A DNA stretch of 55,804 nucleotides from an uncultured Desulfurococcales archaeon (GTDB lineage Archaea; Thermoproteota; Thermoprotei_A; EX4484-217-1), in the NCBI GenBank assembly GCA_964496035.1, contig CAZBXI010000002.1, forward strand, positions 26,054-81,857, read 5' to 3'. The notes under the pieces are model-generated. The model was not told the DNA's origin. It made no database searches and saw only the letters and a program-made list of their open reading frames with translations. The position numbers and the translations under genes are program-made. Shown piece after piece: positions 1 through 55,804 of the stretch (positions are counted from its first letter, which is position 1; every line of letters begins with the position of its first letter).

Positions 1-505
1 TTGTATATGGATCATCAACACCCACTATGTAGAAATTATCTTCTACCTCAATATTCTCATTAACCAATACACGTACATTATCAATTGACTCTAAGAGCTT
101 CTTGAATGCTAAAATGTCTTCCCCTAAACTCCAATGATCCCAATTACCCAATACCGCGCATACTTGCGAAATACTCGATAGCTTCTCAACAAAGTTTATA
201 GCTTCATAAAGGAATGCTCTTCTAGAAATCAAATCGCCAGTGTAAGCTATGAGATCGGGGTTTAGCTGCTTTACAGTGTTTAACGCTATATCATATATTG
301 CCCTAAATTTTGAGGAACCAAAATGAGTATCAGATATATGTACTATCCTGTACTTTTCAAGCTTCAGTGGCCGCTTCTTAATATTTAACTCTATTCTCGT
401 TACTGCTACTATAAACTCCGGCTCTATTATGTAAAGGTCAAGTAGCGGTATTGTAATACTTGATGCCAGCAGACCTAATAATATCCTCCTACTAATCTTT
501 ACCAT
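1..505 (-). CDS. metallophosphoesterase (calcineurin-like), N-terminal part; gene runs off the left edge
   Basis: My own minus-strand translation from the ATG at 505 reads MVKISRRILLGLLAS...HISDTHFG...YTGDL...LGNWDHW. These are the D-x-H, GD and GN(H/W)D phosphoesterase motifs. The N-terminus has RR plus a hydrophobic stretch. It is absent from the ORF track because no stop lies inside the window. Confidence 0.7.
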   Translation of the reverse strand, partial: MVKISRRILLGLLASSITIPLLDLYIIEPEFIVAVTRIELNIKKRPLKLEKYRIVHISDTHFGSSKFRAIYDIALNTVKQLNPDLIAYTGDLISRRAFLYEAINFVEKLSSISQVCAVLGNWDHWSLGEDILAFKKLLESIDNVRVLVNENIEVEDNFYIVGVDDPYT

Positions 506-597
506 TGAAACTATACCTTACATAATGTTTAAACTTCAATACACATTTAGGATATTATAGAGAGCAGTCTAAAATTACTTATTATGGTGGACACGCT

Positions 598-1029
598 TTG
601 AAGGTTAAATATAAATTCCTAGATCACCCTTCAGACGCGTATATTGAAGCTTACGGCGATACTTTAGAAGAATTACTGGAAAATTCAGCTCTTGCTCTTT
701 TCGATGTTATGGTTAATGTGAATAAGGTTGAGCCTAAGGTTGTTAGAGAAGTTGAGGTAAAGGGTTTCGATTTGGAAAACCTACTTTATAACTGGCTTGA
801 AGAATGGCTTTTCCACTACTGTTCTGAATCACTTGTTTTCAGCAAGTTTAGAGTTGAAAAATTAAGTAGAGAGAATGAAGAATACGTTGTTAAGGCGAAG
901 GGCTGGGGCGAAGAATTTAACCCTGAAAAACATGAACCTGAAGTAGAAGTTAAAGCCGCAACATATTATCAAATGTCTATAAGTAGGAAGAACAATAAGT
1001 GGGTTGCAAGGTTCATTTTGGACATTTAA
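598..1029 (+). CDS. archease (activator of RtcB-type tRNA ligase)
   Basis: 143 aa with a TTG start. FLDHPSDAYIEAYGDTLEELLENSALALFDVM and the C-terminal VKAATYYQM fit the archease family pattern as I remember it. Confidence 0.8.
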   Translation: MKVKYKFLDHPSDAYIEAYGDTLEELLENSALALFDVMVNVNKVEPKVVREVEVKGFDLENLLYNWLEEWLFHYCSESLVFSKFRVEKLSRENEEYVVKAKGWGEEFNPEKHEPEVEVKAATYYQMSISRKNNKWVARFILDI

Positions 1030-1393
1030 AAATTCCTAATCCGTCATAAAGTACTACGCAATCTTTTAACATAGCCTTAACTATGGGATCGGCTAGTTCA
1101 CTTTCCTCTAAAACTATAAGATCTAAATTAAAACCTCTGGGCTTATGTTTCCTAATGGTTTCTATAAGTTTGAAAGTATTATGTACACGCTTTAGAATAA
1201 TTACTAAGTCATAGTCGCTGTAGGGTAATGCATAGTTCTTAGCTCTACTACCTATGAGAGCAATCGATGATTTAGGGTACTTTGCTATTATCTTCTTTAC
1301 GTATTTTTTAAAGAGCTCATCACTATTCGCAATGTTTTCTCTAACTCTTCTTAGAAGCTTCTTTCTCAACCCACTCGATGATCTTCTTTGCAT
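1013..1393 (-). CDS. minimal nucleotidyltransferase (MNT) of a HEPN-MNT pair
   Basis: 126 aa. GSRAKNYALPYSDYDLVII is the G-S...D-x-D nucleotidyltransferase motif. The gene overlaps the upstream HEPN gene. Confidence 0.75.
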   Translation of the reverse strand: MQRRSSSGLRKKLLRRVRENIANSDELFKKYVKKIIAKYPKSSIALIGSRAKNYALPYSDYDLVIILKRVHNTFKLIETIRKHKPRGFNLDLIVLEESELADPIVKAMLKDCVVLYDGLGIFKCPK

Positions 1394-1727
1394 ATTTTAA
1401 ACACCTTTTAGCTAGTTCTTTACTATACTTCAAATGTTTTCTTCCCGGATATCTTGATAAAGTGTAGTGTGGAGTTAAAGCATCAGCATATACGTACAAT
1501 TTCTTGGGAACTTTTACTCCTGCATCTTCAAGAAACCCTAATAGTTCTACTAAATCATGCGAGAAAGGATACATTCCAGCTAATGCTATAGAAAATGCTT
1601 TAAGATAAAATTCTACGGCTTGATGGGAATCAAAACACGATAGCCAATATACGCCTTCTCTTAAATGTCTTGATGCATCTTTTAAGAAAACTCTTGCTCT
1701 CTCTAACCATTCTCTTGGCAATTCCAT
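1341..1727 (-). CDS. HEPN domain protein (putative toxin of the HEPN-MNT pair)
   Basis: 128 aa, all-helical HEPN pattern (SHQAVEFYLKA, SHDLVELL) with an R-x4-H motif in SRYPGRKH. Confidence 0.8.
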   Translation of the reverse strand: MELPREWLERARVFLKDASRHLREGVYWLSCFDSHQAVEFYLKAFSIALAGMYPFSHDLVELLGFLEDAGVKVPKKLYVYADALTPHYTLSRYPGRKHLKYSKELAKRCLKYAKKIIEWVEKEASKKS

Positions 1728-1847
1728 TAGCTACTTCCTCGAATAGTTAATTTAAGTAATGTAAAATAAATACTTAATGTGTTTTATTTCTGTTTTTGCC
1801 TAAAGGTTTTTAATTATAAGCGAAAATAGTGTGTCTTGAGATAGAGT

Positions 1848-3005
1848 ATGGAAGGTATTGCTGATTTACCATTACATGAAGGACACGTTCCTCTATGGTT
1901 AATTAGGCTAATGAAGCGTATGGCTAGAGCACTAGTTGAGATTATCGTTGAAGAATATGGTCCTGACAAGTTTGTTATTAGACTTTCTAATCCTCTATGG
2001 TTTCAAGCATTTAATAACATTATAGGTATGGACTGGGATAGTAGCGGCTCAACCACGGTTACTCTTGGAATTCTTAAGGAAGTATTGAAAGATGGTCGGT
2101 TAGGCGTTATGGTTTTAGGGGGTAAGGGTAGGAAAGCTAGAAAAGTACCTGAAGAAATAGTTGAGGCTTGCAACAAGCTTAACGTATCATCTTCTATTGA
2201 AAAAGAACTCGTAAAAGCTTCTAAACTTTCAGCTAAAGTTGATAGTGCAATGCTTCAAGATGGCTACACGCTATATCATCATTCAATGATACTCTCAAAT
2301 ACTGGGCTTTGGGCTATAATTCAGCAAGGCATGAATGTTAACATAGGAATGGCTAGAAGATATCACTGGCTTTCCAAGAGCATGCAAAGTTTTGTTAGAA
2401 AACCGCATACTGCAATTGCTGGGAAGAAGAATCCTGCATCGTTGAACCTAATAGATGAAGGTATTGAGAAAACTAGGAAAACAATACTTGACCTAGCCAG
2501 GGAGAATCCTAGAAAATTCATTACACAGTATCTTGAAGCTTTAAGAATAATGAAAAGGCAACATCAGATTACTTCGTGGATTAACGTGTCGGAAGCTTCG
2601 ATATCAATGGTAAGTTTTAAGCCAAGACTAATATACTACGCGCCGCTCACAAGTGCTGAAAGAATAATGAAAGTTCTAGGGAAAGTTTATGAAGCACAGC
2701 CTAGAACTCTAGAAGAGATGCTTATACAGAGGGGTGTAGGACCATCAGTTATTAGAGCTTTAGCCCTGGTCTCTGACTTAATATATAATGAGCCACCATC
2801 ATGGGACGATCCTGTAACCCATCCATACGATCCTTTCAAATACGCTTTCGCCGTTGGAGGTAAAGATGGAATACCTTATCCTGTCAATCGTAGAGTCATG
2901 AGCGAAGTTGTTGAAAACTTAGAGGAAATAGTTTGCAGAGCCAAAATTGGTGATAAGGAGAAATTAAGAGCACTAAGAAGACTAAGGAAGCTAATAGGAG
3001 AGTGA
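1848..3005 (+). CDS. DUF763-family protein
   Basis: 385 aa. The N-terminal LPLHEGHVPLWL...RLSNPLWFQAF...DWDSSGSTT resembles the conserved DUF763 N-terminus (from memory). Function is unknown. Confidence 0.6.
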   Translation: MEGIADLPLHEGHVPLWLIRLMKRMARALVEIIVEEYGPDKFVIRLSNPLWFQAFNNIIGMDWDSSGSTTVTLGILKEVLKDGRLGVMVLGGKGRKARKVPEEIVEACNKLNVSSSIEKELVKASKLSAKVDSAMLQDGYTLYHHSMILSNTGLWAIIQQGMNVNIGMARRYHWLSKSMQSFVRKPHTAIAGKKNPASLNLIDEGIEKTRKTILDLARENPRKFITQYLEALRIMKRQHQITSWINVSEASISMVSFKPRLIYYAPLTSAERIMKVLGKVYEAQPRTLEEMLIQRGVGPSVIRALALVSDLIYNEPPSWDDPVTHPYDPFKYAFAVGGKDGIPYPVNRRVMSEVVENLEEIVCRAKIGDKEKLRALRRLRKLIGE

Positions 3006-3640
3006 AGGTTAGAACCTTGAAAATACTTAGAGAACTAGGATTTAGCTCTACTACTTTCTCGGAAACCATAGTTGTAACTGAGATTTCAAATGGTATATGG
3101 AATTGCGCACCAATGGGTGTAAAGCTAGAAAACAATAACTTATACTTTTACGTATACGAAGGAACGAGAACTCTGGATGCTCTTAGAAGAAACAGGTACT
3201 TAACAATAAACATAGTTTACAACATAAGCGTCTTTATGAAATGTGTGTTCAAAACGTGTTCTAATGAAGGACTCTACGAGCTATCTAATAAATTCCCTAT
3301 ACCCCATATTGTATCAGCTGATGCATACATAGAGTGCAAATTACTGAGCCTAGAAGAAGTAAATGGGAAATTTAAGGCGGTATGTAAACCCATAAATGTC
3401 GTTGTCAAAAGAAGCATTCCAAGAACATTTAATAGAGCTTTTCCCGCAATAATCGAAGCTCTAGTCTACTATACCAAAATTAAACCTTTCAAGAAGCTAA
3501 AGCTAGAAAAAGAACTCAATAAACTTATGGAAAGATTAATGCATTGTAAGTACATTGTAGAACATTCTACATCGAATAGAGAATACCTAGAATACATCGA
3601 GAAAATAATTTCCGAAGCATTAAAGGAGCTGGGTAAGTAA
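3002..3640 (+). CDS. DUF447-family protein (FMN-binding split-barrel-like)
   Basis: 212 aa. SETIVVTEISNGIWNCAPMGV fits the DUF447 N-terminal motif. There is a 4-nt overlap with the upstream gene. Confidence 0.6.
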   Translation: MKVRTLKILRELGFSSTTFSETIVVTEISNGIWNCAPMGVKLENNNLYFYVYEGTRTLDALRRNRYLTINIVYNISVFMKCVFKTCSNEGLYELSNKFPIPHIVSADAYIECKLLSLEEVNGKFKAVCKPINVVVKRSIPRTFNRAFPAIIEALVYYTKIKPFKKLKLEKELNKLMERLMHCKYIVEHSTSNREYLEYIEKIISEALKELGK

Positions 3641-3669
3641 CTAATTTTAGTTAGCAGTGGTGACGACCA

Positions 3670-4380
3670 ATGCGTGTAAAGATAGTGTATGTTTTCCATA
3701 ATTGTTTTGCACTAATGTTTAATGATAAGGTGCTTGTTTTCGATTACCCTGAATTGTTAGATGAAAAAGTGAGAGATTTTGTTAGAAATATTGTGCGCAA
3801 TAAGGAATTATTGGTTATGATATCTCATTCGCATATGGATCATTTTTCCAAAGAATTCTTGAAGTTAAAGAATTATGCTAAAAGGTTTACATGCATCATA
3901 TCTAGGGATGTAGGTGAGGTTTGTAATGATGCAGGAAAGCAGTGTAGGGAAGTTAGTGAAGGTGAGGAACTAAGCTTAGACGGTATTCTAATTAAGGTTT
4001 TAGGAAGTAGTGATTTAGGTGTCTCATATTTTCTGAAAATGAATGATCTTAAGGTATATTTCGCTGGAGATAATTCGGATTGGCGGAGACCATCATTACC
4101 TAAAGAATTTAACAAAATAATATGGCGAACATTTAGTAGAGTAGTTGAAGAATTAAGACGGGATATAAGCAAGCTTGATGTCTTATTTGCTAATTTATGC
4201 GTAGAATGCAATGATTATGGTGGTTTAGGAAAACTTTGTAAAACTTTTAATCCGAAGCTTTTGGTGCCTATGCATTTACGTGGAAATATTGAAGTACTAA
4301 AGCAGTTAAGTAGTTTCCTTAAGCAACTAGCATCCACCGTTTTCTTATATGAAAGAACAGGAGACAATATAGTAATATAA
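3670..4380 (+). CDS. metallo-beta-lactamase-fold hydrolase
   Basis: 236 aa. It carries the H-x-H-x-D-H motif (SHSHMDHF) and a later GD...PMH pattern. Confidence 0.6.
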   Translation: MRVKIVYVFHNCFALMFNDKVLVFDYPELLDEKVRDFVRNIVRNKELLVMISHSHMDHFSKEFLKLKNYAKRFTCIISRDVGEVCNDAGKQCREVSEGEELSLDGILIKVLGSSDLGVSYFLKMNDLKVYFAGDNSDWRRPSLPKEFNKIIWRTFSRVVEELRRDISKLDVLFANLCVECNDYGGLGKLCKTFNPKLLVPMHLRGNIEVLKQLSSFLKQLASTVFLYERTGDNIVI

Positions 4381-4442
4381 TTATGTAGTCTTGAAGGAAA
4401 ACTGTTTAAAGGTCCTCCACGAAGTTTTCCATGTGATATTAA

Positions 4443-5381
4443 ATGTCCATAATATACGATATTGTAACTGCGGCTATTTCTTCTATTCTTCTAGAAGTTA
4501 CAGCTACACCTAAACCCGGGAATGTTCATAGATACCATGATTTCCCAGACACAAAGTATGAACACTTCGTCGTAAGCGCTGCTTCAATGCATAAACCACT
4601 CATGGATCTCGCTAGTAGAACATATCATAAGGTGGCTGAGGGGGAAATAAGCGGGTTAGATGTTGGAAAATTCATTTTCGAATGTGTTAGTTATGCTAAA
4701 AAATGGTATGTTGGTGGAAACACGAACCTAGGTACTTCAACCATATTTTCTATTGAAGTACCTGCACTTGTTTGCGCTAAATCTCTTTCTGAAACCTATG
4801 ATCCTAAGGAAGTTTCCTCATGGGCTATACGGATAGCTGAAAAGACCACTGTTGAAGATGCTATATTCTTTTACAAGGCAATCAGAATGGCTAACCCATC
4901 ATATCTAGGTAGAGTTACTGAAGCACCAATACCGGATGTTTTTGACCCACTTTTTGAAGAGAAGTTGAAGGAGAGTGAGAAGACACTATGGGATGTTTGG
5001 AAACATTCTTCCTCATGGGATATTGTTTCTGAAAACTGTATTTCCGGTCTTAAAATAGTTGTTGAAGGTTTTCACGCTATAGACAAGTACCTATCTATAC
5101 TTAGAAACTGGAACTTAGCTATAATATCAGCATACTTAGAATTGCTTTCTAAATATAGGGATTCCTTAATTCTCAGAAAACATGGAAGAGAAGTGCAGGA
5201 GGAAGTTAGTGAAGAAGCTAAAGAAGTTCTAAATACTCTAATCAGCGACATTAAGGAGGGATTAGTGTTACTAAAGCGATTTGATGAGAAACTATATAGA
5301 AGAAAAATAAATCCAGGAAGTATTGCTGATATAATTGCTGGCTCTATCATGTTAGCCTTATTAAACAATTTAAGACCTTAG
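4443..5381 (+). CDS. triphosphoribosyl-dephospho-CoA synthase (CitG/MdcB) family protein
   Basis: 312 aa. The N-terminal LLEVTATPKPGNVHR matches the CitG-family KPG(L/N)V signature. Confidence 0.65.
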   Translation: MSIIYDIVTAAISSILLEVTATPKPGNVHRYHDFPDTKYEHFVVSAASMHKPLMDLASRTYHKVAEGEISGLDVGKFIFECVSYAKKWYVGGNTNLGTSTIFSIEVPALVCAKSLSETYDPKEVSSWAIRIAEKTTVEDAIFFYKAIRMANPSYLGRVTEAPIPDVFDPLFEEKLKESEKTLWDVWKHSSSWDIVSENCISGLKIVVEGFHAIDKYLSILRNWNLAIISAYLELLSKYRDSLILRKHGREVQEEVSEEAKEVLNTLISDIKEGLVLLKRFDEKLYRRKINPGSIADIIAGSIMLALLNNLRP

Positions 5382-5382
5382 G

Positions 5383-6477
5383 GTGTTTAAAATGAACCAC
5401 ATTAGGGCATTAACATGCTTCTTAAACCCTAAAAAATGGGGTATCAATGAACTTAGAAATTACTTAGAGGAAAGGTTTTCAAGACTTAAGGAGACCTTAG
5501 ATTTATTCTTGGAAAAACATAGTATAAGACTATGGACTTTTAGAATAGCTCTGCCCTACACTCCGCATGATGTAAACCTTGAAGATATTGCTAAACTTGT
5601 CGAAGAACTTGCTGAAATATACAATATAGATTTTATTTCGGCTATACACTTAGGAGAAAAAGACCATAGAATAACTGATCTAGCTGATATTTTAGAGAGT
5701 TACGAAAGAGTATTTGCTAGTATAAAAGTGGATACTGCTAGTGAAGTGCTTAAAGTTTCTAAAATATATAATAGCATTGAGGGATTTGCGGGTGCGAAAA
5801 TAGCCATACATGTAGGACCAGAACTTATTACGCCATATTTTCCCTTAGCCAAAAACGTGCTAGCTACTGAAGGATTATCCTTGACTTCTTTTGTAATTAA
5901 CGAACTTAAAAACGCTATTAAGAAAAGATCGAGATCAGAATTGGTTGAAGTATTTAAGGAAGCTGAGAGTTTTGGTATTGAGTTTTCTAAAGAGGCTAAT
6001 ATAAGCTATTTCGGTGTAGATACATCACCAAGCCCGTGGATGGACCTAAGTGTTGCAGAGGTAATAGAGCTAGCTTCCGGTAGCTGTTTTGGAGAATACG
6101 GTACACACTGGGGTATAAGTAGAATCATGAATTTAATCAAAGAGACCGTAGCTAAAGTTAATATTAGGACTACAGGTTTTAATGAAATAATGTTACCTTT
6201 AGCTGAAGATAACCTGTTAAAAGTTAGGGCTATTGAGGGAAAGTATGGGATAAAGGATCTTTTATCTTATATCTCAGTTTGTGTTTCCGGCTTGGATATG
6301 GTGCCTGTAGCTAAACCTCTAAACTATGAGGTCATTGCCAAGTTAATATTGGATTTGAAGTCGCTGGCTGAAACTAAAGGTAGAAGTCTAGGTTTAAGGC
6401 TTATACCTATTTCAGCAGATCCTGGCTCGATAGTTGAGCTTAAAATGTTTGGTAAAGTTCCAGTATTGAAGCTGTAG
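5383..6477 (+). CDS. conserved hypothetical protein, last gene of the DUF763-CitG operon (possibly DUF711/UPF0210-like)
   Basis: 364 aa ORF placed 2 nt after the previous gene. The IRALTCFL start and GVDTSPSPW loosely recall UPF0210. The family assignment is weak. Confidence 0.45.
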   Translation: MFKMNHIRALTCFLNPKKWGINELRNYLEERFSRLKETLDLFLEKHSIRLWTFRIALPYTPHDVNLEDIAKLVEELAEIYNIDFISAIHLGEKDHRITDLADILESYERVFASIKVDTASEVLKVSKIYNSIEGFAGAKIAIHVGPELITPYFPLAKNVLATEGLSLTSFVINELKNAIKKRSRSELVEVFKEAESFGIEFSKEANISYFGVDTSPSPWMDLSVAEVIELASGSCFGEYGTHWGISRIMNLIKETVAKVNIRTTGFNEIMLPLAEDNLLKVRAIEGKYGIKDLLSYISVCVSGLDMVPVAKPLNYEVIAKLILDLKSLAETKGRSLGLRLIPISADPGSIVELKMFGKVPVLKL

Positions 6478-6537
6478 TTACTTTATAAGGAAAGCTTATG
6501 TACATGTATATGTTTGAAATTTATGTTAGGTCAATAG

Positions 6538-7704
6538 GTGATTTTTATGAACCAAGTAAAGATAATTAATGTTTACAGGAAGTATGGATTGAAAATTGTT
6601 AAAGGGTATATGCAGTATGTTTGGGATGATAAGGGTAATAAGTATCTGGATTGCCATACAAATTATGGTGTTGCCTTCCTGGGGCATTGCAATCCTAAGA
6701 TTGTAAAACCTATAGTTGGACAATTAAATAAGTTAATGATGATACCGTATTCTATAGACAATGATGCTAGAGATAAAGTACTTAAGGATCTAAGCAAAAT
6801 CTTGCCTAAGAAACTTAGTTACGTGTTCTTCCAAAGTACTGGAACAGAGGCTGTTGAAGCTGCTTTGAAATTCTCTAGAAAAGCAACTAAGAAGAAGAAA
6901 ATAATTGCTTTTGAGAACGCATTTCACGGCAGAACAATGGGTTCCCTATCGGTAACATGGAAACCCAAATACAGAGAGCCTTATCAACCGCTAATTCCAG
7001 GGGTGGTTTTTGTCAGGTTCAATGATGTTGAAGACGTAGACAAGGTAGTTGATGAGGAAACAGCAGCTGTAATTGTTGAACCTATACAAGGTGAAGGTGG
7101 TATAAATGTTGCTACAAGAGAATTTCTTAAGGCATTAAGGGAAAGAACGCTGGAGACGGGCACGCTATTAATATTTGACGAAGTTCAGTGCGGTTTCGGA
7201 AGAACCGGAAGAATATGGGCATTCCAGCATTATAACGTTGAACCAGATATCCTAGTAGCAGGTAAAGCGGTTGGAGGAGGATATCCTGTAAGCTTTGTAG
7301 TTACATGTAGTGAAGTAGCAGAGTCTCTTGAAATAGGAGATCATGGAACAACATATGGGGGAAACCCCGTAGCCTGCGTTGCCGTTTCTGCAGCAATTAA
7401 CGTGTTATTAAGCGAAAATGTGCCAGAACAAGCTGCTACCAAAGGAGACTTACTTAGTAAAAAACTTATTGAACTTATTGAAGATATGAAATTGAACTTT
7501 AAGGTTAAAGGACTAGGACTCATGTTAGGCGTTGATTTCGGAAGAAACCCCGAGGAAGAAGCGATTAGGCTTAAAGACTATGGCGTATTAGCTGTTAGAG
7601 CCGGTGAAACCGTTTTAAGATACTTACCACCCTACATGATAAGTAAAGAAGACGTAGAACACATAGTTAATGCTTTAGAGAAATTACTAGTTGAGAAAGT
7701 TTAA
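6538..7704 (+). CDS. class III PLP aminotransferase, acetylornithine/acetyl-lysine aminotransferase type (ArgD/LysJ)
   Basis: 388 aa. Motifs are SGTEAVEAALKFSRK, FHGRT, EPIQGEGG, FDEVQCGFGRTG and the PLP lysine context LVAGKAVGGGYP. Confidence 0.85.
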   Translation: MIFMNQVKIINVYRKYGLKIVKGYMQYVWDDKGNKYLDCHTNYGVAFLGHCNPKIVKPIVGQLNKLMMIPYSIDNDARDKVLKDLSKILPKKLSYVFFQSTGTEAVEAALKFSRKATKKKKIIAFENAFHGRTMGSLSVTWKPKYREPYQPLIPGVVFVRFNDVEDVDKVVDEETAAVIVEPIQGEGGINVATREFLKALRERTLETGTLLIFDEVQCGFGRTGRIWAFQHYNVEPDILVAGKAVGGGYPVSFVVTCSEVAESLEIGDHGTTYGGNPVACVAVSAAINVLLSENVPEQAATKGDLLSKKLIELIEDMKLNFKVKGLGLMLGVDFGRNPEEEAIRLKDYGVLAVRAGETVLRYLPPYMISKEDVEHIVNALEKLLVEKV

Positions 7705-7749
7705 TTATCTTTGTTTCACGTATTTAGATTGATAAAGAGGTAAAGGACC

Positions 7750-8448
7750 GTGAAGAACATGGTGTCAAAAAAGTTATTTATACAACTAACGGTATTTACG
7801 CTAATACTGTTTATAGTGTTCATGGAACCTCTATGTGCTCAGACATATGTAGTAACAGAAACTATTGACGTAAGCTATGATGGCACAGTACATGTTAAGA
7901 TAGAAATAGTAATTACGGAGCCAGGCGTATTTACGATTAATATAACGTTACATGAGGCTCCAGAAGGGTTATTAGTTTACGATGAAAATGGCATGCCCTT
8001 GAATTATGAAATATCAGAGAATAAAATAAGCATATTTGTAGTTAACAATACTAAGGCCTATGTAGAATATTTAACCAGAGCTTTAACAAAGAAAGAAGGT
8101 CCAATTTGGACTATCAGCCTTACTTTTAATGACGGGCCTGTTAACATATTATTTCCGAAAGGAACCTCAATACTAGATATTACAGGTACACCTAAGGCTA
8201 TAAAGGAGGTCGAAGGTAAGAAACTACTGATAACTTTTGAGCCAGGAGAAATATCAGTGGATTACGCTCTACCATTACTAACTGCAACTCCTTTACCCAC
8301 ACCAACGGCAATACCATCGCCTACACCTTCTCCTTCTCCTACAGCAGCTCCTACAACGATGCCTGTACCTTACGAATACTTGCTATGGGCAATAATAATA
8401 GGTGTAGTAGTTATCATTGCTGTAGCTATTCTTAAATTTCGTCGCTAA
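7750..8448 (+). CDS. membrane-anchored extracytoplasmic protein (signal/anchor, beta-rich domain, Pro/Thr linker, C-terminal TM helix); probably the N-terminal part of a longer regulator
   Basis: 232 aa. It has an N-terminal hydrophobic segment, a PT-rich linker (TPLPTPTAIPSPTPSPSPTAAPTT), a TM helix (LLWAIIIGVVVIIAVAIL), then KFRR-stop. Confidence 0.6.
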   Translation: MKNMVSKKLFIQLTVFTLILFIVFMEPLCAQTYVVTETIDVSYDGTVHVKIEIVITEPGVFTINITLHEAPEGLLVYDENGMPLNYEISENKISIFVVNNTKAYVEYLTRALTKKEGPIWTISLTFNDGPVNILFPKGTSILDITGTPKAIKEVEGKKLLITFEPGEISVDYALPLLTATPLPTPTAIPSPTPSPSPTAAPTTMPVPYEYLLWAIIIGVVVIIAVAILKFRR

Positions 8449-8686
8449 AGGAAGAGGAGAAGTTATCCTAGAGGAAGCACCGTTACTCGATAATAAAGAT
8501 AAACAAATACTTGAAATAATACGTAAATTTGGAGGAGAAGTTGCTCAAACAGTCGTAGTTAGGTACACGGGATTACCTAAATCGACGATTTCTCGGAAAA
8601 TAAGAAAACTCGAGAAATTAGGCTATATCAGAGTTATTAGGAGAGGAAGGGTAAACATTTTAAAGATTATCGAGGAAAAGAAGTAA
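8426..8686 (+). pseudogene. start-less winged-HTH reading frame, +1 relative to 7750..8448; frameshift-separated C-terminal domain
   Basis: My own translation gives ...VAKGRGEVILEEAPLLDNKDKQILEIIRKFGGEVAQTVVVRYTGLPKSTISRKIRKLEKLGYIRVIRRGRVNILKIIEEKK-stop. This is a typical MarR/ArsR-like wHTH. The frame is open from 8426 but contains no ATG, GTG or TTG. Confidence 0.55.
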
Positions 8687-8702
8687 GAGTCTACATAGTA
8701 TA

Positions 8703-9392
8703 TTATTTAACAAGTTCATGTAGGGCTATGTTTACATCAGGTATTTTTCTTCTAAGAATATGTCTTGTTGATTTAGGTGGAAAAACATAGCCCTGTTTAA
8801 CAACATTTATCACTTCCCTCCTTTCAATACAAGGCGGAATTACAGCTAAGCCATTGTACTTACGTTTCTCAACCTCATAATCTGGGACTATTTCTACAAA
8901 AAATCCTTTGCTTAACATCCACTTCTCGAATAAATGTAATTCTCTATAAATTTCAAGTATAGACTTACTTGTTTCTACGGTTAAGCGTTTTTCACCATTG
9001 ATAACAATAACAATACTTCGCCTACGCTGAGGTTTCCCCCTTTCTTTAACACTCTTGCAGAGCATTTTAGTAGCTAATTTCTCAACGTTTCTCCCATGAA
9101 ATATCCTCGCCCATGAGCGTATTTTAACTTCTGAGTAGTTAACTAGAATTGCTGGTATACGCTTAAACCCTAATTCTCTAGCAATAGTTACCCGATGTGT
9201 TCCGTCAAGAACAATCATAGTATTTTTCTCAACTATTATAGGCTTTTTTAGAACTCCATCATTAATTATTTGTCTTTTTAATTTCTCTAAATGCTCCTCG
9301 ATATATTCCTCATGAAGTTTTAGATCATTAGGATCAACTAGGTAAATGCCATATATACTATAGTCCTCGATGATGGTGTCGGTAGAAAGCAT
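8703..9392 (-). CDS. ParB/sulfiredoxin-fold protein; candidate ADP-dependent free serine kinase (SerK) family
   Basis: 229 aa. It shows LHEE...KPIIV...VLDGTHRVTIARELGFKRIPAILV, the ParB/Srx DG-x-HR core. The SerK assignment is from memory of the family only. Confidence 0.45.
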   Translation of the reverse strand: MLSTDTIIEDYSIYGIYLVDPNDLKLHEEYIEEHLEKLKRQIINDGVLKKPIIVEKNTMIVLDGTHRVTIARELGFKRIPAILVNYSEVKIRSWARIFHGRNVEKLATKMLCKSVKERGKPQRRRSIVIVINGEKRLTVETSKSILEIYRELHLFEKWMLSKGFFVEIVPDYEVEKRKYNGLAVIPPCIERREVINVVKQGYVFPPKSTRHILRRKIPDVNIALHELVK

Positions 9393-9649
9393 GAAACCAC
9401 CAAGAAGATGAAGTAAACTACTTTACCAACACCATTGCCAGCAAGCGGCCCCTACATTAAGACAAGAAAACCTAAATATTTCAGGGGCCACTTTACATTA
9501 ACACCCATTTTGAAATGTTATTTTAGGATATATAAGCATTGTCCTAAAAATATTGGAGAAAATACTTATGGAAACTAGGATTTATACGAAAGAGTTAATA
9601 AACCCCCGTGAAAATACTTGAAACTAGCAGAGCTCCCCTAACACCCCTC

Positions 9650-10240
9650 TTACCTGTCCTCCCTCTTTCTTTTCAATACAATAATATTGTCCATGTACTT
9701 CATTAGTTCAATAACTAAACTTCTCTCCTTAGCAGTGATTCCTGTTCCGTAATTAAAGGAGAGCTCATGTCCGTAGTAGGCGTTTGCTATGAACGTTTTA
9801 GATAACATTATACATTCATCTATTAGCTCTAGAGATCCTGCATGGAAATATAGTGTAAGATCATTTATTACCAGTATTTCTGTAGGATTGGCTAAGTATT
9901 TGAAAATAATTTTCTCAATGTTTTCTTTGTTCTTTACGGCCAGACTCAGCAATTCCTGGGAAGATTTAGCGGAAATTCTAGGTGTATATACCTTAAGAGG
10001 AGTTAGGTAAGCAAATACTTTCGAAGGATTAAAGCCGAAATCTAGGAATTTTCCACCAATATTTCCTATTTTCTTAGGTGCGAAATCCAGTACCGTAATG
10101 TGTTTACCATAACCATTGTTTACCAAGTTCAAGGTAAGTTTTAACGTTAAAAGAGTTTTTCCCGAAGCTAGTTCCCCTATTATAAGTGTCCTTTTATTTA
10201 AGACCTCACTTACGCTTAGTTGCTGAATATTTGCCTGCAA
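9650..10240 (-). CDS. P-loop NTPase of unknown function
   Basis: 196 aa. Walker A is GELASGKT (aa 22-29) and a Walker-B-like hydrophobic strand is ILVINDLT. The only possible start upstream of Walker A is the TTG at 10240, which lies 35 nt inside thiW. Confidence 0.55.
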   Translation of the reverse strand: MQANIQQLSVSEVLNKRTLIIGELASGKTLLTLKLTLNLVNNGYGKHITVLDFAPKKIGNIGGKFLDFGFNPSKVFAYLTPLKVYTPRISAKSSQELLSLAVKNKENIEKIIFKYLANPTEILVINDLTLYFHAGSLELIDECIMLSKTFIANAYYGHELSFNYGTGITAKERSLVIELMKYMDNIIVLKRKREDR

Positions 10241-10742
10241 TTCTAAGCACCTTCAATATAATGAGGCCAAATATTGATCCTGGTATGGAACTTAAAGCGA
10301 AAAGCACCCATATAGGGATCAGTGCTCCTGCAACCTTTAAATCACCAATTAGTGGGGCTACCATGTATACTGAGAGAGTTCCTCCAATGAGAACTGTACC
10401 TATAGGCTCGGTTAAGGCAGCATAGTCTACTGCTTCCGGCTTGACCCTTCTAATGATGTAAGCAAATATTCCTACAATAACGCCTCCAGGTATTCCTCCG
10501 GGGAAGGCATATATTGTCCCTACGCCCATAGCGTTTCTAATGACGCCTATTACTGTAGCTATGAGGGCAGCCCATAGGGGGCCTAGAAGCACACCTGCAA
10601 TAGCATTTACCATGTGTTGTCCAGGGTAAGCTTTTGTAGTTAAAAACGGTATGTACAAGAACGGGGCTATGGTAACGCCTAATGCTATAAAAATAGCTGA
10701 AAGCACTATTTTATTGGAAATTTTTTCGGTGGAAACAACCAT
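10206..10742 (-). CDS. thiW: ThiW-like ECF-type S component (thiamine precursor transporter)
   Basis: 178 aa polytopic membrane protein. PGQHMVNAIAGVLLGP...IRNAMGVGTIYAFPGGIPGG resembles the ThiW signature (from memory). Confidence 0.6.
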   Translation of the reverse strand: MVVSTEKISNKIVLSAIFIALGVTIAPFLYIPFLTTKAYPGQHMVNAIAGVLLGPLWAALIATVIGVIRNAMGVGTIYAFPGGIPGGVIVGIFAYIIRRVKPEAVDYAALTEPIGTVLIGGTLSVYMVAPLIGDLKVAGALIPIWVLFALSSIPGSIFGLIILKVLRIAGKYSATKRK

Positions 10743-10892
10743 AGGCTATGATTCCTCATCATAATCAGAACATATAGGAAACTATTAAACTTTAATCATT
10801 GACGAAATATGGAAAGCTTTAGAAAGTATGAGAAACAGCTTAAATATCACCTGTTTCTAAAGAGTGGATAGCTTAAGAAGAGAGCGAGGAAC

Positions 10893-11429
10893 ATGGGTAA
10901 AATATCAAGCGGCGCTAAGGCTGGTCTTGTAGGAGGCTTACTAGCAGGCGTGATCGCGGGTGTCATAACATACTCGCAAATGACGATTTTCAAGGAAGAA
11001 TACATGAACATACTTAGAGAAACACTTAAAGAAGCTTTTGAAAAATATGGTGCGCAATTACCTTCGGGAATGTCTCTAGATCAGCTTGTGGAAATATCTT
11101 ACAATACTGGGAGAATTTGGGGTAGTATTGGAGCAATTATAGTTTTCATCATTATCGGAGTAATTGTGGGTTTAGTGTATGCAGTGATTTACAATAAACT
11201 TCCAACAAAAAGCCCTATACTTAAGGCGCTAACACTTACCTTGGCAATATACGTTATTTGGACAATAATTTCGGAGACCTCAGCTTTCAGTACGGGTCTT
11301 CCCGAACCTAAAACATTACCTCAATGGCTTATATTCTCCGGATATATCATAGGTTTCATTGAGTATGCACTTCTAGGAGCCATTATGGGTGCATTGTACT
11401 ATAGGTGGTATATGAGTACAGCTGGGTAA
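10893..11429 (+). CDS. integral membrane protein, first gene of the ABC transporter operon
   Basis: 178 aa with about 4 hydrophobic helices and Gly-rich ends. No family recognised. Confidence 0.5.
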   Translation: MGKISSGAKAGLVGGLLAGVIAGVITYSQMTIFKEEYMNILRETLKEAFEKYGAQLPSGMSLDQLVEISYNTGRIWGSIGAIIVFIIIGVIVGLVYAVIYNKLPTKSPILKALTLTLAIYVIWTIISETSAFSTGLPEPKTLPQWLIFSGYIIGFIEYALLGAIMGALYYRWYMSTAG

Positions 11430-11434
11430 ACACT

Positions 11435-12151
11435 ATGAAGAACTCTGCATTTAAGGAACATACAGAACTAGTTTACGTATTAAACTCGGTGGCGAAGATT
11501 TATGGAAAGGGTAGATTAGCAGTAAAAGCTCTTGACGAAGTATCTTTTAATGTTGGGCGTGGAGAATTTTTAGTTATAATGGGGCCTTCCGGTTCAGGTA
11601 AAACTACCCTACTTAACATCCTAGGTTTACTCGATAAACCTACTCAAGGGAAAGTGTTTTTCCTGGGAAAGGATGTTAGCAGGCTAAATGATGCTGAAGC
11701 TTCGAAAATTAGAGCTAAACATATTGGTTTTGTTTTCCAAACGTTTAACCTTATACCTTGGCTTACAGCCTTGGAAAATGTAGAGATGGCTTTAGCGATA
11801 GCTGGCTACCCCTTCTATAAACGTAGAAGAAGAGCTAAGGAGCTTTTAGAAGCAGTTGGCCTAGGTAGCCGCTTACATCATAGACCCACAGAGTTAAGTG
11901 GTGGAGAACAGCAAAGAGTAGCAATAGCTAGAGCATTAGCTAATAACCCAGAAGTAATACTTGCTGATGAACCTACAGGTAACCTTGACAGCAAAAGCGG
12001 AGAAGTCGTTATAAATATCCTAAAAGAACTCTCTTTAAAGCAGAACAGAACAGTTATTGTAGCTACACATAATCCAAGAATAGCTAAAGTTGCTGACAGA
12101 ATAATTTATTTACATGATGGGAAAATAGTTAGAGAAGAAGTTGAGGTGTGA
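11435..12151 (+). CDS. ABC transporter ATP-binding protein (MacB/LolD type)
   Basis: Walker A GPSGSGKTT, Q-loop, signature LSGGEQQR, Walker B ILADEPTGNLD. I prefer the ATG at 11435 over the track's GTG at 11405 because it follows the upstream stop. Confidence 0.9.
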   Translation: MKNSAFKEHTELVYVLNSVAKIYGKGRLAVKALDEVSFNVGRGEFLVIMGPSGSGKTTLLNILGLLDKPTQGKVFFLGKDVSRLNDAEASKIRAKHIGFVFQTFNLIPWLTALENVEMALAIAGYPFYKRRRRAKELLEAVGLGSRLHHRPTELSGGEQQRVAIARALANNPEVILADEPTGNLDSKSGEVVINILKELSLKQNRTVIVATHNPRIAKVADRIIYLHDGKIVREEVEV

Positions 12152-13368
12152 GAATGAAGAAAATACTATACTTGGTTATAATGCTATCTCTACTCCTAGC
12201 TTCCTTTATAGCCTCCGTTAAATGTAAACATGATGACGTATTATTTCTAGGTGCAAAATGGGGTGTTGAAGAAGTAGACTACATAGCAACGCCAGGTTCA
12301 ATAAACGTAATTACAGTTTATATAACCCCTACGTTAGCTAATGGGTTAAAAGACATAATAGCCGAGTTGCATCTACCTAAACCGCTCACTGGCTTAGATG
12401 GAGAAAGTATTGTAAAGACCTCACACATGGAATTCGTTCCCAAGGGACAAATACTTCCGTTATTGTTTAAGGTAATAGTTCCACTAAATACTTCTGAAGG
12501 AAATTACACATTCCGACTTAAGATTAAATATACGATATTAGCTCCTTTACCTGAAGAGCGGAAATGGGAGGTAGAGTTTAGCCTACCAATATCTGGTAGA
12601 ACATACGTTTATACGGAACTTCTGGCAGAAAAACTGGAAAAGGGAAAAGTTCAGAACATCAACTTCAATGTTGTTTACGTAGGTAATGAGCCTGTAGAAT
12701 TAAATATAGACTTCCAGTCAGATGCACTATCCATTCTTGACTATGAACCCAAGGCTCCTATCTTAACCGATAAGCCAGGAAGCTTTAAAGCTAGCGCTAA
12801 AGTTTACTGCCCACCTGACGTTCAAGTAAATGGCCTGCCTATAACTATTACAGTTACATATAAGACTCTGCAAGCTTCGGGTACGTACGCTAAAACGTAC
12901 ATAATACCTTTAGCAAGAAAAGCAGAAGTTGTGTTTACAGAAGTACAGTACACTACATCAGGCAGTAGCGTGATTATTAGGGGGCAACTAGTAAATGTAG
13001 GAGACTATGACGCTAAATACTTAACAGTATATGCGCAAACATTGGATGAAGGTTTAGCTGTAGAAAACCCAACAACATACCTTGGAACATTAGCTGCAGG
13101 TGAAGGAACAAGTTTTCTAATCTACGCTTCAGCAGAGAAGATAGGAAAGTATGGTTTGAAGCTTTCTGCAAAATATTATGGACCAGATATGGAGTGGCAT
13201 GAAACTACGGAAGAAATTAGCATTGAAATCTCAGGTATTGCTGAGGAAAAAGAAAAAATAACTCCTATAAAATATGAGGAAATATTACCAATTATAATAG
13301 GACTTCCAGCAGTAACACTAATCATAGGATTTATTATGGGTCGGTACACGAGGTGGAAGAGTGCTTGA
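12148..13368 (+). CDS. extracytoplasmic protein with N-terminal signal/anchor and C-terminal TM helix, inside the ABC operon
   Basis: 406 aa with a hydrophobic N-terminus, a beta-rich body and a C-terminal helix (ILPIIIGLPAVTLIIGFIMG). It overlaps both neighbours by a few nt. Confidence 0.55.
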   Translation: MRMKKILYLVIMLSLLLASFIASVKCKHDDVLFLGAKWGVEEVDYIATPGSINVITVYITPTLANGLKDIIAELHLPKPLTGLDGESIVKTSHMEFVPKGQILPLLFKVIVPLNTSEGNYTFRLKIKYTILAPLPEERKWEVEFSLPISGRTYVYTELLAEKLEKGKVQNINFNVVYVGNEPVELNIDFQSDALSILDYEPKAPILTDKPGSFKASAKVYCPPDVQVNGLPITITVTYKTLQASGTYAKTYIIPLARKAEVVFTEVQYTTSGSSVIIRGQLVNVGDYDAKYLTVYAQTLDEGLAVENPTTYLGTLAAGEGTSFLIYASAEKIGKYGLKLSAKYYGPDMEWHETTEEISIEISGIAEEKEKITPIKYEEILPIIIGLPAVTLIIGFIMGRYTRWKSA

Positions 13369-14570
13369 ACATAATAGATTTATTGAAGTTTTCTATCAAG
13401 GGGATTAGAAGTAGAACCTTAAGAAGTGTTTTAACTCTCTTAGGTATTTTAATAGGCGTAATTCTCCTAACTACAGTACTAACGGTTAGCGATAGTGTAA
13501 CGTATTCCTTGGCTTCAATATTTGCTAAGGGCGGGTTAAATAACATATATGTAGCCTACACAACAGCAGAAGGTTTTACATGGACAGACACTTCTCAAAT
13601 AGAGAGAATACCTCATGTAGTAGCTGTTTCTCCAAGATTAACAGCAGGGGTTTCAGTAAATTATGGTGGGTTAAGGGAAGAAGCTGTGATCATTGGCTTA
13701 CCTAAAGAGAAAATAGCTTTAGTCATACCGGACTTAGAGGTTAAGGAAGGGGCAAAAACTCTTACTTCAACCTATGGTTGCTTTATAGGCTCATCTTTAG
13801 CATCTAAAATAGAGGAGAAAGGTTTGAAAATTAGAGTAGGAGATGTAATCTATGTTAATCTTAGAAATGCACGTATAGCTTTAAGAATTGAAGGAATATT
13901 GGAACGTTATGGCTTTACATTTATAGGCTACATTGACGAATCACTCATAGTGCCTTACGGTGCTGTTAAAAAACTTATTGAAGAAGCTACTGGTCGTAGA
14001 ATTACCAGATACCAGGAACTCATAGTTACAGCTGATAGCGTAGATAATGTAGATTTCATAACTGAGCATTTAAGGTACCTATATGGGAGAGCCGTTATGA
14101 TATTTGCTATAAAGGACGTAGTTAAGTCTATTATTGAAAGCTTAAGAGGTTTCACAATAATTATAGGGGGCATAGCATCTGTAACGTTAATAGTTGCTTC
14201 TGTAGGGGTTATGAACGCCATGTTTACTACGGTTATGGAGAGAACAAGGGTTATAGGGGTTCTAAGGGCGCTCGGTATAAGAAGGTATGAGGTTTTACTT
14301 AACATAGTTTTGGAGGCTTTAATATTAGCCGTGGTAGCGATAATTTCCGGTATACCTTTAGGGGTGTTTGTAGGGTCGATGCTTATACAAGGAGGATTCT
14401 TAGGGTTTGGAGGGCCTAGGGGAAGCTTAGGAGGAGTAGAATTTATAGTAACTAATCAAACATTAATCATGGTAGCGTCAATAACATTGCTTTTGACGTT
14501 AATAGGTGCTCTACCCCCAGCTTATAGAGCTGCAAAACTTGAACCTGCTCGTGCCCTAAGGTATGAGTAA
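13353..14570 (+). CDS. ABC transporter permease, FtsX/MacB-like
   Basis: 405 aa. It has an N-terminal TM helix, a large periplasmic-type domain, and a C-terminal FtsX-like 3-TM block (RTRVIGVLRALGIRR...PAYRAAKLEPARALRYE). Confidence 0.8.
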   Translation: MEECLNIIDLLKFSIKGIRSRTLRSVLTLLGILIGVILLTTVLTVSDSVTYSLASIFAKGGLNNIYVAYTTAEGFTWTDTSQIERIPHVVAVSPRLTAGVSVNYGGLREEAVIIGLPKEKIALVIPDLEVKEGAKTLTSTYGCFIGSSLASKIEEKGLKIRVGDVIYVNLRNARIALRIEGILERYGFTFIGYIDESLIVPYGAVKKLIEEATGRRITRYQELIVTADSVDNVDFITEHLRYLYGRAVMIFAIKDVVKSIIESLRGFTIIIGGIASVTLIVASVGVMNAMFTTVMERTRVIGVLRALGIRRYEVLLNIVLEALILAVVAIISGIPLGVFVGSMLIQGGFLGFGGPRGSLGGVEFIVTNQTLIMVASITLLLTLIGALPPAYRAAKLEPARALRYE

Positions 14571-15472
14571 TGGCTAAAATACCTATAAGAGGAGAATACG
14601 ATTTAGATTTAACAATGTTCCCTTCATTTACATCATCTTTGTTTACTAAACTAAGTAAGGATTATTGGGTTAAAACATATGGAGCCTTCAAAGGGTTAAA
14701 GCTTAAGGTGAGAAACAGCTTTTTAGAATCAAATATCAATAATATCGAAGTTGTTAACCTTCTTTCAGGACTATGGTACGAGCCAAATAGGTACCTAAAT
14801 GAGCTGAGTAGAAGTGTAAGGTATAAGGTAGAGTATGTAGTTGATGTTTACGAGAAAATAAGGATTGCCATAAACCCTTATGATAAAGAATTAATGTTTT
14901 TAGCTACTGCTCTTTCGCAGAGAACAAACTACCATGCGAACGTAATAAAGTGGGTTAAACATATCGCATCCTTAGTAGATAGAGGTTTAAGCATTAAGTC
15001 AATAAACCTAATGGATTTAGGCAGAAGTTATCAGCTGAAAAGAGCCAATGTTATTATTAAACATTGCATAAATATTGTTGAGAAAGATAAGGCATTAAGC
15101 GTAGATGATGTAAAGAAGTTCAAAAAAGTCTTACTTACATGTAAATTTGTAGGACCAAAAGTTGTCAACGCGTACCTAATGTTCACAAGAAAAGCACCCT
15201 ACATAGTACCTGTTGACATACATTTCATTAGGTTTCTAAAGAACTTAAATCTTCTTGAATTCAAGAGAAAGCCTGTTAAAAATTTTTGTGCCAAATATAT
15301 ATGCGATGAATGCCCATACAGGTACGAGTGTGTAGAAGCACTTGCTATGAAAGTGTTTAAGAATCTTTCCTCATGGATTCAAACGGTAGCTTACGTCCAC
15401 GATAAACTATATTGCTCTAGGAACAAATGTAGCTCATGTCCGTTGAGAAGTCTTTGCGTAAAAACTAAATAA
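14570..15472 (+). CDS. HhH-GPD superfamily DNA glycosylase, endonuclease III-like with Fe-S loop
   Basis: 300 aa. Motifs are LSQRTNY, HhH (CKFVGPKVVNAYL), VDIHFIRF and a C-terminal C-x5-C-x2-C-x5-C (CSRNKCSSCPLRSLC). Confidence 0.6.
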   Translation: MAKIPIRGEYDLDLTMFPSFTSSLFTKLSKDYWVKTYGAFKGLKLKVRNSFLESNINNIEVVNLLSGLWYEPNRYLNELSRSVRYKVEYVVDVYEKIRIAINPYDKELMFLATALSQRTNYHANVIKWVKHIASLVDRGLSIKSINLMDLGRSYQLKRANVIIKHCINIVEKDKALSVDDVKKFKKVLLTCKFVGPKVVNAYLMFTRKAPYIVPVDIHFIRFLKNLNLLEFKRKPVKNFCAKYICDECPYRYECVEALAMKVFKNLSSWIQTVAYVHDKLYCSRNKCSSCPLRSLCVKTK

Positions 15473-16235
15473 GCTCCTCTGGAATATTGTTTGGACTATA
15501 TGCTATCCGCGGTTTCAAACCATGTTTCTTCAGTAGTTTAACAACATGGGGATATAGAAAAACGTATTCTGGTTCAAGTTCTTCAACAAGTTCATCGTCT
15601 ATTTCTCTTAACTTCTCTATTAATAGTTCGAGACTTTCCTTAGAGCTAAAACTCAACATTACAGCTGGGTGCGTAGAAACTCCATAGTCAATAAGGTTTT
15701 TAAGAGCTTTCAACTGCAAATTAAATGCCTCTGGCTCAGCGCCTGTAAGTTTAGCGAATTCTTCGGAAGTACATCCCTTTAGTGATACTCTAACATGTAT
15801 ATTATTTTTAAATTTGGAAAGTTCCTTAACATAGTCTCTTTGAGCACCTAAAAGTATACCGTTAGTTTCTAAAATAAATAGATAGTTTGTTCCTTCAAGG
15901 AGTTCAAGTAGCTGAATTAAATGTTTTCTTCCAATTGTCGGTTCTCCGCCACTAACTCTTAGCTGTCTATAACCTCTTTTAGAAGCAATATTTACGAGTT
16001 TTATGTAAACTTCCTTGGGCGTGTAGAAGCGCCCATATTTGCTCATATTGTCTCTAGGTCTCCAGCTCCAGCAGAATTTGCACCTTAAATTACAACCGAC
16101 ACTATCAGCTGTAGCTATGCCTCCGTACCAACGACCTCCGCGAAACCTATAGTACTTTCTAAGCTCTATTTCTCTTTCACTACGAACAACTATTTTCCTT
16201 ACAGCTTCAGTGAGCTTTAATGGGTCATAGTACAC
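15465..16235 (-). CDS. radical SAM protein
   Basis: 256 aa. It has a C-x3-C-x2-C cluster (CNLRCKFCW) and a GGEPT SAM-binding motif. Confidence 0.8.
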   Translation of the reverse strand: MYYDPLKLTEAVRKIVVRSEREIELRKYYRFRGGRWYGGIATADSVGCNLRCKFCWSWRPRDNMSKYGRFYTPKEVYIKLVNIASKRGYRQLRVSGGEPTIGRKHLIQLLELLEGTNYLFILETNGILLGAQRDYVKELSKFKNNIHVRVSLKGCTSEEFAKLTGAEPEAFNLQLKALKNLIDYGVSTHPAVMLSFSSKESLELLIEKLREIDDELVEELEPEYVFLYPHVVKLLKKHGLKPRIAYSPNNIPEELI

Positions 16236-16305
16236 TATTTAACAGCACCCATATATTAGATGACTATTTCTCTTTCTAAATAGAACTATTGAGGAAAGGT
16301 TAGAA

Positions 16306-17202
16306 ATGGGTTTCGAAACTATAGCTGAAGCAGCTGGAATCTACCTAAGAATACCGGAAGGCACCCCGTACAGTTTTTACGATTCTCCTTACATTGGACA
16401 TAGAAACACTACAGCTATTGATGTTTACTTTGAAAATAATGAAGCACTTTTACCTGTCGATGAAGCTAAGGTTAAAGAGGTAAGGTGGTTTAATGCACCT
16501 AAATATAGAGCCGATGGTTGGGATAAAGAACCATTAACGCTTCTTGAACTAGGTGAAAATAAGGTTCTTAAAGTGCTACATGTTAACCCTAAAGTTAATG
16601 TAGGTGAAAAACTATACTTAGGAGACTTTTTCGGTGAATGTATTGTTTCAGGGTATTTATGTCCTTGGAGCGATAGCCATGCGCATTTCGAAATAAGACC
16701 TTCAGAAGACCCATATAGGGCTAGAGGTGCTTACACTTTAAACATAGCTCCTACGGTAGAGAAAATAGAAGAAACATTACGTTTCATACCTAAAACCTAC
16801 ACTGTAGCTGAAATGAGAAAACACTACATGTGGGTTAAACCTAAAGAAACTGCAAACTACCTAACGGCATTAGTAGCAAAAATTGGTAATAGTCTGGGAT
16901 ATGTTGACGCCGGTATACCACACTATGGCCTAGGTGGAATACTGTTAAACGGTAGGGTAAATGCCTCTATAGGAGATACGATATATTGGGATTCCATGCA
17001 GTTAGGCTATGTTACCAAGACTTATTCTTTAAGCTTGCTATTTGTTGCCCCTATAGAGGTTTTTGTAGATAATGTTAAGGTTAGAGGTATAGGAACATAT
17101 ATAAATGGAAGATTTCTCAAAGTAATCTTTACAGATTCTGCGAAAGAAAAACCATGGAAAGAAGGTGATGAAGTAGAAATAAAAGTGTCGGTGTTGGATT
17201 AA
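16306..17202 (+). CDS. hypothetical protein with an H-x-H-F-E motif (possible LytM/M23-like metal site)
   Basis: 298 aa. SDSHAHFEIR resembles the HLHFE motif of M23 peptidases. GHRNTTAID is only a loose match to H-x3-D. Confidence 0.35.
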   Translation: MGFETIAEAAGIYLRIPEGTPYSFYDSPYIGHRNTTAIDVYFENNEALLPVDEAKVKEVRWFNAPKYRADGWDKEPLTLLELGENKVLKVLHVNPKVNVGEKLYLGDFFGECIVSGYLCPWSDSHAHFEIRPSEDPYRARGAYTLNIAPTVEKIEETLRFIPKTYTVAEMRKHYMWVKPKETANYLTALVAKIGNSLGYVDAGIPHYGLGGILLNGRVNASIGDTIYWDSMQLGYVTKTYSLSLLFVAPIEVFVDNVKVRGIGTYINGRFLKVIFTDSAKEKPWKEGDEVEIKVSVLD

Positions 17203-17906
17203 TGGTCGAAGAGAAAATAGAGCTAATAGCTCTTGACTATCATGGAACGTTATCGTTTAGAAAAAAGTCGAACATTTGGAGTGTAAGCTCTGATGTTGTA
17301 GAGACTCTACTTAAAGCTAGAAAATACGGGATAAAATTAGCAATAGTAACTAGCGGTTCAGGTAAGACCGTTCCTGGAAATATCAGATCGCTAAGTGATA
17401 TTCTAGCCTTCGAAAATGGAACAGTATTCATATATAACGGGAAATGCTTAATGTATAAACCTAAAGAGTGGAATAAAATTAGAGAGTTGTTTCTAACAGA
17501 AAATATTAAGCCTAAATCTGTGGGAAGAGTAGTAATAGTTTACGGCATTACCTACTCTGAAAAGATAAGGGAAATCATTTTGAAACATGGTCTCCAAGAT
17601 TATGTTAGCACAATTAGAAATGTAAACAGATTGGTAATAGCTCCTAAAAATAGTGGAAAGGATCTAGCACTCAGGAGGATTAAGGAAATACTAAACATTA
17701 AAGGTAAAGTACTAGCATTAGGAGACGGAGAAAACGATGTAGCACTACTTAGAGAAGCAGATATTGGAGTAGCTCCAGCAAACGCTGTTGAAGAGGTAAA
17801 GAAAATTGCAGATTACATATGTGATAAAACTAACGGAGAATGCGTTAAAGAAGTAATTGAGAACATAATATCACATAATGGAATATTTTACTCTTTTAAA
17901 CGTTAA
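17202..17906 (+). CDS. HAD-superfamily phosphatase (Cof/type IIB)
   Basis: 234 aa. Motifs are LIALDYHGTL (DxD-type nucleophile motif), VTSGS and LGDGENDVALL. Confidence 0.75.
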   Translation: MVEEKIELIALDYHGTLSFRKKSNIWSVSSDVVETLLKARKYGIKLAIVTSGSGKTVPGNIRSLSDILAFENGTVFIYNGKCLMYKPKEWNKIRELFLTENIKPKSVGRVVIVYGITYSEKIREIILKHGLQDYVSTIRNVNRLVIAPKNSGKDLALRRIKEILNIKGKVLALGDGENDVALLREADIGVAPANAVEEVKKIADYICDKTNGECVKEVIENIISHNGIFYSFKR

Positions 17907-17955
17907 ATAATTCTAATACTTAGCTTATACTGAAGATAAATCTAGGATAGACATC

Positions 17956-19533
17956 ATGAGATCAATGCTGTTACTTGCATCCATACTAATACTTGCCTTA
18001 GCTATACTAAGTTCTCCTACTGAAATATTCTTAAACTACATAATAAAAACTAGTGTAGTTGCGGGAAAAGCCTCAGAACAATACCAAATATTACCTTATA
18101 TTGAACCTAGATCCTACAATATTACAGAGAAGCATGTAGTGGCTAAAGCTAACGGAGGATCAATATACCTCAGACTCATAGCCCTGGATGTATATACTGG
18201 CAGAGGATGGACTATTTCAGAAGTTACTTTAGTAGAATATCCTGAAACAACAATTATAGCCTACAAAGCAGGTATTCTCAAAGAAGTCGAAGTAGTGCTT
18301 ACATTAAATCCTAATAGGTTACCCAGGCTTGGGAAACTTTACATAATACCCTACCCTCAGCCATTAGTAGTTCCTGAAGGAATATTATATATTAAATCAT
18401 ATCATCCCGTACTTTACGAGCCATCAGGTATACTTTTTGGGAGCATGGACGTTACTAGAGAAATAATATATGGAATAATCCCTGCATTTGATATTTATCC
18501 CAGAGATAAAGCTTTCATAGCTTCAACGGCGACATTAAGAGATCTTGTTAAGGCAACAAATAGAACCAATACTAGAGTAAACAGAGAACTAACCCTAAGC
18601 GTAACATCAAGAATATACAACATGTCCAGGAAAATATATGCGCGGTTCGAGAATAAAACATTAAATGAACTACTACTATATATTAAGAATTTCCTAAAGG
18701 AGAATACTAAGTATTCTAGGGAAGACATTGAATTGCCCTTAGGTAAGGATTTAGTTGATTACTTCCTGTTTGAAAGGAAAAAAGGTACATGCATACACTA
18801 TGCAAGCACAGCAGCGATACTATTAAGGCTTATGGGCCTAAGAACTAGAGTTGTTGTAGGCTACTTAGGAGAAACACTAGCTAATGGAACAATAGTATAT
18901 AGGGAGCCAGGGCACATGTGGGTTGAAATTCTAATACCATACGTCGGCTGGATACCCTACGATCCATCACCGGAGATAGCTACCACTGCTGAGTCCTTTA
19001 GAAGAACATTAAGGTCCGCTTTAGTGAATATCGCCGTGGTCGAAGAGGAATTCGCCTCAAAACATTTGGAAAACGGAAGAAGAATCAAACTTAAGAGGCT
19101 AGAGTTTAAGAACGAAACATATGCTGAGCCGAGTTTTAGGGAGAAAGAAGCATCATCACTAAGAATAAACATATGGGATTCACTACCGTATATAATGCTA
19201 GGCTTTATGGTACTAGTATACTCTATCTCGGATATTAAAGTAGTATTTGGTAGGCTCTTTAGGCTTTATAGGAAAGAAGAAGTGAGTTTTAAATTTAAAA
19301 AGATCCTTAAAAATCTAAGCATGAAATACGGTTTAACCATTAATGATTATGAGACGCCAAGAGAAGTTATCAGGAAAATATGTAAGCATATCGGTGATTC
19401 AGTGTTGAGAAAAGCTTTATTATCTACTTTAGAAGCATATGAGCAACTAAGCTACGGCAAGGGTAGCTCTAAAGAATTTTACGATAGGTTAAGAAAGCTT
19501 TATAAGCATAATGGTGAAATTCATGATAACTGA
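17956..19533 (+). CDS. transglutaminase-like cysteine protease domain membrane protein
   Basis: 525 aa. The Cys-His-Asp core is in KGTCIHYAS...GHMWVEI...PYDPS, flanked by TM segments. Confidence 0.75.
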   Translation: MRSMLLLASILILALAILSSPTEIFLNYIIKTSVVAGKASEQYQILPYIEPRSYNITEKHVVAKANGGSIYLRLIALDVYTGRGWTISEVTLVEYPETTIIAYKAGILKEVEVVLTLNPNRLPRLGKLYIIPYPQPLVVPEGILYIKSYHPVLYEPSGILFGSMDVTREIIYGIIPAFDIYPRDKAFIASTATLRDLVKATNRTNTRVNRELTLSVTSRIYNMSRKIYARFENKTLNELLLYIKNFLKENTKYSREDIELPLGKDLVDYFLFERKKGTCIHYASTAAILLRLMGLRTRVVVGYLGETLANGTIVYREPGHMWVEILIPYVGWIPYDPSPEIATTAESFRRTLRSALVNIAVVEEEFASKHLENGRRIKLKRLEFKNETYAEPSFREKEASSLRINIWDSLPYIMLGFMVLVYSISDIKVVFGRLFRLYRKEEVSFKFKKILKNLSMKYGLTINDYETPREVIRKICKHIGDSVLRKALLSTLEAYEQLSYGKGSSKEFYDRLRKLYKHNGEIHDN

Positions 19534-19855
19534 AGGACTACTTTTTGAACTTACAGTCCTTATTGCAATTTCTTCATTATTGTTGCGGACATTATACAGG
19601 GTAAATATTGAGAATTTGCCTTTAACGGTAGAAGAGGTCCATATACTCTATGAGGATAAAATTGTTACCCTTGAAAACGCTGTTTTTCTGCATGTAAAGG
19701 AATTCTCTAAAAAGTATGCAATAAAAGCCATACAGAAAATAAGATTGTCTATGCTTTTAGCGAGACTGAGAAGCCTATCTAGAAGGAGAAGAGACTATGT
19801 TGTAATCGGAAGAATATGTGAAAAAATCTATCACATGGTAAGTGAAAGGAAATGA
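19511..19855 (+). CDS. hypothetical small protein in the transglutaminase/DUF58 operon
   Basis: 114 aa ORF that overlaps both neighbours and has one N-terminal hydrophobic helix. No family recognised. Confidence 0.35.
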   Translation: MVKFMITEGLLFELTVLIAISSLLLRTLYRVNIENLPLTVEEVHILYEDKIVTLENAVFLHVKEFSKKYAIKAIQKIRLSMLLARLRSLSRRRRDYVVIGRICEKIYHMVSERK

Positions 19856-21036
19856 TTTACGTCACTAGTAAAACGGTAGGTATAGTTTTAAGCTCAGTTA
19901 TAGTTCTAGTTTTAACATTTATCCTATATCCTTCAATAATAGTTGCTATTTTACCTTCGACTATTCTGCTTTATCTATCAATATCCTTAACCATGTTCAA
20001 GCCCAAAATATCTGTAACATCGCGCATAACACCAAGCACTATAAATTTTGGGGAAATAGCTAATGTACGCGTTAAAATAAGAAGTCTTAAGAAAGTTTAT
20101 GTTGAGATATATGATAATTTACCAAGTACTGTTGAAGTGGTCAAAGGAAAGCCGTGTTATAGAGGAAGGCTGAACAAGAATACTCGTATAGAATTCACGT
20201 ATTCCGTAATACCTTTAACCCCTGGACTACATGAGTGGAAACCTCTCAGAGTCCATGTGAGAGATCCTTTAGGTTTATTTGAAGATGTTGTCCTCTTTGA
20301 TATTCCAAGAAGACTTAGTGTTAAATTACCTAAAACCTATGTTAAGGTGCCTTCCAGAATATTCACTTATAGAACGCTTGGCGTTAGAGAATATTATGAA
20401 CCATTATTTGATAAGGTAAAGCCTTATGCACCTGGCGATAGCTTAAAAAGGATAGTATTTAGAAGCATCCTAATGCCCGGAGGTTTACGTGTTAAACGCT
20501 TTACCAGCGAAGTACACGGTAAAATAATAAAGTCACAAGAATTAAGAGTAGTGCTTTTAATTAGCAGGGATTTTATACGTTTTTTCCATAAAGCATACGC
20601 TTTAGTCTTGTATGGTGTTTACAGGTTTTTCATTGAAAGCACTATGCTTGGTTGCTCTTTCAGCATAGCGTTTAATAATGTTCTAAAACAAGTAAAAAAC
20701 TTTAACGAGCTTCATCGGGCTCTGAGTATGTTCAACGGAATGCCTGATAAAGAGCTACTAGCTATGCTAATGAGGAACTTTAAGGGAATTATTATCGTAG
20801 ACTATTTAACGCTACTTAGATTCTATAGAAAGCTTCAAGAAATAGACACACCTATACTTGTTATTATGCCCATTCCTGATAATTACGAATTACTGGACGA
20901 GATCAAGGGATTAGGTGAAGTACTGAAGGAATTCAAGAAAAAGTACATGAGAGAGATCTCGGTGCTAAAGCTAAGAGAAGTACGGCTAATTTCACGCTCA
21001 ATAGACTTTGAAAAGTTTCTTGAGGAGATTCTATGA
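19852..21036 (+). CDS. DUF58-family protein (MoxR-associated)
   Basis: 394 aa with two N-terminal TM helices. YAPGDSLKRIVFRS fits the DUF58 Y-x-x-GD...I(D/V)W/F motif. Confidence 0.6.
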   Translation: MIYVTSKTVGIVLSSVIVLVLTFILYPSIIVAILPSTILLYLSISLTMFKPKISVTSRITPSTINFGEIANVRVKIRSLKKVYVEIYDNLPSTVEVVKGKPCYRGRLNKNTRIEFTYSVIPLTPGLHEWKPLRVHVRDPLGLFEDVVLFDIPRRLSVKLPKTYVKVPSRIFTYRTLGVREYYEPLFDKVKPYAPGDSLKRIVFRSILMPGGLRVKRFTSEVHGKIIKSQELRVVLLISRDFIRFFHKAYALVLYGVYRFFIESTMLGCSFSIAFNNVLKQVKNFNELHRALSMFNGMPDKELLAMLMRNFKGIIIVDYLTLLRFYRKLQEIDTPILVIMPIPDNYELLDEIKGLGEVLKEFKKKYMREISVLKLREVRLISRSIDFEKFLEEIL

Positions 21037-21662
21037 GAGATCGTGTAAAAAACATGTCATACAATTATTTGTTACTTATCATTTCAGCCGTATTACCTGT
21101 GCTCTATATTACTGAAGTAATTACTGAAAATATGTTTCATAAACTATTATATGTAATATTTTTCACCTTATCATCTTATGCTGTGCTTCTTGAAAAATAT
21201 AAGTTTCACATGCTAATGTTCTTCATAGGTGCTGTTCTCACATACGTTGGTATGCCTTTTCCCCTAATATTATCCTTATGGTTATTTTCCCTAGTATTTT
21301 CAAGAAAACCTTATGCCATAATATTAGGTGCTGGAGTAGCATACGTGATTATGCTCAAGTTGAAAACTCTTGGTCTTGAAAGTAGTTTAGCTCCATATAG
21401 CTCTATTATATTAGATACGAGTTTGAACTATCTTGAACTATCACTTATTCTTCTAGGACTGATCTCCGTAATAGCCATAGCATTTATAGCTGATGTGAAA
21501 CGTTTTGAAATCGGTAGTTTAGCTCAAATACTAGCTTTAGTAGTTATCGTAGAAGCAATATTGGTAGTTATCTCATGGGTAAATGTTTTAACGTCTGTGG
21601 TAACTGTTTATGGTATTTCAACAATACTGTTTATTAGAGCTATTGAAAAGCATCGTACGTAA
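21033..21662 (+). CDS. polytopic membrane protein
   Basis: 209 aa with about 6 hydrophobic helices and a 4-nt overlap with the DUF58 gene. Confidence 0.5.
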   Translation: MRDRVKNMSYNYLLLIISAVLPVLYITEVITENMFHKLLYVIFFTLSSYAVLLEKYKFHMLMFFIGAVLTYVGMPFPLILSLWLFSLVFSRKPYAIILGAGVAYVIMLKLKTLGLESSLAPYSSIILDTSLNYLELSLILLGLISVIAIAFIADVKRFEIGSLAQILALVVIVEAILVVISWVNVLTSVVTVYGISTILFIRAIEKHRT

Positions 21663-21663
21663 T

Positions 21664-22626
21664 CTACCATGGAACTCTAATTTTCTTTAATATCTCTTCA
21701 TTTATTATATTTACTATCTTAGCGTAATTTTCCCTTGGCGTTCCATACCCTGCTACTCTGGGGTTAAGCCTTATTCTATGCCATAGAACATATGGTGCAA
21801 GATACTTTACATCATCGGGTATAACGTATTTTCTCCCGCGTATTGCTGCAAGGGCTTTGGCTGTTCTTAAAAGGGTAACCGATGTTCTTGGCGAAACACC
21901 TAGCACTATTTCAGGTATTTCTCTAGTTCTCTGAACAATTTCGACAATGTACTTCATAATTTTCCGTTCAATATGTACTTCTGAAGCTTCATTTATTGCC
22001 TTAACTAAGTCATCTCTTGAAATTATAGGGCTTAACCTTGGTTCTAGACCTTTAAGTTCATGGTCTTTTGCAACAATAGCTAGTTCAACATCTAAACCAG
22101 GATAGTCTAGGTTTATAGCTAAACTGAACCGGTCAATTTGCGTTTCAGGTAGTGGAAACACGCCCTCGGTTTCCCATGGGTTTTCTGTGGCAATTATCAT
22201 GAAGGGTTCAGGTAGGTTATAGGTGTCACCTTCTATGGTAACGCATCTTTCCTGCATAGCTTCTAATAGCGCGCTTTGGGTTTTAGGTGATGCTCTATTT
22301 ATCTCATCAATTAAGACTATGTTCGCAAATATAGGGCCTAAAACAGTTCTTAATTCTCCTGTTTTAGGATCTACTATTTTCGCGCCGATTATGTCTGAAG
22401 GTATCATGTCCGGGGTCATTTGTATTCTTTTAAATTTCAACCCTAGAACTTCGGCAAATAGCTTGGCCATCAGTGTTTTCGCTGTGCCTGGAGGGCCTTC
22501 GATGAGCATATGTCCTCTACTTAGGAGAGTTACCGTCATTAACTCTATTTCCCTTAACCTGTCTATAACATAGTCGCTAATAGTTCTTTGTATTTTTTCG
22601 AAAATTTTCTGCGCTAAAGTAGTCAA
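21664..22626 (-). CDS. MoxR-family AAA+ ATPase
   Basis: 320 aa. Walker A GPPGTAKT, Walker B VLIDEINRA, LLEAMQE, and the ATENP sensor region are typical of MoxR. Confidence 0.9.
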   Translation of the reverse strand: MTTLAQKIFEKIQRTISDYVIDRLREIELMTVTLLSRGHMLIEGPPGTAKTLMAKLFAEVLGLKFKRIQMTPDMIPSDIIGAKIVDPKTGELRTVLGPIFANIVLIDEINRASPKTQSALLEAMQERCVTIEGDTYNLPEPFMIIATENPWETEGVFPLPETQIDRFSLAINLDYPGLDVELAIVAKDHELKGLEPRLSPIISRDDLVKAINEASEVHIERKIMKYIVEIVQRTREIPEIVLGVSPRTSVTLLRTAKALAAIRGRKYVIPDDVKYLAPYVLWHRIRLNPRVAGYGTPRENYAKIVNIINEEILKKIRVPW

Positions 22627-22629
22627 CGT

Positions 22630-23349
22630 TTATTCCCGCATAAGTTTTGTTATTATTCTGCTTCTTTCCCTAAATACTTTCTCCTTATTCTCCTCAGCAA
22701 CTCTCCTAATTTCACCTTTAATCTTAGAAATCCATTCTTTCAATCCTATATCAAACCATATGTCTTTAAATTCGCTAACAAGTTTAGCCATTAACGTAAC
22801 AGATCTACCTACATTAGCTGCTTCTAAGAGTGTTTCATTATCGTTTAAAACATCTCCTTGCACATTAAAGAAGGATAATGCAAATGGAGGTATTATGAAA
22901 CCCATGGAGTTTAGCGTAGCATACATTAGGGATATGAGCTGTATTTCACCACTATCGTTGCCTACAGCGATAATGCCTGCTACTTTACCTTCAACCCAGC
23001 TTCTACCGCTAACGAAAATCATGTTTTCTAAAGCAGTTAATCTATCAATTACTCTTTTAATTATACTCGATGGAGAGTACCAGTATATTGGTGTTGCAAA
23101 AATTACCCCATCAGCTTTAAGTATCTCGTCATATATTTTCCTCATATCATCGTCAATAACACAGGGGTATCTACATGCTAGAGGTTCATCAGATAAACAT
23201 CCAATGCAGTCTTTAATATCATACTCGTAAAGATTAATGATTTCTGTTGTTGCACCAAGTTTCTTTGCTGCTTCCAAGGCTATTTTCAGCAATTTGTAAG
23301 TATTACCGTATGTTCTAGGCGATCCATTTAAACCCAAGATGTATACCAT
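22630..23349 (-). CDS. NAD(P)H-dependent FMN reductase / iron-sulfur flavoprotein-like
   Basis: 239 aa. It has a flavodoxin-like N-terminus (ILGLNGSPRTYGNTYKL), a compact Cys cluster (CIGCLSDEPLACRYPC) and PIYWY. Confidence 0.65.
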   Translation of the reverse strand: MVYILGLNGSPRTYGNTYKLLKIALEAAKKLGATTEIINLYEYDIKDCIGCLSDEPLACRYPCVIDDDMRKIYDEILKADGVIFATPIYWYSPSSIIKRVIDRLTALENMIFVSGRSWVEGKVAGIIAVGNDSGEIQLISLMYATLNSMGFIIPPFALSFFNVQGDVLNDNETLLEAANVGRSVTLMAKLVSEFKDIWFDIGLKEWISKIKGEIRRVAEENKEKVFRERSRIITKLMRE

Positions 23350-23390
23350 GGGTAATCACCCAAGACCATGCTATCTAGAAACCTACTCTG

Positions 23391-24143
23391 CTAAACAGTA
23401 AATAATTTTCTAAAATTATTGTAAATAATTTTCTTGACATCCTCAACACTAAGCTTCTTTACCTTTGAAACATATTCTACGGTTTCCTTCACCATTAGCG
23501 GGTTAAGTTTCAAACCACGATAAATATAGGGCCCATCACTTTCAGTAAGTAGAAATTCTAAGTCCAAGTAATCTATGATCCTTCTATGCTTGTCTTGAAT
23601 TGTGAAAGCAGGGTTTATTGAAATAAAGTAGCCTGAATATGTTATCTCATCTACGAGTTCTATGGGTCCTGTATACCAGTGGAAAACCGCTTTCTCAATA
23701 TCGTATTTTCTAAGAAGTTCTAGGACTTCGCTCCATGTATTTACTGCATGTATGTTTACAGTTAACTCATACTCTCGTGCTGCTTGAAGAAACTCCATGA
23801 AGAATTCTCTTTGCCTATCTATTGTCTCAGGAACAAATTTTCTATCTAGACCTATTTCACCTAAACATTTAACATCGTATTTACCTATAAGGTTAATTAC
23901 TTCCTTAACATGTTTTCTAGGAGTATTGCTCACCTCCCAAGGATGTATTCCAATACATGGTACGATGTTATTGAATTTAGAGGCCAAATTTAGTGTTTCA
24001 ATAGAAGATTCAAGGTCGTCTGAAACTGCGGCAATAACAAGTACCTTCAAATATTCTACCATGTCGTTGATATCATACTCGTAAAGGTGGCAGTGCGAGT
24101 CTACATAAGGTATATTCAAAACCCACCCCTCATTGTCGCACAT
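23391..24143 (-). CDS. TatD-family metal-dependent hydrolase
   Basis: 250 aa. Motifs are DSHCHL, GIHPW, GEIGLD, NIHA and ESDGP. Confidence 0.8.
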   Translation of the reverse strand: MCDNEGWVLNIPYVDSHCHLYEYDINDMVEYLKVLVIAAVSDDLESSIETLNLASKFNNIVPCIGIHPWEVSNTPRKHVKEVINLIGKYDVKCLGEIGLDRKFVPETIDRQREFFMEFLQAAREYELTVNIHAVNTWSEVLELLRKYDIEKAVFHWYTGPIELVDEITYSGYFISINPAFTIQDKHRRIIDYLDLEFLLTESDGPYIYRGLKLNPLMVKETVEYVSKVKKLSVEDVKKIIYNNFRKLFTV

Positions 24144-24244
24144 TATATGGACATGTTTCTCATGTTTATTTAAAATTATGTTAGGTACTTTTATTTTAAA
24201 CTTTAAAAATACAGAAGTACGCTAATAGCGAGGATAAGGGCGTA

Positions 24245-24868
24245 ATGTTAGTAGCTATGGGGAGAGAAACTATGAAAGCATGTAGAGTCGCAATTTACGT
24301 AGGACCTAAATGTGTGACATGTAAGGAGATGATTGAGGAAATATGTGGTGCAGATAATAGGCTGAATTTGGGATTAACTGTAGAAGTTATTGAAAAAGAG
24401 CATGAATATTTTAAGAAAACAAGAGCTCCTATGACTGTGTTTTTCGGCGTTTTTGATGGAAGACTAAGGTACGTCGGTTGGATGTGCTGCCATATGGTTA
24501 GGGTTATTGAGAAAAACTTAATAATGCTTGCTAAGTCAGTGAAAGCTAAAATACCTAAGGATTTACTGGAAACTCTTCGACAATTAAATAAATTGAATAT
24601 TGAAATGTTCACTTCACCTCTATGTCCTACAGGTTGTCCAGATATTGCTGAAGCATTAGCTAACATCGTTACTGCATGCAGTAATGTTTCCTGCACTGTT
24701 GTAGGAGCTATAGAAGCTCTAGATTTAATGGACGAACTTGGAATTTCAAAATTACCAACATTAATTTTAAATAACAAGCTGAAATGCTCTCCTAGAGGTA
24801 AATCTGTTAAAGATGCTTATAATAGTTTAAAGGAAATCATAGTTAAAAACTTGGATAAGATAAGATGA
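24245..24868 (+). CDS. two-domain thioredoxin/glutaredoxin-like protein (protein disulfide oxidoreductase-like)
   Basis: 207 aa. The first motif is CVTC (CxxC). The second half carries SPLCPTGCPD (CxxxC) plus KLPTL (cis-Pro loop). Confidence 0.5.
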   Translation: MLVAMGRETMKACRVAIYVGPKCVTCKEMIEEICGADNRLNLGLTVEVIEKEHEYFKKTRAPMTVFFGVFDGRLRYVGWMCCHMVRVIEKNLIMLAKSVKAKIPKDLLETLRQLNKLNIEMFTSPLCPTGCPDIAEALANIVTACSNVSCTVVGAIEALDLMDELGISKLPTLILNNKLKCSPRGKSVKDAYNSLKEIIVKNLDKIR

Positions 24869-24937
24869 TAATTTATTTAGCAAAGAAGTTAAATAGTATT
24901 CCAACATCTTAAGCTTTTAGGTGAAAATTTTGCACCA

Positions 24938-26293
24938 ATGGAATTAAAACAGTTAAAATCTATACTTAACCCCGAACTTCTACCAAGTAAATGGTATAAC
25001 ATTGTTCCAGAACTTCCTGAACCCCCTCCACCACCTTTAGATCCGCAAACATTAAAGCCGATAAGTATTTCTAAGCTTGAAAGACTATTTGCGAAAGAGC
25101 TAATTAGACAGGAAGTCTCTACTGAAATTTTCATAAAAATACCTGAGGAAATTAGAGAAGCGTATATTGAACTTAGCAGACCAACGCCGCTCTTTAGAGC
25201 TTATAGGCTTGAGAAAGCGCTGAATACTCCAGCTAAAATATACTTTAAGTATGAAGGAGTCTTACCTACAGGAGCTCATAAGGTAAATACTGCAGTAGCT
25301 CAAGTATATTACAATAAGGTTCAAGGCATTGAAAGAGTTGTTACAGAAACTGGAGCTGGGCAGTGGGGTAGTGCGCTATCACTTGCAGGGGCAATATATG
25401 GTGTTAAAGTTAGGGTCTTCATGGTTAGAAGTAGTTATATGCAGAAACCTTACAGGAGAATTTTGATGGAAATCTACGGTGCAGAAGTGTTTCCAAGCCC
25501 AAGCACAATAACTAGTGTTGGAAGAAAAATTCTAAAAGAGGACCCAGAACACCCAGGAAGTTTAGGTATAGCTATAAGTGAAGCTATAGAGGATGTTTTA
25601 AGGGATGAGAAGAGCAGGTACTGTCTAGGTAGTGTTCTAAACCATGTGCTATTACACCAGACAATTATAGGTTTAGAAGCTAAAATGCAAATGGAGGAGC
25701 TTGGAGAATACCCTAACTACATTATTGGATGTGTTGGCGGTGGAAGTAATTTTGCAGGAATAGCTTACCCGTTTGTAAGGGACGTTTTAAAGGGTAAAAG
25801 TGTGATAGAATTCGTAGCTGTTGAACCTAAAGCAGCACCAACAATGACTCGTGGAAAATACACATATGACTATGGAGATACAGGAGAATTAACACCACTG
25901 CTTAAAATGCACACCGTAGGCCATAAGTACAGGGTGCCTCCAATACATGCTGGAGGGTTAAGATATCATGGAGTAGCGCCGACAATAAGCATTCTAGTAA
26001 ACCATGGGATAGTAAAACCAATAGCCTATCATCAAAACGAAGTTTTTAGAGCGGCAGTTTTCTTCTCAAAACACGAAGGAATAGTTCCAGCGCCGGAATC
26101 AGCACATGCGGTAAAAGCGGCAATAGATATTGCAAGAAACCTTAAGAAAAGCAACGAAAAGAAAGTGATACTATTCAACCTAAGCGGTCATGGACTACTA
26201 GATCTATCAGGTTATCAAGAATATCTTGAAGGAAAACTACCAGACTATGAACCTGAAAGAATAAACCTAATGTATCTGCCAAAGATACAGTGA
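24938..26293 (+). CDS. tryptophan synthase beta chain-like protein, TrpB2 type
   Basis: 451 aa. The long TrpB2-type N-terminus and the motifs TGAHKVN (PLP lysine), [11 protein letters not shown] and LSGHG support the call. Confidence 0.85.
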
Positions 26294-26327
26294 AGCTCTA
26301 ACTTATTTTTAACCTTTAATTTCATCA

Positions 26328-27512
26328 TCACGTTTCCGTAGCTATAAATGACTCAGCATGCTCTGCTAATGTTTCAAGCACTTTGCCCGCATCTATCTGG
26401 GCTATGGGTGGTATAGTTCTTTGTTTTGGAGGTTCCTCTCCAGGTTTAAGTATTCCTCTCGTTACTAGCTCGTCAAGAATTTGTTCTTTTAACTCCTCAT
26501 CACATAATGGACTATGATATATTATTGATAATGATTTTAAAATCATTTCCTTAATGTGCTCTGTTCCTCTTTCTTCATGAACATGCGGGTTTCTTGGCTC
26601 AACCTGAAATACTTCAACACCTTTACTTATAACATCTTCATACTTTGTTTGTTTTAGGCCGCTAAACTGCTCAACTAAGTATATTAGTTCATATGGTTCT
26701 ATAGCAAACCCTTCAGCAAATTCCATAACTTCAGCAAGCTTCATAGTCATTGCGTGGTCTCCTGAATTTCCTGTTTTAACTATATCTGTTTCGAAACGGG
26801 TTAATCTCCCAAGTAGCATATTAATGTATTTGTTAGTTATCTCAGATACCCTACCTCTCCTTCTAAAGTAGAACCCTTTACCTACGAATTTTGTTTTATA
26901 AGGCCATCTAATTCTAACCATAGCGTATGGTGTTCTTGAAGCTAAGAATGTGGAAGCATATATTTTAGCATACTCATAAACAGCTCCTGGAATGTAGTTG
27001 TCAGAATCTATGAAACCTATAAATTCTTTACCTAAAGCCTTAGCCAATATTATACCTAAAACCATACCTTCCCCTTTACCATCTCTTACAACATCACCCT
27101 CTAAAATACTTGTGTAATTTACCTTCTTCAACGCGAGACCCCATGCTGGATCCTTCTGATGTATCATAATGAACGACCTTCTAGAGAACCTGTAGAAGTG
27201 AAGTACAGTATCTACCTCTATTTGATAACGGTCAATAGGAGCTCTTGAAGAATTAGACACAATAATAACCAGTACGTCATGAGGTATACCGCTTAAAACA
27301 CCTTCTAGGATATTTGGTTTTTCATTTTTAACTGGAAGAATTATCGCCATTCTACTTTCTACTTCCTTTATTTCATCAACGCTGAATCTTAACACGTGGA
27401 AGTCTTCACTTAAGCTTTTCATACTTCCACTATCCATTTCTATAACACGCTGCACATCGTGTATTCTTAAAGCGCCAAGTCTTTCAGAATATCGTGGAAT
27501 TTCAATTCTCAA
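26328..27512 (-). CDS. mpgS: mannosyl-3-phosphoglycerate synthase
   Basis: 394 aa and colinear with the Pyrococcus MPGS as I remember it: IHDVQRVIEMD, PVKNEK, IIVSNS, IMIHQKDP, GKGEGM, DSDNYIPGAV, GRVSEITN, GDHAMTMKLAE, NPHVHEE. Confidence 0.9.
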   Translation of the reverse strand: MRIEIPRYSERLGALRIHDVQRVIEMDSGSMKSLSEDFHVLRFSVDEIKEVESRMAIILPVKNEKPNILEGVLSGIPHDVLVIIVSNSSRAPIDRYQIEVDTVLHFYRFSRRSFIMIHQKDPAWGLALKKVNYTSILEGDVVRDGKGEGMVLGIILAKALGKEFIGFIDSDNYIPGAVYEYAKIYASTFLASRTPYAMVRIRWPYKTKFVGKGFYFRRRGRVSEITNKYINMLLGRLTRFETDIVKTGNSGDHAMTMKLAEVMEFAEGFAIEPYELIYLVEQFSGLKQTKYEDVISKGVEVFQVEPRNPHVHEERGTEHIKEMILKSLSIIYHSPLCDEELKEQILDELVTRGILKPGEEPPKQRTIPPIAQIDAGKVLETLAEHAESFIATET

Positions 27513-27640
27513 TTAGACTCGCCTCAGATGTTTTGACTTCTTATGTCAAACTATGTGGTCTAAGTTTAATTTAACGTTTCCCGAAAAGTTAGATTTACAT
27601 TTTAAGAAATAAATGTTTTAAATACAGAAGATTCTATGCT

Positions 27641-28612
27641 GTGGTGGCAATATTGTACTTAGACATTGCCGTTAGAGGAGCTAAAAGTAGTTACTACGTT
27701 AGAACAATAATTGACTGGCTATATGAAATTAAAGACATTATTGAAGATGAATATTCGGCTAAAGTGAAAATCCATCATGTTGAAGAACCTTCAGAAATAC
27801 CTGAAGTATATGTTTGTGGAGAATTTGCTTTTTCAGGTTTACCGGATAATGAAGGAGAACTTATCGAAATTATAAAGTCTGTTGTTGAGAGAAAAATTAT
27901 AAAGCAAGAGAATATCAACTTATGTTCTAAGAAGGAGAAGTATGGTGGTGAAAAACTGAAGGAAGAACATGTTTGCGGATATCATGATGCAGCAAGCCTG
28001 AATAGTACAAAAGACACGTCCTCCCTAGAAAAGATCGTTCATGATATTGAGAAAATGGTGATCGACACCTTAGGTTTTGAACCAGTTCATGGATTCCCGC
28101 ACATTGAGAGAGTTATGAAAATTGCTTTTAAACTCGCTGAAGACTTTAAAGAAGTAAATCCTTTAGTTCTTAAATTAGCTGTTCTGCTTCACGATATTGG
28201 CAGGGTTGAAGAGGAAACATTACGTAAACATCATGCTATTCTTAGTGCGGAGATGGCTAAGAAGCTTCTAGTACAGTATGGGTTCTCTCAAGAAATCATA
28301 GACAAAGTTGTTGACGCTATTCTAGCCCATAGTTTTACCTTAAAATATACACCTAAGACTATTGAAGGTAGAATTCTAAGCGATGCCGATAAGCTTGATG
28401 CCTTGGGTGCCGTTGGTATTATGAGAGTTTTTATGGAATCCGCTTACAGAGGTAGAACCTTGGAGGAAGCAATAAATCACTTCTATGAAAAGCTGTTTAA
28501 GCTAAAAGATCTCATGTGGACCGAAAAAGCTAAGAAAATGGCTGAGAAAAGATATAAGTTCATGGTTTACTTCCTAGACAGATTGGAGAAGGAAATAGAA
28601 GCAGAAGAGTAA
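27641..28612 (+). CDS. HD-domain phosphohydrolase with uncharacterised N-terminal domain
   Basis: 323 aa. The C-terminal half has H...HDIGR...D(ADKLD). The N-terminal ~130 aa are unassigned. Confidence 0.7.
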   Translation: MVAILYLDIAVRGAKSSYYVRTIIDWLYEIKDIIEDEYSAKVKIHHVEEPSEIPEVYVCGEFAFSGLPDNEGELIEIIKSVVERKIIKQENINLCSKKEKYGGEKLKEEHVCGYHDAASLNSTKDTSSLEKIVHDIEKMVIDTLGFEPVHGFPHIERVMKIAFKLAEDFKEVNPLVLKLAVLLHDIGRVEEETLRKHHAILSAEMAKKLLVQYGFSQEIIDKVVDAILAHSFTLKYTPKTIEGRILSDADKLDALGAVGIMRVFMESAYRGRTLEEAINHFYEKLFKLKDLMWTEKAKKMAEKRYKFMVYFLDRLEKEIEAEE

Positions 28613-28620
28613 GATTAGAA

Positions 28621-29274
28621 ATGTCTAATGAATCAATTATAGGTTTACTTATAACGGTACAGCTCCTCTCTGCAACAGGAGCACTTGCACCAGGCCCTCT
28701 TTTTGTAACAAATCTCATCTATGGTATTCGTGGAGGTTGGAGATCTGGTTTCAAGGTAGCTCTAGGGCATATGATTGTCGAGTTTCCCCTATATATGACT
28801 ATAGGTTTAGGGCTAATTTCCATAATGTATATGGCTAATTTCAAAGTATTTCTGGGAGTTTTAGGAGGTACGGTTATGTTAATTTTCGGAACATTACAAA
28901 TAGCTAATGTTTTAAAGGGAAAAAGTGAGTTAGCTAGTATGAAACTTGAAAAACATGGACCATTAATTATGGGAATTTTATTATCAGCTTTTAATCCATT
29001 CTTTATTCTTTGGTGGTTGTTTATAGGTTCTACATTTATTTACGCTACAATAAACATTCTATCATACTACGGATTACCCTTAATATACGTCTCTCATGTA
29101 TGGATGGACTTTGTTTGGCTTTCTTTTACAGCTCACATGGCTTTCATTGGAAAAAATATTTTGAGGGAAAAATATTATAGGTTCTTCGTTGGAATTCTAG
29201 GGTTAATACTTATAGTTTTTGGTGTTCACTTTATTTCTAAGAGCGTATGGAACATTAGCGTATTGCCTTTCTAA
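28621..29274 (+). CDS. LysE/RhtB-type amino-acid exporter
   Basis: 217 aa with 6 TM helices, an N-terminal APGPLF motif and NPFFILWW. Confidence 0.65.
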   Translation: MSNESIIGLLITVQLLSATGALAPGPLFVTNLIYGIRGGWRSGFKVALGHMIVEFPLYMTIGLGLISIMYMANFKVFLGVLGGTVMLIFGTLQIANVLKGKSELASMKLEKHGPLIMGILLSAFNPFFILWWLFIGSTFIYATINILSYYGLPLIYVSHVWMDFVWLSFTAHMAFIGKNILREKYYRFFVGILGLILIVFGVHFISKSVWNISVLPF

Positions 29275-29295
29275 TGCTTTTGCTTTTAGCAGAGA

Positions 29296-29754
29296 TTACT
29301 CGCTATAGCTTATTCTCTTTACGAACTTCATTTTAGATAGTGCCTTAAGCTTGACTATATTTTTCGGTATTATAACTTCATCTACGAAAACTATCGAATG
29401 TACTTTCTTGCTGAACGTTTCAAGGTCAACAGTATTGTCGAATATAAGTTTCTTAATATTCCTAAATCTCACCTTTCCTTCAACATCCTCTAAATCCTTC
29501 TTTGAAACTACTAGTTCATCTAAATCTCCAATAGTAATAGTTTTTAATGTTGTTTCCATACCCTCTCTTACCCTTTGAACTAATTCATAAGATCCTTCAG
29601 CTAATGATAGGAATACTCTAAGTGCTTCGTTAACTACTTCACCAACTGTTTCACCAATAGACTTAGCTAATGCCGAAGCCTTAGCATATAGTTCTTCATC
29701 AATATTTCTTATCGTAACAGTTTTCTTCTTAGGTTTCTCGGACATCCTTGTCAC
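29296..29754 (-). CDS. hypothetical protein with N-terminal ribbon-helix-helix-like segment
   Basis: 152 aa. KKTVTIRNIDEELYAKASALAKSIGETVGEVVNEALRVFL looks like a CopG/Arc-type RHH. The C-terminal domain is unassigned. Confidence 0.4.
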   Translation of the reverse strand: MTRMSEKPKKKTVTIRNIDEELYAKASALAKSIGETVGEVVNEALRVFLSLAEGSYELVQRVREGMETTLKTITIGDLDELVVSKKDLEDVEGKVRFRNIKKLIFDNTVDLETFSKKVHSIVFVDEVIIPKNIVKLKALSKMKFVKRISYSE

Positions 29755-29809
29755 CTATGTAATACTTGCAATACTAGAAATATAAGCTTTACTCCTATTA
29801 TTGAGAAAG

Positions 29810-29817
29810 TTTAAAAA
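29810..29817 (+). promoter_or_regulatory. candidate TATA box for the tRNA 5' part
   Basis: TTTAAAAA preceded by purine-rich AAAG. Its 3' end lies 30 nt upstream of tRNA position 1 (29848), which would give a short leader. Confidence 0.35.
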
Positions 29818-29871
29818 ATGAATAGTAAATAGTGTTTAAAATAGAGAAGCCGGGTCGTCTAGCGGTCAAGG

Positions 29872-30873
29872 ATGCGGGGCTTTGCGGACCGTCGGCTATC
29901 CTCTTCCTATCCCCCTTCTTTACATGAACATAGATTAGCAAGCAGAGAAACTATTCTTAAGAAAGTCAAGAGTATCTTGAAGGAATCCCTAAGAAATTAT
30001 AGGAATGACCTAAAAAATAGAACTTTTCTGCATAGTAAGAATTTTAAGACAGAATACGTGATAAATTCCTATAGTGGTTTAGCAAACATTATACATAATA
30101 TGATCAATGAAAGCATAAGATACACAGTAAATTCCATTATTCCCCATATACTCAATTTGTTGAGGCAGGGAAATTACAACCTATATGTGAAAACATGTAT
30201 GAAAACCATTAACTTTAAAATTAACGCAGACCGTTGCATATTGAGAATAGGATACTTTGACGGAAATATTATAATGGACATTCACTTTAAAAATTTAAAA
30301 ACGATCAAAATTAAGTCTGAAATTTCTGCAAAACCATGTAATTATGAGGCTTTCATAGGTTTCTTGCTTAGCGATGGAGCTATTAAGGGAAAGAACATAA
30401 GAATGCGTACAACAAAACATTGGCAAGCAGTATTGTGGATTTTAATAAATTCGCCAAACGTATTTAGCTTAAGGGTAGACTCAGTAACTGTTTCCACTAA
30501 AGGAGAGCTGAGACCAGCTTTGAATATTTCTAGTCCCAGGATCTTTGAAGTTACAACTAAAAGTTTGTTATTATTAAACAATCCTATCTCATGGTTTTTC
30601 TACATTCTAGGTGACGGATCTGTTGGTTATAGGAAAATAGAAATTTCATGTAGCCTAAACTACTTCGAAAAATTAGCTAATAAGCTTAAAGCGTTAGGCT
30701 ATAAACCTAAGCTAAGACCCGAGAAGAGATTAATTGTTCTGACTGGGAATTCTATGAGAAAATTCTCTGAATGGATAGTAGCAAACGTGATTAAATGTGG
30801 CTTAAATGAACCTCTTGAGCACTTAAAAGTAAGTAAATGGTTAGAAATGAAACATTATGCAATGATGAGGTAA
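29872..30873 (+). CDS. double-motif LAGLIDADG homing-endonuclease-like protein (maximal ORF; true start probably internal, e.g. TTG 29977, GTG 30058 or ATG 30100)
   Basis: Motif 1 is FIGFLLSDGAI (aa 161-171, nt 30352-30384). Motif 2 is FYILGDGSVGY (aa 243-253, nt 30598-30630). They are ~80 aa apart and both keep the D-G acidic position. The first 13-14 nt of the ORF lie in the tRNA 5' exon. Confidence 0.75.
   Translation: MRGFADRRLSSSYPPSLHEHRLASRETILKKVKSILKESLRNYRNDLKNRTFLHSKNFKTEYVINSYSGLANIIHNMINESIRYTVNSIIPHILNLLRQGNYNLYVKTCMKTINFKINADRCILRIGYFDGNIIMDIHFKNLKTIKIKSEISAKPCNYEAFIGFLLSDGAIKGKNIRMRTTKHWQAVLWILINSPNVFSLRVDSVTVSTKGELRPALNISSPRIFEVTTKSLLLLNNPISWFFYILGDGSVGYRKIEISCSLNYFEKLANKLKALGYKPKLRPEKRLIVLTGNSMRKFSEWIVANVIKCGLNEPLEHLKVSKWLEMKHYAMMR
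29882..29900 (+). repeat. left arm of the 19-bp inverted repeat closing the intervening sequence
   Basis: TTGCGGACCGTCGGCTATC, with 12 of 19 positions G/C. It includes anticodon nucleotides 34-36. Confidence 0.95.
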
Positions 30874-30877
30874 AGTA

Positions 30878-30885
30878 TTTATATA
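30878..30885 (+). promoter_or_regulatory. candidate internal TATA box in front of the tRNA 3' part
   Basis: TTTATATA is an exact TTTAWATA consensus preceded by AAAGTA. Its 3' end is 25 nt upstream of the first base (30910) of the complementary leader. Confidence 0.3.
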
Positions 30886-30909
30886 AGGTCAAAAGTACAA
30901 CTGATACAT

Positions 30910-30928
30910 GGTAGCCGACGGTCCGCAA
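30910..30928 (+). repeat. right arm of the 19-bp inverted repeat
   Basis: GGTAGCCGACGGTCCGCAA pairs with 29882-29900 through 18 Watson-Crick pairs and 1 G-U pair. Confidence 0.95.
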
Positions 30929-31152
30929 CCCGACTCTGGCGGGGGAACCGGAGAACCCCCGTGACCGGGGTTCGAATCCCCGCCCGGCTACCAACAATTA
31001 CCTATAGCACTACAATTACCGCTTAATTGCTGGAAGTTGCAGCGTAATTGAATTATTAATATGAGTTTTCGGTTTAATTATCATATTCTTCAATTTTGAA
31101 AAGCAATATTTAATTATCATGGCTTCTTATACTATGAAGGTAGGGATGAATA

Positions 31153-31659
31153 TTGGGGACTACTGCTGAAAGTATTTCTACAGAAGTTTCTGCTGAGAGT
31201 AGGGTTCTGGTTCATGACAGTTCAAAATGTACGGCATGTACTACATGTATGATTGCTTGTTCTATGAAGCATTTTGGTGTTGCCGATTATGAGAAGTCTT
31301 TCATAAAAATAATATTTAACCCCGTTTTCAAGGCTTTCGAAGCAGCATATTGCCATCATTGCGATGAACCCTATTGCTTAAACATATGTCCTGTAAATGC
31401 TATCTACAAGGATAAGTTACCGGATGGAACGGTAATTGTGCGTATAAGCACTCTTAAATGCATAGGCTGTGGTTCATGTAGACTGGCTTGTCCTATGTCT
31501 ATACCTCATGAAGACCCTGTTATGAGAGTCGCCGTTAAATGCGATTTATGTGACGGCGACCCTGAATGTGTCAAAGTATGTCCTACACATGCATTAAGAT
31601 TTGTTCCTAGAAGTGAAGCACTAAACTTTCTTAAAAAAGTCTATGGGTGGCAGGGTTAA
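31153..31659 (+). CDS. CooF/HycB-like polyferredoxin (four [4Fe-4S] motifs)
   Basis: 168 aa. The four motifs are CTACTTCMIAC, CHHCDEPYCLNICP, CIGCGSCRLACP and CDLCDGDPECVKVCP. Confidence 0.8.
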   Translation: MGTTAESISTEVSAESRVLVHDSSKCTACTTCMIACSMKHFGVADYEKSFIKIIFNPVFKAFEAAYCHHCDEPYCLNICPVNAIYKDKLPDGTVIVRISTLKCIGCGSCRLACPMSIPHEDPVMRVAVKCDLCDGDPECVKVCPTHALRFVPRSEALNFLKKVYGWQG

Positions 31660-32801
31660 TGTTCGTAATTATCGCAACGTTTGGCGTAATAACGTTACTT
31701 ATACCAGCCTTTCTAGCTCTCATAGAGAACGATATGGAAAGGATTATTGCATATTCTGCAGTAAGCCAAATGGGGTACATTATCTTAGCCTTAGGTTTTG
31801 GTTCTGCTTTAGGTTTATCAGCAGCATTATTCCACATGTTTAATCATGCTCTTCTGGAATCAATGCTCTCCTTAGCGGCTGGAGCAGTTATTTACGCTAC
31901 TGGAACACGTGATATAACAAAACTTGGAGGGTTAATAAGTAAGACACCAATTACAGCTTTAGCTGTTCTAGTAGGTGGCTTAGCTGTTGCAGGGTTACCT
32001 CCATTGAACGGTTTTGCAAGTAAGCTTCTAATATATGAAGCAGGTTTAGAAGCATCATTTAGAATAGGAGGTGTTATCGGAAGACTTTACTTATTATATA
32101 CTTTAGTAGCCATATTTGTTAGTGCATTAACACTACTCTACTTCATGAGACTATTTTACTCCGTGTTCCTAGGTCTGCCTTCAAAACTAACGTTAGAAGC
32201 ACGGAAGGTACCATTAATTATGAAAGTGCCCTTAATGATTCTAGCAACGTTCTCTATAATTATTGGTGTTGCTCCCCAGATCATAGTAGGTCCTTTAATA
32301 AACCCTGCGGTAGTAAACATTCTGGGCTTAAGTAAGCCGCCGGTTGAAGTAACTTTTCTCGGATATAGTACTAGTATAGGGTTCTATAGTGCAACCATTT
32401 TAACACTGGTACTATTAGCTTCTGCATCCATAGTACTCCTAATATACTACATTAGCTTAACATTTTATAAAAGAACAACATTACCACCAGTTAAGGTTGT
32501 TGAGGAATTAAAAGACTTTAAGTATGAAGTTTTCACCGGTGGTGAAGCTACACCACCATTGTTACCTCTTGAGGAAACTAAGGTAACACCTGAAGAATTC
32601 GTGTTTGCATTGAAAACAGCGTTCTCTAAACTCTATGCATTCTCTATGAAGGGAGGATATGAACGCTTAATAATACGTGCCGCAGAGAAAATTTTCGGTT
32701 TTAGTAATGAATTCGATATTATAAGGTTTGAAAATGTAAGTAGCTATGTAACCCTATACGTTTTAATAGCATTAATAGTGCTCTTGTACGTGCTAAGGTG
32801 A
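31647..32801 (+). CDS. antiporter-like (NuoL/M/N, MbhH/EchA family) membrane subunit, C-terminal half only
   Basis: 384 aa. Residues 27-60 (ENDMERIIAYSAVSQMGYIILALG...FHMFNHAL) correspond to the D-I-K-R-x-x-AYS-x-x-SQ-x-GY block, which normally lies more than 200 aa into these proteins. A TAA at 31632-31634 blocks upstream extension of the frame. Confidence 0.7.
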   Translation: MAGLMFVIIATFGVITLLIPAFLALIENDMERIIAYSAVSQMGYIILALGFGSALGLSAALFHMFNHALLESMLSLAAGAVIYATGTRDITKLGGLISKTPITALAVLVGGLAVAGLPPLNGFASKLLIYEAGLEASFRIGGVIGRLYLLYTLVAIFVSALTLLYFMRLFYSVFLGLPSKLTLEARKVPLIMKVPLMILATFSIIIGVAPQIIVGPLINPAVVNILGLSKPPVEVTFLGYSTSIGFYSATILTLVLLASASIVLLIYYISLTFYKRTTLPPVKVVEELKDFKYEVFTGGEATPPLLPLEETKVTPEEFVFALKTAFSKLYAFSMKGGYERLIIRAAEKIFGFSNEFDIIRFENVSSYVTLYVLIALIVLLYVLR

Positions 32802-33442
32802 AACTTATGGAGGAATTTCTAAGCAAAATTCTTGAAAAACATAAGGATAAAATCGTTAGGGTTAAAGAAATTGTACCATGGAGGGTAATATTCGAAGTAC
32901 CTAGTGGAAAGTTAAAGGAATTGGCAAAAGATGTCTTTGAAACCTATGGGTTCAGATTATCAACAATATCTACTTTAGACCAAGGATTCTACTTTGAATT
33001 ACTTTACCACTTCGTGAAGGATAAGTACATATTAACATTAAAAACTATTATATCTAAAGAAAATCCGAGAATACCTTCACTAACGGACACTATTCCCGGA
33101 GCAAATTGGCTTGAAAGAGAAGTCAGAGACTTGTTTGGAATAGAATTTGAGGGTCATGTAGAACCCGAGAGAGTTGTTTTACCACCGGATTGGACTCTTG
33201 AACCGCCACTTAGAAAACCTATTGCGCCTAAACTTCCGCCAACATATGCTGAGTACTTAGTAAACCTCACAAGCAAGGCAGCTTTAGCTTCCGTAACAGG
33301 TATTGTTAAGAGAAGAAGAACTAAAATGGGTTTACCCGAGGTAGTGGCACCTGTTCTAGAGTCTAAGAAGGTCATTGAGGAGATAAAGAAGATTTCCAAA
33401 GAACTCGAAGTAAATAGGAAAGTACCTGTTAGGAAGTGTTAG
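32798..33442 (+). CDS. NuoC/MbhK/EchD-like hydrogenase subunit
   Basis: 214 aa. PGANWLEREVRDLFGIEFEGH is the NuoC-family signature. Confidence 0.8.
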   Translation: MKLMEEFLSKILEKHKDKIVRVKEIVPWRVIFEVPSGKLKELAKDVFETYGFRLSTISTLDQGFYFELLYHFVKDKYILTLKTIISKENPRIPSLTDTIPGANWLEREVRDLFGIEFEGHVEPERVVLPPDWTLEPPLRKPIAPKLPPTYAEYLVNLTSKAALASVTGIVKRRRTKMGLPEVVAPVLESKKVIEEIKKISKELEVNRKVPVRKC

Positions 33443-33445
33443 ATT

Positions 33446-34321
33446 ATGCCTAAATACATATTTTACCCTGGCTGCTACATTTCAACAATGCTTCCACATG
33501 TTGAAGTAGCTATTAGGTTTATTCTTAAAAAATTCAACATCGAGACCGTGGAGCTTGAAGATCTATCATGTTGTCCGCCTAGAATCAGTAGCATAGCAGA
33601 TGAGCTTTTCTGGCTAACCTTAGCTGTTAGAAACCTTGCAATAGCTGAGAACAAGGGATTAGACATTTTAACTCCATGTAATGGATGTTTCGAATCATTT
33701 TTCGAAGCTAGAATAATGTTTATGGAAAGAAAAGATCTTAGAGAAAAAGTTTCCAACATACTTTCAAAACTAGGATATAGGTTTGAAGGCAAAATTAAGC
33801 CTAAACACTTAGTTGAAGTCTTATATGAAGATGTAGGTTTAGAGAAGATAAAGGAAAATATAGTTAAACCCCTTAATGGGCTAAGAGTTGCTGTTCATTA
33901 CGGATGTCACTTGTTCGTCGTAGAGCTTGGTGAAGATGTTTGGAAGAAACCTAAAATGACTGATGAGTTAATAAAGATCACTGGAGCTGAACTTGTTAAG
34001 GATGGACTGGAAAGGCTATGTTGCGGTTTTGTACCTTCAACCGTAGATGATGCTTTCAGCTTAACCTACAGAACAGAAGTTAGGTTGAAAAGCGTTAAGG
34101 AACTAGGTGTTGATGCTCTTGTAACACCATGCCCACAATGCTTAATGAGACTTGAATTTGGTCAAGTAAGGCTTAAGGCAAAAGCAAGATATGATGTACC
34201 TATAATTCATTTGGCAGAGCTTCTAGCATTAGCTCTAGGTTTAGACCCTAAGAAATTCGGTTTTATAGTATATCATAAATCTCCTACAAAACTTATTCTT
34301 CAGAAAATTGGTTTAGGGTGA
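33446..34321 (+). CDS. HdrB-like protein with two CCG (Cys-rich) domains
   Basis: 291 aa. There are two complete C-x31-37-CC-x35-C-x2-C patterns: PGC...SCCPP...TPCNGC and YGC...LCCGF...TPCPQC. Confidence 0.8.
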   Translation: MPKYIFYPGCYISTMLPHVEVAIRFILKKFNIETVELEDLSCCPPRISSIADELFWLTLAVRNLAIAENKGLDILTPCNGCFESFFEARIMFMERKDLREKVSNILSKLGYRFEGKIKPKHLVEVLYEDVGLEKIKENIVKPLNGLRVAVHYGCHLFVVELGEDVWKKPKMTDELIKITGAELVKDGLERLCCGFVPSTVDDAFSLTYRTEVRLKSVKELGVDALVTPCPQCLMRLEFGQVRLKAKARYDVPIIHLAELLALALGLDPKKFGFIVYHKSPTKLILQKIGLG

Positions 34322-34325
34322 AAAC

Positions 34326-35501
34326 ATGGGTATGTGTAGTCGTAAAGTTTACTCTGTACCTGTAGGTCCATATCACCCGGCACTTGAGGAAATGGCTTTC
34401 TATAAGGTTTATGTTGAAGGAGAGAGAATAGTTAATGCTTTAATTAAACCTGGTTTTAACCATAGAGGTATTGAAAAGCTTGCTATGAGAAGAAGTTACC
34501 GTAGAAATGTTCAGCTTTTCGAGAGGGTTTGTGGAATATGCTCTGCCGCCCATACTACAGCTTATTGTGTTGCTGTTGAGAGATGCTTAAAGATCGATGT
34601 TCCTAAAAGAGCACAATACATTAGAGTTGTTCAGGCTGAAGCAAATAGAGTTCATAGCCATCTATTATGGTTTGGAATTGCAATGCACGTAATAGGTTTC
34701 GACACATTATTCATGCACTCATGGGCTATTAGGGAAGACATTTTAGACATCGTAGAAACATTAACGGGAAATAGGGTAAACTACTCCGTAAACACTATTG
34801 GCGGTGTTCGTAGAGACATAGCACCGGAAATGGGTAAGTACATTCTTGAAAAACTAGATAAAGTTGAGAAGGGAACAAAATACCTTATTAGAGCGGTTAA
34901 GGAAGACCCGACAATAAAGGCTAGAACGAAGGAGGTAGGTGTTTTAACTAAGGAAGAAGCTAAGAAATACTGTGTTGTTGGACCTACAGCTAGAGCTTCA
35001 GGAATAGAGGAGGACATTAGGAGAGCTGATCCGCACATAAACTACGAAGATTTCGACTTCGAAGTATGCGTCGAAGATACATGTGATGTTTATGCTAGGA
35101 TTATGGTAAGGCTTAGAGAGACCTTAGAATCCATAAAGATAGTGAGGCAGGCTATCAAAAACTTACCTGAAGGACCTTTAATGGCTGAGTTAACTGTTCC
35201 TAGACCAAATGAGGATATTGGTAGAACGGAAGCACCAAGAGGAGAACTAATATACTATATTAGGTCAAATTACACCAATGTTCCAGAAAGGGTAAAATTG
35301 AGAACACCAACATTCGTAAATCTACCCTCAACTAAGCCCATGCTCATAGGTGATAAATTAGCTGATGCACCTCAAATAATTGTAAGCATAGATCCATGCT
35401 TAACATGTAACGATAGGCTTGCCATAATAGATGTGAGAACAGGAAAGAAAAAGACAATACTTCTTGATGAAATCATAAGGAGGAGAGGTAAAATATGGTA
35501 G
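34326..35501 (+). CDS. group 4 [NiFe]-hydrogenase large subunit (MbhL/EchE/CooH-like)
   Basis: 391 aa. Motifs are VGPYHP, N-terminal RVCGICSAAH and C-terminal DPCLTCNDR. All four Ni-Fe cysteines are present. A 27-aa tail follows the C-terminal motif. Confidence 0.9.
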   Translation: MGMCSRKVYSVPVGPYHPALEEMAFYKVYVEGERIVNALIKPGFNHRGIEKLAMRRSYRRNVQLFERVCGICSAAHTTAYCVAVERCLKIDVPKRAQYIRVVQAEANRVHSHLLWFGIAMHVIGFDTLFMHSWAIREDILDIVETLTGNRVNYSVNTIGGVRRDIAPEMGKYILEKLDKVEKGTKYLIRAVKEDPTIKARTKEVGVLTKEEAKKYCVVGPTARASGIEEDIRRADPHINYEDFDFEVCVEDTCDVYARIMVRLRETLESIKIVRQAIKNLPEGPLMAELTVPRPNEDIGRTEAPRGELIYYIRSNYTNVPERVKLRTPTFVNLPSTKPMLIGDKLADAPQIIVSIDPCLTCNDRLAIIDVRTGKKKTILLDEIIRRRGKIW

Positions 35502-36436
35502 CTCAATTATTGTTAATAATAGGCTTACTAGTGTATCCAGGCTTTGTTTTCTCAATACTTTACGGAGGAATCTTAATCTGGATATACCGTAAAATAAGAG
35601 CTAGAATGCAAGGTAGAAGAGGACCTCCATGGTACCAAACATATGCTGACATTATAAAACTATTATCGAAAGAAACTATAATTCCGAGAAACGCTTGGAG
35701 ACCGGGATTTATCGGAGCACCCATAATATCCATAGTTTCTCTAGCTACTGCTATGCTTCTTATCCCGATTTGGTCTAGTAAACCCTTACTAGGCTTTGTA
35801 GGAGACACTATCGTGTTATTGTATTTACTAACTATACCAACATTTGCTGTAATTCTAGCAGGTATTTCATCTAATAGCCCATATGGTATTATTGGAGCAA
35901 GTAGAGAAGCATCATTACTAATATGGTACGAACTACCCTTCTGGTTCTCCATAGCAACAATTCTCATACTAACCGGAACTTTAAGTGTTGAGAAAATAGT
36001 TAGCACCCAAGCCGCATTAGGCCCTAACATTGTTAGAGCACCTTTAGCCTTCATAGCTTTCATAATAGCTGCTCAAGCAAAGCTTGCCAAAAGACCATTC
36101 GATATACCTCATGCTGAAACAGAAATCGTTGCTGGCCCTTACACTGAGTATTCAGGTGTTCTAAGAGGATTTTTTGAAATAAATGAAGCTTTAAAATGGC
36201 TTACCATATCGTCTGTAGCAGCTACGTTCTTCCTCGGATGGCCTATTACAAGTAATCTCGTATTTAATGCTCTATTGTTCATGGTTAAAGTAGCATTGTT
36301 CGCTATAATATTCGCAGTAATAGACATAATTAATCCCAGGTTTAGAATTGAACAAGCATACTGGCCTCTATGGGAAGTAGCGTTAATTATAGCACTAATT
36401 GATCTTGTAAGAATACTTGCCGGAATAGGTGTGTAG
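35495..36436 (+). CDS. NuoH/MbhM/EchB-like membrane subunit
   Basis: 313 aa, polytopic. RKIRARMQGRRGPPWYQTYADIIKLLSKE is the NuoH-family N-terminal signature. Confidence 0.85.
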   Translation: MVAQLLLIIGLLVYPGFVFSILYGGILIWIYRKIRARMQGRRGPPWYQTYADIIKLLSKETIIPRNAWRPGFIGAPIISIVSLATAMLLIPIWSSKPLLGFVGDTIVLLYLLTIPTFAVILAGISSNSPYGIIGASREASLLIWYELPFWFSIATILILTGTLSVEKIVSTQAALGPNIVRAPLAFIAFIIAAQAKLAKRPFDIPHAETEIVAGPYTEYSGVLRGFFEINEALKWLTISSVAATFFLGWPITSNLVFNALLFMVKVALFAIIFAVIDIINPRFRIEQAYWPLWEVALIIALIDLVRILAGIGV

Positions 36437-36438
36437 AG

Positions 36439-36993
36439 ATGAAGGTAAATATTCTTAAAGAAGCTGTAAAGTATTTCGTTAAACCAGCTACAGTACCATT
36501 TCCAGCTGTTCAACCTCAGTTTCCGAAGAAGTTTAGAGGCCCGCCAAGATACGATCCTGAAACATGTATTGGATGTGGAGCCTGCGCACATGTATGTCCT
36601 TCTGATGCAATAACGATTACAATAAAGGACGGGAAGAAAATATTAGAAGTCTGGTTTGGTAAATGCACTTTCTGCGCTAGGTGTGAAGAAGCTTGTCCAG
36701 TAGACTCTATAAAGCTAATGGAAATTTATGGTATGCCTTCATCGAACAAGTTTGATTTCGTCTCTAGAGTAGAACATGACATGGTTAAATGCCGTATATG
36801 CGGAAAATACTTTGCCACAGTAAAGCATGTTGAATGGATAATTAAAAATATTAGAGAGAAAATGGGTGAAACTGTTTCAATAAGTGAACTTAAAAATTAC
36901 TTAATGATATGTCCTGAATGTAGGCATAAAGTAGAGAGCATTCCTAGCCTTAGAAAACTTCTTATGAGAGTTCTGGTTAAAGAGGTGAAATAG
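36439..36993 (+). CDS. NuoI/MbhN/EchF-like 2x[4Fe-4S] subunit with C-terminal CxxC...CxxC extension
   Basis: 184 aa. It has CIGCGACAHVCP and CTFCARCEEACP, then CRICGKYF...CPECRH. Confidence 0.8.
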   Translation: MKVNILKEAVKYFVKPATVPFPAVQPQFPKKFRGPPRYDPETCIGCGACAHVCPSDAITITIKDGKKILEVWFGKCTFCARCEEACPVDSIKLMEIYGMPSSNKFDFVSRVEHDMVKCRICGKYFATVKHVEWIIKNIREKMGETVSISELKNYLMICPECRHKVESIPSLRKLLMRVLVKEVK

Positions 36994-36995
36994 CC

Positions 36996-37451
36996 ATGTG
37001 TGGGGTACTTTGTAAGTTAGCTGCATGGGCTAGGAAGAAGTCTCCTTGGATTTTCCACTTGCCGGCAGGGGGGCTATGTAATGGATGTGATATTGAAATA
37101 GTTGCAGCTTTAACTCCAAGATATGATGTTGAACGTTTTGGGATCTTATTAGCGCCAAGCCCTAGACATGCAGACATACTTGTAGTTGCAGGTCAGGTAA
37201 CTAAGCACACTAAAGAGCGATTACTGAGAGTTTATCAGCAAGTACCGGAACCTAAAGTTGTCGTAGCTGTTGGTTCATGTGCCATCTCAGGTAATGTTTT
37301 CGGAACAGAAAATTACCCGCTAGCAGGAACTGTTGATCAATTTATTCCTGTTGACGTATATGTTCCTGGATGCCCCCCTAAACCTGAAGCAATTATTTTA
37401 GGGATTATTGAAGCAATAAAGAAGCTTGAGGAGAAAACTAGAGAAACATAG
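36996..37451 (+). CDS. [NiFe]-hydrogenase small subunit, NuoB/MbhJ/EchC-like
   Basis: 151 aa. Motifs are GGLCNGCDIE, VAVGSCA and VPGCPPKPE. Confidence 0.85.
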   Translation: MCGVLCKLAAWARKKSPWIFHLPAGGLCNGCDIEIVAALTPRYDVERFGILLAPSPRHADILVVAGQVTKHTKERLLRVYQQVPEPKVVVAVGSCAISGNVFGTENYPLAGTVDQFIPVDVYVPGCPPKPEAIILGIIEAIKKLEEKTRET

Positions 37452-37457
37452 CTTTAC

Positions 37458-38636
37458 TTAAACTATCTTGTCTAGTCCAAGAATTTTAGCTAGCTCCTTA
37501 ATCTTACCTCCACCTCCGAATCTTGCCCAAACAGCGCATGTTCCTTCAGAGGAAACCATGCATGGACCGTAAGGCCTACTTGGCGTACAAGCCCTCATGA
37601 ATAGAGGACAATCTGTGGGCACAGCTTTTCCCAAGGTAACGTCACCGCATTTACATCCTGGAGGTAAGTCTATTGAATAATCTATTTTAATATCAAACAT
37701 GCTTCTTGAATCATAGTTCTTGAACTTCTCTTTTAACTCCAAGCCGCTCTTAGGAATAATGCCTATGCCTCTCCAATCAGCATCAACAATGTTAAAAGCC
37801 TTTTCAACATATTTCTGGGCTACTACATTACCCTCCCAACTATCAACCCTGGAATATTCATTATACACTCTAAACCTATTCTCTAGATGTTGTTTCAGAA
37901 TTTCTAACACTGCCAAAAGAACGTCCAGAGGCTCAAACCCCGCAACAACAGCTGGCAAACGATACTTTTCTGGGATAAATTTCCAAGCCTTAGCTCCAGT
38001 AATTGAAGTTACATGGCCTGGCGCTATAATACCATTCAACGGTATATCAGGTTGGTTTAAAACATAGTCAACCGCCGGGACGGTTAACCTGTAAGCTACA
38101 AGGAGCTTAAGGTTTGGAGGAATTGTTCTTAAAACTACATGGCTTGCTACGCTTGGCTGTGTTGTTTCAAATCCTACAGCTAGGAAAACGCATGGCTTAT
38201 TTTGTTTCTTAGCAATTCTAATTGCATCTAGAAACCCATAGACTATCCTAACGTCGCCACCTAAGCTTCTTGCTTTGGCTAAACTCATTTTGGTACCTGG
38301 AACCTTATACATGTCGCCGTAGGTTAGCAAGGTTACACTATAGTTTAGGGAAAGCTCTATAGCTTCGTCAACTATCCTAGTTGGGGCTATGCAAACTGGA
38401 CATCCTGGACCAGCTATTAACTCTAGTCCTTCAGGCATTAGACTTCTTAAACCATAATATGTTATTGTGTGCTCATGGGTGCCGCAAACATGCATGATCT
38501 TTATCTTTTCTGCACCATATTTTTTCATAACTTTAGGGGCAAGTTTATGTATTCCCTTAACGACATCCCTGATTATGCTCAGCTCTCTGTACATCTTAAC
38601 TATTTCATGCAGTCCTTTCCTCATAAGCGCAAACAC
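37458..38636 (-). CDS. hypD: hydrogenase maturation protein HypD
   Basis: 392 aa. Motifs are MHVCGTHEHT, GPGCPVC, GFETT and the C-terminal Cys-rich CKCGDV...C...C region. Confidence 0.9.
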   Translation of the reverse strand: MFALMRKGLHEIVKMYRELSIIRDVVKGIHKLAPKVMKKYGAEKIKIMHVCGTHEHTITYYGLRSLMPEGLELIAGPGCPVCIAPTRIVDEAIELSLNYSVTLLTYGDMYKVPGTKMSLAKARSLGGDVRIVYGFLDAIRIAKKQNKPCVFLAVGFETTQPSVASHVVLRTIPPNLKLLVAYRLTVPAVDYVLNQPDIPLNGIIAPGHVTSITGAKAWKFIPEKYRLPAVVAGFEPLDVLLAVLEILKQHLENRFRVYNEYSRVDSWEGNVVAQKYVEKAFNIVDADWRGIGIIPKSGLELKEKFKNYDSRSMFDIKIDYSIDLPPGCKCGDVTLGKAVPTDCPLFMRACTPSRPYGPCMVSSEGTCAVWARFGGGGKIKELAKILGLDKIV

Positions 38637-38721
38637 TCTACACTGATTATTTACAATATGTTTTTAACCTAACGAGCTATAAGGTTTTGGAAGAACTAGA
38701 ATTAGTAGGGTATTTGCGGCA

Positions 38722-39750
38722 ATGATGTTGGAAACCATAACCTTAGCTCATGGAGCCGGAGGTAAGGAAACAGGGGAAATTATTGAAAAATTCTTCGTTA
38801 ACTTGTTTAAAATAAAGAGAGTAAGTACGGGCATAGGTTTAGATGACTTAGAAGACTCAGCAACAATACCGCTAAGCGATGGCAGCCACATAGCCTTCAC
38901 TATAGACAGCTATACTGTAAATCCCATATTCTTTCCCGGAGGTAATATTGGTAAGTTAGCAGCTTCTGGAACACTTAATGACCTAGCGGTAATGGGTGCT
39001 AAACCTTTAGCAGTAATGGACTCCATGGTTGTTGAAGAAGGTTTCGAAATTAAACAACTGGAGGAAATTATAAACTCTATGAAAAAAGTTCTGGAAAAAT
39101 ACAATGTAGCATTGATAGGTGGAGATTTCAAGGTCATGCCTAAAGGGCAAATTGACAAAATAGTTTTAACAATGGCAGGTGTAGGCATTATACCTAAAAA
39201 TAGGCTAATAAAAGACTCCAACATTAAACCAGGAGACAAAATCGTAGTTACAGGCCCTATAGGTGAGCATGGGGCGGCAATATTAATAGCCCAGACAGGG
39301 TTAGAAGCTGAAGCTCCGACAATAAAAAGCGATTGCTCGCCGATAATTGATGCTATTGAAGTAGCGTTTAAAGTTGGAGGAATTCATGCAGCTAAAGACC
39401 CTACTAGAGGAGGATTAGCTATGGCCTTAAATGATTGGGCGAGAAAAGCAAAAGTCTCAATAATTATTTGGGAGAAAGAAGTACCACTAAGAGACGAGGT
39501 TAGAGCTTACAGTGAAATGCTTGGAGTAGATCCCTTCAGCCTAGCTTCTGAAGGAGTAGCATTAATAGCTGTAGACCCAGGTAAAGCTGAGAACCTAGTA
39601 GAAGAACTTAAGAACGTAGGGTATAAGGATGCTGAGATAATAGGTGAGGTAAGGAAGGGTAAAGAGGGATATGTTCTAGTAGAAACAATTAGTGGGGGCT
39701 TAAGAATACTAGAACCTCCCGTAGGGGAAATTGTGCCAAGAATATGCTGA
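38722..39750 (+). CDS. hypE: hydrogenase maturation protein HypE
   Basis: 342 aa with the AIR-synthase-like fold pattern (LAHGAGG, DDLEDSA) and the invariant C-terminal PRIC. Confidence 0.9.
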   Translation: MMLETITLAHGAGGKETGEIIEKFFVNLFKIKRVSTGIGLDDLEDSATIPLSDGSHIAFTIDSYTVNPIFFPGGNIGKLAASGTLNDLAVMGAKPLAVMDSMVVEEGFEIKQLEEIINSMKKVLEKYNVALIGGDFKVMPKGQIDKIVLTMAGVGIIPKNRLIKDSNIKPGDKIVVTGPIGEHGAAILIAQTGLEAEAPTIKSDCSPIIDAIEVAFKVGGIHAAKDPTRGGLAMALNDWARKAKVSIIIWEKEVPLRDEVRAYSEMLGVDPFSLASEGVALIAVDPGKAENLVEELKNVGYKDAEIIGEVRKGKEGYVLVETISGGLRILEPPVGEIVPRIC

Positions 39751-39757
39751 GGTGAGC

Positions 39758-40153
39758 ATGATGGGCGAGAAGACATCAAGGAAACTTTATCGTTCACGTG
39801 TAGACAAAATTCTTGGCGGAGTATGTGCGGGCATAGCAGAGTATTTTAACATAGATCCTACAATTGTTAGATTAGCTTTCGTGGCCTTCTTCGTGATAAA
39901 CCCTATAGCAGCAACAATAATATACATCGCCGCTTGGATTATTATGCCTGAGAAACCGCTAAAAGGTGTTCCAGAGGAAATTAAAGTAAAAAGTAAGAAG
40001 AGAGAAGGACTTATTCTAATAGGCCTTTTACTAATACTTGCTGGTGTTATCGGTGCACCCAGGGTATTAGCGGTGATTAGGGATATAACAAATGCTTTGC
40101 TTATAATTTTTGGCATCTTAATAGTAATTATTGCATTAGTTAGGAAAGAGTAG
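39758..40153 (+). CDS. PspC-domain membrane protein
   Basis: LYRSRVDKILGGVCAGIAEYFNIDPTIVRLAFV is the PspC domain, followed by TM helices. I prefer the ATG at 39758 (GGTGAG 7 nt upstream) to the track's TTG at 39731. Confidence 0.7.
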   Translation: MMGEKTSRKLYRSRVDKILGGVCAGIAEYFNIDPTIVRLAFVAFFVINPIAATIIYIAAWIIMPEKPLKGVPEEIKVKSKKREGLILIGLLLILAGVIGAPRVLAVIRDITNALLIIFGILIVIIALVRKE

Positions 40154-40215
40154 CCGGAAAATCGCAATAAAAACCTTTTTAGGAAGTTTAATTAGCATAT
40201 GGCAAATAAAATGCC

Positions 40216-40449
40216 TTATGCTTCTACCTCATATATTGCTTCTAAAACCTCACGCCATGCTTTAATAGTTTCTTCAGCTTCTTTAGGGTCAAGCTTCGAA
40301 ATTATAGTTCCTGCATGGACAATAACGTAGTCTCCAGGTTTTACATCTGGTACAAGTAAACTATCAACTTCTCTTCTTACACCTCCAAAGTCAACGATAG
40401 CTGTCATTTCTTTAACTTCAACAACAATTCCTGGAATCCCTAAACACAC
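40216..40449 (-). CDS. hypC: hydrogenase maturation chaperone HypC
   Basis: 77 aa starting MCLGIPG, the invariant HypC N-terminus. Confidence 0.85.
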   Translation of the reverse strand: MCLGIPGIVVEVKEMTAIVDFGGVRREVDSLLVPDVKPGDYVIVHAGTIISKLDPKEAEETIKAWREVLEAIYEVEA

Positions 40450-40537
40450 AACTTAATGCCTCACCTTACTTCTCTATAGTTGATACGTAAGTAGTAACTT
40501 ATATGTTGAACTTAAGGTAAATGTTTAGAGGGAAATA

Positions 40538-42877
40538 TTGTCTCATGGAAAAATAGCAGTAAGACTTAGAGTTTCGGGGATAGTTCAGGGAGTAGGTTTT
40601 AGACCATTTATTCATAGGATAGCTCGTAAAAGCAACGTAAAAGGCTATGTAAGGAACCTCGGAGGAAGCGAAGTAGAAATCCATGTTGAAGGCACCTTAG
40701 ATAACGTGCTACTATTTCTACATCGTTTAGAGAAAGAGAAACCACCACCAGCCATAATTGAAGAATTAGAATTAGAAAGAACGAAGACACAAAACTTTAA
40801 AGATTTCAAGATCTTAAAAAGCAGTTTTGAATCAAAACTGTACTCAATGATTCCTCCAGATATAGGTATTTGCAAGTACTGCTTAGAGGAAATACTTGAT
40901 CCTAAAAGCAGGTGGTATATGTACCCCTTTAATAGTTGTGCATGGTGTGGACCGCGTTTTTCAATAATGGAAAAGGTCCCTTATGATAGAGAATACACTT
41001 CAATGATAGATTTTCCTCTTTGCAACGAATGTCTCAAAGAATATAGAGACCCAGAAAATACTAGAAGATTCCATGCACAAGGAATAAGCTGTCCAAAATG
41101 CGGACCGAAGGTATGGCTTACAGATAACAGAGGAGAACCAATACCCTCTAAGAACCCCATTTTTGAAGCAGCAAAACTAATAGATGAAGGATGTATTATT
41201 GCGATTAAAGGTATTGGAGGATTCCATATAGCATCTCTAGCTACAGATGACGATGTAGTTTTAACTTTAAGGAAACGTAAGAGAAGACCTCAAAAACCTT
41301 TTGCTTTAATGGCGTTAAATGTTGAAGTAGTAGAGAAAATAGCTGAACCTAGTAAAAGAATAATTGAGGCACTGCTATCTCCTGAAAAACCCATAGTACT
41401 CGTACCTAAGAAGAAAAACACTCCCGTTTCGGAATATGTAGCACCTGGTTTAGACACCTTAGGTATAATGCTACCCTATACGGGACTACATTATATGTTG
41501 CTAAGCTGGTCCCATGATAAGTTCTTAATAATGACAAGCGGGAACCCGAAAGGGAAACCTATGTGTATTGATGAGAAATGTGCTTTTGAAAAATTATCAA
41601 AGTATGTAGACTACTTCCTATTGCATAACAGAAGAATAATCAATAGAGTCGATGATAGTGTTGTTAGATTAACACATGGTAAATTAACTTTCTTACGTAG
41701 AAGTAGAGGTTATGCTCCAAAATGGTTTAAATCACCTATAGAATTAGATAAACCTATAATAGCTTTTGGTGCTGAACTAGCTAATGCAGGAGCTATTGGA
41801 ATAAAGAACTACATAATACCCACTCAATATATAGGTGATATGGATGATTATGAAACACTATGTTTCCTAGAAGAAGCATTAATGTTCCTTGCAAAAACAT
41901 ACCATATAGATTTAAGGAAAGCTATTTACGTATCCGACATGCACCCCCAATACGCTACAACAAGACTCGCTAGAGAATGGTCCGAGAAATATTCATCTAA
42001 AATAATTGCCATTCAGCATCACCATGCGCACATAGCGTCCGTAATGGTGGAGCAAAAAATACCATACTATAAGTGGGTCGTGGGTATCGCTATAGATGGA
42101 GTGGGTTACGGTCTTGATGGAAATATTTGGGGAGGGGAAGTTCTATTAGCATCATATAGTAGTTTCAAAAGAGTAGGACATCTAGTATACCAGCCTATGC
42201 CGGGAGGAGATTTAGCAACATTATATCCTGTACGAATGCTAATAAGCTATATGATGCAGACATTCGGCGAGGACTACACTAGAAAATACATTATTCGCAA
42301 TGGACTACATAAGTGGCTAAAGTATGGTTTAAAAGAATTAGACATAGTAATTAGACAAGTTAATAGCGGGTTATCACCAATGACATCAAGTACAGGCAGA
42401 TTTCTGGACACCATATCTGCATTACTTGGCATATGCTATCTAAGGACGTATGAAGGAGAACCTGCAATGAAGCTTGAAGCATATGCTAAGAGGAATAAGG
42501 GCAAAGTTCTAGACTACCAACCTAAAATAACAGTTGAAAATGGTGTTTTTCTAATTGATGTTGTCGACATGTTCAGGTGGGTATTTGATAACCTAGAAAG
42601 TAAGAGGAAGGAAGATATTGCTTCAACAATACAGTACAATGTAGGTGAAGCATTAGCTGAAGTAGCCTTAAAGGCGATGAAAGGAAGAAAAATACTTCCA
42701 AAAATCTTAGTTAGTGGTGGAGCGGCTGTAAATGACTTCATCATTAAGGCCATAGTGGAAAGAGCAAGAGAAGAAGATATCGAAGTAGTATTCAATACCA
42801 AGGTACCACCGGGAGATGGAGGACTAGCATTAGGGCAGGTAGCTATAGCAGCATCACAAATTGGGAAACATACATAG
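40538..42877 (+). CDS. hypF: carbamoyltransferase HypF
   Basis: 779 aa. It has an acylphosphatase domain (VSGIVQGVGFRPF), two CxxC-x18-CxxC zinc fingers, a YrdC-like domain (IKGIGGFH) and a Kae1-like C-terminus. Confidence 0.92.
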   Translation: MSHGKIAVRLRVSGIVQGVGFRPFIHRIARKSNVKGYVRNLGGSEVEIHVEGTLDNVLLFLHRLEKEKPPPAIIEELELERTKTQNFKDFKILKSSFESKLYSMIPPDIGICKYCLEEILDPKSRWYMYPFNSCAWCGPRFSIMEKVPYDREYTSMIDFPLCNECLKEYRDPENTRRFHAQGISCPKCGPKVWLTDNRGEPIPSKNPIFEAAKLIDEGCIIAIKGIGGFHIASLATDDDVVLTLRKRKRRPQKPFALMALNVEVVEKIAEPSKRIIEALLSPEKPIVLVPKKKNTPVSEYVAPGLDTLGIMLPYTGLHYMLLSWSHDKFLIMTSGNPKGKPMCIDEKCAFEKLSKYVDYFLLHNRRIINRVDDSVVRLTHGKLTFLRRSRGYAPKWFKSPIELDKPIIAFGAELANAGAIGIKNYIIPTQYIGDMDDYETLCFLEEALMFLAKTYHIDLRKAIYVSDMHPQYATTRLAREWSEKYSSKIIAIQHHHAHIASVMVEQKIPYYKWVVGIAIDGVGYGLDGNIWGGEVLLASYSSFKRVGHLVYQPMPGGDLATLYPVRMLISYMMQTFGEDYTRKYIIRNGLHKWLKYGLKELDIVIRQVNSGLSPMTSSTGRFLDTISALLGICYLRTYEGEPAMKLEAYAKRNKGKVLDYQPKITVENGVFLIDVVDMFRWVFDNLESKRKEDIASTIQYNVGEALAEVALKAMKGRKILPKILVSGGAAVNDFIIKAIVERAREEDIEVVFNTKVPPGDGGLALGQVAIAASQIGKHT

Positions 42878-42948
42878 AACTTTACGCATAAAATCTATTG
42901 TTCAAAGTTTAAATTTTAAAAACTAAATAGTTAAAGTGGGGATAAACT

Positions 42949-43332
42949 ATGGTAACCTTAAAGTTTACAACAAGAGCAGCAAATGACCCAGCATACGTAG
43001 TTACCGTAGGCCTCTCCAGACCATTAAAAGACGCTTTTATAGGCATGGAGAAGACGAAGATAAATAAAATTGGTAGGAAGCTAACAAAGTATTTATCATA
43101 TAGAATAGCTAGCGCACTAATAAAGAATGGTTACGATTTACCTCTTCCTGAAGGCTACCTACTTAAGGTCCGCGGAGAAGTAACGTTTGACTATAGCGAG
43201 GAAGGCGGAGAGATAAACGTTAACGTTAAGGGAGTAAAACTATCAATAGACATCTTCAAAAAAGAAAAATCCATAGCTTACTCCGAAGGAACTTTGGAGT
43301 ATCCAGCAGTAGAGGAAAAGGCTGAAGAATAA
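42949..43332 (+). CDS. hypothetical protein
   Basis: 127 aa ORF with an AT-rich promoter-like stretch and GGGGAT upstream. No motif recognised. Confidence 0.4.
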   Translation: MVTLKFTTRAANDPAYVVTVGLSRPLKDAFIGMEKTKINKIGRKLTKYLSYRIASALIKNGYDLPLPEGYLLKVRGEVTFDYSEEGGEINVNVKGVKLSIDIFKKEKSIAYSEGTLEYPAVEEKAEE

Positions 43333-43344
43333 AAGTGATAGGAA

Positions 43345-44523
43345 ATGCCATTAACCATAGACAATGAGCTTAAAATAGTTTTTAACAAAGACTTCTACAC
43401 GAAAAAACATATTTTATGGGGAGGCTTTGAAGACGGAAGAGTAGTTGACGCATCGGAGATTGCATCCAAAATATCATCCCTACTTAACGAAATAGTTCAC
43501 GTGAAAACAGATGATGTGGAGAAAAGAAAGTTCACATTCTATACAAAAACCGCAACACTAGGTACAATATATTTTGGAAAACCTGAAGAATCTTATGTTA
43601 CGGCATCAGCAACATTAACTAGCGTGTATAGTGCTGTTTTAGAGAAAATATTTAAGACAATATCTGCAGATGGGGAATACCCTATTGTAATGGAAATAGT
43701 TAATGACTTAGAAAACCCTAGCCAAATATCTATAAATGTATTACCTAAGGAATATTTGAAAACCCACGAAAACATACATAAGAATATTGTAGAATATGCT
43801 TGCGAAATAACATCTATTCCAAGACCTCTTCTTGAAGACCTTGTTAGAAGACACTCAGAATACGGAGTAATAGCTGTCTTCAAGAGAAATGGGAGAAGGA
43901 AAGTATTACCGCCAACGTTTAAGCCTCCTAAACACAACATACCCTTACTGCCGAAAACGTGTCCCATAGGATTTATTGTTGGTTATTCTCCTAATTTGTC
44001 GAAGTGGTTGATTCTATATTATGATCCCATAGGATATTATGGCGTAGAATATTATGAAGTAAGCAAAGACGGGTTTAAAAGCCTATGGAAACTAAAGTTC
44101 ATGGAGAAAGAAGAGCTTGGAACATTTAGACTAGCAGAGGTAGAAGGTAATTTACAGGTAGAGAAATGGATGAACATTTTAAACGTTAGTGCAAAAGTAG
44201 GGTCTAAACTAGAAGAAGTAATTACTAAAGATAGCTTTAGTGTTGAAGATCCCAACGTATTTTCAGCATTCTTCATAGTCCCTGTTAGAAGAGTGAGTGA
44301 AGAAGTTGAGGAATGCGAAATATATATTTATAGCAGGTACTGGGGATCTCCTAAGCTTATAAGAACTAATGTTAAGCATCATAAGGAACATGGTCTAACA
44401 GGGTTAATGTGGATAAGAGAAGTTAACTTAACACCTTCTATGAAGTGGCTTAAAACAGGTTGGAAAGTTTTAAGTAGAATATCCCTTATAACAGCATGTG
44501 TTTTAAGTGTTTTAAAAAGCTAA
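43345..44523 (+). CDS. hypothetical protein
   Basis: 392 aa ORF placed 12 nt after the previous one. No motif recognised. Confidence 0.45.
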   Translation: MPLTIDNELKIVFNKDFYTKKHILWGGFEDGRVVDASEIASKISSLLNEIVHVKTDDVEKRKFTFYTKTATLGTIYFGKPEESYVTASATLTSVYSAVLEKIFKTISADGEYPIVMEIVNDLENPSQISINVLPKEYLKTHENIHKNIVEYACEITSIPRPLLEDLVRRHSEYGVIAVFKRNGRRKVLPPTFKPPKHNIPLLPKTCPIGFIVGYSPNLSKWLILYYDPIGYYGVEYYEVSKDGFKSLWKLKFMEKEELGTFRLAEVEGNLQVEKWMNILNVSAKVGSKLEEVITKDSFSVEDPNVFSAFFIVPVRRVSEEVEECEIYIYSRYWGSPKLIRTNVKHHKEHGLTGLMWIREVNLTPSMKWLKTGWKVLSRISLITACVLSVLKS

Positions 44524-45596
44524 AAAGGCAGTATGGTCATTTTATTTCTAATAAACTTTCCAACAATGTTTATTTTAGCATTGCAGTACGGGCATTTATT
44601 ATCGTTAGTGACATGGTATTCTAAAACACGGTATCCAGCTCTAATAATTAACGGTTTCCCGCATTTAGGACAGTATGTTGTTTCATAACGCCAATCACCT
44701 ATATTTCCTACGTAAACATATTCTATGTTGTACTCCTCCTTGGCGATATTGTACGCTGCAATCAGCTTGTTTACATCTGTAGGTGGCTCATAGTATTTCC
44801 AAGCAGGATAATATCTGTTTATGTGCAGTGGAACACTTTCTTCAAGTACGTCTACATGTCTTTTTAAAACCCATCTTAAACATTCATCCCAATCATTAGC
44901 CTTGGTTACCATTAAATAAACTATTTCTACATGTATTCCTAGATCTAAAGCTCTCTTAGCATTTCGAAAAACTATCATAGGATCTAAAGCTCCAATGAAT
45001 TTATTATATGTTTCATAGCATCCCTTAATGTCAAAGTTTAAGCCATCAAGTCCAGCCTCGTAAAGTGCTTCAAGCGCACTAAACGTCATGTAGCCATTAC
45101 TTACAATTGTGTTATACAATCCCTTCTTCTTAGCTAGTTTAAAAACATCAATAAGATATTCGAGCTGTGTAGTAGGCTCATTGAAGCTCGCACATAATCC
45201 TTCATCACCGTTTTTAAGCGCCATTTTTACAATCTTTTCTGGAGAATACGTTTTACCCCACTTAATGTCAGGTGTTTGGAAGCTTAAATGGTAATTTTGA
45301 CACCAGGGACAGTGGAAATTACATCCCCAGTTAGAGAATGTTAAAGCAGTACTGTTAGGCCAGAAGTGAAAGAGAGGTTTGATTTCAATTGGCCTACTTT
45401 CAATAGCGCTTAGAATACCATATCCAATAACGCGGATTTCACCATCAACGTTTACTCTATTTCCACAATATCCCTTCTCACCCTCTTTAAGCAAACATCT
45501 TCTTTCGCAAACACCGCACATAACGTAGCCACTACCCAGGTCTACAGAGAAGCTACTTACGGGGAAGTCCTTAGCGCTCCTAGGCTTGAGCATCAC
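44520..45596 (-). CDS. radical SAM enzyme, PflA-like / AmmeMemoRadiSam-type
   Basis: 358 aa. It has CNFHCPWCQN (C-x3-C-x2-C-Q-N), an N-terminal Cys cluster (CGVCERRC...C) and a C-terminal CPKC...CPYC ribbon. Confidence 0.7.
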   Translation of the reverse strand: MMLKPRSAKDFPVSSFSVDLGSGYVMCGVCERRCLLKEGEKGYCGNRVNVDGEIRVIGYGILSAIESRPIEIKPLFHFWPNSTALTFSNWGCNFHCPWCQNYHLSFQTPDIKWGKTYSPEKIVKMALKNGDEGLCASFNEPTTQLEYLIDVFKLAKKKGLYNTIVSNGYMTFSALEALYEAGLDGLNFDIKGCYETYNKFIGALDPMIVFRNAKRALDLGIHVEIVYLMVTKANDWDECLRWVLKRHVDVLEESVPLHINRYYPAWKYYEPPTDVNKLIAAYNIAKEEYNIEYVYVGNIGDWRYETTYCPKCGKPLIIRAGYRVLEYHVTNDNKCPYCNAKINIVGKFIRNKMTILPF

Positions 45597-45955
45597 ATTT
45601 TACCTAAAATCGCTAATGCATCTTCCTCGTATTCTACGCCGTTCTCGCTAATTTCTATAAATTTTAGTGGTTTATCAACTATTTTGAAATACCTAATCTT
45701 CTTCTTTTCCTTCTTAGCTTGCATTATCTCCCTTAAAACTCCATCACTAATTTCCCCGAAAACCCATAATTCATCACATATACTTAAAAGCTTAGAGTTA
45801 GCTTTCCTGACAAGATTCCTATCGACCGTATCTAAAAGAAAGTAGTCGAAACACATGAATGGATTTATAGGTATAGCTCCCTTCTCAAAAACAAACTTTG
45901 AAATATGTGCTCTAAGATAAAATCTCTTCTTAGACATAGCCGTAAAAACAAGCAT
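45593..45955 (-). CDS. hypothetical protein, translationally coupled upstream of the radical SAM gene
   Basis: 120 aa with a 4-nt overlap with 44520..45596. No motif recognised with confidence. Confidence 0.4.
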   Translation of the reverse strand: MLVFTAMSKKRFYLRAHISKFVFEKGAIPINPFMCFDYFLLDTVDRNLVRKANSKLLSICDELWVFGEISDGVLREIMQAKKEKKKIRYFKIVDKPLKFIEISENGVEYEEDALAILGKM

Positions 45956-46029
45956 TACTAAGTTACACCTAAATGAATGTAGAAGTGAGGATATTATAAA
46001 TAGGTACCTGGTAAATACAGAGACAAAAA

Positions 46030-47139
46030 CTATCTTTCTCTCTTACCTTCAATGAACTCCTCAAACCATCTTTTTGCCGTTTCATCGTCTGGCGCTTGTA
46101 TTGGTGGATGTTTGAAGAAGAACGCTGATGGACTTATTACTACTCCTCCTAATCCTCTGTCTTTAGCTATTTTAGCTGATCTTATGGCATCGATGAGTAT
46201 TCCTGAAATCATTGATTTATCATCTACTGTAAGTTTAACCTCTAATGTTACTGGAAAATCCGCAAACGATATCCCTTTAATGTAAATGTAAGCTACTTTA
46301 GTGTTTCCTAGGAATGGTATGTAATCGCTTGGACCTATCCTTACTTTACCTTCTCTCTCCAATTCCTTACCATATGGTAGGATTGATGTTACAGCTTCTG
46401 TTTTGCTTATCCTTTTACTTTTCAATCTCTCTTCAACAGTCATGTTTAAGAAGTCTGTGTTTCCACCAATGTTTAGCTGGTATGTTTCTTCAACCCTTAC
46501 ACCTCTCATGTATAACAATCTTACCAAGGTTCTATGAAGTATCGTAGCACCTATCTGCCCCTTAACATCATCACCTAGTAAAGGTATCCCTTTCTCCTCA
46601 AAGAGCTTCGGCCAGTAACCATTAGGGTCACTAGCTATAAATACCGGAATAGCGTTGACAAAGGCAACACCAGCTTCTAAAGCTGCTTTAGCATAGAATC
46701 TAGTAGCTTCCTCACTACCAACAGGCAATAAATTAACTAGAACATCGGTTTTGGTTTCCTTAAGCTCATCAACTATGGTATCTAACGTGACATCGTTATC
46801 GTCATCTATGGGTTTAAACGATTCTTTCATATGCTCAGCTACACCATCAAGAACTTTACCCTTTCTTACAATAACTCCAAGCTTAGGTACATCTGCAAAT
46901 TTCGGCGTAATATTAGGATAAGCGAATATAGCTTCACTAAGATCTTTACCAATTTTTTCTATTGAAACATCGAAAGCCGCCGAAAACTCAATATCGCCTA
47001 TGTGGTAAGGACCAAGTTTTACATTAGCAACCCCTGGAACATAAGCGTTTACATCAACATCCCTATAGTAGTATACTCCTTGAACTAGCGCTGAAGCTGC
47101 ATTACCTACACCAACTATTGCAACTCTAATTTTGCCCAT
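46030..47139 (-). CDS. myo-inositol-1-phosphate synthase (archaeal type)
   Basis: 369 aa. It has a Rossmann N-terminus ([17 protein letters not shown]), [19 protein letters not shown], and [11 protein letters not shown]...SKRISK as in archaeal MIPS (from memory). Confidence 0.8.
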
Positions 47140-47268
47140 AATCTCACCTTGGTTTAACTCATATTTATATAGATAAATATGTATGTGTATAAATATACCT
47201 CCCGTGAATATAAATGTTTATATACGTAAGCTATTTTTAGAAAATATTCATGGTAGAGGTTAATAGAT

Positions 47269-47583
47269 TTGCTCAAAACAAAGGCTCTAAATAGACTTCG
47301 TAGGAAAATAACTATAGAAACACTCTGGCTATACATAATATCTGTTCTAAAAGATAAACCAACATATGCATACGATGTTAAAGTTAAGATAAGAAAGAAA
47401 TTCGGATTTAATCCGACAACAATAACCTTATATGTTGTTCTCTATAGGCTTGTAAAAGAGGGTCTCCTAGAAGTTTTTGTTGAGAAAGGTGTTAAGAAAT
47501 ATAAGGTTACCGAGAAAGGTAAAAATACATATAATAATGCGTTGAAAATGATAGATGAGTTACTAGAGAAGTTAAAATCTTAA
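47269..47583 (+). CDS. PadR-family transcriptional regulator
   Basis: 104 aa. [23 protein letters not shown]...[17 protein letters not shown] is the PadR wHTH pattern. TTG start. Confidence 0.75.
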
Positions 47584-47609
47584 ACTGTACTTTTCAGGGT
47601 GCTAAAGCA

Positions 47610-48551
47610 TTGAATCTTAAAGGAAGACATTTTCTATGGCTTGGCAATTATACTAGGGAAGAACTCGAATTATTTTTGAAAAAAGCTGCAGAATTTAAAA
47701 TTAAGTATTACTCCGGGGAAAGAATAATACCCCTACTTAAAGGTAAAACGTTGGCTATGATATTTCAGAAACCAAGTACTAGAACACGTGTAAGCTTCGA
47801 TGTAGCTATGAAGCAACTAGGTGGTTTCACTATTTCTCTTAACTGGTATGAAATGCAGCTTGGGAGAGGAGAGACCATAGCAGATACCGCAAGAACCTTG
47901 AGTAGATATGTTGACGGTATTGTTGCTAGAGTTTATGAACACAAAGATTTAGAGGAAATGGCTAAGCACTCAAAAGTCCCCGTTATTAACGGCTTAAGTA
48001 ACTCTTTTCACCCTGTTCAAGCACTGTCTGACATGTTTACTATTCTTGAAAAGAAAGGTAGGTTGAAAGGGTTAAAGCTGGTCTTTGTAGGTGATGGAGG
48101 AAATAATGTTGCTCAAAGCCTATTATTAGCTTCAACCAAATTCGGCGTACATATAACCATAGCTTCACCTAAGAAGTACAGGCCTGATCCTAAGGTGCTT
48201 AAAGTAGCTTATGAGGAAGCTGAAAAATCCGGTTCAGAAATAGTTTTCGAGGAAGACCCTGAAAAAGCTGTTGAAAAAGCTGATATAGTATATACTGATG
48301 TATGGGTTAGTATGGGCCAGGAGAAGGAAGCTGAAGAAAGAATAAGGGAACTATCAAAGTACCAGGTAAATGTTAAGCTTATCAAGAAAGCGAAACCAGA
48401 CGTTATTTTCATGCACTGCTTACCCGCTCACAGAGGACAGGAGGTAACCGATGAAGTTATTGACGGACCATGGTCTGTCGTATGGGATCAAGCAGAAAAC
48501 AGGTTGCACATGCAAAAAGCTATTCTCGCTCTGTTACTCCGAGGCACCTGA
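47610..48551 (+). CDS. argF: ornithine carbamoyltransferase
   Basis: 313 aa. Motifs are [22 protein letters not shown] and HCLPAHRG. Confidence 0.9.
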
Positions 48552-48998
48552 AGCTTTCCCTGAAATCTCAAGTATAAAAGCTAAAAGTGATGGAAAAACT
48601 ATCAATACACCATAAAGGTATAAGAATATACGTATATCTATAGTAGCTATTACATCATAACCCATTATAGTACCGCTATAGTTTAAGATACCACCATTAA
48701 GTAAAGTGTATAATATAAGGAAACATATTATTGCAATAAACATTTTCAACGAAGCACCTAATACTCTCCAAGTTTTATGCTCCTCCAATATCGCTACTAG
48801 AATGTACACGAAAGCTAAGATGATAATTATCTCCTCTATAGAGTATGGATACCTTAAACCTTTAAGGGTAAGTGGAACGTTTGGAATTGCGGTAATGTAC
48901 TTTGTAGCTAAAGTATATATTACATACAATGGTATAGCAATAGTAACAAGTACTTCAAGTAAACCTCTCAAAGCACCCTTAAGTATGATTTTGAACAT
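48534..48998 (-). CDS. integral membrane protein
   Basis: 154 aa with about 4 TM helices. It is the last gene of a 3-gene minus-strand set. Confidence 0.45.
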
Positions 48999-49001
48999 TA
49001 T

Positions 49002-49781
49002 TTACACCTTTAACAAACCTTTATTCAAAACTATTTCAATATCTGGTTTTACCTTCAAAAACAGCGTATAAGTTATTCCCTCCTTCAAGTCCGCATCAAG
49101 GGCAACGAACTCTATTGTTAAAGGCGTTACAAAACATTCTTTCAACACTATCTTCTTAGCGACTTTATAGCTTAGTTTATCCCCCTGAGCAATAAAATGG
49201 GCTTCACCTTCAATGGGTACAGGTAGCGGATTAATTATTGCGAAAACTAATACTACTCTTTCATACTTTGGATCAACATATTCAAATGATGAGGAACTAT
49301 AAAGCTGTGCTTTAGGAACTAGTGATTGAGGAGATTTAGTAAGTATTTCAACGCCGAAAATACCATCGTACATGAAGCTTAAGCCGAAATATATTGTAGT
49401 GTTTTCTTTGAGAATACTATTGGCTAAACTAGCCGGGATCGTCATTTGAAGTTTTACTGTTTTAGATGACTTAGCTTCTAAGGTTACTTCTTTAGATTGA
49501 AACTTTAGAGAAGTTTCTGTAGTGTTTATTAGAGATACGACTCTTAGACTCTTAAGTGTTCGGGAACCGTTATATGATACTTTAATAGGTACTTTTAAAA
49601 CACCAATGGATCCGTTAAAACTACATGTAACCTCGTTCATGAGAGGTTCCAGCATAACATTCTGCGAAGCAAAATCAGTATACATAAAATAAAGCTCTAC
49701 TATTATGACAAATACAAGTAAAACTGCCAAAGCCGTACCTATAGCTCTAATAGCCTTAGCAGCTCCCTTCAAACATGACAC
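49002..49781 (-). CDS. extracytoplasmic protein with N-terminal signal/anchor
   Basis: 259 aa with an N-terminal hydrophobic helix and a beta-rich body. No family recognised. Confidence 0.45.
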   Translation of the reverse strand: MSCLKGAAKAIRAIGTALAVLLVFVIIVELYFMYTDFASQNVMLEPLMNEVTCSFNGSIGVLKVPIKVSYNGSRTLKSLRVVSLINTTETSLKFQSKEVTLEAKSSKTVKLQMTIPASLANSILKENTTIYFGLSFMYDGIFGVEILTKSPQSLVPKAQLYSSSSFEYVDPKYERVVLVFAIINPLPVPIEGEAHFIAQGDKLSYKVAKKIVLKECFVTPLTIEFVALDADLKEGITYTLFLKVKPDIEIVLNKGLLKV

Positions 49782-49825
49782 CTAAAGAGTTAAAAAATAT
49801 ACGTCAGCCATGGTAGGAGATGCTT

Positions 49826-50113
49826 TTACTCAGATGGTATAGTTTCCGAAGATGCTGTAAGCAACGTTACTGCTCTCATAGTTATTATCGAACCAACCCA
49901 CCCCATTACTCCTAAGAAAGCAACTTTTATTACTATATATGCTCCCCATTCCATAATCCATGCAACCATGCTTTCTACTCCGGTAGCACTAGGTTTTTCA
50001 ACGCTTATATACTCGTTGTATGCTAGGAAGAACACTATAAACAATAACACTAAACCCACAGCCAACAATGCTATACCACTATATCTACTGACCTTGGTTG
50101 GCACATTAAACAC
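49826..50113 (-). CDS. small membrane protein
   Basis: 95 aa with two hydrophobic helices. Confidence 0.4.
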   Translation of the reverse strand: MFNVPTKVSRYSGIALLAVGLVLLFIVFFLAYNEYISVEKPSATGVESMVAWIMEWGAYIVIKVAFLGVMGWVGSIITMRAVTLLTASSETIPSE

Positions 50114-50196
50114 CCGATATTTAATATTCTTTTACAATCTTTTCTATTAAAATATTATAGTTAAACCTATTCTTATTTATCTAATGCTGAAATGTT

Positions 50197-52071
50197 TTAT
50201 GTTATTTCCAGGAAACCTCCCTTCTTTAGTATTTTAAATGCTTCTCGTAATCTATCTTCATTTACCCTACCATACTCCATAGTTAAGTACCTTATTAGCT
50301 CCTCATATCTTAGCTCTTTATCCCACAACATCATCATAGCAGAGTATAATAATGTGTTTAGTTCTTTACACTCCTCGAAAAGCCTTACCATTCTCTCATA
50401 GTATCTAATAGGGACTTTTTTCTTTAGCTCTCTTAATGAAATAAGCTCGCGCTTTCTAAGCCGTATGATTCTCTTTCTCCATGGTGTTTTAACGATTCTC
50501 CTATAGATTCTAGCTTTAGTCATAGTTAGCTCCTTACCTACCCTTTCAGCACGCTTCTTAATGACTTCCTTTCCCTCAGGCCATATCTTTGTGAATTCTG
50601 CAAATACCTTTAGCATATACTTTTTCAGCTCTTGACACCTAATGCTATAGACCAAGTCATCTTCTGTTGCTTCTTTCATCATTTTATGATAGTACTCAAG
50701 AACCCAATGATATGTAATGTCCAGAATACTGTCATAGAAAGTCCTTGACGCTATAACGTATAGTGTCGACAACGATATTGTTCCTGCTATTTTAAGCATT
50801 TCAGGATTAACCTTGTCGGGAGTATCCATGTCGGTATGATAAAACTTATCAGGCCATTGGTTAATCATCACTGACGATATACCCATAATATTGAAGATGT
50901 CATGATCGCTTCCTGGAGAAAACTGTTCAAAAGTATACCTTATTATCGGTAATTTACCTGTTCCTCCAAAGGTTTTCAGCTTTCCTACAATCTTCTCTGT
51001 TACATATTCCACTACAGCATTTAACAGTGAGATACGTGACATTGGTGTTCTAAATACTATAAAAGTTGACCTCGTCTTGTCTTGTGCTTCACCAACCATA
51101 TCTAAATTTATGACATAGACTATGTTGTTCACATATTCAGGTTTAAGAGCGAAAAGTGCAAGCGTACCAGTGTATTCAGGAACCCATATGAATTTGAAAC
51201 CTAAATCTGGTTTTTCAAGTTTAGAACCTACTACAGCTTTGAGTGTTCTAGCAGCTTCCATTAGTGTAGCTGTTCCCGAAGCATTATCATTAGCGCTTGG
51301 TTTTGGATGACAGTAGTGAGCTACGAGTCCTACGTGTCTCTCACTTCTTCCTTCATATTCTGCTACAATAACAATGCCTTCATTAACCTTAAACTCTGAG
51401 TCAATGTAGGCCCTTAAGATAACGTTTTCTCCTTTCTTTAAATATGAGAGAAGTTCTTTAGCCGTTTTCTCCGATATCGATAAAGCAATAGTGTTCATGT
51501 ATTTGTTAACTTCGTTTTTCGTTAGAAAAAGACCTTGATAAGGTACAGCTTCAGGTATTTTAGAGTCTTTTCGAAAAACAATAACACCTAAAGCATTTCT
51601 TTTAGCTGCCTCAATAAACGCTCTGTACGCTCTACCATGTGTTAGAACGAATTTCCCGCTAACGTCTATTTTCTCAAAATCCTTGCTAAACCCTGCATTA
51701 ACGTAAACGAGGCTGCCTTCAATAAACTTCCCTCTGGTACTAGGGCTATGTGCTACAACCAGTGTAGGGGAGTCTAAAAACCTATGTAGTAGTTTCTCCT
51801 TAGGCTTAACCATATATAGTGATGCATCATAAACATCCCACCCCATATTTACTGTAATACCGAAAAACTTTGATACCCCATCGTAAGGGAATCTTACTTC
51901 ACTGACATTAAATCCCAGCTCATCTAAGTAATTTTTAATGAATTTAGCAGTTTCAACAAGTCCTGTTGAACCTTGAATTCTATGGTGTTTAGAAATTTCG
52001 TAGAGCTTATTTAGGGCATTTATGCCTGAAAACTCCTTGTAGAAAATGTTAGTGATTTCTTCGATGTTCAT
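50197..52071 (-). CDS. M28-like aminopeptidase-domain protein (DUF4910/DUF2172-type) with C-terminal winged-helix-like tail
   Basis: 624 aa. Motifs are CHPKPSANDNASGTATLMEAAR and GSDHD. Domain names are from memory. Confidence 0.65.
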   Translation of the reverse strand: MNIEEITNIFYKEFSGINALNKLYEISKHHRIQGSTGLVETAKFIKNYLDELGFNVSEVRFPYDGVSKFFGITVNMGWDVYDASLYMVKPKEKLLHRFLDSPTLVVAHSPSTRGKFIEGSLVYVNAGFSKDFEKIDVSGKFVLTHGRAYRAFIEAAKRNALGVIVFRKDSKIPEAVPYQGLFLTKNEVNKYMNTIALSISEKTAKELLSYLKKGENVILRAYIDSEFKVNEGIVIVAEYEGRSERHVGLVAHYCHPKPSANDNASGTATLMEAARTLKAVVGSKLEKPDLGFKFIWVPEYTGTLALFALKPEYVNNIVYVINLDMVGEAQDKTRSTFIVFRTPMSRISLLNAVVEYVTEKIVGKLKTFGGTGKLPIIRYTFEQFSPGSDHDIFNIMGISSVMINQWPDKFYHTDMDTPDKVNPEMLKIAGTISLSTLYVIASRTFYDSILDITYHWVLEYYHKMMKEATEDDLVYSIRCQELKKYMLKVFAEFTKIWPEGKEVIKKRAERVGKELTMTKARIYRRIVKTPWRKRIIRLRKRELISLRELKKKVPIRYYERMVRLFEECKELNTLLYSAMMMLWDKELRYEELIRYLTMEYGRVNEDRLREAFKILKKGGFLEIT

Positions 52072-52118
52072 ATTATCACAATACTATAGTAGTTTATTAC
52101 CTACTATTTAGCTTATTT

Positions 52119-53723
52119 CTAGATATGAACCTCCCCGATCACAATAACCTTATAGACTTCAACGTTAAAGCACGCCCTTACAGTATGGTACTCATTGATG
52201 GTAATAATATTTCTTGCATGTAACTCCTCAATAGCTTTAAAATACGACCCCGATGGCTGAACAATTAAAGCTAAAGGAGTAATGTTTTTGTTTTCCAAAA
52301 GAAATCTTTCCATATCATATTTGGAAATCTCATGTTTAAATGGCATTAATGGAGGATACACATTCATACCTTCTAGTAGGGCTAGCTCATAGAGTAATAA
52401 TGTTCCTTGGCTTTTAAGGGAGTATTCAACGAAAATAGGGATTTCTTTACCATACTTAGTTTTTAAATAGTTTAACGTTTGAATAAATATTTCATTTGTA
52501 CATTTTTCCTTACGTACAAACCCATAAACGAATAGTAGATTGGTGAAAGGCCATATAACTATAATTAGTATCAGACCTACGAATGCAAGTATGCGCTTTA
52601 TCCTGCCTATTTTCTTTAAGCCATGTGATGTTGTAGCTAGGGCCTCGGCAATTAACATTGAAGTTAATGGTAAGAGTTGCTGTAAGTAATGGGGACCCCA
52701 TGCAAACCCAAATATGTTTAATGTCATAATTCCCTTCGTTCCTATGGAAATTATAATAAGCGATAGTATAATGTACATTACAATAAATTTAGCTAAATAG
52801 CTTTTCCTAACACTATAGGCAACTATTGTAAAGAACAGTATCAAGTATATGTAAAACAGTGGTGTTTTTATAAGTTGCTGAATGGGTAGAATAGGTATTC
52901 CTGAAACTAACATGGTTACATACTCTAAGAAGACAAAAACCATCCTTTTAATAAACTCGTAAAGCGTAAGACCGCCGTGGAGACCTGTCCATGAAGCTCT
53001 GAATACTGCTTTTATGGAACCTAAGGGGTTAATTATATTAAATAGAATCATGTTTAGATAGCCAATACAGAAACCCAATAAACAATACTTAGTGTTCTTA
53101 ATAATTTTTATTAGAAGCGATTTCCCATATATTATGGTCCAAGAAGTTAAAAACGCTATGTATGATGCTATAGTTGATGGATGTGCTTGAATAGCGAACC
53201 CGGATGTTAAGCCAAAAACGAACATGTTTCTCCTAACTTTCTGATCGTCTATTTGTGATTTGAGCAAGTACACTAGAGAAAGCGTTAGGAAGAAAGGTGC
53301 TAAACTAGCAGACCAAGCTACATGACTTGATATTAGAATGTGTGCTGAGGACAAAGCTAATACTATTGAAGCTAATAATGCCTTTAACGGATTTCTCATT
53401 ATTTTCAAACCTAAAATGTAAAGTAATGGAATGGTTAAAGACGAGAACAGTGCAACAGTAAGTCTTGAGAAAGCTATGCTCGGTTTTATGAGGTACACTA
53501 ACGCTATTATATAGTTGTACAATGCCCCTATGAACTCAGCATTATTAGTTAATGGAACAAACCCGTATCTTATGATAGCTAATGCCCTAATGTTTTCTGC
53601 AAGTTCATCAGTTCTAAACACAGGATATAGGAGAAGCAAAGGTAACCTCAAAAGCGTAGATGAAATGAAAAGTATTAAAACTACAACGCCTTTTCTGTTA
53701 AGAATTTTATGTGATGCACTCAT
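52119..53723 (-). CDS. GT-C fold glycosyltransferase (ArnT/PMT family-like)
   Basis: 534 aa. It has more than 10 TM helices in the first ~400 aa, an early TDE acidic motif (FRTDELAE) and a soluble C-terminal domain. Confidence 0.6.
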   Translation of the reverse strand: MSASHKILNRKGVVVLILFISSTLLRLPLLLLYPVFRTDELAENIRALAIIRYGFVPLTNNAEFIGALYNYIIALVYLIKPSIAFSRLTVALFSSLTIPLLYILGLKIMRNPLKALLASIVLALSSAHILISSHVAWSASLAPFFLTLSLVYLLKSQIDDQKVRRNMFVFGLTSGFAIQAHPSTIASYIAFLTSWTIIYGKSLLIKIIKNTKYCLLGFCIGYLNMILFNIINPLGSIKAVFRASWTGLHGGLTLYEFIKRMVFVFLEYVTMLVSGIPILPIQQLIKTPLFYIYLILFFTIVAYSVRKSYLAKFIVMYIILSLIIISIGTKGIMTLNIFGFAWGPHYLQQLLPLTSMLIAEALATTSHGLKKIGRIKRILAFVGLILIIVIWPFTNLLFVYGFVRKEKCTNEIFIQTLNYLKTKYGKEIPIFVEYSLKSQGTLLLYELALLEGMNVYPPLMPFKHEISKYDMERFLLENKNITPLALIVQPSGSYFKAIEELHARNIITINEYHTVRACFNVEVYKVIVIGEVHI

Positions 53724-53758
53724 TAAGCATCAGTACTATATTTTAGTTTTAGATGCTT

Positions 53759-53902
53759 TTATTTCTCCTTCTTCGCAATTTTATTTTCCACTTTATCATA
53801 AGCGATAATACTAGCCTTAATCAGTAAGCATAATGGACATGGATTACTTTTAAATTCTTCCTTTAGCTTACTCATCATTAACCTGTATTTGCTCTTACCC
53901 AT
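53759..53902 (-). CDS. small CxxC protein (47 aa from ATG 53902), possible partner of the upstream gene
   Basis: The ATG at 53902 overlaps the stop of 53895..54308 by 8 nt (TATGGGTAAG). The sequence contains NPCPLC. It may be spurious. Confidence 0.25.
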   Translation of the reverse strand: MGKSKYRLMMSKLKEEFKSNPCPLCLLIKASIIAYDKVENKIAKKEK

Positions 53903-54308
53903 AATCATCACTTGTACTGGTCTGAAGTTTAGGTATTTCAACATTTATTTGTTCCCATTTCACCCTAATACCTTTCCTTAATTTCTCCTGAAGTTCCTTC
54001 TTTAGAGTTGCCCTGGTAATTACTGTTTTCACTACGATGTTGAATTCTCTACTAATACTGCATATTAGGACATAGTTTTTCGTCCATACAATGATTTTAT
54101 CTGCGAAGACTTTGAATTCCCCATCTCTAAAAACATTTTTAATTATATCAACAATTACCTCCTTTTTTGCCCCCTTAAACCCCCAATATCTTCTCTCCAC
54201 AATTCTTTCAAGAGCATGCTTAGATAGGTAAACGGATATTCTCTTCTCCCTGGCAAGTTGTTTGAAGATTTCCCTACAGTCTACAAAATCACTACATTCC
54301 TCGGCCAT
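53895..54308 (-). CDS. hypothetical protein, DUF4258-like (possible toxin-type fold)
   Basis: 137 aa. LSKHALERIVERR...IVVKTVITR resembles the HA-x-ER...R and terminal beta-strand pattern of DUF4258 (from memory). Confidence 0.4.
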   Translation of the reverse strand: MAEECSDFVDCREIFKQLAREKRISVYLSKHALERIVERRYWGFKGAKKEVIVDIIKNVFRDGEFKVFADKIIVWTKNYVLICSISREFNIVVKTVITRATLKKELQEKLRKGIRVKWEQINVEIPKLQTSTSDDYG

Positions 54309-54326
54309 AGGCTAAGCCTTCAGCTT

Positions 54327-55613
54327 TCACGGTTTTAACCTTTCCCTAAACCTTGGGAATGGTATTGCGTCTCTAATATGGTCTAGGCCTGCAACCCACA
54401 TAACTGTTCTTTCTACACCTAGACCAAAGCCTGAATGTGGTACAGAACCATACTTTCTCAAGTCTAAGTACCACTTGTATTCTTCAGGGTTTAGTCCGAA
54501 CTCAAGTATTCTCTTAACTAATGTCTTATAGTCGTCTTCTCTTACACTACCGCCAACTATTTCACCATATCCTTCTGGGGCAAGTAAGTCAAATCCTAGA
54601 ACGTATTTCGGGTCTTCGGGGTCTAGTTTCATGTAGAATGCTTTTATTTGCCTTGGGAAGTGGGTTATGAAGAATGGTCTATCAAATTCCTGCGTTAACA
54701 CTCTTTCTTCATCAGCCCCTAAATCTTCACCCCACTTAATATCTACTCCCTTCTTCTGCAGTATTTCTATTGCTTCATCGTATCTTATTCTTGGATATGG
54801 CGGTTTCATATTTTCTAAAACTTCTGCTTTTCTTTTTAGAAACTCCAATTCCTCTAGTCTTTCATCCAAAACTTTACGCACAATATAGTTTACAAGCTCT
54901 TCTGTAACCTTCATCATATCCTCCATATCGTACCATGCAGCTTCAGCTTCTAAGTGCCAGTATTCGGCAAGATGTCTTCTAGTTCTAGATTTTTCAGCTC
55001 TAAACGATGGCGTTAAGCTCCAAACCTTATCTAAAGTGTATATTAAAGCTTCTAAATAGAGTTGGGCACTTTGGCTAAGATAGGCTTTCTGACCAAAATA
55101 GTTTATTTCGAACTGTGTAGCCCCGCTTTCACAAGCAGAACCTGTAATTATCGGTGGAGTTACTTCCCACCACCCATTCCTATTAAAGTATTCTCTACCA
55201 GCCTGCAGTACGGTATGTTTAATTTTCATAATAGCCTGTATTTTCCTAGACCTTATCCATAAATGCCTGTTGTCCAGTAAATAATCTACTCCTTCACTAC
55301 CTCTTATGGGAAACCAGTCCGATAGACCTACTATTTTAAGCTTAGATACATGAATCTCGTATCCTGTAGGAGCTCTAGGCTCTTTCCTAACTACTCCCTC
55401 AACAATACAACTGCTTTCCCTGGTTATTTTCTCAGCATTTTTCCATGTAACATCATCTACTTTCCCTCTGTCAATAACACATTGTACTATTCCGCTGGAA
55501 TCCCTAAGCACTATGAATACTTTACCGCCAACTACTCTCTTCCTATAAACCCAACCCTTAAGTTCAACATTCAATCCTACAGTCTTGTCCTTTAAAATGT
55601 TCTTGATAAACAT
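54327..55613 (-). CDS. asnS: asparaginyl-tRNA synthetase (class IIb)
   Basis: 428 aa. It has an OB-fold N-terminus, motif 2 (FRAEKSRTRRHLAEYWHLEAE) and motif 3 (GFGLGVERTV...FPR). LE-x-E after motif 2 and the overall length favour AsnRS over AspRS. Confidence 0.75.
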   Translation of the reverse strand: MFIKNILKDKTVGLNVELKGWVYRKRVVGGKVFIVLRDSSGIVQCVIDRGKVDDVTWKNAEKITRESSCIVEGVVRKEPRAPTGYEIHVSKLKIVGLSDWFPIRGSEGVDYLLDNRHLWIRSRKIQAIMKIKHTVLQAGREYFNRNGWWEVTPPIITGSACESGATQFEINYFGQKAYLSQSAQLYLEALIYTLDKVWSLTPSFRAEKSRTRRHLAEYWHLEAEAAWYDMEDMMKVTEELVNYIVRKVLDERLEELEFLKRKAEVLENMKPPYPRIRYDEAIEILQKKGVDIKWGEDLGADEERVLTQEFDRPFFITHFPRQIKAFYMKLDPEDPKYVLGFDLLAPEGYGEIVGGSVREDDYKTLVKRILEFGLNPEEYKWYLDLRKYGSVPHSGFGLGVERTVMWVAGLDHIRDAIPFPRFRERLKP

Positions 55614-55804
55614 TACATATTGCGCCTCTAAGCCTCTACATTAGTAGTTCAAGAATAAAATTCTAAAAATATTCTGGTAATATTTCTCAGGGTGTAGGGG
55701 TTATTGAATATTCGCCTAGATGACTGTTCATTGAAACGATAACTTTTTGTAACAATTGTTGTATTTTCTTTAATCCTTTGAGGGCTATTATGTATGCTGA
55801 TGCT

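Follow-up and report, generated by a model that had tools for sequence, protein, structure and literature searches.

What does a tRNA-Gln gene specify when its two halves lie a kilobase apart with an open reading frame (ORF) between them, and how would such a gene be expressed? The window analysed here, meaning the whole stretch of 55,804 nt, contains a gene of this kind. The locus is probably a chromosomal gene for tRNA-Gln(CUG) in a hyperthermophilic, Desulfurococcales-like archaeon, and two protein-spliced bulge–helix–bulge (BHB) introns probably interrupt it; the first carries an ORF that most likely encodes a divergent LAGLIDADG-type homing endonuclease.

Exons, micro-exon and introns

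The exon halves named in the original prediction are present as described, at 29848–29884 (AGCCGGG-TC-GTCT-AGCGGTCAA-GGAT-G-CGGGG-CTTTG) and at 30957–30993 (CCCCG-TGAC-CGGGG-TTCGAAT-CCCCG-CCCGGCT-A-CCA), with the terminal CCA encoded at 30991–30993. Neither default ARAGORN nor Rfam detects a tRNA in the window. With the maximum intron length raised, as had been proposed, ARAGORN (-i0,3000) folds 29848–30993 into a 76-nt cloverleaf after removal of 1070 nt, in a splice register ('tta', 'tct') that is arbitrary. The anticipated product length of 76 nt is thereby reproduced, but the exons as quoted sum to 74 nt and leave two loop bases unassigned. Exon halves like those of the window occur in 36 Desulfurococcales/Pyrodictiaceae genomes, and the interrupted gene was recovered from several independent samples; the arrangement is therefore not a product of chance.

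The points of interruption emerge from comparison with homologous loci (Table 1). In all five loci with homologous ORFs (the window, L001, L039, L041 and L043), exon 1 ends at C32 and is followed by the large ORF-bearing intron, UCUGG, a small intron at 37/38 and exon 3. The 3' side of the large intron has the same layout throughout: four nucleotides pairing with C27–G30, two nucleotides, UCUGG, 16 or 21 nt ending in GGAG or GGGG plus 2 nt, and then C-CCCCG. L039, L041 and L043 have no anticodon-like sequence and no UUUG after C32, so that only a reading with two introns and the anticodon CUG yields a tRNA at those loci. The comparison of orthologous loci, which had been suggested as a check, thus goes against both the anticodon UUG and a single 1070-nt intron behind it. 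The intervening sequence most likely comprises instead two introns, one of 1054 nt at 32/33 and one of 16 nt at 37/38, with a 5-nt micro-exon between them, an arrangement kept in at least four divergent lineages.

The spliced two-intron product (76 nt) is called tRNA-Gln(ctg) by ARAGORN and has the attributes of that tRNA: a 7-nt anticodon loop, U33, the anticodon CUG and a purine at position 37. Its loop, CUCUGGC, differs from the CUUUGGC of 36 related tRNA-Gln(UUG) genes at base 34 alone, and is the same as in more than 120 metagenomic tRNA-Gln(CUG) genes, where ...GCGGGGC-TCTGG... runs on without a break. On this comparison the window gene is most likely tRNA-Gln(CUG) and not tRNA-Gln(UUG).

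Table 1. Features of the interrupted tRNA-Gln locus (positions within the window).
Feature	Position	Strand	Basis
Candidate promoter, TATA-box-like TTTAAAAAA	29809..29817	+	~31–39 nt upstream of tRNA 5' end; inferred from sequence reading
Exon 1 of tRNA-Gln: acceptor 5' strand, D arm, anticodon-stem 5' strand, to C32	29848..29880	+	Reading, ARAGORN, homologous loci
333-codon open frame	29872..30873	+	ORF reading; homology to P0004 from codon 57 (~30040); start codon uncertain
Central 4-bp BHB helix, 5' strand (C27–G30), pairing with 30929–30932	29875..29878	+	Minimum-energy fold, homologous loci
Bulge 1 (G31, C32 / U); predicted 5' cleavage between 29880 and 29881	29879..29881	+	Minimum-energy fold, homologous loci
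Large intron, 1054 nt, tRNA position 32/33, BHB type, ORF-bearing	29881..30934	+	Geometry, covariation, no group I/II ribozyme, empty-site alleles
Intron helix, 5' strand, 19 bp with 30910–30928; contains the originally supposed anticodon UUG	29882..29900	+	Minimum-energy fold, covariation
LAGLIDADG-like motif 1 (FIGFLLSDGAI)	30352..30384	+	Asp conserved in family members covering the region
LAGLIDADG-like motif 2 (WFFYILGDGSV)	30592..30624	+	L-G-D-G invariant in family alignment A3; site of sub-threshold Pfam LAGLIDADG_3 matches
Intron helix, 3' strand	30910..30928	+	Minimum-energy fold, covariation
Central helix, 3' strand (CCCG)	30929..30932	+	Homologous loci, covariation
Bulge 2 (A, C / U33); predicted 3' cleavage between 30934 and 30935	30933..30935	+	Homologous loci
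Micro-exon UCUGG, tRNA positions 33–37 (anticodon CUG, G37)	30935..30939	+	Comparison with homologous loci
Small canonical intron, 16 nt, 37/38: helix C32-U33-C34-U35 / GGAG (30950–30953), bulges GG/C and AA/C	30940..30955	+	Homologous loci
Exon 3: C38, anticodon-stem 3' strand, variable loop, T arm, acceptor 3' strand, A73, CCA	30956..30993	+	Reading, ARAGORN

A 19-bp helix, a 3-nt bulge and a 4-bp helix are exactly what a minimum-energy fold predicts at the window junctions. Across loci, all 68 of 68 helix cells are paired and five pairs have changed on both sides, in a set of four distinct junction sequences of which three are closely related; when the partner strands were slid out of register, 25–49% of cells paired, against 100% in register. 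A compensatory change is seen, for example, between CCGCCCACCG/CGGTGGGCGG in L039 and CCGCCTGCCG/CGGCAGGCGG in L041, and the central helix is CGGG/CCCG in the window and CGGG/CUCG in L039, L041 and L043. The second base of bulge 2 varies by locus (C, A or U), and the UCUGG that follows is invariant. To predict the cleavage sites, the canonical rule (a cut behind the second nucleotide of the bulge) was used as calibrated on relatives with canonical 37/38 introns. Both introns have the defining elements of a BHB, two 3-nt bulges on opposite strands with a 4-bp helix between them. The motif is strict in the small intron, the ending of which (GGAG-AA/C type) matches the small introns of relatives; at position 30955 the window has A and L002 has C. 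At the large intron it is relaxed, since there is no outer exon-side helix (G26–C34 is the sole possible pair). The UUUG that opens the large intron copies the tRNA-Gln(UUG) context through G36; it pairs with CAA, three of its four bases being held in the 19-bp helix. A group I or group II self-splicing intron was rejected, as Rfam gives no ribozyme core signal: no intron family is found in 29700–31150 at E ≤ 10, or in the whole window at the gathering threshold. The large intron is most likely an archaeal, protein-spliced BHB intron, its splicing being predicted from geometry and covariation.

The intron-borne reading frame

A same-strand, 333-codon ORF had been placed between the exons. The frame exists, but its first ATG is A24-U25-G26 of the tRNA and lies inside exon 1. 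Candidate starts are this exon ATG (29872), a TTG at 29977, or an ATG at 30908 if the excised intron is circularised, the last being in frame only across the circle junction; no candidate start has an obvious ribosome-binding site. The frame belongs to a tiny family, of six proteins by exhaustive profile search and two or three by word-indexed searches, with no further members in JGI metagenome contigs or viral contigs. It matches P0004 with an E value of 3e-42, and homologues with 31% identity occupy the identical intron position in other genomes. Compared with L002, dN/dS is 0.13 (34 synonymous and 20 non-synonymous changes), which indicates purifying selection on some copies, the ORF being broken in sister strains.

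The two LAGLIDADG motifs that had been proposed (FIGFLLSDG and WFFYILGDG) stand as resemblances at the level of the motif: they start 80 residues apart, and both read ..GxLxxDG with a conserved Asp. At the level of profiles they do not. Among the LAGLIDADG profiles tested (Pfam PF00961, PF03161, PF14528 and PF05204), LAGLIDADG_3 matches the window protein with an E value of 0.14–0.2 (12–13 bits against a cut-off of 22.5), which is not significant. LAGLIDADG_3 is the sole Pfam family to recur across members, always on motif 2, and it matches one shared segment in four of them (E 0.2, 0.06, 7.7e-4 and 0.01); the best, P0004, reaches 20.1 bits and is still under the cut-off. Neither phmmer nor a profile search finds a match in the PDB, and a Foldseek search of the ORF model against the PDB gives no match at E ≤ 0.001. 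AlphaFold models of the protein have low pLDDT (38 from the single sequence, 46 from seven sequences), with an alpha-beta-beta-alpha-beta-beta-alpha order in the C-terminal half (pLDDT 57–82). LAGLIDADG membership of the ORF is plausible, though weakly supported, and the likeliest identity of the protein, of ~300–340 residues, is a homing endonuclease of the two-motif LAGLIDADG type that has diverged strongly, its activity being presumed. Of the original idea of a homing-endonuclease-carrying tRNA intron, the kilobase, ORF-bearing, protein-spliced insert is thus upheld, and the enzyme family is the less secure part.

Empty sites, strain variation and alternative readings

Alleles in which C32 and U33 are contiguous are empty sites for the large intron. 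Among the more than 120 metagenomic tRNA-Gln(CUG) genes, 34 are intronless and most others carry a small 37/38 intron ending in GGGGAGAA/C. The intronless sequence reads GGATGCGGGGCTCTGG..., and the candidate homing target, GGATGCGGGGC/TCTGG (the slash marking the insertion site), is present in more than 120 metagenome loci. In syntenic sister strains the ORF has decayed by frameshift and by an Asp to Gly change in motif 2, and the RNA junctions are 100% conserved. This combination agrees with the life cycle of homing-endonuclease genes.

These data bear on two readings of the locus that differ from ours. In the first, the gene encodes tRNA-Gln(UUG) and a single intron of ~1070 nt lies just after the anticodon (exon 1 to 29884/29885, exon 2 from 30955/30956); this predicts the mature junction ...GGGGCUUUG(C/A)CCCCCG where the two-intron model predicts ...GGGGC-UCUGG-CCCCCG. 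Exon 1 does continue as CUUUG exactly as in 36 tRNA-Gln(UUG) genes, C32-U-U-U could pair with GGAG (30950–30953) ahead of a canonical bulge AA/C38, the 3' splice context of relatives, and ARAGORN's call for either spliced version is tRNA-Gln(ttg). Yet canonical cleavage would leave C37 (29885), and the join originally proposed A37, where 36 of 36 related UUG genes have G37; U34–G36 would be buried in the 19-bp helix with the 5' site outside any recognisable bulge, the 26 nt at 30924–30949 would have no explanation, and the homologous introns of L039, L041 and L043, none with UUUG behind C32, all have UCUGG downstream. We regard this reading as very unlikely. A strict single-intron BHB at 37/38 was rejected (it yields C37 and leaves 26 nt unexplained), and a nested model, which recovers G37 by placing the large intron (36/37) within a 23-nt intron at 37/38, was replaced by the 32/33 model as no BHB could be drawn for it. 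It is also highly improbable that the gene is dead, that is, disrupted by a mobile element and not spliced into functional tRNA, with an intact gene elsewhere serving in its place. In favour of this stand the broken ORF of some strains, the failure of standard tRNA finders at the locus, and the limit of the view to 55.8 kb, outside which a second copy could lie. Against this, strains that carry frameshifted ORFs and differ by up to ~14% per 100 nt (15/109) in the 5' region of the intron show 100% conservation of the exons, the micro-exon, the small intron, the 19-bp helix and the splice contexts of both introns; the helix covaries between distant loci, the arrangement persists across the divergent lineages, and the TATA-like box and encoded CCA are kept.

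Harder to set aside, though still unlikely, is the view that the two-intron architecture holds and the ORF encodes some other intron-borne protein (for instance a domesticated relic, or a factor that binds DNA or RNA or resembles maturases) with no more than a likeness to LAGLIDADG motifs. In favour of this view, the window protein matches no LAGLIDADG profile or structure significantly, the 48–160-residue N-terminal region has no counterpart in classical enzymes, motif 1 is SDE and not SDG in P0004 and P0006, and the distant homologue P0007 is free-standing. On the other side, both motifs retain G...DG, the Asp and their spacing, the only recurring Pfam family falls on motif 2, the topology of the C-terminal domain fits LAGLIDADG, and homing-endonuclease genes typically reside, as this ORF does, in introns that are present in some alleles and absent from others, and decay in individual strains. 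The divergent endonuclease remains our preferred reading.

Proposed mobility and comparison with known systems

In the splicing scheme that we propose, the BHB of the large intron would consist of the 19-bp helix, a 3-nt bulge (G31 C32/U), the 4-bp helix of C27–G30 with intron CCCG, and a second 3-nt bulge (AC/U33). Because this BHB occupies the anticodon-stem strand, the tRNA splicing endonuclease and RtcB ligase would excise the large intron first; the anticodon stem could then form and create the canonical BHB of the small intron. The protein, encoded on the tRNA strand, may cut DNA at the 32/33 site of intronless tRNA-Gln(CUG) genes and may once have spread, or may still spread, the large intron into them, with its gene apparently already decaying in some sister strains that retain the splicing signals. 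A tentative extension, which we consider possible, is that these are active mobile tRNA introns, that endonuclease homing is a route of BHB intron gain, that rearrangement inside long introns gave rise to the split tRNA-Gln genes of the same clade, and that the protein is perhaps translated from circularised intron RNA. No complementary 3' halves of a split gene were found within the fetched loci.

In the published accounts consulted, archaeal tRNA introns are short and non-coding and endonuclease genes are assigned to rRNA introns only. We found no description of a protein-coding archaeal tRNA intron, in agreement with the original view that the combination had not been described, or of a large coding intron next to a second, tiny one in a single archaeal tRNA gene. 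The spread of tRNA introns and the origin of split tRNA genes are open questions in the field (intron 'transposition' and viral or mobile-element hypotheses have been put forward). Coding kilobase BHB introns now appear in tRNA-Gln in at least two unrelated forms, and these forms, together with empty-site alleles and decaying copies in natural populations, offer a concrete, testable mechanism of mobility. Standard tRNA finders miss such genes, and affected genomes therefore seem to lack a tRNA-Gln isoacceptor.

The second form is a separate, clear LAGLIDADG family (Pfam Hom_end, E 2.5e-10) in long 37/38 introns of many tRNA-Gln genes (L015, L045, L047, L056, L099, L131, L141, L168 and L172, the last from cultured Pyrodictium abyssi). 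It provides a precedent for endonuclease-bearing tRNA-Gln introns within the same clade. Both forms belong to one clade and one tRNA family, and in both a long BHB intron, with a long helix closing it, carries an endonuclease-type ORF. The L015-type genes differ in their clear Pfam assignment and canonical 37/38 position, and are always antisense to the tRNA, whereas the window ORF is on the sense strand; they occur in both UUG and CUG isoacceptor genes. Beyond the motif no sequence relationship between the two is detectable, including by hhalign (probability 4.6%), and searches for viral relatives of the L015-type family return only generic, distant LAGLIDADG matches. In P. abyssi (AP028907.1) the host gene is tRNA-Gln(UUG), near position 1,414,000, and its intron is ~725 nt long. 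As P. abyssi is in culture, splicing and homing can be tested directly.

Non-canonical introns in crenarchaeal tRNAs are known at lengths of tens to ~100 nucleotides. tRNA genes with several introns at non-canonical positions are known from Crenarchaeota (Thermoproteales; PMC8450103, PMC4033280), and where introns are closely spaced one must be removed before the second BHB can form (PMC8450103). The window gene resembles these in having two BHB introns, one of them non-canonical with a relaxed BHB, and in their predicted ordered removal; it differs in that one intron is 1054 nt long and protein-coding and the middle exon is just 5 nt. The surveys of non-canonical crenarchaeal tRNA introns that were consulted mention no ORF in them. 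The split tRNA-Gln(UUG) of Nanoarchaeum equitans is joined at 32/33 (table in PMC3218864), and so shares with the window gene the tRNA family, the 32/33 break and a long GC-rich helix beside the BHB that joins the pieces. Its halves are separate genes, whereas those of the window form one transcript, predicted to be spliced in cis, with an ORF between the pieces.

I-Ssp6803I is encoded in a group I intron of a cyanobacterial tRNA-fMet gene. Bacterial group I introns interrupt tRNA anticodon loops, and some contain homing-endonuclease genes (PMC3984707). The likeness to the window lies in an endonuclease-bearing element in the anticodon loop that is mobile, or in the window presumably so; the bacterial introns, however, are self-splicing ribozymes, whereas the window has no detectable group I/II core and has archaeal BHB junctions.

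The closest parallels are in rRNA genes. I-DmoI comes from the 23S rRNA intron of Desulfurococcus mobilis, and I-PorI likewise from an archaeal rRNA intron. BHB introns with homing endonucleases are also known in 16S rRNA genes of Thermoproteales (PMC4496867, PMC6125680). These systems and the window have in common protein splicing (predicted for the window) at a BHB, kilobase size, a sense ORF filling most of the intron, the archaeal order, presence/absence polymorphism and ORF decay. The window differs in its tRNA host, in a BHB built partly from the anticodon stem, in a second intron 5 nt away, and in an ORF far more divergent than the rRNA-intron enzymes and under Pfam thresholds. On this comparison the window probably contains a variant of the known, endonuclease-carrying type of archaeal BHB intron, whose host here, a tRNA gene, belongs to a class new to such introns.

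Architecture of the interrupted tRNA-Gln gene

Read directly, 29848-29884 comprises the acceptor 5′ strand, the D arm, the anticodon-stem 5′ strand and CUUUG, and 30957-30993 the anticodon-stem 3′ strand, the variable loop, the T arm, the acceptor 3′ strand, A73 and CCA; both exon strings quoted in the original prediction are found there. Default ARAGORN and Rfam searches over the whole 55.8-kb window detected no tRNA. When its intron limit was raised to 3 kb, ARAGORN returned a single 76-nt cloverleaf (29848-30993) with 1070 nt removed, but with the anticodon ‘tta’, a call that is meaningless because the splice register is arbitrary. The interrupted gene is real and not a chance arrangement. 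The window has a G+C content of 36.7%, and the genes flanking the tRNA are chromosomal genes of a hyperthermophile: those for mannosyl-3-phosphoglycerate synthase, an HD-domain protein and a LysE transporter upstream, and a ferredoxin gene and a membrane-bound hydrogenase/complex-I-like operon downstream. Directly upstream of the tRNA promoter region lies a 152-aa ORF (29296-29754, minus strand) without a Pfam match, which is kept at the same place in the sister strains L049 and L050 (150 aa).

A homologue of the window’s ORF, P0004, lies inside the tRNA-Gln gene of contig JBPKTM010000001.1 (locus L039). In this gene, C32 is the last base of the 5′ exon (...GCGGGGC/ACCGCCCACCG...) and the 5′ side lacks an anticodon; the same is seen in L041/L042 (JGI) and L043 (NCBI). 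The 3′ side has one order in the window and the homologous loci: the 3′ strand of the intron helix, 4 nt complementary to C27-G30 (CCCG or CUCG), 2 nt, UCUGG, 16 or 21 nt ending in GGAG or GGGG plus 2 nt, and C-CCCCG. The shared stop at C32 and this order therefore lead to a reading with two introns around a micro-exon, UCUGG (Table), an architecture that we consider very probable in itself. Its spliced product has the loop CUCUGGC and is called tRNA-Gln(ctg) by ARAGORN. A metagenome scan recovered at least 120 genes with contiguous GGYCAAGGATGCGGGGCTCTGG, so empty-site alleles of the 32/33 intron are common; 34 of these genes are intronless and about 40 carry a 37/38 intron of 13-58 nt, typically ending GGGGAGAA/C, which makes the window’s small intron an ordinary type for tRNA-Gln(CUG). 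The anticodon, the intron number and the splice sites first proposed need correcting.

In three of the homologous loci, the interrupted gene adjoins a tRNA-Ser(CGA) gene whose own intron measures 16-17 nt (L039:2773-2866, L041:4856-4948 and L043:2489-2579). In L039, this tRNA-Ser gene lies upstream at a distance of 5 nt. The window lacks a tRNA-Ser gene in this place. Just downstream of the L039 gene are a GC-rich (62-70%), probably structured segment (L039:4400-4550) and a Cas12f1-like/TnpB-type gene (L039:4882-6117), which may be another mobile element beside the tRNA.

Predicted segments and candidate ORF starts of the window’s tRNA-Gln gene, and LAGLIDADG genes of the L015 type in other tRNA-Gln introns
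Feature	Coordinates	Strand	Remarks
Exon 1	29848-29880	+	up to C32
Large intron	29881-30934	+	1054 nt, position 32/33
Micro-exon	30935-30939	+	UCUGG: U33, anticodon CUG, G37
Small intron	30940-30955	+	16 nt, canonical 37/38
Exon 3	30956-30993	+	C38 to CCA
Candidate start, ATG	29872-29874	+	in exon; usable on unspliced precursor only
Candidate start, TTG	29977	+	within ORF frame
Candidate start, ATG	30908	+	in frame only across circularised-intron junction; ACG in L002
L015-type gene	L015:2151-2895	-	frameshifted
L015-type gene	L045:1348-2151	-	210 aa, intact
L015-type gene	L047:1344-2164	-	194 aa, intact
L015-type gene	L172:1202-2004	-	Pyrodictium abyssi
L015-type genes	L056, L099, L131, L141, L168	antisense to tRNA	L168, 219 aa
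L015-type remnant	L031		in 271-nt intron

Junction helices and the anticodon

When the window junctions are joined and folded to minimum energy, C27-G30 pairs with CCCG (30929-30932), G31-C32-U(29881) is bulged and a 19-bp helix joins 29882-29900 to 30910-30928. Covariation was assessed on equal-length mini-constructs of four distinct junction sequences, three of them from close relatives. Standard pairs occupy 68 of 68 cells, compared with 25-49% when the partners are slid. Both sides have changed in five pairs, and the observed covariation score was reached by none of 500 shuffles in this small sample of four sequences; between L039 and L041, CA/TG is replaced by TG/CA, a clean double compensation. 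The large intron has no outer exon-side helix, and its bulge-helix-bulge (BHB) is therefore relaxed. Such motifs are expected at non-canonical positions in Crenarchaeota, and the heterotetrameric endonuclease accepts them as substrates (PMC3241643, PMC5829648). No group I or II ribozyme was detectable in the large intron. Because its BHB uses the anticodon-stem strand, the large intron would have to be removed first, after which the anticodon stem and the small-intron BHB would form, the same one-before-other situation as described for closely spaced introns in the tRNAscan-SE 2.0 paper (PMC8450103).

The gene had originally been read as tRNA-Gln(UUG) with one intron of about 1070 nt after the anticodon. 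An exact search in one genome per species found the 5′-exon string at 36 loci, all in Desulfurococcales, Pyrodictiaceae or related Thermoproteota. Intronless UUG alleles read CTTTG-GC-CCCCG, and the mature tRNA-Gln(UUG) loop is therefore CUUUGGC, with G37 and C38. Short-intron UUG alleles (CTTTG-G, an intron ending (G/A)(G/A)AG-NN, then C-CCCCG) form a strict archaeal BHB, with C32-U35 paired with four intron bases; on these relatives we calibrated the canonical cleavage rule, by which each 3-nt bulge is cut between its second and third bases. All 36 UUG relatives have G37 where the window has C (29885), and a single intron cut by this rule leaves C37 in the product, or A37 with the join originally proposed. 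Moreover, the supposed anticodon bases are paired within the 19-bp helix, the 5′ splice site lies in no bulge, 30924-30949 is left without explanation and L039, L041 and L043, with their homologous introns, do not admit the reading. The large intron does start with UUUG, for which the only explanation at hand is that UUG pairs with CAA, lengthening the helix. The product, the paired ‘anticodon’ and the homologous introns thus rule against UUG, which we regard as highly improbable, and the homologous loci fit two introns around the micro-exon instead of a single 1070-nt insert.

The protein encoded in the large intron

The original prediction placed a 333-codon ORF wholly between the exons. This same-strand frame is present (29872-30873), but starts within exon 1. 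Between the window and the copy in L002, it shows 34 synonymous and 20 non-synonymous differences (dS 0.30, dN/dS 0.13); judged by its sequence, it is a real gene. Only near-identical relatives were found in a 5.8-billion-protein database; four further, distant relatives came from an exhaustive profile search over 1.84 billion cluster representatives. The homology to P0004 (404 aa; 31% identity, E 3e-42) begins at codon 57, and the protein therefore exceeds the 224 aa called for it in L002. Since the first ATG is A24-U25-G26 of the tRNA, gene callers place the protein start within the tRNA exon; P0003 is an example. The homologous ORF of L039 possesses an intronic ATG of its own, preceded by GGAGG. 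The third candidate start depends on circularisation of the excised intron (30902-30934 joined to 29881): separated from a TGA stop (30902-30904) by a single codon, it would be read in the ORF frame across the junction (MVADGPQPD, then FADRR...), and just 34 nucleotides of the circle would then be non-coding.

The ORF is split in the syntenic sister strains L049, L050 and L051 by the loss of one nucleotide from an A/T run (window ~30294; L049:3001-4001), and their motif 2 reads ILGGG compared with ILGDG in the window (Asp to Gly); the exons, splice signals and every RNA junction element are identical to those of the window. The homologous locus L001 has a different frameshift, close to the ORF 5′ end. 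ORF decay with RNA junctions kept is a pattern typical of homing-endonuclease genes. In L002 (1-260), the ORF beyond about window 30143, the 3′ junction and the flank that follows it are shared with the window. The sequence preceding the shared part is an unrelated, GC-rich segment of 200 nt without an Rfam match, which may reflect an intron-internal rearrangement, a further insertion or a chimeric assembly. The most distant homologue, P0007 (488 aa, L044:458-1924), is free-standing in an AT-rich intergenic region, without tRNA halves around it.

The two LAGLIDADG motifs originally noted are present as motif-like segments, FIGFLLSDG and FFYILGDG, with the Asp conserved. Pfam LAGLIDADG_3 is the sole recurring match, always on motif 2 and always sub-threshold (E 0.2, 0.06, 7.7e-4 and 0.01 in four members). 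In the AlphaFold model, the moderately confident C-terminal half follows an alpha-beta-beta-alpha-beta-beta-alpha order. PDB sequence and profile searches returned nothing, nor did Foldseek, and hhalign against a true LAGLIDADG family gave a probability of 4.6%. The motifs, the LAGLIDADG_3 matches and the modelled fold are all below threshold; we rate the protein as probably a divergent LAGLIDADG-type endonuclease.

Other tRNA-Gln introns and known systems

A UUG locus, L015, has a 667-nt canonical 37/38 intron with, on the opposite strand, a two-motif LAGLIDADG protein with one frameshift (Pfam Hom_end E 2.5e-10, LAGLIDADG_3 E 9e-9). Thirteen relatives were found in the 5.8-billion-protein database, most with precomputed Pfam Hom_end and/or LAGLIDADG_3 matches. 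Every examined context of this family is a tRNA-Gln gene, UUG or CUG, with a long 37/38 intron (about 270-1180 nt) and the ORF antisense to the tRNA; some copies are intact, others frameshifted or remnants. One carrier is the cultured Pyrodictium abyssi (complete genome AP028907.1), with an intron of about 725 nt whose ORF is annotated only as a hypothetical/DOD-type endonuclease protein. The window’s ORF family was never present in such introns in the contexts examined.

At further loci (UUG: L012, L022, L023, L025, L026 and L030; CUG: L078, L093, L098, L124, L126, L140, L161, L164 and others), a tRNA-Gln 5′ half ends at G37 and runs into a GC-rich ‘trailer’, beyond which lie ordinary host genes such as those for FEN-1 and V-ATPase subunit I. 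No 3′ half lies within 1.3-3 kb, and no complementary 3′ halves were found within the fetched loci. These isolated 5′ halves are candidate split (trans-spliced) tRNA-Gln genes in Desulfurococcales.

The general idea of an endonuclease-type, ORF-bearing intron in an archaeal tRNA gene thus holds, with anticodon, intron number and splice sites revised and LAGLIDADG as a probable label. Taken as a whole, a two-intron tRNA-Gln(CUG) gene, the large intron of which carries a probable LAGLIDADG-type gene, is the likely explanation. Multi-intron tRNA genes with non-canonical positions are well known (PMC8450103, PMC4033280), and the tRNA-Gln of N. equitans is split at 32/33 (PMC3218864). BHB introns that carry endonuclease genes are familiar from archaeal 16S and 23S rRNA genes (PMC4496867, PMC6125680). 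No description of the combination was known to the original prediction, and the full-text literature and reviews covered ascribe endonuclease genes to rRNA introns only and make no mention of a coding tRNA intron, their incomplete coverage making this absence of evidence and no proof. The window’s intron is unusual in its 1-kb size, 5-nt micro-exon and highly divergent protein; compared with the endonuclease-bearing rRNA introns, it is a known type of element in a new class of host gene, a tRNA.

Follow-up and report, generated by a model that had tools for sequence, protein, structure and literature searches.

A tRNA-Gln(CUG) gene of an uncultured Desulfurococcales archaeon interrupted by two bulge-helix-bulge introns, one with a LAGLIDADG-type gene

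Organization of the tRNA-Gln(CUG) locus

The forward strand of a 55,804-nt stretch of DNA from an uncultured Desulfurococcales archaeon, hereafter the window, holds what is very probably the genome's sole tRNA-Gln(CUG) gene, interrupted by two bulge-helix-bulge (BHB) introns of which the first carries a LAGLIDADG-type gene. The features of the locus are given below, with a slash marking each predicted cut.

29810..29817, + strand: TATA-like box TTTAAAAA, 30 nt 5' of tRNA position 1, matching TTTAWATA at 7 of 8 positions; putative promoter
29848..29880, + strand: exon 1, tRNA-Gln positions 1-32 (A1 to C32), same as the 5' part of relatives' tRNA-Gln genes
29875..29878, + strand: C27-G30, 5' strand of H, the 4-bp helix at the centre of the intron-1 BHB; pairs with CCCG at 30929-30932 and is paired in minimum free energy (MFE) folds
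29879..29881, + strand: 5' bulge G31-C32/U of the intron-1 BHB, cut 29880/29881; three unpaired nt in MFE folds, and a GC/N bulge in all orthologues
29881..30934, + strand: intron 1, 1054 nt, tRNA position 32/33, placed by BHB geometry and because the tRNA, once spliced, equals that of an intronless orthologue
29882..29900, + strand: 5' arm of a 19-bp helix that serves as h' in the intron-1 BHB, recognized by pairing, shuffles, MFE folds and covarying arms in homologous loci
30058..30873, + strand: intron ORF of 271 aa when read from the GTG at 30058, predicted to encode a divergent double-LAGLIDADG protein
30878..30885, + strand: exact TTTATATA box, possible internal promoter for the 3' half, ending 24 nt 5' of the 3' arm
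30910..30928, + strand: 3' arm of the 19-bp helix
30929..30932, + strand: CCCG, 3' strand of H of the intron-1 BHB, seen in MFE folds and homologous loci
30933..30935, + strand: 3' bulge A-C/U33 of the intron-1 BHB, cut 30934/30935; A and C unpaired in MFE folds
30935..30939, + strand: exon 2, a 5-nt micro-exon (U33-G37) with anticodon CUG at 30936-30938; the loop CUCUGGC equals that of relatives' intronless tRNA-Gln(CUG) genes
30940..30955, + strand: intron 2, 16 nt, canonical position 37/38, same architecture in 20 other tRNA-Gln genes
30956..30993, + strand: exon 3, tRNA positions 38-76 with encoded CCA

With both introns removed, the window gene matches an intronless tRNA-Gln(CUG) gene from a relative (G015) at 73/73 positions, and ARAGORN calls the product tRNA-Gln(ctg). 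Its acceptor pair A1-U72 can be read directly from the DNA. The mature anticodon loop CU(C/U)UGGC is found in every tRNA-Gln gene (27 genes) of 40 relatives, all with G37-C38, and only the two-intron product fits the family-wide mature loop CUCUGGC. The genome's one other tRNA-Gln gene, on contig C3, has the anticodon UUG; a tRNA(CAU) gene was also observed, on contig C10. ARAGORN at default settings and Rfam at gathering score report no tRNA or RNA family anywhere in the window, and when introns are allowed ARAGORN finds the gene but assigns it one 1070-nt intron and a nonsense anticodon, 'tRNA-Stop(tta)'. Because standard tRNA finders miss or mis-call the gene, such genomes appear to lack a tRNA-Gln(CUG).

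Two bulge-helix-bulge motifs around a 5-nt exon

The 19-bp helix that closes intron 1 (29882-29900 with 30910-30928) had been described from the DNA as 18 Watson-Crick pairs and one G-U pair, with 12 of 19 positions G or C, and is exactly that. Its core is a 17-nt perfect inverted repeat, lengthened on direct reading by a U-G and a C-G pair; the longest non-overlapping perfect inverted repeats in 200 shuffles of the 1281-nt stretch were 8-13 nt, so that the observed repeat was never equalled. Folding, which the preliminary description had proposed as a check, bears the helix out: unconstrained MFE structures of the 1146-nt full precursor and of a mini-precursor both contain the 19-bp helix together with H and the GCU bulge. 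The same is true of covariation, since complementary arms are kept in homologous loci with compensatory changes.

Intron 1 has the core of an archaeal BHB, namely 3-nt bulges on opposite strands (GC/U and AC/U) that flank a 4-bp helix (CGGG with CCCG); both cuts are predicted to follow the second nucleotide of their bulge. The 19-bp helix lies directly against this core as helix h', and all four H pairs are kept in eight loci, with a single G-C to G-U change. The outer helix h beside the 3' bulge is weak, at best G26-U33 or two base pairs in MFE folds, which is a relaxed form; the motif is strict solely in its core and on its inner side. The preliminary description had set the locus apart from standard introns, a distinction that does not hold: the 19-bp helix is the h' of a normal archaeal BHB intron with a canonical core at 32/33.

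The 27 nt that separate the helix from the 3' part of the tRNA (30929-30955) were counted correctly before, as were the GGAG at 30950-30953, the AAC bulge at 30954-30956 and the cut before C38 (30955/30956), and the local hairpin of CUCUGG with CCGGAG exists. These nucleotides had been taken for a competing partner within a single insert; the pairing instead belongs to the BHB of another intron, which sits at the canonical position 37/38. In intron 2, H consists of CUCU (30934-30937) paired with GGAG (30950-30953), the 3-nt bulges that border this 4-bp helix are GG/C and AA/C, h is the anticodon stem and h' has two base pairs. Comparison with relatives' genes, together with BHB geometry, places its cuts at 30939/30940 and 30955/30956.

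The intron ORF and its predicted product

Between its arms, intron 1 is almost all ORF. The reading frame is open back to an ATG at 29872 in exon 1 (333 aa), and its dN/dS of 0.15-0.28 points to purifying selection, although some metagenome variants have a 1-nt deletion that splits it. Two motifs, GFLLSDG and YILGDGS, are conserved in the alignment of homologues (A1), and the Asp of each is kept even in homologues that are 21-38 % identical; the protein thus has two candidate LAGLIDADG helices, each with a conserved terminal acidic residue.

The protein falls below the Pfam threshold for LAGLIDADG_3, scoring 12.8 bits (E=0.15) where 22.5 are required; a homologue (P0004) comes closer to the same cut-off of 22.5 (E 7.7e-4, 20.1 bits), and 41 of 100 Atlas look-alikes are LAGLIDADG_3 proteins. 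A PDB sequence search with the ORF gave no significant match, neither BLASTP nor hhalign linked it significantly to the LAGLIDADG proteins of other introns in the genome, a word-indexed protein search returned two near-identical proteins only, and the family was not found at E<=1e-5 in 300 other genomes of the class. The AlphaFold model has a pLDDT of 37 from the single sequence and a mean of 44 with nine sequences, reaching 70-84 only at residues 250-300. LAGLIDADG proteins make up seven of the top ten structural matches to residues 157-329 of this low-confidence model, with Z scores of 8.6 for WhiA, 7.3 for PI-PfuI, 7.3 for I-Tsp061I and 6.6 for I-DmoI; since Z scores below 8 may reflect merely a common arrangement, these matches lend weak support. 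Judged from its conserved motifs, its structural matches and its dN/dS, the ORF product is predicted to be a divergent double-LAGLIDADG protein, most likely a present or past homing endonuclease that spreads, or once spread, intron 1.

tRNA-Gln introns in related genomes

Both introns have counterparts among relatives. Syntenic orthologues carry both in mini form (37 and 17 nt in G001, 29 and 16 nt in G003 and G005), with the same bulges and H helices as the window gene, and all 37/38 introns of relatives have a 4-bp H helix between 3-nt bulges. The 32/33 intron is patchily distributed; it is lacking in a syntenic metagenome relative, and in three distant loci (L043, L047 and L049) introns of 1146-1321 nt occupy the same site, each with an ORF 32-40 % identical to that of intron 1. 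The arms of these three introns differ in sequence yet pair, with double compensatory changes among them. Across the tRNA-Gln family, genes range from those with no intron, through those with mini-introns of 14-48 nt and those with introns of 0.27-1.3 kb, most of which carry LAGLIDADG genes, intact or broken, to fully separated half-genes; in two genomes (G023 and G039) the tRNA-Gln halves lie at separate loci with complementary leaders.

Folding choice and probable order of splicing

The preliminary description had suggested that mutually exclusive folds might order two cleavages. Such folds do exist, but between the motifs of the two introns and not between the two cuts of one: the BHBs of introns 1 and 2 have nucleotides in common, and fold energies favour the conformer with the intron-1 motif, whose advantage is about 9 kcal/mol at 37 C and falls to about 6 kcal/mol at 80 C. 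Given this sharing of nucleotides and the higher stability of its fold, by several kcal/mol, intron 1 probably leaves before intron 2.

In the predicted course of events, C27-G30, on the 5' side of the anticodon stem, would pair with CCCG at 30929-30932 and form the 4-bp central helix between the bulges G31-C32/U and A-C/U33. The 19-bp helix would stack on this core and unite splice sites 1054 nt apart, with the ORF held in its loop. A splicing endonuclease of the two-paralogue crenarchaeal type would then cut each bulge and RtcB would ligate the ends; the genome has two EndA paralogues (two PF01974 genes above cut-off, at C3:40856-41083 and C60:896-1138) and an RtcB gene, likewise above cut-off, that is broken by an intein-sized insert. 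With intron 1 out, the anticodon stem could form and present intron 2. The LAGLIDADG protein, for its part, would act, or would have acted, as a homing endonuclease that moves intron 1 into intron-free tRNA-Gln(CUG) genes.

One transcript or two

The likeness of the locus to split-tRNA leaders, pointed out previously, is genuine as far as it goes: a GC-rich complementary helix (19 bp) abuts the BHB core, the split tRNA-Gln of Nanoarchaeum equitans is joined at 32/33 (PMC3218864), halves occur in G023 and G039, and there is a TATA box. A rival account is a cis-arranged split tRNA: one transcript would hold the 5' part with its arm, another, started from the box at 30878-30885, would hold the 3' arm and the rest, and the 19-bp helix would join them in trans, as happens in Nanoarchaeum. 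Such a gene would share its BHB anatomy with a gene that has two introns and differ from it in the number of transcripts alone. Exact TTTAWATA sites number only 10 in the 55.8 kb, against 24 expected, and the box is among them; its sequence and position suggest that the 3' half may also be transcribed separately. Similar boxes lie 23-25 nt 5' of the 3' arm in three other long tRNA-Gln introns (L023, L010 and L005), the 5' arms of L023 and L005 are followed by strong T-rich runs and that of the window gene by a weak one, tRNA-Gln halves are wholly apart in the two genomes just named, and trans-spliced halves of Aeropyrum (A.) pernix are adjacent and on the same strand (PMC3218864). Against this, the two parts of the window gene share a strand and flank a sense ORF, the 5' arm is trailed by the weak T-run TTCTTT only, the box in L023 and L005 could instead serve an antisense endonuclease gene, and L043, L047 and L049 have boxes that match at just 6-7 of 8 positions, at variable distance. 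Transcription as two halves is on balance unlikely, and the locus is better read as one gene with two introns.

Other accounts of the locus

A dead, unexpressed tRNA gene disrupted by a mobile element is very improbable. At a genome completeness of 89 %, a further tRNA-Gln(CUG) gene could sit in the unassembled part, but both BHB motifs and all exons of the present gene are intact. In a variant contig that is 97 % identical (L042), exons and arms are unchanged, and a second variant (L041, 93 % identical, without the 5' part) has one bulge change in intron 2, in which the 3' bulge AA/C becomes AC/C. The arrangement is moreover kept in distant relatives, with covariation.

The preliminary reading took the locus for a tRNA-Gln(UUG) gene with a single insert of about 1070 nt, in which the anticodon is sequestered and the 3' splice site is canonical while the 5' site is aberrant. 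CUUUG does follow the anticodon stem at 29880-29884, ARAGORN with introns allowed likewise places one 1070-nt intron, albeit with its nonsense anticodon, and spliced versions still fold as tRNA-Gln(ttg). Such a product would, however, bear A37 or C37 against the G37-C38 of all 27 relatives' genes; CUCUGG and the second BHB would go unexplained, the genome would hold two UUG genes and zero CUG genes, and the syntenic orthologues are CUG genes with two introns. A single-insert UUG gene is accordingly a highly unlikely account. In a tRNA-Gln(CUG) with two introns, the supposedly sequestered UUG anticodon is intron sequence: the bases at 29882-29884, once read as U34-U35-G36 within the helix, belong to intron 1, and the anticodon is the CUG at 30936-30938. 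Nor is there a splice site at the half-canonical 5' bulge G36-C-G; the cuts of the large intron are placed at 29880/29881 and 30934/30935.

That the insert is a self-splicing intron, of group I or group II and of the sort found in anticodon loops of bacterial tRNAs, is extremely improbable, for although LAGLIDADG-bearing group I introns occur in bacterial tRNA anticodon loops, as well as in archaeal rRNA genes (PMC6125680), the window has no Rfam family at gathering score and no group I catalytic core was found, the intron between the arms is nearly all ORF, and orthologous mini-introns of 29-37 nt at the same site cannot be ribozymes.

Relation to known systems and significance

To our knowledge, tRNA introns are usually viewed as short and without a mobility gene. 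The origin of archaeal tRNA introns, their move to non-canonical positions and their relation to split tRNA genes form a long-standing question. Literature searches on homing endonucleases in archaeal tRNA introns yielded rRNA-intron, group I and general papers only, with no published case of a tRNA intron that bears an endonuclease gene, and the word 'homing' is absent from a 2014 tRNA-intron review.

The closest parallels are the LAGLIDADG-encoding BHB introns of archaeal rRNA genes, such as those of I-DmoI (Desulfurococcus 23S), I-Tsp061I and I-PogI (reviewed in PMC4496867). Common to both are a protein-spliced BHB core, a long helix that closes a loop with a LAGLIDADG gene, small hairpin versions that lack the ORF and occupy the same site in relatives, and patchy distribution. 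The host here, in contrast, is a tRNA gene, the site is 32/33 in the anticodon loop beside a second intron, and the protein is very divergent (below the Pfam threshold), with an N-terminal extension of about 150 aa. Crenarchaeota are also known for tRNA genes with multiple introns and with introns at non-canonical positions (Marck and Grosjean 2003; Sugahara 2007, 2008, as cited in PMC4090602), on which work with A. pernix EndA has been done (PMC3241643). The present gene resembles them in having two BHB introns in one tRNA, in a non-canonical site that needs an alternative fold using anticodon-stem nucleotides, and in a genome with two EndA paralogues, as expected for the broad-specificity crenarchaeal enzyme; it differs in that the described introns are short and have no protein gene, whereas intron 1 is 1054 nt with a conserved ORF, and in that the middle exon is merely 5 nt. 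With split tRNA genes, among them the tRNA-Gln(UUG) of N. equitans and the tRNA-Asp and tRNA-Lys of Desulfurococcales (PMC3218864), the locus has in common a GC-rich complementary helix of at least 13 bp beside the BHB and a TATA box that precedes the 3' arm, and with the N. equitans gene the 32/33 junction and the amino-acid family as well. Its parts, however, lie on the same strand at a distance of 1 kb, separated by an ORF, and their separate transcription is hypothetical.

It is possible, though less likely than not, that intron 1 represents an old mobile lineage of endonuclease-carrying BHB introns specific to tRNA-Gln 32/33, the junction at which the Nanoarchaeum gene is split. With its 19-bp clamp and an internal TATA box for the 3' half, it would then stand, still living, midway from tRNA intron to split gene, and such introns would give rise to split tRNAs as well as to non-canonical introns, the latter as mini-introns that remain once the ORF is lost. 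A single tRNA-Gln family displays every stage, from intronless through endonuclease-bearing genes to separated half-genes. Because a conserved endonuclease lineage occupies the same 32/33 site in distant genomes, the idea that homing endonucleases spread tRNA introns becomes directly testable.

Gene identity

Each tRNA-Gln gene was extracted from 40 related genomes searched with the whole locus. Because the anticodon loop of the relatives' intron-free tRNA-Gln genes reads CUUUGGC or CUCUGGC, positions 37 and 38 are occupied by G and C. The window has CUCUGG at 30934-30939, 3' of the 3' arm of a long inverted repeat, and an internal CUCUGG following a short insert is common to three syntenic orthologues with conserved flanks (L004 of the same genus, L006 and L028 of a sister genus). 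These sequences together identify the window gene as a predicted tRNA-Gln(CUG) with two introns, the features of which are listed below.

Features of the predicted tRNA-Gln(CUG) gene (window positions; a slash in a bulge marks the predicted cut)
29881-30934, intron 1, 1054 nt, at tRNA position 32/33
29875-29878 (C27-G30) paired with CCCG (30929-30932), central helix H of intron 1
G31-C32/U29881, 5' bulge of intron 1
A30933-C30934/U30935, 3' bulge of intron 1
29882-29900 and 30910-30928, 5' and 3' arms of the 19-bp helix inside intron 1
30058-30873, intron ORF, 271 aa from GTG, frame open back to ATG 29872 in exon 1
30935-30939, micro-exon of 5 nt between introns 1 and 2, anticodon at 30936-30938
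30940-30955, intron 2, 16 nt, at tRNA position 37/38
CUCU (30934-30937) paired with GGAG (30950-30953), helix H of intron 2, with bulges GG/C and AA/C

After removal of both introns, the window tRNA is identical at 73/73 positions to the intron-free tRNA-Gln(CUG) of the related genome G015. The sole other tRNA-Gln gene found in the window genome, on contig C3, is UUG, and thus the window gene is the only CUG tRNA-Gln found in the assembly, which is 89 % complete. The UUG anticodon that a preliminary description had assigned to 29882-29884 is instead the start of the intron arm.

Splice motifs and probable order of splicing

Each strand of a bulge-helix-bulge (BHB) motif consists of a helix, four nucleotides of the central helix H, three bulge nucleotides and a further helix, with the cut after the second bulge nucleotide. 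The arms of the inverted repeat are complementary, as originally proposed, with 17 perfect pairs located by a repeat finder and a U-G and a C-G pair by direct reading, for a total of 19; 200 shuffled versions of the 1281-nt stretch gave non-overlapping perfect inverted repeats of at most 8-13 nt, versus 17 in the real sequence. The unconstrained minimum-free-energy fold contains the 19-bp helix in both the complete 1146-nt precursor and a shortened one. Since this helix starts at the next nucleotide on both strands after the intron 1 bulges, it forms the inner helix (h') of a canonical BHB core, rather than the anticodon trap previously envisaged; taken alone, it is a BHB clamp of the ordinary sort. 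Next to the 3' bulge the outer helix is weak, consisting of G26-U33, or of two pairs in the minimum-free-energy fold, and the motif is of a relaxed kind on that side. The window genome encodes two paralogues of the splicing endonuclease EndA, as expected of the broad-specificity crenarchaeal enzyme (PMC4090602; PMC3241643), and the ligase RtcB. The layout of intron 2 is also present in 20 other tRNA-Gln genes; the local hairpin and canonical 3' splice-site geometry noted earlier are genuine structures that belong to the BHB of this second intron.

The motif of intron 1 (BHB1) requires C27-G30, with C30934 and U30935 unpaired, whereas that of intron 2 (BHB2) requires the anticodon stem and pairs C30934 and U30935. 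Because of these conflicting needs, the two motifs cannot coexist in one fold, and the mutually exclusive folds suspected earlier do exist, although between the motifs of two introns. When the helix is included, BHB1 is the more stable conformer, by ~9 kcal/mol at 37 C and by ~6 kcal/mol at 80 C, which, together with the exclusivity of the motifs, suggests that intron 1 is probably removed first. C30934, the last base of intron 1, would mimic C32, so that the BHB2 hairpin would already be formed before ligation and completed after it.

The intron 1 ORF

The intron ORF has no match above threshold among Pfam families or PDB sequences. The motifs GFLLSDG and YILGDGS are conserved across its protein family, the homologue P0004 matches LAGLIDADG_3 (E=7.7e-4), and LAGLIDADG_3 clusters make up 41 of the 100 language-model look-alikes of the ORF. 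A low-confidence structural model (pLDDT 44) matches WhiA, PI-PfuI, I-Tsp061I and I-DmoI over residues 157-329 (Z 6.6-8.6), and a weak match links the ORF to an intein-sized insert of the window genome's own RtcB. Our reading is that the ORF encodes a double-LAGLIDADG protein, divergent and extended at the N-terminus by ~150 aa, and we infer a homing activity for it. The dN/dS values of 0.28 and 0.15 against two variant contigs argue that the protein is under purifying selection.

The open frame upstream of the ORF (29872-29880) runs through the 5' arm to the ATG in tRNA exon 1, as it does in L042, a variant contig of 97 % identity; a TGA closes the corresponding frame in the distant homologue L043, suggesting that the upstream extension is probably due to chance. 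In metagenome variant contigs, 1-nt deletions (window ~30294 and 30011-30012) break the ORF into an N-terminal piece of 141 aa (P0003) and a C-terminal LAGLIDADG piece of 224 aa (P0002). Possible explanations are that the ~150-aa extension forms a separable module, or that decay of the gene is under way in some strains. The RtcB gene (C6:9285-11993; L052, L053) is a single open frame of 954 aa; between Pfam positions ~64 and ~47 it has a large insert that resembles an intein containing a LAGLIDADG-type domain.

Conservation and turnover of tRNA-Gln introns

An exhaustive HMMER search for distant relatives of the ORF found proteins of 32-40 % identity in three loci from other assemblies (L043, L047 and L049), each within a 1146-1321-nt intron at position 32/33 of tRNA-Gln(CUG). 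The four H pairs persist at each of eight loci, with one G-C to G-U change, and four long-intron lineages (the window with L042, L043, L047, and L049) retain every one of the first ten h' pairs, with differing sequences. Mini-introns retain from 5 (L004) to 10 (L006, L028) h' pairs. The first h' pair is U-A, C-G or G-C among the loci compared, and two neighbouring compensatory changes distinguish L043 from L047. Thus the complementary arms, whose loss from homologous loci had been proposed as a refutation, are conserved. The most distant ORF relatives, P0007 and P0008 (27 % identity, ~500 aa; L045 and L046, ENA ERZ1669415), lie outside tRNA-Gln introns, one of them ~200 nt downstream of a tRNA-Met gene.

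Other members of the tRNA-Gln family differ in intron content. A syntenic relative from vent metagenomes, ~90 % identical in its upstream flank, carries, in place of the 32/33 intron, a long intron at 37/38 whose 15-bp clamp is a different one, and in the related genome G004 the 959-nt 37/38 intron contains an antisense LAGLIDADG gene that is broken. In the window genome itself, tRNA-Gln(UUG) (C3:51082-51831; L023:283-1028) possesses a canonical 37/38 intron of 674 nt with a 17-bp closing helix and, opposite the tRNA strand, an intact double-LAGLIDADG ORF (LAGLIDADG_3, E=1e-11); a 271-nt remnant of this intron occupies the matching site in G002. The 9-nt arm ACCGUCGGC is common to window intron 1 and a 29-nt mini-intron of G003 and G005, suggesting common descent. 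Elsewhere in the window genome (C10:21551-22702; L040), an A1-U72 tRNA with an initiator-like CAU anticodon contains an insert of ~1.07 kb, with an 11-bp GC closing helix and a sense LAGLIDADG_3 ORF of 314 aa (E=9e-6); this tRNA may carry more than one intron.

Relation to split tRNAs

The tRNA-Gln(UUG) of N. equitans is joined at position 32/33 (Chan et al., PMC3218864). Among the relatives, the tRNA-Gln of G023 is split into two 5' halves (UUG and CUG) and one common 3' half at three separate loci (L031, L032, L014). Its leaders are complementary and GA/CU-rich, and the distances of the 5' halves from the 3' half are 46 kb and ~0.9 Mb. The tRNA-Gln(CUG) halves of G039 (L033, L008) are 267 kb apart and have complementary leaders of ~30 nt. 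These genes are truly split, and are absent from the split tRNAs listed in PMC3218864.

In the window gene, the 3' half may also be transcribed alone, from an exact TTTATATA box at 30878-30885, the end of which is 24 nt short of the 3' arm. The window contains only 10 matches to TTTAWATA versus 24 expected, and three other long tRNA-Gln introns (L023, L010, L005) have TATA-like boxes at 23-25 nt before their 3' arms.

In the searchable literature, which leaves out many subscription papers, no account of a homing-endonuclease gene within an archaeal tRNA intron turned up. The unusual features here are a tRNA as host, insertion at position 32/33, a micro-exon of 5 nt, and the divergent, conserved endonuclease that intron 1 is predicted to encode.
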